Assembly: GCA_905178155.1 (NCBI GenBank)
Contig: CAJINV010000050.1
Location: forward strand, 1-17,474
Direction of reading: 5' to 3'
Source of the DNA: Amoebophrya sp. A120
Taxonomy: Eukaryota; Protista; Dinoflagellata
Length of the DNA: 17,474 nucleotides
In this document: one piece after another, positions 1-17,474 of the stretch
Position numbering within the stretch: the first letter of the stretch is position 1
Layout: each line of letters begins with the position of its first letter
Program-made: the position numbers and the translations under genes
The notes under the pieces: model-generated
Seen by the model: only the letters and a program-made list of their open reading frames with translations
What the model was told of the DNA's origin: nothing
Databases searched by the model: none

Positions 1-310
1 GCAAATCACACAAAACCCCCCCTGCTGATTTTTCCAACGCTGCAAAAAGCCGGCAAAAAAGCTGCCCGGTTCGACTCCGGAAACACTCTTGGAAGCTCTT
101 CGGGGTTCGGCTAGGTTTTTGGCGCTTCCGCGCGAAGGTTTTGCGGGTTGCAAATCACACCAAAACCCCCTCTGGTGATTTTTCCAACGTTGCAAAAAGC
201 CGGCAAAAAAGCTGCCCGGTTCGACTCCGGCAAGCAACTCTCTCGGAGGTTCTTCGGGGTTCGGCTAGGTTTTTGAAGTCTGTCTGCGAAAAGCGAAAGC
301 CCTTGCGGTT
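1..310. repeat. ~149-150 bp GC-rich tandem repeat, 2 copies visible, truncated by window start; each has a tRNA-type B-box
   Basis: GCAAATCACAC(C)AAAACCCCC...TGCAAAAAGCCGGCAAAAAAGCTGCCCGGTTCGACTCCGG...CTTCGGGGTTCGGCTAGGTTTTTG starts at 1 and 150; GGTTCGACTCC at 68-78 and 218-228. Confidence 0.9.
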
Positions 311-535
311 ATTCGTGCCCGCGAAGCCTGCAAGGTGCGCAGGGTGCCCTCGATAATTGTGGCGCCCGCGATTAGTGGGGCGGCGCCCCTGTATCTATAC
401 TCGATCGCCGGGTCCGTTTCTTCTAGTTACTTACTTAAATAGAAAAAAGGTAAAGGAGGCACCCTCGGTCGCCGTTTTCAATAAATCAATGCTGGCTTTT
501 GGAAGTAGGAGCCGGCCCGCCGCTTTTCGTAAATG

Positions 536-796
536 GTACACACGCGAGCGGGTGGTCACGGTGGCGGCCGAGACTGCGCGTCCGTCCGTCCGTGCGGCCT
601 TGGCCGGTATGCAAAGGCAAACAAAGGGCCTCGCTCATGCCTCCGTGTCTGTTGTGCTGCGTAAAAAAAAAGATGGCCCGGCCTCGCCAAGTGCTACGTT
701 GGTAGCGTTTGTTCTTCCTCGTGGAGAGGCCCCTCCTATCCTGTTCACCTTCTTGAGAGCGAGAGAACCCCTTGCCATGCAACTGTGCGCGTATAC
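536..796. mobile_element. tentative fold-back insertion, 261 bp
   Basis: GTACACACGC...GCGCGTATAC ends (weak inverted repeat), exact ATG/ATG flanks (533-535, 797-799); removal joins ...PPLFVN to DEGKEENRRESPGSPSNNMQLFGIHI in frame. Confidence 0.4.
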
Positions 797-1161
797 ATGA
801 AGGGAAAGAAGAAAACCGTAGAGAATCACCTGGGAGCCCCAGTAACAATATGCAGCTTTTTGGAATACATATAGTGGTAGAACTCCTTTTATCACACACG
901 CGCCGCCAGCAGTGAAGTTCCTTTTTCTGAATCACAACAAAGAGAAAACCGAGACAAATGAGAGCAGGCGTTTTTATGGTTAGGGTAAAGTGTAGCCAGC
1001 GCTATGACAGAGACAGAGAAGCTTTTAGTTCTGTGCGAAGATAATCCGCTACATAGTATCGGGATCAAGTACTAATACATAATCGCTGCAATTCGCTATC
1101 CTAGTTGTCTACTACCGCAGGTTTCTTCTGATACTCAGCCGCTGCAAAGATGTATAATCTT

Positions 1162-1519
1162 CTACGTAATGCAAATTCGTCTGAGTCTGGGAGGCATGCA
1201 AACCTTCATAATTGTGGAGTTGAGAAGAACAAGAAGCAACAGAAAAAGTTTCTTTTTCTTTTTCTATTGCCTCTTGTCCTTGTTCATTCCCAGTTTACTG
1301 TTTTAGTGCTGCATAAATGCACCCTGTTGTAATGCTGCTTACGCATTGGATCGGTGTATGAGAGGAGTAGCGTGGACGCGCAAATAAAAGAAAAGTATTG
1401 GTATTCATCTTGAATGAAAGAACTTATCATGCCTCGGTGGGTAGTGAAGTCGAAATCCGTGGCGCATGTTGAGACTACCGTTGCAAGTTTCCAGACCCAG
1501 ACGCATTTGCATCTGATTG
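1162..1519. mobile_element. fold-back insertion, subfamily A, 358 bp
   Basis: left CTACGTAATGCAAATTCGTCTGAGTCTGG vs reverse complement of right end CAATCAGATGCAAATGCGTCTGGGTCTGG; flanks CTT/CTC. Confidence 0.75.
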
Positions 1520-1604
1520 CTCCAGCAAAATCGTACTGGAGGAGCACCAGCTGCTGGCCTCCAGTTTCGGCCTGTCCTACTCCCGACAACCGAAACGCCG
1601 AATC

Positions 1605-1827
1605 GTATGCAAGACAGATTCGCTGTCCACACACAAAAGATAGCACGAAACCTGACACCCGGAGCACTTGCGATGGCATGTTGAAAACGTGCTAACCAAT
1701 GGAGTAGAAAGAGATTAGAATAAATCCTCAGCATTGAGAAGAGAACCTGTTTTGTAACGAGCATGCAGATAATGACATGTAAGCGCAGCCATTGGTTGTA
1801 CGTGTGCAGCGAAGTTGTAGTGGATAG
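1605..1827 (+). mobile_element. fold-back insertion with GT...AG termini (candidate introner), 223 bp
   Basis: left GTATGCAAGACAGATTCGCTG vs rc right CTATCCACTACAACTTCGCTG (15/21); flanks ATC/ACC; removal keeps frame. Confidence 0.7.
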
Positions 1828-1861
1828 ACCAGCGAATCACCCGTTTGGAGCAGCGCATGGT

Positions 1862-2211
1862 GTATCGAAGAAAAAAGCTATGTTTTTGTTTAGTGTGAGT
1901 GTCCTGTCTTGTAGAGCCACAGCATGCAAAGCAGTTTACTCACATTTGTCATGTTGGATAGGCATGGAGCCCTCCCCTTTTCAAATAGCCACTCACGTCG
2001 TACTAGTATACGCATGACACACCTTCTCATTTTCAGATAGGCATGAAGCACCTTTTGGTATCGGCATAGATAAATAGATAAAAGCCTATCGTGCCAAACT
2101 ATGTTTAGCACGATAGGCGGTCTATTTATCGTAATACCGGGCTGTAGGCTTCTCAATCTCATGCGGTCGCGCCAACAAACTTAAACTAAAAGAGTTTTTT
2201 TCCTGCGATAT
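1862..2211. mobile_element. fold-back insertion, 350 bp
   Basis: left GTATCGAAGAAAAAAGCTATGTTTTTGTTTAG vs rc right ATATCGCAGGAAAAAAACTCTTTTAGTTTAAG; flanks GGT/GGC; removal with one TSD copy restores heptad RMATAEN. Confidence 0.8.
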
Positions 2212-2410
2212 GGCCACCGCCGAGAACCGGGTCACAAACGTGGAGGGCTCCGTGGTAGGACTCTCAAACCGCATGAATACGGTTGAGAACCGAGTCGACA
2301 AGGCGGAGGGTAAGATTGGCATCCTCGAGATTGCCGCCGAGGAGACCAAAATTGCGCTCGAGGCGGACGAGTATAAGGCTATCCGATGCAAATATGTCAC
2401 GGACTGAAAA

Positions 2411-2696
2411 GTATGAACTGCAAATGTGTCCGGGTCTGGAGGCGTGGAGCTTGTGATGCTGTCTTGTTTGGATACTCATTATATATAACACCTGTATTGC
2501 ATGACCAGCTAGAAGAGTCCAGTTTGTGCTAGTACGCGGAGGGTGCATTTTTCATGCGGACTCGGCATCAGAAAGTGAAAGGGTTCTGGAAATCTGTGAT
2601 GCTAAGTCATGCAATACAGGCGTTATGGGTCATGCAAAATTATATGCATGACAAGCCTGGCAATCTTCCAGACCCAGGCATAATTGCAGTTGATAG
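2411..2696 (+). mobile_element. fold-back insertion, subfamily A, GT...AG termini (candidate introner), 286 bp
   Basis: left GTATGAACTGCAAATGTGTCCGGGTCTGGA vs rc right CTATCAACTGCAATTATGCCTGGGTCTGGA (24/30); exact AAA/AAA TSD; four GCATGAC/GTCATGC motifs inside. Confidence 0.85.
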
Positions 2697-2920
2697 AAAG
2701 CAGAAATGTCACTTCGTTGTAGTGCTCCGGATGGCGTCGCCAGTGGCTGTCAATCACGCCTCAGCAAGAGGTTGCGGCAGCAGGAGCTTCTCGCTCTGCT
2801 CGTTGCCAGAAAGTTTGTGGAGCCCAGTTGGTACTAAGTAGCCAAGGTGGCGACTGCACGTGCCAAGGCTCGTCTTGTTCAAGCATGACATGGCTTCAAT
2901 AATGTACACACACACACAGA

Positions 2921-3127
2921 GAAGAAGAGCTAGTGCAAGCTCTGCTTTCCGTGGCAGTGACGTATTTATATTGGATAAAGAAGATAGCCGCGCAGCTGAC
3001 GTCCCTTCGCTCCCGCTACTTCGCTGGGCCGGTGTTCGCCGAGATGCAGGAGGCATTGGAGTATCCTGATGAAAATTATGGAAACTACCCTAGAAATTGG
3101 CCACGCATGTTTGACATGATCAACTAG
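2921..3127 (+). pseudogene. protein-like fragment, possibly the 3' part of the 1150 gene after stops/frameshift
   Basis: EEELVQALLSVAVTYLYWIKKIAAQLTSLRSRYFAGPVFAEMQEALEYPDENYGNYPRNWPRMFDMIN*; preceded by a short (CA)n run that could have slipped. Confidence 0.4.
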
Positions 3128-3464
3128 CAACGCAGAGACTGTGCTTTATAATTCTTGCGCTCGGTCTCGGATAAGGATTGCATTACAAAATCGGGTAGTT
3201 GGAGATTTTCTCTCCGCATATCGGAAACGCGTTTGACATGCCCTGGACGACGGAAAACATCAGGGACCTACTTATGCATTGCAAAAGGATCGCACCACTA
3301 GCAATACATTTAGAGCGCACAACAATGGGAAGTAGCCTCCCAAGTTGAACACGAGGTCGCATCGTAAAGCTGCCTAAGGTACTTTGGTGCCAGACTTGTC
3401 ATGCAGTCCTGCAAGTAGTGTGATTGTGATATTATGAGTGCGATACTTTTGTGAAGAATACTTC

Positions 3465-3788
3465 CTATGCGGTGCAAACATGTCTAGGTCCACTCTGAGA
3501 CCCTGACTCGCGGTTGAATCAACAGGCAGCATCGTGTAGGATTGAAACAAGGATCCAAGCGAGCACATACATGACAAAACTCCAGAGCTGAGATGCCTAT
3601 ATACGTGGCGCGCATGATAGTTAAGTACGCAGCTCCTGTGCCTCTTTACATGACAAAAGTACAGGCACTGGCGCTGGCTAGACACCCAATGCAACACTGA
3701 CAGAGCCCCAGTGGGCAACAAGAACAGGCACCAGTACAACTGTGACGCATCCTCCTCTTGCAGACTCTGACTAGTTTGCAACGCATAC
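3465..3788. mobile_element. fold-back insertion, subfamily A, CT...AC (GT...AG on minus strand), 324 bp
   Basis: left CTATGCGGTGCAAACATGTCTAGGTC vs rc right GTATGCGTTGCAAACTAGTCAGAGTC; TSD not clear (TTC/TGA). Confidence 0.7.
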
Positions 3789-3790
3789 TG

Positions 3791-4336
3791 ATGCCCCGGA
3801 AGTTCTCGCGGGAAACGGCCCCGGACTGCATCAACGACGGCTCTGAGTCTCTCCCGGAGCAGAAGCAGGCGCTGCACGTCTGGAAGGAATACGTACTCGA
3901 GTCGAAGTCTGCCTGCGACAAGATTCTGTTCGACCAGAGCATCGCCATGTCGGAAACAGAAATCAAGGCGCTGCAGATGTGTAGCGACCTGATCGGAGAC
4001 TTCTGCGACGGACTGCAGATCAAGACGGGGGACAGCAAGAATTTAACCATCAACCAGCACGAGACCTTATGGAGGGGAAGGGATTGTCTTTCATCTCTCA
4101 CACAGAAAATGAAAACTGCATCAGCAACATCCTAGTCCTACAAAGAAAGAAAATAAAAGCTACACTGTCATACGCTTACGCACCGGCACGGCATTGGCAT
4201 GCTGTTTTTTCCTTACACACTGGAGCTTTTTTTGGCCAAGTAGAACAACTGCGGAAAGCCATTCGCTTCCCCTCCATACATAAAAACCACTGCGGATTGC
4301 GGCCCAGCTTCCCCGCCGGACGCGCCCTCCGCGTAA
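3791..4336 (+). pseudogene. coding fragment of unknown function split by insertion 4067-4279
   Basis: GC3-rich frame MPRKFSRETAPDCINDG...KNLTINQHET (3791-4066) continues in frame after the insertion as IKTTADCGPASPPDAPSA* (4280-4336). Confidence 0.55.
4067..4279. mobile_element. fold-back insertion, 213 bp
   Basis: left TTATGGAGGGGAAGGGATTGTCTTTC vs rc right GTATGGAGGGGAAGCGAATGGCTTTC (22/26); TSD degenerate (ACC/ATA). Confidence 0.85.
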
Positions 4337-4733
4337 GAACTCATCTACACGCAGCTGGAGCTGAAACTGTACGTCTCTTTATCACTCATCTTCCTTGTTC
4401 GTCTTCTACAACTACGCTAGGCAATCACGGACAACAACGGCGCAAAGAGAAAACGGACACCCACGTGGTTTCGCCGGTATATTGAGGAATTTACGTTAGG
4501 TTTGAGTTTGTGTTTGTCATGCATGATATTATCTCCTTCTTACGGAGGCGAGAAAAATTTAATTTTTTTGAAAGAAAATAGCCACAGATGCTTTTTTTGT
4601 ACCTTCATCTCGCCGATGCAAGAAATAATAAAATAAACTTCGGAGGTGGACGACTGTAGGGTCGACAGGTCGGGCGGTTCGAGACGAGATCGACAGGTCG
4701 GGCACAGGAACGAACTTCGTGAAAAACGTGTGT

Positions 4734-4980
4734 TTATCGGCTGCAAACATGTCGGGAGCTGGAAACTTTTGTTGCTCATACCGGGACTGCATGACGGCCA
4801 CTCAGACTGCAGAAGAGCAGGAATATGACTAAAGGACTCATTCGTATTTAGCATTACAAACTGCGATCCAGCATGACAAAAGGATTTGCCGCTCCTGCCA
4901 TTCATGCGTCACAGATCTTGCAGTTGTCCTTGAAGGTATCACATCACAAATCCAGGCCCAGACATTTTTGCAAGGCATAG
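4734..4980. mobile_element. fold-back insertion, subfamily A, 247 bp, ends ...GCATAG
   Basis: left TTATCGGCTGCAAACATGTCGGGAGCTGGA vs rc right CTATGCCTTGCAAAAATGTCTGGGCCTGGA; flanks TGT/GGT; GCATGAC at 4789 and 4871. Confidence 0.7.
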
Positions 4981-6405
4981 GGTGCTTGTCCGCTAACAGG
5001 TGTTGCAAAGATCACCACGATGTATTTTACACACCTTTTTCAATCACAGTGTGCACGGCATGACAGTTTTGGCAGCTGGCTGCAGAAGAACAAGAACATA
5101 AAAGTGGTGCATCAATGTCGTGCGAGAAGTAGATCTGCAGGGACAGTAGATACACGCAGACTTTGTCCAACGAAGCAAACACAATTGGACATTTCCATTT
5201 GAAGAATTTATAAAACGTCGTCAAGCATCTACTCCACTATCACTAGTCACACAAAAATTTACAGGTTTTAGAACAGAATTTTTTGATTACAGTAAGTACA
5301 CTCTTTCGCGAGTACAGGCAAAGCTCGTTCTAATTGATATCCATTGAAAAGCATGTGAAGTAGCGTGCATTTATTTTTTTGTATCTCAGATTCGGTACCA
5401 AGTCTTTGCAATTACGCTGTGTGCGCCTGTCCAATTGCAAAGATGATTGCGACTGCAGCAGCAGCTGGAATGAGAATTAGAACACGAAATACAGATAAGT
5501 CGTCCCATGTTGGCGGTTAAATTGGTAGCGACTGAAATTCAAATTGTAACTCATTGTATAGTAGCAGCAAGTGGCGCAAGAAGCGTCAATGCTTTCCCCG
5601 TATCGACGTCTTGGTCCGTAGACGTACAGAAGGGGACGAGCGCAGCCCCGAAACTGGGTCGCAAGCAGCAATTACTATTCTGGCAATATTACTTCTGCTG
5701 CGCTTGCGTGAGTGTTCAAAAATGAAGCTGCGGAACTCCGATAAAAAAATTCGGGCGCGTGTTGACGTTTTCTGTGTCTACGATAAGTGTCGAAGTTGTA
5801 AGATTTCGTGCGTCGCGCAAGAGCGTCCTGCGAGTCATGCGCCCCATGATTGACTATTTTCTCGGTTTTTCAATTCAGCAAATTTGCTTCGCGTGCTCCG
5901 CCGCACGATACAAACATAAATGTAACTTTTGTGCTACGCTTTCGAGCCTCGATCGTCCATCTATTTTTGTTCTGTAGCGATTTACGTGGGATTTCGTGTC
6001 GTCTGTGCATTGTGTTGTCGTTCTCGACCAAGATCTTTATTTGGTCTCTCGTGAAGCGGCATTGATTTTCGCGCACTTGATGAAGTACTAGACGCAGCTG
6101 CTGATTAGCGATTGAATTTACAACGCATCAAGATTGAGCAACATCGCGTACTCGACATGCGAAAAACTGAAATATTCTTCTCCGTTCGCAGATCGTTGAG
6201 TACAGTTTAGGGTGTCCTTAGAGAAGACTTCGTTTTTTGTTTCACCACGACTGAAGCCGAAGAGGAAAACATGCCTTTGCGTCAATCCTCGTCCCGGTCC
6301 CGACCTATTCCTCCTTAACCACGACAGCGCACGTTGTGCGCGCCGTGAAAGCTCAGCCGAAGTATACAACGACCACTAGGTACTAGTGTTGGATTCGCCA
6401 CTAAC

Positions 6406-7882
6406 ATGACGAGAAGAGACAATAATGGGGCGAGAGGATCCGCAGACCCGCCTCCCTCCGGTCGCGAAGTGGACGATGATGAAGAGGCGACGAGACAGAG
6501 GGAAGAGCGGATGCAAGCGCGGCGGCAACGATGCGACCAGCTTCTCGCGGTTGCGGACGGCGCGGAGGAGAACCGGGAAAACAAAGGGCAAACGCAACAG
6601 CAGCAGGAAGGGACAGCTAGCTCTACTAGCGCCAGCGGGCAAAGCCTGGGCCGGCATCCTGGTCCTCCGTCCGACCACGACGAAGCTACTTCCACCAAAT
6701 CTGTGTCCACGACGCCCTTGGAGGCCACGCAGAGCGGTGTGAACACGGATCCGGAGGACAAAACCGGCAGCCGCCTAATATGCATTGCAAATGTGATGTC
6801 TGGGGGTGGATCATGGGCGCATCAAGTTTGTCATGCCACGACTTGAGTTGGATTTCATTGTGCTTGAGCTTGTGGTGCATGTACAACAGAAAAACAGCCG
6901 CGCAGAAGAGAACTTTTGATGATCAAGAAGAGGACAGTAAGTGACTTTCCATGCAAAGTGGGCACTCTTGGGAAGTTCTCCAAAGAACTTGTCATCCAAC
7001 GGCCTGCGTTACAGAATTTTAGTTTTGCTAACTTCCGGACCACAAGTGGCACAGTTGTGAGTCTAGTTCAAAGACCTTCAGCAGTCGTGCTCCTGCAGAC
7101 CCCCCGGACATGATTGCAAAGCATACCTGCGCTCGCTGTATAGCAACACACTGCGGAAACTCAACAAGGACGTAGAGGACTCCAGAAGCAAGATAACGGC
7201 TGTGCATTCCCAAGTCCAATTTAGTTGGGATGAGGTTCATCGTGTCGTCGGTGACGGGCAGTGGGAGGTAGATCTCGTGCAGATGAAAGCTACAATCAGG
7301 AAGCTGGGCTACATGAATCAGGACCTGTGGCGACAGATTGACACCATTGCAGCCGGTCGGGGCCACGCCGCTGCCAATCCATCTGCGACTACTCGCGCAC
7401 TCATAATGAAGTTCAACAATGTATCCTATGTAAAAACGTCCCCACCCACGAATCAGAATCAAGAAGTAGATAGGGACTTTCCCATCAAAGTCATCAAGTT
7501 TATTTAAGTATAGTGCATGACAAATTTGATCTGATAGCGTAGTGCTGTTTAGCCTGTTCAACCGCATCGAAAATCCACTGCCTTGCACTTATTCCAGCAT
7601 GACGAGGAGCTCCAACAAATTACTAGCATTAGAAAAAAATATGTCCCCTGTCCTTGTGGCTGCGCATGAGAAAGATTTATTTTCGGCTCGCAGATTCATA
7701 GCATGACATTGACAACTTCTGGGCGGGAACGTTTTTACACAGAATACCAAAATCCTAGTTACTCTAGCCTGAAGGACGCCGTGAGTGCGGTGCAAGACGA
7801 TGTGGACGACGTGAAGGTTACCGCAGCTGAGCTGGAGACGAACTATGGTCGACTTTTTGAAGACTTATTCACTGGAAAGTAA
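6406..7882 (+). CDS. split hypothetical protein (~270 aa; low-complexity acidic N-terminus, helical C-terminus); segments 6406-6777, 7127-7426, 7742-7882
   Basis: Stop-free after removing two insertions: MTRRDNNG...DKTGSRL|LRSLYSNTLRKLNKDVEDSRSKITAVHSQVQFSWDEV...KFNNVS|EYQNPSYSSLKDAVSAVQDDVDDVKVTAAELETNYGRLFEDLFTGK*; second junction uncertain by 1 nt per side; may continue via a GT at 7879. Confidence 0.6.
6778..7126. mobile_element. fold-back insertion, subfamily A, AT...AC termini, 349 bp
   Basis: left ATATGCATTGCAAATGTGATGTCTGGGGGT vs rc right GTATGCTTTGCAATCATGTCCGGGGGGT; flanks CTA/CTG (both Leu codons in frame). Confidence 0.85.
7426..7742. mobile_element. fold-back insertion, ~317 bp
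   Basis: left CTATGTAAAAACGTCCCCACCC vs rc right CTGTGTAAAAACGTTCCCGCCC (19/22); three GCATGAC inside; TSD ambiguous. Confidence 0.85.
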
Positions 7883-8044
7883 CCGTTCCCAGCGAATTTG
7901 TCATGCAAGACATGTAGGTAAATTCAGTGTTTGTCATGCATAATGCAGGAAATGCAGGAGGGAATGGCCAATTTTCAGGGAATAAGACCACTCGGCGGAG
8001 GATGGAGCGCCGATGTTCGTGATTCAGCAGGTCGGTCTCTTCCA

Positions 8045-8287
8045 GTATGGCGTTCTCAAATGTTACATTCACAACTGTTACATGATTTGTCATGCAAAAA
8101 CACTATCGCTCTTACTTCACACGATCAAGCCTTCTCCGCATGACAACTTCTCGTCGCGCTAGATAGCATTATAATCTGCTCCAAACCTGTAATGCAAAAG
8201 GCCCAATCTTTTCCCTTTCACTTTTGCCGTTTTTGCATGACAAATTTCATGTAACAGTTGAGAGTGTAACGTTTGAGAACGCCATAT
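8045..8287. mobile_element. fold-back insertion, subfamily B, 243 bp, ~56-bp TIRs
   Basis: GTATGGCGTTCTCAAATGTTACATTCACAACTGTTACATGATTTGTCATGCAAAAA (8045-8100) inverted at 8230-8287; exact CCA/CCA TSD. Confidence 0.95.
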
Positions 8288-8758
8288 CCACCAGAATCTC
8301 CAGCAGCAACTGCTCCTGCTTGAGCAGAGCATGGAAACAAACAAGAAAAAGTTACTACGCCTGCAGGGGAACAAGGGCCCAGTTGCAGAGGACGCACTAC
8401 ACGCGCCACAAGGATCATTTTCGGCTGCACACGACGTCGACGGAGGACAAACCAGTAGCAAAATTTCCCTTGCTGGGGCTAAAGTCACCAAAAATGCAGC
8501 ACACCGCCTGTCGGCCAGCAAAGGTTCGGCACTCACAACGGCGCCCAGCAGCCGAAACAGTAAGAGCAGTATTCTCGGCGAGGACGGCAGTACAGCAAAT
8601 TTCGACGACGAAGATTTTGAAATCGAGGATTCGAGCTCCGATACCGCAACTGAGAACAGAGCAGGTGGAAGCAAACTCGCTATGCTGAACAGGGGGCACA
8701 TGCAGCTACAGTCCCATGCGGACGACGAAGATGTTCCGAATTCGAGCTGTGGCGAATC

Positions 8759-8966
8759 GTATGCGTTGCAAATAAAGTATCGTGGTGCTCCGTGCCAGTG
8801 GAAGCTGCATTGCAATTATTACTTTGTTTGTAGAACAGAAATGCTGTTTGTCATGCGAGTTTAGGTGGAAAGAAGCAAATCTGTTAGACATCACGTCCGG
8901 TAGCGGTACTGAATTGCTCGTGCCCTTCTCGGCCTCGGGGTGCGATACTTCTTCTGCAAGGCATAA
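8759..8966. mobile_element. fold-back insertion (A-related), 208 bp
   Basis: left GTATGCGTTGCAAATAAAGTATCG vs rc right TTATGCCTTGCAGAAGAAGTATCG (19/24); exact ATC/ATC TSD; TTTGTCATGC at 8847. Confidence 0.85.
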
Positions 8967-9186
8967 ATCGATTTTGTCTACAATTTCCTGCGGATGCTGC
9001 CGCCGGAAACGGTACAACGCCTCCAGGAGCTTCGGCTCGACCTGTTTGGCTGGAGTACAGTCACCCTGGTTCATCCTGTTGTACCCGTTCCTTCTCTATT
9101 ATGGTCGCGCTCCGTGGGAAATCGCCTTCGGCACAGTGGAAGTTTTTTGTGGTTCTTATGCATGATGAGTTCAATGTCAATCGTTG

Positions 9187-9468
9187 CTATGTAGTGCAAA
9201 CGGACTTTTTATTCAAGTTCAAGTATCAAAGGAGCTTCTGCTGTACCTCTTGCATGCCTGAAAGAAAAATCTGTGTTGCATAGCCAGCAAAGACGGCGGT
9301 TTTGTGCTATTCATACTTGAGGGGCAATTTGTCGTGATAAGCGTGCTAAACATCGGGCTGCGTCAAATGAACTTGTCATGCTGGGGTGCGCTTGAAAGCA
9401 CTAGAAGTACCCACTCTGTAGCATCACAAATTTCATCCCAACCCAGACGACATATATACAAGGCATAG
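9187..9468. mobile_element. tentative degraded subfamily A insertion
   Basis: right end CCCAACCCAGAC...CAAGGCATAG resembles the 4980 end; left CTATGTAGTGCAAA is only a weak partner; no TSD. Confidence 0.35.
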
Positions 9469-9816
9469 TGTCAGTGGTCAGGCAATGCCTGCAACCATTT
9501 CCTGCTCCAATTTGTTGTCGATTTTCCACGCGGCGCTTCCATATTCACGGAATTTACCTCTACTGCAGCGGCTTCGGCGATCTGAATCAGAGCAGGAAAG
9601 GCGCAAAAAGGCAGGTACAGGGAATGTTGATTCATCGGCGTCATTGATTACCAGCACCCTTCGTGTTTTTTCTGCTCGTCCTCGTAGTACTGGTACTAGA
9701 AGAATCTCCTGCACGAAGGTGGGACAGTCGTTGTCTTTTGTTCCCAGAAATGTGTTCAAAAATCTGACTTCCGACAGGTCCGAGCCCCTCGCTCTCCTCT
9801 TTCTCGGGTGGCGAGG

Positions 9817-10065
9817 ACGTTACCCGGACGGCTTTCCGCTCAGGTTTGTTATGATTCGGATCTGGATGTTTTTCGTCGTTACGTCGAAGGAGGTGGAGTT
9901 CTAGCGCCATTGAACCGGGAAGGTGAATCACGGAAGGAAGAACTCCCGGGTGCGGCAGAGCCTACTGCTGGCGCTGTCACAGCAATGCAGGAAGAGGGGG
10001 CTGTGGTCGATGAGGCGCGAGGTCTGCAGGCGTTGGACAACAAAGTAGTGAATTTTGATTGCTGA
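9817..10065 (+). pseudogene. probable exon fragment upstream of the 10220 frame
   Basis: LPGRLSAQVCYDSDLDVFRRYVEGGGVLAPLNREGESRKEELPGAAEP...; pyrimidine-rich acceptor TTTTCTTTTGCAG ends at 10194. Confidence 0.4.
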
Positions 10066-10414
10066 GAGGCCTGTTTCGTACAATTGGTCATTTCGCAATA
10101 AAAGTGATCTATCAGGTGCTGCATAAGCTTCCATACGACGTGTTGATGAAGTTCGTGTTCTTCGTGAACGATCTCGTTTGATTTTCTTTTGCAGCTCCAG
10201 GTCCAGGGAAATAATCTAGTACCTGATCCTGCAGCATCTTCAAGAGAATGAAAATACAATACTTCTCGTCCAGGTAGCAAACCTCACACTGTGGCTGGAT
10301 GAGTTTGCGGGGACCTATGAAGCCAAATGGACAGCGGCGCTCGACGAGTACAAAACGGCGTGGAAGGAAGTGCTGGATAAGTACATGAGCGGAAGCCTGG
10401 AACCAGCGCTCGAT

Positions 10415-10681
10415 GTATCAAATGCAAAAGTGTCTTGGTCTGGAAGAATGCAACTTGTGATGCTGCATTTGGATGTCTAGTAGAAAATTTGTGCTGCATG
10501 AGCAGCAAAAGCAATCTAATTTTCGCTATGCGGAGAGGGCATTTGTCATGCGGAATAGGCATCAAGAATCCATTAGAAAACCTGGGATGCTAGTGCACAC
10601 ATCACGGACATCATGGCGCATGTAAACCGTGCGTGACACGTCTCAGAATCTTCCAGACCCAGACACTTTTGCATTCGATAC
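10415..10681. mobile_element. fold-back insertion, subfamily A, 267 bp, GT...AC
   Basis: 33-bp TIR GTATCAAATGCAAAAGTGTCTTGGTCTGGAAGA vs rc GTATCGAATGCAAAAGTGTCTGGGTCTGGAAGA (31/33); exact GAT/GAT TSD. Confidence 0.95.
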
Positions 10682-10860
10682 GATGAGGCGCGCAACAAAA
10701 CCAAAAAGCTCTTTGACGAGTCCAAGAAAAAAATGTATGACGAGATCAAGAACGACTTGATTGAATTAGCGAAGCGGATTGAAGAAGGCGAAAAGATCGC
10801 GAAAGAAAAAGCAAAGAACGCCACCCAGCAGCTAATACAATTGGGCAACGAACTATTTCA

Positions 10861-11138
10861 CTATGATGCTCTCAAACGTTACACTGATTGTTGTTACTCA
10901 CCTGGTCGTTCTGTGATACAAGGTAGCAAAAGGGACAGGGCAAAGGCAGGGCGGATGCGGAACCTTAGACGTTTCGAATTACAGACCCGGCACAGATTTA
11001 TGTAAGTGCTATCCATCACTTTTTTCGAGAATTTGTTATGGGAAGTCGCTTGGTTATGTGGATGGTGATGTGGGTCGCGACATTTGTCGAAAAAATCATG
11101 TAACAGCAAAGAGTGTAACGCTTGAGAACTCCATATTA
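10861..11138. mobile_element. fold-back insertion, subfamily B, ~278 bp
   Basis: left CTATGATGCTCTCAAACGTTACACT vs rc right ATATGGAGTTCTCAAGCGTTACACT; TCA/TCA flanks with a 2-nt offset. Confidence 0.85.
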
Positions 11139-11630
11139 TCAGCTAGAACGCGGCCGGCTTGCGCTAGTCCTTGCTGCCTACGACGGAATCCGCAAGCAAC
11201 TTCGACTCTGTCTAGCAGGCGGCATGGTAGTCTTAACAAGCTGTGTAAGTCGAGGTTTTCGTTCTGATCAGTTTCAGTGCAGAGCGGTCTCGGAACAACG
11301 ATGACTGTTACTGTTTATCAGCTACACAGAAAATGACCTTCGTTTTGTAGTTTTTTCGGACAAAAAAGCATCGTCAAGAAAAACAAACACCTTCTACCAC
11401 AGGATCCTTTCTCGGAAGCACGACCGGCTACCGGTGTTGGCTGTCTTGGAGTCGAAACTTTGCTTCTTCCACTTCCATCGATTTCTTGAAGTACTTGGTC
11501 GTCCAGAACAAATCCAGGTCAGACGAGATTCCTGGTGAGGCTGCACTTCTACCCCATCTTTTACTTTTACATCATCGTGACCCGACAAGAAGACAACATT
11601 GTAAAAAATTAAATGAAACAGCAATCCCTG

Positions 11631-11907
11631 ATATCAATTGCAGATGTGTCTGGGTCTGGAAGATTGCAAGAGTTGTTATGCGTATTTGCATCAGCATGAC
11701 CCAACATGTAGTTATCTGTGAAGGTGCGTGGATGTTGCTCAAGCATCACAGATTTGGTGACAGCCTCCTGATGCCTATATCACGAGCAAAATGACCTCTC
11801 AGCGTAGCGAAAAGTGGACTCTCCCCGCTTCTCACGCAATACAGATTTTGCACAATCCAAAGGCTGCAGCTGCACCTTGCAGGCCCAGATATATTTGCAC
11901 TGTATAC
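11631..11907. mobile_element. fold-back insertion, subfamily A, 277 bp, AT...AC
   Basis: left ATATCAATTGCAGATGTGTCTGGGTCTG vs rc right GTATACAGTGCAAATATATCTGGGCCTG (20/28); flanks CTG/ATG. Confidence 0.8.
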
Positions 11908-12858
11908 ATGTGTATACTTGAGTTTAATTTTTGCCATGCAAAATGCGAGAACATCTACTTACATCAGCGACAAGAGACCACGGGCACCTTGAACGTAAAC
12001 ATCTTGTTTCTGAAAGCTGCGGACTTTTCTTAGTCTAACCGGACGATCACACCAACTGATTTTGCGATGGAAGCACTCCTGGTGCATCGGTCATAGAAGA
12101 TTCACACTTCACCCAGCACAACAAGTGCAGGTTTGCAGTTGATTTCCGCTCCCCGACCACGACCAGTACCAGATCTTCGTGTTCGCGTTTTGACAAGAAT
12201 AAACCTCATTTCGAGGATTTGTTGTCATTGTTGTTCTAATGGATCGATTCGGTTTTGCTTCCGTTTTATTCACCATTCTCTCCCTGGCAAAACAAGTGTC
12301 GCCTTTGATACGAAGCCCGCTCCTGCAGCATTTTCCACCCCGTCGGTAATGAATATGATCGGTGGAGGGCGAGGGCATTGCCTCACTCGGTTTCCCTACA
12401 GGGATTGACGCAGTGGTCGTTGTAAAGTACGACGAAAAATGTCGAAAAGTGCAGCGTATAAAAATATCATTCAATATCACATCTTAGATTGTGGTTGTGC
12501 CACTGCTCTTGCGGGACCGTCGACCTCTTGTAATTTCTCTGCAGCTCGTGCTCGGTCTCATGTCAACATAATAATACAGAAGTATTTTACTTCATTCGGG
12601 AACATCGGTTTCTGCCTTAATATCTTCGAATAGTCGTGAGATATTTCTTTCTTTCATGTCGTGTGGTGGGTCGTGTGTCTCTGTCTGTGTCGTAGCTTGT
12701 CTAGCGACTGCAGTGGAAGCGTCGCGATTACGCCTCTCATTTGTGGGCTCTCTGGGTGTGCTACCAAATTCTACAGCATCATCTATAGTGGAAAGAAAAG
12801 TTTTAAAGATATCTTCCAAATGATGCAGCAAATAGGCGCGTCGTCGTCCGAAGTATAT

Positions 12859-13126
12859 GTATACCATAGTATGATTTGCACCATGTTCATGTTGCTCTCA
12901 TGAAAAGAACAACAATTATATTCCACATCTCATTCTTGCGACTGACAATGAAAAAAAAAAAAAAACAGCTAGAAGTACGGCCATCCTGGTACTAATTTTT
13001 TTCCGAAGATTATATATGGTAGCCATAAAATGTTGCGCGCACGAGAGCTCAGAGCTCGTCTTTTTTCCTTTCCAGTCCTAGGTAGCGCACCGCAACTTAT
13101 TGGGAGGATTTAGCACTCTCGTATAT
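12859..13126. mobile_element. tentative fold-back insertion, 268 bp
   Basis: left GTATACCATAGT vs rc right ATATACGAGAGT; flanks TAT/TGT; removal gives RYLPNDAANRRVVVRSI|LSLLRFVVFAQRFFDRTTKNAG. Confidence 0.4.
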
Positions 13127-13279
13127 TGTCACTTTTACGCTTCGTAGTATTTGCACAGCGCTTCTTCGATAGAACAACAAAGAATGCCGGGTAACGCAAA
13201 CAGTGGAGCAAGGAAGAAAGAAAATCCAACTTTGTCCACCCAGCGTTGGCAAAAATGGAAACAGGAAGACGAAGAAAAA

Positions 13280-13532
13280 GTATGGCATTCTCGCACTTTA
13301 CGCTGACCATTGTTACGCGATTTGTCATGCCGAATAACGGGCACCCTGTACGCGATCCAGTAGCTTCTACTTGGTGCGCTAGATCGTTTTTTTTGAATCA
13401 GTGCCAAATCTGTAATGCACGAGGCGCAAGACCATGACCAGGACCCCACACCCTTCCCGTTTTTGAATTGCATTTCAGTACAAAATTATGCAAGAGCAAC
13501 CAGTGTAGGTGTAGTGTGGGAGAATGTCATAA
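13280..13532. mobile_element. fold-back insertion, subfamily B, 253 bp
   Basis: left GTATGGCATTCTCGCACTTTAC vs rc right TTATGACATTCTCCCACACTAC; AAA/AAA flanks; TTTGTCATGC at 13321. Confidence 0.85.
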
Positions 13533-13546
13533 AAAAAAGCAGAGAA

Positions 13547-13839
13547 ATATGGGAGTGTCAGGATTGAACTCGACAAAGTTGAAATAACTTGCAACGCCTA
13601 AAATCAATACCAGTCGGAAGCTCAATTTTTCAGCCGCGCATGACAAATTTGAGCAGCGTATAAATCCAGCTTGTCATGCTATTTCGGGACAGAATCAGAA
13701 GGCGTCTTTTATCATGCTCCCAAACAGGCTGACAGTCGGCCTCACTTGCCATCCCTGTAAGGGAGGCATTTCATGCCTTGCAATTTATGCATGACAAATT
13801 ATTTCAACTTTGTCGATTTCGGTCCTGACGCTTCAATCA
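13547..13839. mobile_element. fold-back insertion, 293 bp
   Basis: left ATATGGGAGTGTCAGGATTGAACTCGACAAAGTTGAAATAA vs rc right TGATTGAAGCGTCAGGACCGAAATCGACAAAGTTGAAATAA; flanks GAA/GCA. Confidence 0.9.
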
Positions 13840-13921
13840 GCAACAGTGGCAGGAGGACGAGCGAGCGTCCGAACAGACGATCATCGGACTCATGCGGATT
13901 TTTGTTGGTTTTTATCAATTC

Positions 13922-14206
13922 CTATGCAACAAGAAAAAAACTGTGTAGAAGGTTTACCCTTGTGTTGCGCTGACGATACAAACTAGTATACGCTTGTCAT
14001 GCTTGTTGACATGGATGATACCTAGCATCACGCATGCTTTTACTTTTACGCGCTACTTACGCATGAGAAGATTCTGTTGGCATCCATGCCTGGTTGTCTG
14101 GCGGAGAAGCATGACAACAAAAATTGTGAAGATTTCTGAGACAGATAATTGCCCATGCTGTGTTCTGCTCAAAGAGTTACGCCAACACAATTTTTTTCTT
14201 CAATAA
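13922..14206. mobile_element. fold-back insertion, 285 bp
   Basis: left CTATGCAACAAGAAAAAAACTGTGT vs rc right TTATTGAAGAAAAAAAATTGTGT; flanks TTC/TTG; motifs at 13996 and 14109. Confidence 0.6.
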
Positions 14207-14817
14207 TTGCGAAAGCTCCAAACCTAGCATTGGTACTCGGCGCTCCACCAGCCGTGGTCAGCATCACGGAAGCGGGTGCAGCCTCGTCAGCCTGAAGAAG
14301 CCACGCTCTGTATTACATCTCCTAGACACCGTCTTGATGGTGAATTTGATATGCCCCTGCACATTTCTCCAACAAACTCAAACAGAAGATTTCCTCGCTC
14401 CTAGAGAAAAATTCTGGGTCACGACCTTTGCATAATGAATGTACATCTCCCGACTTGCTAGGCATGTTTTGTCATTTGTGTATTGATAAGAACCTCGTCT
14501 GTTTCATTCTTTTTCTGGGAGTCTCGGTCCTGCTTTACAACCTGCTGTACAACGACAACAAGGGGTATCACATACAAACATGTCTGTGCTCTCTGGAGCA
14601 AAGCAAACTTGCAAATGGTACGCTGACAGGACAGAAACATTTTTCATGTGTCTGCGAAAACCTACAGGAACTTGTTCTGTCTTTTACCCAAGAAGGCTTT
14701 CCTTTCAAAATTGTCATGCTTAATACAGTCAGTCCGATACTACCATTGTGGTATCACGTTTCTGCGGATCCAGACATCTTCGCAATGCATAATGACGATG
14801 AAGTGGCCGAGGAGTGG

Positions 14818-15945
14818 GTATGACGGCGTCAACGTACCCAACAAGCATCGCACCCAAGGGGATAAAATTTTTTTTTTTCACAGTAAACGAATTAGATATA
14901 GTTAATTTCGCTACTTAAAGTGCATTAGTTTATTTCATGTGAATTAGCTATGTAAAAAAGACGGCTTTTACGGGTTGCCGGGTGCTAGATCGCCGATATC
15001 CAGCTCGACGGATTCACCGCGGAACCCTAGCAAAAAAACGAGGAAGTGCCCCATGGCGTGGCGTCTGTCTACTGCCCGCGCTTTCCATTGTGCGTGGCCT
15101 GTGGGAGGTTTGGCGCAGCTAGCCGCATCCAGGGGATAGCTGACGGCAAGCCGGCACGGTAAACACGCAAAGCCGCGCGCCCTGCTTATGAGAAAAGGCT
15201 GAGCAGCGTGCCATCGGTTGCCAGGGGGGGTTTCGCCAAAAAGCACCCGCAAGCCAAGTGCAACATGGTCCGCAGGCCGCGGCCTGCAGGGCCGCAGGCG
15301 CGAGGCGGGGGCGCGAGGGGGGTCCGCGGAAGGGGGTCCACGCAGGGCCTCCCGTAGGGCATATTTTTTCCCCTAGCCCCGATGCTGTGGTCGTTTTGTC
15401 CCTTGTCAAAAAGGGAGCATCTCGGAGGGGCATCGCGGACGGGGATCCCGCACTCTCGTGTTGTCCTGTGTGAGGTTAATCTGCCCAGGTAGGAACACAA
15501 CGAAGCCGGGGCAATTTGGATAGCCTCACAAAATGGCTCCCAAGCTCGGCGGAAAGTGGCAGCAAGGCGCAAACAAAACACAGAAAACGGCGGCAAGGTG
15601 CGACACGGCCGTCGCAACTACGTCGTCCTGCTGCCTCGCCACAGGAAGCTGGCCGCCGATCCTCTGCCCCGTGCGCCGCTTCGTGCACTATCTGCGCCAC
15701 GCCTTCGTGTGCAGTATCCCGGCGCCCCTGCGTGGAGACAACCGAGGCGAATCCGTGGAGCTGGATATCGGCGATCTGGCACCCGGCAACCCTTCGAAAA
15801 CGTCTTGTCTAGCTACTTAATCATCTACCCATTTCAATTAAGTACTTGATATAGGTATTTTACCGGCCAGTCCGGCACTAGTTGAAACTTTTTTTTTGAT
15901 CCTTTATGGGTGAGTTGCCTCTTGGGTACGTTGACGCCGTCATAG
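14818..15945 (+). mobile_element. fold-back insertion with GT...AG termini (best introner candidate), enlarged by a nested element
   Basis: left GTATGACGGCGTCAACGTACCCAACAAGCA vs rc right CTATGACGGCGTCAACGTACCCAAGAGGCA (23-bp perfect core); exact TGG/TGG TSD; phase-0 join HNDDEVAEEW|WDDAGYKANRAKSYQELMATIDR*. Confidence 0.95.
14972..15792. mobile_element. nested GC-rich non-autonomous TIR element (true ends may extend to 14919-15811)
   Basis: 51-bp inverted repeats 14972-15022 / 15742-15792 (GGGTTGCCGGGTGCTAGATCGCCGATATCCAGCTC..., 4 mismatches); sharp GC rise; no transposase ORF; GCTACTTAA direct repeat at 14910-14918 and 15812-15820. Confidence 0.85.
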
Positions 15946-16029
15946 TGGGACGACGCTGGTTATAAAGCCAACCGAGCGAAGTCATACCAGGAGTTGATGG
16001 CAACAATAGACCGCTAAACAGTCGTCGTG

Positions 16030-16760
16030 AGTTTTACTTTTACTTTGTCGTGGTTTTTTCACTTTTTTTCGCGTAATTCTTTTCAGGAAACTTTTCTTCT
16101 CATTGTCATTTACGAAGATCTGACACAGCTGAGCTTCGTCTACACGTTCCTTTTCTTCACATATCTTTCATTCCCGTGGGCGTCATATTCCGGCACTTCG
16201 AGTAATGAAGATGTCTTTTCAAAGAACAATATATTGATAAACAAAAACTACTAAAACACTATATCAAAGAGGAACAGTCGCCACACTATTTGTGTGTGGC
16301 CTTTTCTTCTTACCGAAGAGGGCCGTCGCCTTTTTTCCCTGCCTCGGACAATTGACTGAGAGAGTCGCTTCTTGTTTGAAAGGTCCTGCACCTGTCGATG
16401 TAGATTCTTGCAGCACCAGAGGGAAGTCGGTCTTGTCCTCTGTTATGGAAATCATTGAGTCACACGTGCTGTCGTTTGTTGGAGAGAAGGTCAATTTATT
16501 GTTGTTGCACGGAGCTCGTCGGTCATCTCTCCTCGTTCGGCAAGTGGTTTGCAACTTTACTCAATAGTGTGCGTGATACACTGATCAAAATTCTCGAGAA
16601 AAGCGGCCCGATTTGGAAACCGTGTCGCTATTGTCAAATCGCTTTTCGTTTGTCTCGAACCAATTCGGCGTTGCGCGCAGCCCTTCTCGTTGTGCTCGCT
16701 AAGGGTCGTGAACTTGTGACCTTGTCTGTCCCGTCTGAATTGTCACTCAAAACGACACTG
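16030..16760 (-). pseudogene. possible decayed minus-strand coding region
   Basis: K/R/S/T-rich frames (e.g. 16264-16554) broken by several stops; no recognisable domain. Confidence 0.25.
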
Positions 16761-17048
16761 TAAACAAGCATCAATCCAATGCTGTGGATGTTGGTGCTGC
16801 CGACGACGGACGGCGCATATGAAGTTAGTAGAGCTTAAGAGCGTACTACGGAGAGTGAGTGAGGGCGAGTGGAGCAAAGTTGGAAAATTGTTCTTGCTAC
16901 GACAATCGTTGTAGTAGTTACTTACTTAAATGTGTGATATGGTCAAGTGTCACAGCATAGAGCTTCTTGTACGTCGTCGCTCCGGCTAAGATTCCACACG
17001 AGGTTCTATTTGGATTACTACAGTTTTATTAATTACGATTGCAGAAAT

Positions 17049-17474
17049 ATGCGCGGTCGGACGAGACCCCGGAGGGCGCAGTGGGCCGCCCTAGCAACAT
17101 CACACGAGAGAATGACTGCGCAGTTGCAAGCTAGCAACAGCACAAATCCCCCCGCGGGGTTGGCGTCGACGAAAGAACAGCCGGCTAGTGGTAGAAACAG
17201 CACAAACCCGCCCGCGGAGTTGGCCCCGGCTAAGGAAGATGAAGCGGTATCCTGTGCAAAAGTATCATACTCGTAGTAATTGCAGTCATGCATTACAAAT
17301 CTCCTTTCCAAGGTAAAACAGCATGACAAATTTTATTTCTCATGCTGAGCAAATTTGTCATGCAATTTATACTAGTACGAATAGGATGCTTTTGCAATGC
17401 ATAAACGGCTGGTGGCAGCAACAGCACAAAGACAAACCCGCCCGCGGAGTTGGCCCCGGCTAAGGAAGATGAAG
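17049..17474 (+). CDS. partial low-complexity repeat protein, split by insertion 17247-17404, runs off the window
   Basis: MRGRTRPRR...ASNSTNPPAGLASTKEQPASGRNSTNPPAELAPAKEDEA|TAGGSNSTKTNPPAELAPAKEDE; acceptor-like TTGCAG ends at 17044. Confidence 0.55.
17136..17474 (+). repeat. ~60-bp coding tandem repeat (3 copies)
   Basis: AACAGCACAAA...CC(C/G)CCCGCGG(G/A)GTTGGC at 17136, 17196 and 17420; 34+ bp identical between copies 2 and 3. Confidence 0.9.
17247..17404. mobile_element. fold-back insertion (A-related), 158 bp
   Basis: left GTATCCTGTGCAAAAGTATCATACTCGTAGTA vs rc right TTATGCATTGCAAAAGCATCCTATTCGTACTA (24/32); flanks GCG/ACG; motifs at 17285, 17321, 17354. Confidence 0.85.

Follow-up and report, generated by a model that had tools for sequence, protein, structure and literature searches.

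The inserts that interrupt the genes of the stretch of DNA analysed here (17,474 nt; the window) are introner elements of the Amoebophrya A120 type, bounded by TAT...ATA and flanked by a duplication of 5 bp, and they are cut from RNA as introns. One duplication length, 5 bp, and one fixed register, starting 1 nt before TAT and ending 4 nt past ATA (-1/+4), explain all junctions seen. We are confident that these A120-type introners, which are likely non-autonomous DNA transposons, are cut in this register, probably by a relaxed spliceosome that takes its position from the terminal hairpin of the element. The elements have already been described in the literature; the refinement is the fixed cut position, which may be new.

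The window contained 23 fold-back pairs with a score of at least 9, and 15 dinucleotide-shuffled versions contained 0-3 apiece, which upholds the dense fold-back inserts with TAT...ATA ends described in an earlier, sequence-only reading of this DNA. They form 22 intron units that sum to 7,309 of the 17,474 bases, or 24 elements if the nested copy at 2412-2695 and the back-to-back copies at 3273-3460 and 3466-3787 are tallied singly; the density of small fold-back inserts in Amoebophrya genes is about 1 per kb. The earlier reading had counted 19 insertions, most of them in frames of the + strand. Two such frames, of 247 and 695 aa, do rejoin on removal, across 7 and 8 diverged inserts, and at least two elements (4735-4979 and 11632-11906) lie in 3' UTRs. 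The 5' ends begin with TAT in 21/22 units, A occupies TIR positions 11, 12 and 13 in 16, 14 and 19 of the 22 5' ends, and the cores measure 119-600 bp, one nested case excepted. At least several elements are repeated, with a summed X1 contig depth of 1e3-1e5 as against about 45 for unique DNA; the depth of the 10416 element is about 1e5.

Across the 22 cores, the direct repeat abutting TAT...ATA had an identity of 0.64 at a length of 5 bp, compared with 0.20-0.37 at lengths of 2-4 and 6-9 bp. The 5-bp duplication is exact in 3/22 window units and in 202/326 fold-backs of related loci, in which repeats of 6-9 bp are exact in 0/326. The 3-bp duplication proposed before thus gives way to one of 5 bp, the exact triplets on which it was based (ATC, GAT, TGG, CCA, AAA) being the central three bases of the 5-mers, and the N-TAT...ATA-N termini shrink to an element proper of TAT...ATA. 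CACTA or PIF/Harbinger MITEs were rejected as candidates, as their 3-bp TSD was not found (3-bp direct-repeat identity of 0.20-0.21 in the window cores and related loci).

RNA-type contigs lacking the inserts likewise lack ordinary GT-AG introns, in agreement with the introner or non-canonical intron interpretation made from the sequence. Among the joints listed (15 of 27), 12 skip fold-backs and 3 skip GT-AG introns. These contigs show a match of at least 99% to the window, have no cover in two intergenic bins (1-583 and 12244-12826) and in one case carry a loose A-run past 12101; their independence from the A120 annotation is not certain, and contigs X3-X6 are assemblies from one sample of one study whose RNA label is a guess. 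In the X1 contigs, which span most of the window, the inserts are in place and unaltered. In the raw-read RNA runs X9 and X10, only TIR ends were touched, at 90-95% likeness, and the locus was absent.

Gene 1 is transcribed from 1039..5600 (+ strand), with a CDS at 1150-4336 (247 aa) that contains seven introners; an eighth introner and a GT-AG intron lie in its 3' UTR. Its spliced model of 1700 nt equals an RNA-type contig record (X4 record 5), and the spliced product is identical over 247 aa to a protein of Amoebophrya sp. A120 (P0001); the exon search gave a single match, 100% identical and named Amoebophrya sp. A120, and the homologue search found none besides this protein. The first introner (1162..1522, joint 1161^1523, ends CT..TC) has a degenerate core, TAC...ATT, at 1163-1518 rather than starting at about 1150 as had been read, and its inner stem pairs in mirror register. 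It is followed by introners at 1605..1830 (core 1606-1826, ends GT..CC, joint 1603^1830, sliding by 1), 1862..2214 (core 1863-2210, ends GT..GC, unique joint 1861^2215) and 2379..2981 (core 2380-2977, unique joint 2378^2982), the last of which encloses a second, nested element (2412-2695) that has a 4/5 duplication of its own. The introner at 3061..3224 (core 3062-3220, unique joint 3060^3225) has a weak TIR (11/20) and no terminal stem in the predicted fold; this core, 1163-1518 and 1606-1826 were assigned only after the joint was known. The intron at 3272..3791 (joint 3271^3792) consists of the back-to-back elements 3273-3460 and 3466-3787, which have one 5-bp spacer in common and are excised together, the cut rule predicting a 0-nt exon between them. 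The last introner of the CDS lies at 4067..4282 (core 4068-4278, ends TT..TA, unique joint 4066^4283). In the 3' UTR, the ordinary GT-AG intron at 4477..4645 serves as a control for the RNA nature of the contigs, and the introner at 4734..4983 (core 4735-4979) has the joint 4731^4982, which slides by 2. All of these introns are on the + strand, as are those of the following genes.

Gene 2 is transcribed from 6133..12099 (+ strand), and its CDS at 6406-11146 (695 aa) contains eight introners and two GT-AG introns (9615..9777 and 10045..10273). The 2858-nt record of this gene (X3) is reproduced if an extra 176-nt intron within 11140-11630 is assumed. The introner at 6778..7129 (core 6779-7125, ends AT..TG) has the unique joint 6777^7130 in X3, X5 and X6. 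For the introner at 7421..7750 (core 7422-7746), a contig piece stops at 7420 and a 166-nt record gap fits arithmetically; 7865..7988 (core 7866-7984, 119 nt) was likewise placed by arithmetic, as was 8045..8290 (core 8046-8286, TIR 37/40), where the piece restarts at 8287 with a 4-nt slide. The introners at 8759..8969 (core 8760-8965, joint 8754^8966) and 10415..10684 (core 10416-10680, joint 10410^10681, of a high-copy family) have an exact 5-bp TSD, and their joints slide by 5; between them lies 9099..9547 (core 9100-9543, joint 9097^9547). At 10861..11139 (core 10862-11135), a contig piece stops at 10860 and the 3' end was set by the rule. The 3' UTR contains the introner at 11631..11910 (core 11632-11906, joint 11628^11909), which belongs to one family with the 10416 element but in opposite orientation (21/21 shared relatives). 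The exons of genes 1 and 2 gave no Pfam family above the cut-off, and the sub-threshold matches of window exons (coiled-coil families, Endotoxin_C2) were set aside as coiled-coil noise.

In gene 3 (12976-16268), introner removal alone yields no long frame with 15 of 27 joints listed. Its introners, all with tabulated RNA-contig joints, lie at 13280..13535 (core 13281-13531, with an 11-nt exon downstream at 13536-13546), 13547..13842 (core 13548-13838, TAT...ATC), 14565..14795 (core 14566-14791, with no terminal stem in the predicted fold, followed by a 22-nt exon, 14796-14817) and 14818..15948 (core 14819-15944, exact 5-bp TSD), the last of which encloses a GC-rich repeated insert at about 14943-15821. 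A fold-back element and candidate intron at 17247..17407 (+ strand, core 17248-17403, 4/5 TSD) has a joint that is absent among the 15 of 27 listed.

All 13 listed junctions remove the core plus 5 nt, and the sole register common to them is -1/+4; 5 of the 13 cannot slide, 4 of these with cores located blind, and 3 of the 13 cores were placed with the joint already in view. Four further introns fit through tabulated joints, and four more by length. The junctions 6777^7127, 10414^10682 and 14817^15946, predicted from the sequence, each fall 3 nt short of those in the RNA contigs (6777^7130, 10414^10685, 14817^15949). Removal of core + 2 would also keep frames open, so that frame restoration cannot discriminate between registers and only the RNA contigs do. 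The introns read N-TAT...ATA-NNNN, the bases at the cuts being free: all four bases occur as the first intron base, and 0/22 introns end in AG. A drift to G at the first position (11/22; 7 vs 1 in mismatched pairs) was not retained, being weak (two-sided p 0.07, and 0.09) and absent in a relative (40/133). The opposite-orientation copies 10416 and 11632 are both spliced, and the nested and back-to-back copies are also removed. Terminal pairs are out of register in the predicted folds of cores 3062 and 14566, and cores 1163, 11632 and 13548 pair only the inner stem in register; as the cut register is kept nonetheless, the distance is not set by a perfect terminal helix. Taking out core + 5 nt gives back the sequence as it was before insertion, whatever the phase, target sequence or orientation.

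The assignment to A120 introners follows from the host protein match and from the motif published by Farhat et al. 2021 (PMC7789003), an inverted repeat of TAT + 7 nt + AAA. The organism label, RNA-supported non-canonical introns, short direct repeats and sizes agree as well. In that account, the direct repeats are 3-5 nt (5 bp in the legend to Fig. S19) and the sites variable, whereas the window shows one TSD length and one register. The novelty that the sequence-only reading implied is thereby lost: the locus has an annotated A120 protein, and the elements match catalogued introners, a finding named beforehand as removing novelty; the published A120 elements fall into 1,954 families. A 5-bp TSD with TA/TA termini is also listed for A120 family 38 of Gozashti et al. 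2025 (PMC12130899), which has a length of about 810 bp and integrase-like homology, unlike the shorter window cores, which show no transposase; 40 of the 58 introner family rows there give no common splice register. The elements resemble Micromonas and Aureococcus introners in being MITE-like, with TIR, TSD and scar-free intron gain through duplication, but those use canonical splice motifs (PMC7789003, PMC11282704), and the GT/GC-AG sites of canonical introners are not found here. The non-canonical introns of Fritillaria borealis and euglenids are similar in that a TIR hairpin joins the ends, with a TSD at the junction and a transposon origin; however, the AG-AC/AG-AT ends preferred in Fritillaria borealis, and the Y|R junctions with CAG/CTG at +4..6/-8..-6 of euglenids, are absent in the window (PMC11282704). 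IS3EU/GingerRoot transposons share the TA..TA termini but usually have a 6-bp TSD (PMC10045372), as against 5 bp and no transposase found here.

The chemistry is probably that of a U2-type spliceosome, which would read the T (+2) and A (+3) that the TIR supplies, while the hairpin would stand in for U1 and the 3' AG. The exon would retain the first four bases from the upstream copy of the duplication and the fifth from the downstream copy, and a Ginger/IS3EU-like integrase-type transposase may mobilize the elements. A wider claim, which we hold to be doubtful, is that one geometric rule, blind to terminal bases, holds for tens of thousands of Amoebophrya introners in either orientation and undoes transposition precisely, through a structure-guided route independent of U1 and GT-AG and possibly not spliceosomal. 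Counter to the fixed -1/+4 register, the SNF2 gene of the relative keeps a one-residue gap near the junction after core + 5 removal, compared with both homologues, and the Fig. 3 legend of PMC7789003 describes the position of the splice sites with respect to the hairpin as variable. It is unlikely, to a slightly greater degree than the wider claim, that a non-spliceosomal structure-specific endonuclease and a ligase cut with a fixed stagger around the hairpin, as in tRNA splicing, in an IRE1-like manner or as proposed for euglenid introns. The lack of AG ends, the free choice of the first base, the splicing of both orientations, the random look of the relative's predicted ends (GT..AG in 3/133) and the undetected U1 snRNA of A25 and A120 (PMC7789003) all speak for such enzymes. 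However, badly pairing termini still hold register, the G-first excess points weakly the other way, and U2, U4, U5, U6 and 83/89 spliceosomal proteins are reported in A120 (PMC7789003). Moreover, in Table S4 of that source, T is the second base in 9/9 top A120 non-canonical types, and 9/9 A25 types start with TT, A25 repeats starting with TTA; both strains would thus cut 1 nt before TA, resembling the spliceosomal donor at +2/+3.

Programmed DNA elimination of the ciliate IES type, or empty alleles, would make the shorter contigs DNA of another stage or strain. Ciliate IES ends resemble TA-type termini, and the RNA status of X3-X6 is a guess, which lend this explanation some appeal; it is nevertheless highly improbable, as these contigs also lack three GT-AG introns, leave intergenic bins uncovered, include the A-run after 12101 and match the window so closely. 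Still less credence is due to ordinary MITEs in dead genes, whose frames would rejoin simply because insertion with duplication is reversible. The absence of Pfam families above the cut-off in the exons of genes 1 and 2, and of another homologue of gene 1, would suit dead genes, but exact removal in the RNA-type contigs refutes this reading, and the two long open frames across diverged inserts contradict it. Of 300 elements in the relative, 42 have frames of 150 codons or more on both sides under frame-restoring removal, compared with 2-4 otherwise, and the interrupted genes include DNA ligase, SNF2 and KIN17.

The published picture is one of splice motifs without a clear signature. If every junction is cut at -1/+4, this diversity is the random 5-bp target sequence showing through, and the rule would serve for annotating A120-type genomes and as a sharp substrate design for splicing in an apparently U1-less cell. 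Scar-free removal in any frame or orientation would make genic insertions nearly neutral, which would explain the density and spread of the elements. A scan of 96 frames (16 + 80), among them one within the 1.1-kb element of L019 and three from the nested GC-rich insert, revealed no transposase family; viral contigs gave 0 matches to the TIR pattern, and the homologue search with the L049 exon gave no match. In the related assembly (loci L001-L157), families of the relative split by orientation with respect to the inferred gene strand (12/16, 6/13 and 7/10).

The contig set that carries the window with the inserts present (X1) covered most of the window and differed from it at no position except within the GC-rich repeat. 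The very high summed depth of the elements in this set indicates that they are genomic repeats. The contigs of sets X3–X6, which come from one sample and were assigned as RNA by an automated guess of type, skip the inserts: the joints listed, 15 of 27, comprise 12 fold-backs and 3 GT-AG introns. As ordinary introns were skipped as well, these contigs are RNA. The sequence-only reading of the inserts as a candidate introner or non-canonical intron system was borne out, since they are absent from RNA-type contigs that also skip GT-AG introns. The contig alignments also contain a joint from window base 6777 directly to 7130. Four further introns were fixed by micro-exons kept in the RNA contigs between adjacent introners, at 13536–13546 (11 nt) and 14796–14817 (22 nt), and four further ones by length, the model of gene 1 being exactly 1700 nt and that of gene 2 being 2858 nt with one unlocated 176-nt intron. 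A fold-back element at 17248–17403 is a candidate intron outside the set with RNA joints. Low-depth contigs of RNA-type runs keep intron sequence at 3452–3821, 11601–11937 and 14210–14522, through incomplete splicing, pre-mRNA or DNA carry-over.

A blind scan of the window revealed 23 TAT...ATA pairs with inward complementarity, compared with 0–3 per shuffle in 15 dinucleotide shuffles. The scan list and the RNA joints together gave 22 intron units occupying 7,309 of the 17,474 window bases; one of them contains a nested element copy (2412–2695), one consists of back-to-back elements 5 bp apart (3273–3460 and 3466–3787), and one harbors the unrelated GC-rich repeat. The element ends have the consensus TAT(G/C)nnnTGCAAA in common, and the GCATGACAA/TTGTCATGC motif is enriched within elements (43 matches in 7,217 bases versus 8 in 10,280).

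The flanking duplication is 5 bp long. The identity of direct repeats abutting the 22 TAT...ATA cores was 0.64 at 5 bp, compared with 0.20–0.37 at the other lengths from 2 to 9. The exact triplets from which a 3-bp duplication had been claimed are the middle bases of these 5-mers, and that claim does not hold. A search of metagenome contigs with the TIR pattern returned at least 158 matching stretches, the 80 listed having one common assembly prefix. Among 326 related fold-backs in 157 loci, 202 had an exact 5-bp repeat, a proportion biased by the exact-match search; repeats of 2, 3 and 4 bp were exact in 27, 7 and 3, and those of 6–9 bp in none.

Each of the 13 junctions listed excises the core together with 5 nt. 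The sole start common to them lies 1 nt before TAT; hence, the intron ends 4 nt after ATA. Five of these junctions cannot slide. Ten of the 13 cores had been located before the RNA was viewed, and those starting at 1163, 1606 and 3062 were placed after. The first base of the 22 introns is G in 11, T in 5, C in 3 and A in 3, and none ends in AG. Introner introns occur in all three phases and also in UTRs, and the elements at 10416 and 11632, oppositely oriented members of one family (21/21 shared relatives), are both spliced. Removal of the element plus 5 nt is exact, whatever the terminal bases, the phase or the orientation. At 3273–3787, two elements surround a single 5-bp spacer, which gives a series of three related 5-mers. 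The −1/+4 rule would leave no exon sequence between the two elements, and the pair would thus be removed as one unit or recursively.

The system is already known, in a known genome, and it is the element anatomy that is corrected here. The exon search gave one protein match, of 247 aa, named Amoebophrya sp. A120 and identical to spliced gene 1. In the available text of Farhat et al. 2021 (PMC7789003), A120 has 29,850 introner elements in 1,954 families, with inverted repeats beginning TAT + 7 nt + AAA. Their direct repeats are given there as 3–5 nt and, in the legend of Fig. 3, splice sites as variable relative to the hairpin, in contrast to 5 bp and −1/+4 in the window. No statement of a fixed splice register was found in the literature searched, subscription papers being outside its scope; Figures 3 and S19–S25 of Farhat et al. 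may show it. This analysis adds the fixed register and the orientation independence, on the basis of 13 junctions from a single window and a single RNA sample.

The metagenome loci contain families with 67–78% identity to window elements. An SNF2 exon from these loci had two matches at E ≤ 1e-100, one of them to Amoebrophrya-labelled A25 at 55%, which makes another Amoebophrya-like lineage their likely source. In this related assembly, at L009 623–891, L016 3808–4132 and L040 3001–3257, elements flanked by 5-bp duplications lie within or next to conserved domains encoded by genes for a DRMBL-domain DNA ligase, an SNF2 helicase and KIN17; their removal is predicted from DNA. At least 150 open codons on each side were found for 42 of 300 elements under frame-restoring removal versus 2–4 under other removals, elements with fewer than 3/5 matches in the duplication having been dropped beforehand. 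At the predicted SNF2 junction a one-residue gap relative to homologues remains. Family members occur in both orientations relative to the inferred gene strand. A 1,104-bp TAT...ATA element (L019, 105–1208; 58% GC) has an exact 5-bp duplication; its 238-codon open frame had no Pfam match at 1e-8.

Insertion would involve a DNA transposase that cuts with a 5-bp stagger, probably Ginger/IS3EU-like (PMC12130899, PMC10045372, as far as available). Among the 40 of 58 A120 rows listed from Gozashti et al. 2025 (PMC12130899), most families are TIR DNA elements not assigned to a superfamily; family 38 is classed as Ginger, with a 5-bp duplication and TA/TA termini. The scan of window and related-locus frames for families found no transposase.

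Removal is probably carried out by a relaxed U2-type spliceosome, since the top non-canonical intron types (NT- in A120; TT- in A25, with the repeat TTA) would put TA at +2/+3, where a normal donor has it, and most components of the spliceosome are reported to be present (available text of PMC7789003). U1 was not found in that study. The rival is a non-spliceosomal endonuclease–ligase route, which both the random intron ends and the orientation independence would allow. A simple helix as a ruler is disfavored: folding supported a terminal stem in most elements, whereas none was predicted for 3062 and 14566, and the support for 1163, 11632 and 13548 was limited to the inner stem.

The GC-rich insert (about 63%) at 14943–15821, nested in an introner, has imperfect inverted ends of ~80 nt and an X1 depth of 200–500; it had no Pfam match in three frames and no match among the related loci. 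Window positions 1–440 hold two direct repeats spaced 150 bp, with an X1 summed depth of ~900 and no cover by RNA contigs, and a 17-nt AT-rich word at ~424–440 is found again at ~16914–16930; these may represent the end of a different repeat family. Three copies of a 43-nt coding repeat (NPPAELAPAKEDE-like), interrupted by an element between copies, are found at 17142–17474, and an X1 joint returning 230 bases suggests that this array may be longer.

Follow-up and report, generated by a model that had tools for sequence, protein, structure and literature searches.

What is the short word that recurs within the insertions of this Amoebophrya sp. A120 locus, and what does it do? In the window (the whole stretch of DNA analysed, 17,474 nucleotides), exact matching found 15 copies of the 10-mer TTTGTCATGC/GCATGACAAA, 9 on the + strand and 6 on the – strand, at the same 15 coordinates given in the initial annotation, as compared to a mean of 0.09 and a maximum of 2 in 200 dinucleotide shuffles. 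The core GTCATGC/GCATGAC, for which more than 30 copies had been claimed, is present 35 times (18 +, 17 –), where shuffles of the window gave a mean of 2.67 and a maximum of 8. Allowing at most one mismatch, TTTGTSATGC occurs 45 times vs 3.71 expected. Position 1945, where the annotated feature began, is a one-mismatch copy, TTTGTCATGT. The flanks of the window copies diverge beyond about aaTTTGTCATGCa.

The insertions in the window are introns. RNA-like contigs omit them to the exact base, restoring long + strand reading frames, and a DNA run (X1) continues through them uninterrupted. We found 20 exact joints in RNA-like contigs X3-X5, whose identification as RNA is a tool's guess supported by a 0.34-0.41 share of words and by missing intergenic cover. 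Intron ends at these joints include TT..TA, AT..TG, TC..TA and AA..TA, and exons joined across the removed introns give ORFs of 495, 253 and 197 aa. We delimited 25 window introns without a TAT criterion, 20 by RNA joints and 5 by the letters between joints. Most have TAT/ATA at both ends or a few bases away and are MITE-like, with TAT...ATA inverted ends and a 5-bp duplication, one copy of which is missing from the RNA-like contigs along with the element. The arms (I2-I13 in the window) are inverted repeats of 8-20 nt or more with pairing ends, and folding of 14 introns predicts, for 11 of them, that 15 or more of the first 30 nt pair with the last 40 nt. Joint ambiguity is 3-5 nt at 5 of the 15 listed joints and 0-2 nt at the other 10. 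The 1.1-kb element of the window contains no long ORF and no motif by ORF and motif search.

When we drew window compartments from the RNA-contig joints (intron, 8,111 bp; exon, 6,092 bp; other, 3,271 bp), the exact 10-mers were distributed 15/0/0 and the cores 31/1/3 among intron, exon and other sequence. The sole core within RNA-covered exon sequence lies at 5058..5064 on the – strand (core search and compartment map). The three others are an intergenic core at 5834 and two cores, 13996 (+) and 14109 (–), in a stretch of undefined compartment with no RNA-contig joint seen (13842..14209). The word is not equally frequent in exons, with 31 of 35 cores intronic, and the earlier statement that it is nearly absent from coding segments stands (1 of 35 cores and 0 of 15 10-mers in 6.1 kb of exon). 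The core is present in 17 of the 25 window introns and is their most widely shared 7-, 8- and 10-mer, beating every arm k-mer. Most motif-bearing introns are otherwise unlike, since blastn among the 25 joins only 3 small groups.

Several motif-bearing introns are bounded directly by RNA joints. The first, 1862..2214 (joint 1861->2215, inverted ends; TAT..ATA 1863-2210), contains a core at 2012 (–) in addition to the copy at 1945 (+). A 603-nt intron at 2379..2981 (joint 2378->2982) includes a family A element at 2412-2695 (arms I9, family A alignment), with cores at 2499 (–), 2606 (+), 2629 (+), 2646 (–) and 2883 (–) and G-variants at 2450 and 2593. The intron 3272..3791 (joint 3271->3792) has a core at 3398 (+) and one-mismatch copies at 3569 (–) and 3648 (–). 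An exact 10-mer is found 38 nt from the 5' end of a GT..AG intron (4513 (+) in 4476..4644; joint 4475->4645) and 50 nt from the 5' end of 6778..7129 (6827 (+); joint 6777->7130), while 4732..4981 (joint 4731->4982) has one at 4871 (–), with a core at 4789 (–) and a variant at 4851 (–). Further along, 7421..7750 (joint 7420->7751, arms I10; TAT..ATA 7422-7746) contains a 10-mer at 7515 (–) and cores at 7597 (–) and 7701 (–), a 124-nt intron at 7860..7983 (joint 7859->7984, 5 nt ambiguous) contains two exact 10-mers, 7897 (+) and 7930 (+), and 8755..8965 (joint 8754->8966) contains one at 8847 (+). The family B element at 8041..8286 (joint 8040->8287, arms I4 and I16, alignment; TAT..ATA 8046-8286) has 40-nt arms that are 93% complementary, a 10-mer just within each arm, at 8086 (+) and 8235 (–), and a core at 8138 (–).

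Other introns were placed from contig pieces or from letters between joints. An intronic stretch at 9098..9774, between contig pieces 8966-9097 and 9775-10044 with 65 record letters between them, surrounds an unplaced 65-nt exon piece and has a core at 9375 (+) and a G-variant at 9421 (–). The family A element at 10411..10680 (contig pieces 10274-10410 and 10681-10860, arms I6, alignment, nhmmer; TAT..ATA 10416-10680) is flanked by the 5-nt repeat CGATG and has a 10-mer at the central site of family A, 10542 (+), and a G-variant at 10454. A reversed family A element at 11629..11908 (contig pieces 11402-11628 and 11909-12092, blastn, alignment) has a core at 11694 (–) and degenerate copies. The X4 joint 13279->13842, with 10 letters between, probably spans two introns: a family B-like intron at 13280..13535 (repeat D4, family B alignment), with a 10-mer at 13321 (+) in a place equivalent to 8086, and 13546..13841, with 54-nt arms (I2), 10-mers at 13638 (–) and 13789 (–) and a core at 13673 (+). 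Similarly, the X4 joint 14564->15944, with 17 letters between (14796-14812), gives a probable intron at 14565..14795 with a core at 14713 (+).

We carried the analysis to 353,116 bp of other (metagenome) contigs, which were fetched by the family A arm pattern and are not a random genome sample. In this 353-kb sample, we defined 167 elements by structure and found 28 arm families, whose TAT start was imposed by the search. Core density is 6.57/kb within these elements vs 0.85/kb outside them, 134 of the 167 carry the core, and 11 unrelated metagenome loci show 0.12/kb. No other 7-, 8- or 10-mer is as frequent in the sample (590, 501 and 222 copies; third-order Markov simulations for the sample gave 103 and 4.85), and masking all family A matches leaves the word first among 8-mers and 10-mers. 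A perfect 5-bp duplication lies immediately outside TAT...ATA in 88 of the 167 elements; retroviral-type integrases commonly make 5-bp duplications. A Pfam search of the 120 longest of 171 sample ORFs found no transposase or integrase domains, only host-type domains.

The word occurs in at least 10 families with unlike arms. Its usual place is 33-45 nt from an end, pointing inward, and it comes in multiple copies and both directions; in five unlike-arm families, an inward core at 33-45 nt is accompanied by an outward core at 78-96 nt. Between 30 and 49 nt from an end, the sample contains 87 inward vs 14 outward cores, with about 44 in all expected. The family A consensus (170 copies) contains six cores on which the conservation maxima fall, and short spacings between cores are found in all orientations in the sample. 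The copies have the arrangement of subterminal repeats, being multiple, two-way, close within the terminal repeats and missing from host DNA. The initial annotation had described the word as shared by insertions with otherwise unrelated TIRs and as better conserved than the TIRs, and each statement is correct in part. The arms are unlike in the window and in the independent contigs, but most window introns have TAT/ATA at or near both ends, and among the 28 sample families the arms are A-rich at positions 12-15; the word is better conserved across families, but within family A the arms are conserved at least as well.

The window elements match the published introner elements of Amoebophrya sp. 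A120. In the portions of that account available to us, the inverted repeats start with TAT, followed by about 7 variable bases and at least 3 As, and no transposase is reported in A120 (Farhat et al., 2021, PMC7789003). Most window elements follow the same arm rule, the window segments are absent from RNA and have ends other than GT-AG, and direct repeats of 3-5 nt are found at the boundaries, both at window joints and in sample elements. The likeness to the A120 elements as described there (PMC7789003) covers absence from RNA, lack of fixed end dinucleotides, TAT-then-As inverted repeats, short direct repeats overlapping the boundaries, a length of ~240-260 nt, many families and no internal transposase. 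Two features differ from the same portions of the account (PMC7789003): the exact 5-bp duplication in 88 of 167 elements, and one word common to the families, a shared internal word having no mention in the searched text and supplement (Farhat et al., 2021, PMC7789003). In a second report, A120 'family 38' consists of Ginger-like, integrase-related TIR elements that form introns (Gozashti et al., 2025, PMC12130899). Our elements likewise form introns and have terminal inverted repeats in the same kind of genome but, unlike 'family 38' as described there (PMC12130899), show no integrase-homologous ORF among the 120 longest of 171 sample ORFs. A link between the two is only a lead.

Outside this lineage, the window introns resemble euglenid nonconventional introns. 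These have no consensus borders, their paired ends join exons, and they are removed precisely; the window introns also have pairing ends, missing border consensus and precise removal. We know of no duplication-plus-TIR anatomy or shared internal word in the euglenid introns, and the lineage is different from that of the window.

TTTGTCATGC, or more generally TTTGTNATGC, recurs in the interior of the TAT...ATA mobile elements from which the non-canonical introns of the window are made. As for its role, we favor, tentatively, a putative DNA-level docking site of the protein that mobilises the elements, a reading that may well be right but that we stop just short of calling probable. Subterminal motifs are familiar from TIR DNA transposons, namely the 12-bp TnpA motif of En/Spm, the hexamers of Ac/Ds and the inner and outer sites of the Sleeping Beauty-type IR/DR, where each word goes with a single family, a single arm sequence and an identified transposase. 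Here too, a short word repeated in two directions lies just inside the TIRs, is absent from host DNA and is kept in short non-autonomous derivatives; in contrast, the same word here serves families with unlike arms, without a known transposase. Under the docking-site reading, the word arrays would be read by several protomers of a single trans-acting protein, transposase or integrase-like, and what the arms contribute would be the cleavage end (TAT) and the fold, not sequence identity. Families would retain the word, since only word-keeping lineages would continue copying; the word would decay after insertion, and removal from RNA would rely on the paired ends, not on the word.

In support of the docking-site reading are the word's restriction to the elements, its abundance in the sample, its presence in many families, its arrays, the 5-bp duplications typical of DNA transposons and, as set out below, its dispensability for RNA removal and lack of strand sense. 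In addition, the constraint on the word appears to act at the level of lineages rather than copies. In close family A pairs (13 pairs, at least 92% identity), the word differs by 5.2% as compared to 6.8% elsewhere (33/634 vs 125/1835; a small comparison), and in more distant pairs by 6.2% vs 11.4% and then 10.4% vs 19.8%. At 80-92% identity, the rate of change in word columns is about half that of adjacent internal columns. Core density is 0.82 per 100 nt in elements whose duplication is perfect, 89% of which carry a core, and 0.40-0.59 per 100 nt in those whose duplication has decayed; duplication decay is an age proxy that mixes in false elements. The lower rate of change in the 80-92% pairs could equally reflect selection on inserted copies. 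Also counting against the docking-site reading, neither the 120 longest of 171 sample ORFs nor the 1.1-kb window element yielded a transposase or integrase.

The word could instead act in the transcript, bound by a factor that aids recognition or removal of introns without normal splice signals, which we regard as unlikely. In favor of this, RNA-like contigs lack the elements, which have non-canonical ends, the word keeps to introns, its columns are slow to change in family A at 80-92% identity, and GCAUG-containing words are intronic splicing enhancers in animals. RBFOX-type (U)GCAUG enhancers work in a single RNA strand and at defined distances from the splice sites; our word resembles them as a short, intron-enriched word containing GCATG, but here both directions are equal and word-less introns are still removed. 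The splicing mechanism is left open, and no U1 snRNA is reported in A120, in the available portions of Farhat et al. (2021, PMC7789003). Seven introns without a core are nevertheless removed from RNA to the base, and three of them are typical inverted-end elements. Examples of core-less elements cut from RNA are a TAT..ATA element at 4067..4282 (joint 4066->4283, arms I11) and a family B copy at 10861..11139 (contig pieces 10681-10860 and 11140-11225, alignment). The word is dispensable for RNA removal. It also shows no strand preference in this + strand locus (18 + vs 17 – cores), rather than the single orientation relative to transcription expected of a splicing enhancer. Relative to the nearest long ORF, taking the longest ORF within 2 kb as a crude proxy for gene strand, 49 family A copies run in the same direction and 53 in the opposite one, and element orientation makes no difference to the retention of + or – cores (95/196 and 47/98 vs 100/200 and 50/100). 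Moreover, the constraint fades in the youngest pairs, and the word is absent from two GT-AG introns that show no element features (n = 2). Exact removal of core-less introns and the lack of strand bias or strand-specific retention weaken the suggestion in the initial annotation that the word marks sequences for removal.

A host protein or base-modifying system that reads the word to silence, package or tag transposon DNA would fit the binding-site-array anatomy, the limitation to mobile DNA and the lack of strand sense. However, it gives no reason for a fixed inward site 33-45 nt from the element end, nor for elements to retain a word that flags them, and we consider it improbable. We give somewhat less credence still to a passive relic, in which the word has no present function and is left over from one common ancestor's interior or was spread by gene conversion. 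Copies do lie at homologous places within families, and some elements lost the word yet are still removed from RNA; however, sequence between copies is unalignable across families while the 10-nt word persists in at least 10 arm families, the family A conservation maxima fall exactly on the six copies, and the word is the commonest 10-mer of the 353-kb sample. Very improbable is pure structure, in which paired copies merely extend the inverted-end hairpin in RNA or single-stranded DNA: many TTTGTCATGC...GCATGACAAA pairs are spaced 40-60 nt apart and two copies pair mutually in predicted folds of 8041-8286, 13546-13841 and 17245-17405, but in minimum-energy folds of 14 introns no more than 46 of the 168 core bases are predicted to pair with another core, single copies or copies in one direction are common among the elements, a stem requires no fixed sequence across families, and complementarity is not kept in family A, since the central bases of mirrored left and right copies are mostly G/G (55 of 170) or C/C (38) as compared to C/G (33).

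Beyond a docking site, it is conceivable, though we think it rather doubtful, that TAT-type introners as a superfamily are identified by the TTTGTNATGC word and not by their inverted ends, with one trans-acting protein reading the word and ends that need only a TAT start and a fold. Hundreds of unlike-arm families could then have spread in one genome with no transposase found, because one protein would read TTTGTNATGC, and the word would serve as bait for the mobilising (or excising) enzyme. Few known cases of transposons that make introns are as extreme as the introner elements of syndinean dinoflagellates, and the shared word offers a testable handle on the enzyme that spreads them and on their excision from RNA without splice signals. 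As a classifier, it could unite families that arm-based clustering splits, and as a clock-like marker that young copies have and old ones lose, it could separate the needs of transposition from those of RNA removal. The 161-nt element at 17245..17405 (joint 17244->17406, arms I21) consists of arms and five word copies, at 17285 (+ core), 17290 (– A-variant), 17321 (–), 17336 (+ variant) and 17354 (+), with almost nothing else in its interior.

The window's genes are interrupted by numerous short segments whose inverted ends read TAT(G/C)...(C/G)ATA. Among the public runs that contain the stretch, two hold 0.96 of its words and four hold 0.34–0.41, the latter being putatively RNA. Contigs from this second group pass over the insertions with base precision, at 15 direct joints; adding contiguous record coordinates brings the total to 20 exact introns. 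Contigs of X1, a DNA-like run, are continuous across the same insertion sites, and joining the covered pieces gives + strand ORFs of 495, 253 and 197 aa. Base-exact skipping, read-through in X1 and restored ORFs together indicate that the insertions are introns; from their word share and joint features, we infer that runs X3–X5 are RNA. Intron ends include TT..TA, AT..TG, TC..TA and AA..TA, with few GT..AG, and no Rfam family reached its gathering score in the window. At 10411–10680, the removed piece is exactly one CGATG (a 5-nt repeat) plus the TAT...ATA element, and RNA removal thus undoes the insertion. Because the element leaves with a single duplication copy, the mRNA equals the pre-insertion sequence, whichever end dinucleotides an intron has. 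At 8041–8286 and in elements of the metagenome sample introduced below, RNA likewise loses the element together with precisely one of its two 5-bp duplicates.

The elements themselves are already known. The accessible passages of Farhat et al., 2021 (PMC7789003) describe A120 introner elements with inverted repeats made of TAT, about 7 variable bases and As, with direct repeats of 3–5 nt, a length of ~240 nt and non-canonical ends; the window insertions agree with this anatomy in repeats, length and ends. Passages of PMC12130899 describe integrase-related TIR elements for A120, which together with the 5-bp duplication amount to no more than a lead. What appears to be new, as far as the searchable published passages and supplement text extend, is a common internal motif: the ten-mer TTTGTCATGC (reverse strand GCATGACAAA) with core GTCATGC/GCATGAC. 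A full-text literature search did not find it alongside Amoebophrya or introner, except for a stray 7-mer in PMC6482013. The text of the PMC7789003 supplement has no match, although its figures, including the logos of Fig. S25, may show the motif, as may the datasets of PMC12130899.

The initial annotation had reported at least 15 exact ten-mers and more than 30 cores, and both counts hold: the ten-mer occurs 15 times (4513, 4871, 6827, 7515, 7897, 7930, 8086, 8235, 8847, 10542, 13321, 13638, 13789, 17321 and 17354; shuffle mean 0.09) and the core 35 times vs 2.67 expected. With at most one mismatch, TTTGTSATGC has 45 matches in the window vs 3.71. Beyond about aaTTTGTCATGCa, sequence around the 35 cores is dissimilar. 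We used the RNA joints to divide the window into 8,111 bp of intron (25 introns, with boundaries inferred in 5), 6,092 bp of exon and 3,271 bp of other sequence; all 15 ten-mers and 31 of 35 cores were intronic, with one core in an exon and three elsewhere, which bears out the near-absence from coding segments that had been proposed. The core is present in 17 of the 25 introns, is the k-mer present in the largest number of introns at k = 7, 8 and 10, and beats every arm k-mer. The motif had also been described as common to insertions with otherwise unrelated TIRs; by blastn, similarity between the 25 introns is confined to three small groups. In alignments of families A and B, the two alignable element families of the window, the motif lies at homologous sites, yet it is lost from some copies.

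To look at independent DNA, we fetched metagenome contigs with the family A arm pattern, which gave 154 loci, almost all in one contig set; merging overlaps left a sample of 55 segments (353,116 bp), none containing the window. The top 7-, 8- and 10-mers of this sample are GTCATGC (590), TGTCATGC (501) and TTTGTCATGC (222), where third-order Markov simulations give 103 for the 7-mer and 4.85 for the 10-mer. Eleven loci of other origin have 0.12 cores/kb and no ten-mer. In viral contigs, a motif-pair pattern matched 6 loci and the arm pattern of family A matched 4, none of them with extra motif copies (chance level). Since the sample was obtained via family A, we masked all family A hits; this left 312,729 bp, where the 8-mer and 10-mer stay top-ranked and the second 10-mer is TTTGTAATGC. 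This second 10-mer and the frequent GTGATGC form generalise the motif to TTTGTNATGC, with a free centre. Its information content reaches into the upstream T-run and is scarcely present downstream. Subfamilies in the sample differ in their central base (C, G or A). Within family A, one allele is common to the left and central + copies, and the right – copy carries a non-complementary one.

A structure-only search of the sample (TAT...ATA ends, 14-nt arms with at most 2 mismatches, span 80–1300 nt) yielded 167 non-overlapping elements of median length 261 nt. Core density is 6.57/kb within them vs 0.85/kb outside; 134 of the 167 have a core, 94 have the exact ten-mer and 88 have a perfect 5-bp direct repeat immediately flanking their ends. 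Grouping by arms gave 28 families. In five families with unlike arms, the commonest site is an inward core 33–45 nt from the end, followed by an outward core at 78–96 nt. Over all elements, 87 inward vs 14 outward cores lie 30–49 nt from the nearer end, where ~44 in total are expected and family A supplies about half of the cores. Adjacent copies have short spacings in every orientation. The family A consensus (170 full-length copies) has six cores, with conservation maxima on them, and the 161-nt element at 17245–17405 is essentially arms plus five motif copies. We rejected a nested tiny MITE with TTTGTCATGC ends, as the copies sit at fixed sites per family and have no duplication of their own. 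We also rejected a branch point (GCATGAC, URAC-like, ~40 nt before the 3' end): the 3'-proximal copies at 7930 and 17354 are oppositely oriented, and many introns have no copy near the 3' end.

In 70 disjoint close family A pairs, differences amount to 8.1% in the motif, 14.6% in other interior columns and 9.3% in the arms. In pairs of at least 92% identity (13 pairs, a small class), the motif differs by 5.2% vs 6.8% elsewhere; in two less identical classes, the values are 6.2% vs 11.4% and 10.4% vs 19.8%. The contrast between motif and interior is weak in the youngest pairs, whose class is small, and strong in older ones, a pattern more consistent with selection acting on copying lineages than with selection on inserted copies. 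Core density is 0.82 per 100 nt in elements with perfect duplications vs 0.40–0.59 in decayed ones, a class that includes false elements. Pfam searches covering the 120 longest of the sample's 171 ORFs (the shorter 51 being 200–226 aa) found no transposase or integrase, and none was found in the 1.1-kb window element at 14813–15943.

In its behaviour the motif resembles the arrays of subterminal binding sites known from TIR DNA transposons, and by this likeness we take it as a putative site at which the mobilising protein would dock on the DNA, a reading we favour tentatively and at somewhat less than an even chance. Unusually compared with such arrays, one motif here serves many families with unlike arms. 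That it is instead an RNA-level signal for removal seems unlikely: cores are 18 + vs 17 – in a + strand locus, and seven introns without a core are still removed exactly. By a crude strand proxy, 49 family A copies share the orientation of the longest ORF nearby and 53 have the opposite one, with + and – cores intact at equal rates in the two orientations (95/196 and 47/98 vs 100/200 and 50/100). We consider a host DNA mark improbable, and a relic without function a little more so. A pure stem extension is very hard to credit: although ends pair in 11 of 14 motif-bearing introns in minimum-energy RNA folds, only 46 of 168 core bases in these folds pair with another core, and the centres of mirrored family A copies are G/G in 55, C/C in 38 and C/G in 33 (n = 170), so their complementarity is not maintained.

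Several other features of the window were observed. The 1.13-kb element at 14813–15943 carries arms of 38 nt (TATGACGGCGTCAACG...) and, nested within them, an 80-nt inverted repeat (14943–15022 / 15742–15821) enclosing a core of 55–63% G+C. It contains neither a long ORF nor a motif copy; it is skipped in one RNA-like contig, following a micro-exon of 17 nt, and variant copies occur in the DNA run at several-fold depth. That micro-exon (14796–14812) and one of 10 nt (13536–13545) are inferred from the letters between joints, and a third (1830–1861, 32 nt) has exact joints; all three lie between element introns. Upstream of the first gene (1–300), a ~150-nt unit occurs twice (11–83 / 161–233, 95% identity; 82–121 / 236–275, 90%), with no report by Tandem Repeats Finder. 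Summed DNA-run word depth at 10330–10900, 13476–14047 and 17194–17474 exceeds the value in neighbouring bins (about 43) by factors of hundreds to thousands, which agrees with very high copy numbers for these element families, depth itself not being copy number. At 17142–17474, a ~230-nt coding repeat encloses an element intron, 17202–17244 equals 17432–17474 exactly and one DNA contig jumps back 230; from the exact repeat and this jump, the exon-plus-introner unit seems to be tandemly duplicated or collapsed.

Follow-up and report, generated by a model that had tools for sequence, protein, structure and literature searches.

Farhat et al. (2021, BMC Biol 19:1, PMC7789003) described introner elements as part of the non-canonical introns in two strains, Amoebophrya sp. 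A120 and A25. According to that paper, more than 60% of the introns in these strains are without GT-AG, and many of them are hairpin-ended transposon-like elements. The inverted-repeat motif reported there for A120 is TAT followed by about seven variable bases and three or more A. The inverted repeats are placed '1-5 nucleotides' from the splice sites, with the exact border called unknown, and 'singleton' introner elements are allowed for.

Several other systems resemble the locus examined here. The nonconventional introns of euglenids share with it variable non-canonical borders, paired ends that bring the exons together, junction repeats resembling target-site duplications, a likely MITE origin, coexistence with conventional introns and a mechanism described as unknown (PMC11282704). 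Euglenids are an unrelated lineage, however, the present host being a syndinean dinoflagellate. Their CAG/CTG pairing (+4..+6 with -8..-6) is absent here, where intron 1 has TGC at +4..+6, and circular excised RNA has been shown in Euglena (PMC11282704), whereas the evidence here consists of contigs only. The introners of Micromonas, Aureococcus, Polarella and Symbiodinium are likewise non-autonomous DNA transposons becoming introns (PMC7789003, PMC11282704, PMC12130899), with inverted ends and target-site duplications, and removal of the element plus one duplication copy restores the mRNA. In those elements GT/GC and AG are either carried along or co-opted, and the normal spliceosome removes them, whereas here none of 15 introns with TAT...ATA ends (TAT-type) terminates in AG and the first base varies. 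MITE-derived introns of the tunicate Fritillaria borealis are also transposon-derived, lack GT-AG and are efficiently removed by the host, but they have set borders (AG-AC, AG-AT) for which the spliceosome is held responsible (PMC11282704), and no border pattern was seen here.

The window, i.e. the whole stretch analysed, comprises 17,474 nt of contig CAJINV010000050.1 from Amoebophrya sp. A120, and all features below lie on the + strand. DNA-like contigs came from run X1 (baseline word depth 46.8) and from run X7. Transcript-like contigs came from runs X3 and X4, whose RNA nature is a guess ('RNA? (a guess)') that is not on record; X3 and X4 are one sample and therefore count as a single observation. 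Splice evidence consists of assembled contigs, and strand, lariat, circle and rare variants are beyond their reach. For each joint, the value 'both' gives the letters shared at the cut, i.e. the nucleotides of positional ambiguity. Three raw RNA runs labelled with this species, which are no gauge of expression, gave 0 reads on 6100-8200 (X8 and X9) or 14 partly fitting reads in repeats only (X10).

A gene encoding an orphan protein was resolved in the window, with 11 exons totalling 2088 nt and ten introns, eight of them hairpin-ended and non-canonical and two GT-AG. The features were as follows (slashes mark joints):

6406-11146, + strand: CDS of an orphan protein of 695 aa, 11 exons, stop TAG included, deposited protein P0001 mapped letter for letter
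6406-6777, 7130-7420, 7751-7859, 7984-8040, 8287-8754, 8966-9098, + strand: exons 1-6
9548-9614, 9778-10044, 10274-10414, 10685-10860, 11140-11146, + strand: exons 7-11
6778-7129, + strand: intron 1, 352 nt, AT..TG; joint 6777>7130, 'both' = 0, X3 and X4
7421-7750, + strand: intron 2, 330 nt, GT..AA; joint 7420>7751, 'both' = 0, X3 and X4
7860-7983, + strand: intron 3, 124 nt; joint 7859>7984, 'both' = 5; junction LFED/HSAED in P0001
8041-8286, equally 8045-8290, + strand: intron 4, 246 nt; joint 8040>8287, 'both' = 4
8755-8965, + strand: intron 5, 211 nt, TAT...ATA type; joint 8754>8966, 'both' = 5; fits the cut rule given below
9099-9547, + strand: intron 6, 449 nt, TAT...ATA; inverted repeat 9100-9124 / 9519-9543; predicted from the inverted repeat and the cut rule
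9615-9777, + strand: intron 7, canonical GT-AG, 163 nt; cag/GTACAG...GACAG/gtc, one of 10 equivalent placements giving P0001
10045-10273, + strand: intron 8, canonical GT-AG, 229 nt; aaa/GTAGTG...GTCCAG/gta, one of 7 equivalent placements giving P0001
10415-10684, + strand: intron 9, 270 nt, GTATCAAATGC...GCATTCGATAC plus GAT; boundary reproduces P0001
10861-11139, + strand: intron 10, 279 nt, TAT...ATA; boundary reproduces the P0001 end ...LFHS*

Two transcript-like contigs (2858 and 2873 nt; X3, X4) begin at 6133 and 6111, respectively, and join 6133/6111-6777 to 7130-7420, 7751-7859, 7984-8040, 8287-8754 and 8966 onward. The boundary of intron 6 reproduces P0001 exactly, its RNA joint not being among the 15 joints listed (30 further joints lay beyond the listing), and intron 10 interrupts the codon of the second-last residue. 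Exon 2 was 100% identical to P0001 (695 aa, "unnamed protein product [Amoebophrya sp. A120]"), within which the junction peptides GSRL/RSLY, KFNN/NPSY, LFED/HSAE and GLF/HQNL were found. P0001 may rest on data related to X3/X4 and is not independent of the contigs. A phmmer search against 1.84 billion representatives matched only P0001 itself, and P0001 was also the sole match of exon 2 in a word-indexed search against longer proteins. These searches gave no ortholog or paralog on which to measure dN/dS or compare intron positions, and the coding status of P0001 is judged from open reading frame length and transcript evidence alone.

The reading frame stays open for 695 codons across the ten joints, and retention of any one intron of the gene brings an in-frame stop within 48 codons (at codon 22 for intron 1). 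Such a combination is unexpected unless the cell translates the joined form. It also bears on the idea that the joints are artefacts, from template switching of reverse transcriptase over a hairpin or from assembly collapse, and that the inserts have killed a pseudogene. Reverse transcriptase typically jumps where a hairpin is flanked by short repeats, and some joints here share 3-5 nt. The joints of introns 1 and 2, however, share no letters, the joined form is the sole or dominant one in the contigs, and the open frame with its stops upon retention argues the same way, so that we regard an artefact as very improbable. In favour of removal at the RNA level, X3/X4 also contain an unspliced piece, 3452-3821, at a low depth of 6.9/9.3 vs 46.7/46.3 for the spliced form.

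The sequence-only reading of this stretch had proposed two insertions, at 6778-7126 and 7426-7742, within a frame of ~270 codons ending at 7882. Its description of the ends holds (AT at 6778-6779, AC at 7125-7126, CT at 7426-7427, AG at 7741-7742), as does its placing of CTA (6775-6777) and CTG (7127-7129) on either side of the first insert. Both insertions are real, but their boundaries were misplaced, the contigs removing 6778-7129 and 7421-7750 with no ambiguity ('both' = 0). The pieces it joined (372+299+140 = 811 nt) break frame at the second junction, as it admitted, and small shifts restore the frame. A stop-free joined frame is weak evidence when taken alone, because the flanking open reading frames (6349-6846, 7067-7507, 7670-7882) run into the inserts; enumeration of GT/GC/AT..AG/AC boundaries gave very many pairs that keep the frame open, which makes this test uninformative. 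The stop at 7880-7882 sits inside intron 3, and the real CDS continues to 11146. The junction peptide it predicted, GSRLLRSLYSNTLR, is in fact GSRLRSLYSNTLR, with one Leu.

In intron 1 the element (6778-7126) is removed along with CTG (7127-7129), the repeat copy on its downstream side, and the upstream CTA (6775-6777) stays in the mRNA. Its inverted repeat, TATGCATTGCAA, is 12 nt long with one mismatch (6779-6790 / 7114-7125). Intron 2 is the element GTATCC...GAATAC (7421-7747) plus CAA (7748-7750), and its inverted repeat spans 28 nt at 86% complementarity (7421-7448 / 7720-7747). The minimum free energy fold of intron 1 contains the terminal stem (z -2.1), and in that of intron 2 the first base pairs with 7747 and CAA is unpaired (z -2.3); both values are modest, and for each, 4 of 100 shuffles were equally good. 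The inverted repeat of intron 3 is of another kind (CTTATTC.../...GAATAAG, 7864-7890 / 7960-7986), and its cut is ambiguous by 5 nt owing to a 5-nt direct repeat, AAGAC. Longer and better matched repeats were measured for intron 4 (40 nt, 93% complementary, 8046-8085 / 8247-8286; fold z -11.6) and intron 9 (33 nt, 94% complementary). The inverted repeats of introns 1, 2, 5 and 9 read TAT plus 7 nt plus AAA, e.g. TAT-GCATTGC-AAA in intron 1 and TAT-CCTATGT-AAAAA in intron 2.

Word depth in X1 allowed only a guess at family copy numbers. By this measure intron 4 belongs to a very high-copy family (85293 over 8017-8087 vs 46.8), the 5' arm of intron 2 is repeated in the genome as judged by a depth of 2932 (bin 7378-7448) vs 46.8, or ~60x, and intron 1 is at baseline. 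By blastn of introns 1-3 against the window, the sole matches were the inverted arms of these introns themselves and motifs of 18 nt, with no further copies. Introns 4, 5 and 9 have perfect direct repeats (CCA, ATC and GAT), and in introns 1 and 2 the copies agree at 2 of 3 bases (CTA/CTG) and 1 of 3 (AAT/CAA). Introns 1 and 2 look like old copies with decayed direct repeats.

The inserts exceed chance by a wide margin: the window contains 22 inverted-repeat pairs of the TAT...ATA type, whereas 20 shuffles averaged 2.6 and never gave more than 6. In an upstream gene the frame is open for 253 codons (247 aa when counted from the ATG; ATGTATAATCTT lies just before 1162) and spans seven such joints, including:

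1162-1522, + strand: intron of the upstream gene, 361 nt removed; joint 1161>1523, 'both' = 1, X3 and X4

The removed stretch is the element together with CTC, its downstream repeat copy, and CTT (1159-1161) is kept, so the span 1162-1519 given by the sequence-only reading was short. That reading had also taken the CTA/CTG and CTT/CTC differences as synonymous changes hinting at continued selection. The argument is invalid, because the downstream repeat copy belongs to the intron: the mRNA keeps only the upstream copies (CTA, CTT), and CTG and CTC are never translated. Two third-position differences have in addition a chance expectation of ~1 in 9. At least 15 terminal pairs were present in the minimum free energy folds of 13 of the 14 non-canonical introns and in none for the GT-AG intron 4477-4645, and 11 of the 14 had a fold z-score of -2 or lower. 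The 96 open reading frames of at least 75 aa gave no Pfam match above cut-off, and hence no transposase; scans of the window for Rfam families at gathering thresholds (a result that makes no statement on the whole genome) and for tRNAs gave 0 matches each.

Comparison of the joints revealed a simple rule, by which an intron equals the TAT...ATA-type element plus the three bases that follow it. The 5' cut falls directly before the first base of the element (the N of N-TAT...) and the 3' cut three bases past its last (...ATA-N + 3), i.e. 1 nt from TAT on the 5' side and 4 nt from ATA on the 3' side. Among the joints listed, all 12 RNA-supported TAT-type introns fit (six of them free of positional ambiguity) and all 12 keep the upstream repeat copy; this count leaves out intron 3 (7860-7983) and 1162-1522, which have no clean TAT...ATA end. 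The three introns seen only through P0001 fit as well. Wherever the two target-site copies have diverged, the cuts fall at these places whatever the bases are. By this geometry the downstream copy of the target site is lost together with the intron, which restores the pre-insertion sequence in the mRNA. In the phase of the rule, the 15 TAT-type introns start with GT (8), TT (4), CT (2) or AT (1), none ends in AG, and the place of the cut is unchanged when the first base is not G but A, C or T. Pairing between exons across the cut, as in a bulge-helix-bulge-like motif, was at expectation (on average 2.2 pairs per 6 nt vs 2.25).

These cuts bear on ordinary splicing at cryptic GT-AG sites and on U12-type AT-AC splicing. 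The U12 donor consensus is RTATCCTT. Insert 1 starts with ATATGC and its element ends in ..ATAC, insert 2 starts with GTATCC, both 5' ends resemble that donor, and many frame-keeping GT/GC/AT..AG/AC pairs surround both inserts. The likeness is superficial and confined to the 5' end: the cuts are unambiguous at AT..TG and GT..AA, the donor of intron 1 is ATATGCAT, and the 3' cut lies 3 nt beyond ..ATAC. Rfam found no snRNA within the window, a search that does not extend to the genome, and U11, U12, U4atac and U6atac are reported absent (PMC7789003). Splicing of either kind is accordingly extremely improbable.

We also considered that the elements are cut from the DNA of RNA-producing cells, as in ciliates, with the 'spliced' contigs being rearranged DNA. 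Internal eliminated sequences of ciliates are similarly transposon-derived inserts in coding sequence, bounded by short repeats and precisely removed; they leave the DNA, however, whereas here DNA-like assemblies keep the inserts and RNA-like assemblies lack them. The elements do look cut-and-paste (inverted ends, target duplications), the product equals precise excision, and X3/X4 have no record as RNA. Excision from DNA, which the sequence-only reading had offered as one option, is nevertheless unsupported, because the DNA-like contigs retain the insertions: an X1 contig is colinear over 6100-8069 with no joined form, none of the X1 contigs carries the three joints (contigs could miss rare excised molecules), and a low-depth X7 contig crosses 7748-7970 uncut. 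X3/X4 furthermore lack silent stretches that X7 covers, their depth being zero at 12244-12826 and 14576-15741. Removal of a GT-AG intron and of hairpin-ended introns was seen side by side, a single contig (depth 112.8) omitting 4067-4282 (TT..TA), 4476-4644 (readable as GT..AG) and 4732-4981 together. In the published work, introns of this kind were validated by RNA-seq (PMC7789003). There is only a slight chance that DNA excision accounts for the joints.

With the elements absent from transcript-like and present in DNA-like assemblies, we conclude that the two insertions are non-canonical introns of the introner-element type known from Amoebophrya sp. A120, i.e. small, non-autonomous and transposon-like, a reading to which we give a probability of roughly 90%. 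The host is the same, going by the name of the 100% identical deposited protein. As described in PMC7789003, the borders are non-GT-AG with no fixed dinucleotides, and the terminal inverted repeats are 8-20 nt or longer and hairpin-capable. The border direct repeats of 3-5 nt described there are seen as perfect copies in introns 4, 5 and 9 and are degenerate in 1 and 2. The TAT + ~7 nt + AAA motif is present in introns 1 and 2, lengths in this gene are 124-449 nt against a reported A120 mean of 240 nt, a transposase is lacking, the gene mixes both intron types, and the preference for poorly conserved genes is shared (PMC7789003). Nothing of substance differs, the cut distance being fixed here and 1-5 nt in that paper. 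Since introns of this kind, their motif in this strain and the gene model itself have all been published before, nothing new in kind is added here. The cut rule is a small refinement, its 1-nt and 4-nt distances being sharper than the '1-5 nucleotides' of PMC7789003.

In the introner reading, the inverted ends would pair into a hairpin that likely sets removal, and it is somewhat more likely than not that the stem positions the cuts. Removal without GT-AG, a kept frame and pairable ends show that 'non-canonical, structure-guided splicing', as the sequence-only reading had put it, was the right family of explanation. No removal enzyme is reported in the available parts of Farhat et al. (PMC7789003), of a review from 2024 (PMC11282704) or of PMC12130899. 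The chances are about even that it is an adapted spliceosome without U1, as Farhat et al. suggest.

Only this enzyme step is contested by a spliceosome-independent excision, in which the hairpin would be cleaved at its base by a structure-specific endonuclease before a ligase joins the exons. Precedents are tRNA- and HAC1-type splicing, and such a route is suspected for the nonconventional introns of euglenids, which leave as circles. Consistent with this, a terminal dinucleotide is not required (starts vary, and 0 of 15 introns end in AG), both cuts lie at a fixed distance from the stem, and the euglenid parallel is described in PMC11282704. About half of the elements start with GT, however, which resembles a 5' splice site. 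The spliceosome is reported to retain U2, U4, U6 and almost all of its proteins (PMC7789003), and both Farhat et al. (PMC7789003) and the 2024 review (PMC11282704) favour the adapted spliceosome without U1. We therefore rate the endonuclease and ligase route at somewhat below even odds.

A broader version, which we consider rather unlikely, is that the hairpin, rather than any sequence signal, serves as the reference from which the cuts are measured. This would point to a structure-specific RNA 'precise excision' machinery that undoes transposon insertions at the RNA level. Such machinery would be spliceosome-independent or a radically altered spliceosome, and it could in principle be common to the nonconventional introns of euglenids. 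A 9-mer, TTGTCATGC, was confined to introns in either orientation and could be a candidate DNA-level handle of the transposase. It had no match in the supplementary text of PMC7789003, the figures of which may still show the motif.

Taken as a whole, the locus represents one of the oddest known intron systems, rediscovered here from sequence alone. If the cut rule holds genome-wide, it would provide a precise, testable geometry for the excision machinery and would make gene prediction in Amoebophrya sp. A120 a matter of a simple rule where such introns are concerned.

In the DNA-like run X1, the region containing both inserts was observed as a single colinear contig (6100-8069, word depth 46.8) without the joints 6777>7130, 7420>7751 and 7859>7984. 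A 2858-nt contig of the transcript-like run X3 spanned 6133-6777, 7130-7420, 7751-7859 and 7984-8044, followed by sequence near 8290, and X4 had these joints too. The stretches removed between 6100 and 8966 were:

6778-7129, forward strand, intron 1: 352 nt, AT..TG, cut unambiguous
7421-7750, forward strand, intron 2: 330 nt, GT..AA, cut unambiguous
7860-7983, forward strand, intron 3: 124 nt, cut ambiguous from a 5-nt repeat, AAGAC
8041-8286, forward strand, intron 4: cut ambiguous by 4 nt
8755-8965, forward strand, intron 5: cut ambiguous by 5 nt

The inserts are real, and were almost correctly read from sequence alone. The letters quoted in the sequence-only reading were present (AT at 6778, AC at 7125-7126, CT at 7426, AG at 7741-7742), as were the CTA and CTG flanking the first insert, and its conclusion of removal by a non-canonical, structure-associated route was right. 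Its limits of 6778-7126 and 7426-7742 gave way to 6778-7129 and 7421-7750 in the X3 and X4 contigs, and its first junction peptide held two Leu in place of one. The joined frame it proposed is reopened by small shifts, but pieces of 372, 299 and 140 nt break it at the second junction, as had been conceded. The stop codon at 7880-7882, taken as the gene end, is intronic because 7860-7983 is removed. On its own, a joined frame free of stops carries little weight, since the flanking ORFs (6349-6846, 7067-7507, 7670-7882) reach into the inserts and very many enumerated donor/acceptor pairs preserve an open frame around them. The argument from synonymous repeat copies also fails, as mRNA retains only the upstream copy (CTA, 6775-6777; CTT, 1159-1161) and the downstream copies (CTG; CTC) are intronic; by chance, both differences would fall at third positions in about one case in nine. 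DNA excision, its other proposal, was unsupported, with the X1 contig keeping the inserts, although contigs can miss rare excised molecules.

A total of seven runs, all under one coded organism, matched 1001-11000, with X1 and X2 holding 97% of its words, X3 to X6 34-41% and X7 24%. The tag 'RNA?' on X3 to X6 was a guess, their RNA status coming from the whole-window pattern rather than from a record, and X3 and X4 derive from one sample and count as one observation. X8 to X10, three raw RNA runs labelled as the same species, gave the window no usable reads and provided no test. Depth in X3 and X4 was zero over 12244-12826 and 14576-15741, where the DNA-like X7 has depth, and an unspliced low-depth piece at 3452-3821 (6.9 and 9.3) was observed alongside the spliced form (46.7 and 46.3), which suggests a retained or intermediate form. 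One contig of X3 and X4 (depth 112.8 and 108.4) drops 4067-4282 (TT..TA), 4476-4644 and 4732-4981 jointly, the second of which is GT..AG if the cut is shifted one base right (4477-4645). Removal of a GT-AG intron beside odd ones looks like RNA, as rearranged DNA would not show it. From the coverage gaps, the unspliced piece and the co-removed GT-AG intron we infer that X3 and X4 are RNA.

Upstream, a gene in the same orientation (1150-5571) has a 253-codon open frame, with 247 aa from an ATG near 1150, that crosses seven non-canonical introns and ends in the exon 4283-4475; 4476-4644 (readable as GT..AG) and 4732-4981 are introns in the would-be 3' untranslated part of its contig. The 603-nt intron 2379-2981 encloses inverted-repeat elements at 2412-2695 and 2495-2616, all dropped as one unit in the RNA-like contigs, and the adjacent elements 3273-3460 and 3466-3787 leave jointly as one 520-nt intron (3272-3791) using the outermost ends. 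Nested pairs were also observed at 14819/15944 (38-nt arms) around 14997-15767. Both window ends carry tandem-like repeats (1-300; 17142-17474), with ~150-nt units on the left (11-83 and 161-233, 95% identical) and identical 43-mers on the right (17202-17244 and 17432-17474) around an element at 17245-17405 whose joint was found in X3 only.

Exon 2 (7130-7420) had one match among longer proteins, the deposited 695-aa P0001 ('unnamed protein product [Amoebophrya sp. A120]'), at 100% identity. P0001 contains the contig junctions KTGSRL|RSLYSNTLRK, MKFNN|NPSYSSL, GRLFED|HSAEDG and QQVGLF|HQNLQQ, and aligns letter for letter with 11 exons totaling 2088 nt (CDS 6406-11146), with TAG at 11144-11146. 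Eight of its ten introns are non-canonical and hairpin-ended, and the other two allow a GT-AG placement (9615-9777, 10045-10273). Retention of any one would give an in-frame stop within 48 codons, and G+C is 55% in exons and 43-44% in introns. None of the 96 window ORFs reached a Pfam cut-off, and a search of 1.84 billion representatives (E ≤ 0.001) matched P0001 to nothing but itself, leaving it an orphan; that it is coding is judged from the 695-codon frame and the transcripts. The protein has a hydrophobic segment, WFILLYPFLLYGIYLYCSGF, bridging exons 6 and 7, and charged residues are plentiful in its C-terminal region.

The architecture of the inserts is clearly non-random. TAT...ATA inverted-repeat pairs 80-1300 nt apart numbered 22 in the window (shuffle mean 2.6, maximum 6, n=20), and the inverted ends of intron 2 extend over 28 nt (7421-7448 and 7720-7747, 86% complementary). 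Intron 3 lacks the TAT...ATA end and has arms CTTATTC.../...GAATAAG with the 5-nt direct repeat AAGAC, and thus more than one element family interrupts the P0001 gene. Word depth in X1 rose from the 46.8 baseline to 85293 (8017-8087), 19853 (8088-8158) and 2932 (7378-7448), from which the intron 4 family appears very abundant genome-wide and the intron 2 arm moderately repeated.

All 12 RNA-supported TAT...ATA introns, six of them with no positional ambiguity, begin one base 5' of TAT and end four bases 3' of ATA; this count leaves aside 7860-7983 (CTTATTC...GAATAAG repeat), 1162-1522 (degenerate ends), the GT..AG intron and 30 further joints. Introns predicted by this rule (9099-9547, 10415-10684, 10861-11139) yield P0001 exactly, their boundaries having been checked against the deposited protein. 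As a transposon, the element would be N-TAT...ATA-N with a 3-bp target duplication, and the RNA would shed the element and the downstream duplication copy, retaining the upstream copy.

For both inserts, removal, exact positions, preserved frame and potential stems are established. Of 14 non-canonical introns folded to minimum free energy, 13 had a terminal stem of at least 15 pairs between the first and last 30 nt, and the GT-AG intron 4477-4645 had no terminal stem pairs. Eleven of the 14 reached z ≤ -2 against dinucleotide shuffles; introns 1 and 2 gave a modest signal (z -2.1 and -2.3, 4 of 100 shuffles equally good). In intron 2 the first base (7421) is paired with 7747, leaving CAA single-stranded ahead of the 3' cut, and exon-edge pairing across the cut showed no excess (2.2 pairs in 6 nt, 2.25 expected). 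We consider it probable (about 0.6) that the stem positions the cuts. An ordinary spliceosome is at odds with a cut made whatever the intron's terminal bases are, with the lack of AG ends (0 of 15 TAT-type introns) and with the reported absence of U1. An adapted, U1-less spliceosome has an even chance of being responsible: about half of the elements start with GT (GT 8, TT 4, CT 2 and AT 1 among the 15 in rule phase), a near-complete protein set is reported, and both intron kinds occur within one gene. An endonuclease-plus-ligase route is only slightly less likely.

A 9-mer, TTGTCATGC (often TTTGTCATGCA), had 51 window copies at ≤1 mismatch (6.0 expected). It has 23 exact copies (e.g. 6828, 7515, 7898, 7931, 8087, 8138, 8235). 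Sixteen fall inside introns with RNA or annotation support, including one copy in the GT..AG intron 4477-4645; the other seven are in 13280-14743, a region with inverted-repeat predictions only, and no copy is exonic. With 13 copies on the plus and 10 on the minus strand, the motif would fit a signal in DNA, for example a putative transposase-binding site, better than an RNA signal. The 9-mer was absent from one supplementary text file of PMC7789003.

The text of Farhat et al. 2021 (PMC7789003) reports over 60% of RNA-seq-validated introns in Amoebophrya A25 and A120 as non-GT-AG, without favoured end dinucleotides, and a mean length of 240 nt for those of A120. A subset, 'introner elements', has inverted repeats of 8-20 nt at the ends and direct repeats of 3-5 nt across the borders; in A120 the inverted-repeat motif is TAT, seven variable bases and at least three A, lying 1-5 nt from the splice sites. 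The ends of introns 1 (TAT-GCATTGC-AAA), 2 (TAT-CCTATGT-AAAAA), 5 (TAT-GCGTTGC-AAA) and 9 (TAT-CAAATGC-AAAA) conform to this motif. The same text gives U1 and minor-spliceosome snRNAs as not found in either strain and the removal mechanism as unknown. In passages of a 2024 review (PMC11282704) and a 2025 survey (PMC12130899) the elements count as known and no enzyme is named, and our literature search found no paper reporting one for introner removal. The cut rule and the intron-confined 9-mer go slightly beyond the passages of PMC7789003 covered here; the paper's figures and tables may already show both. The inserts are a textbook case of an intron class already described, from the very strain in which it was reported and within a gene model already deposited.
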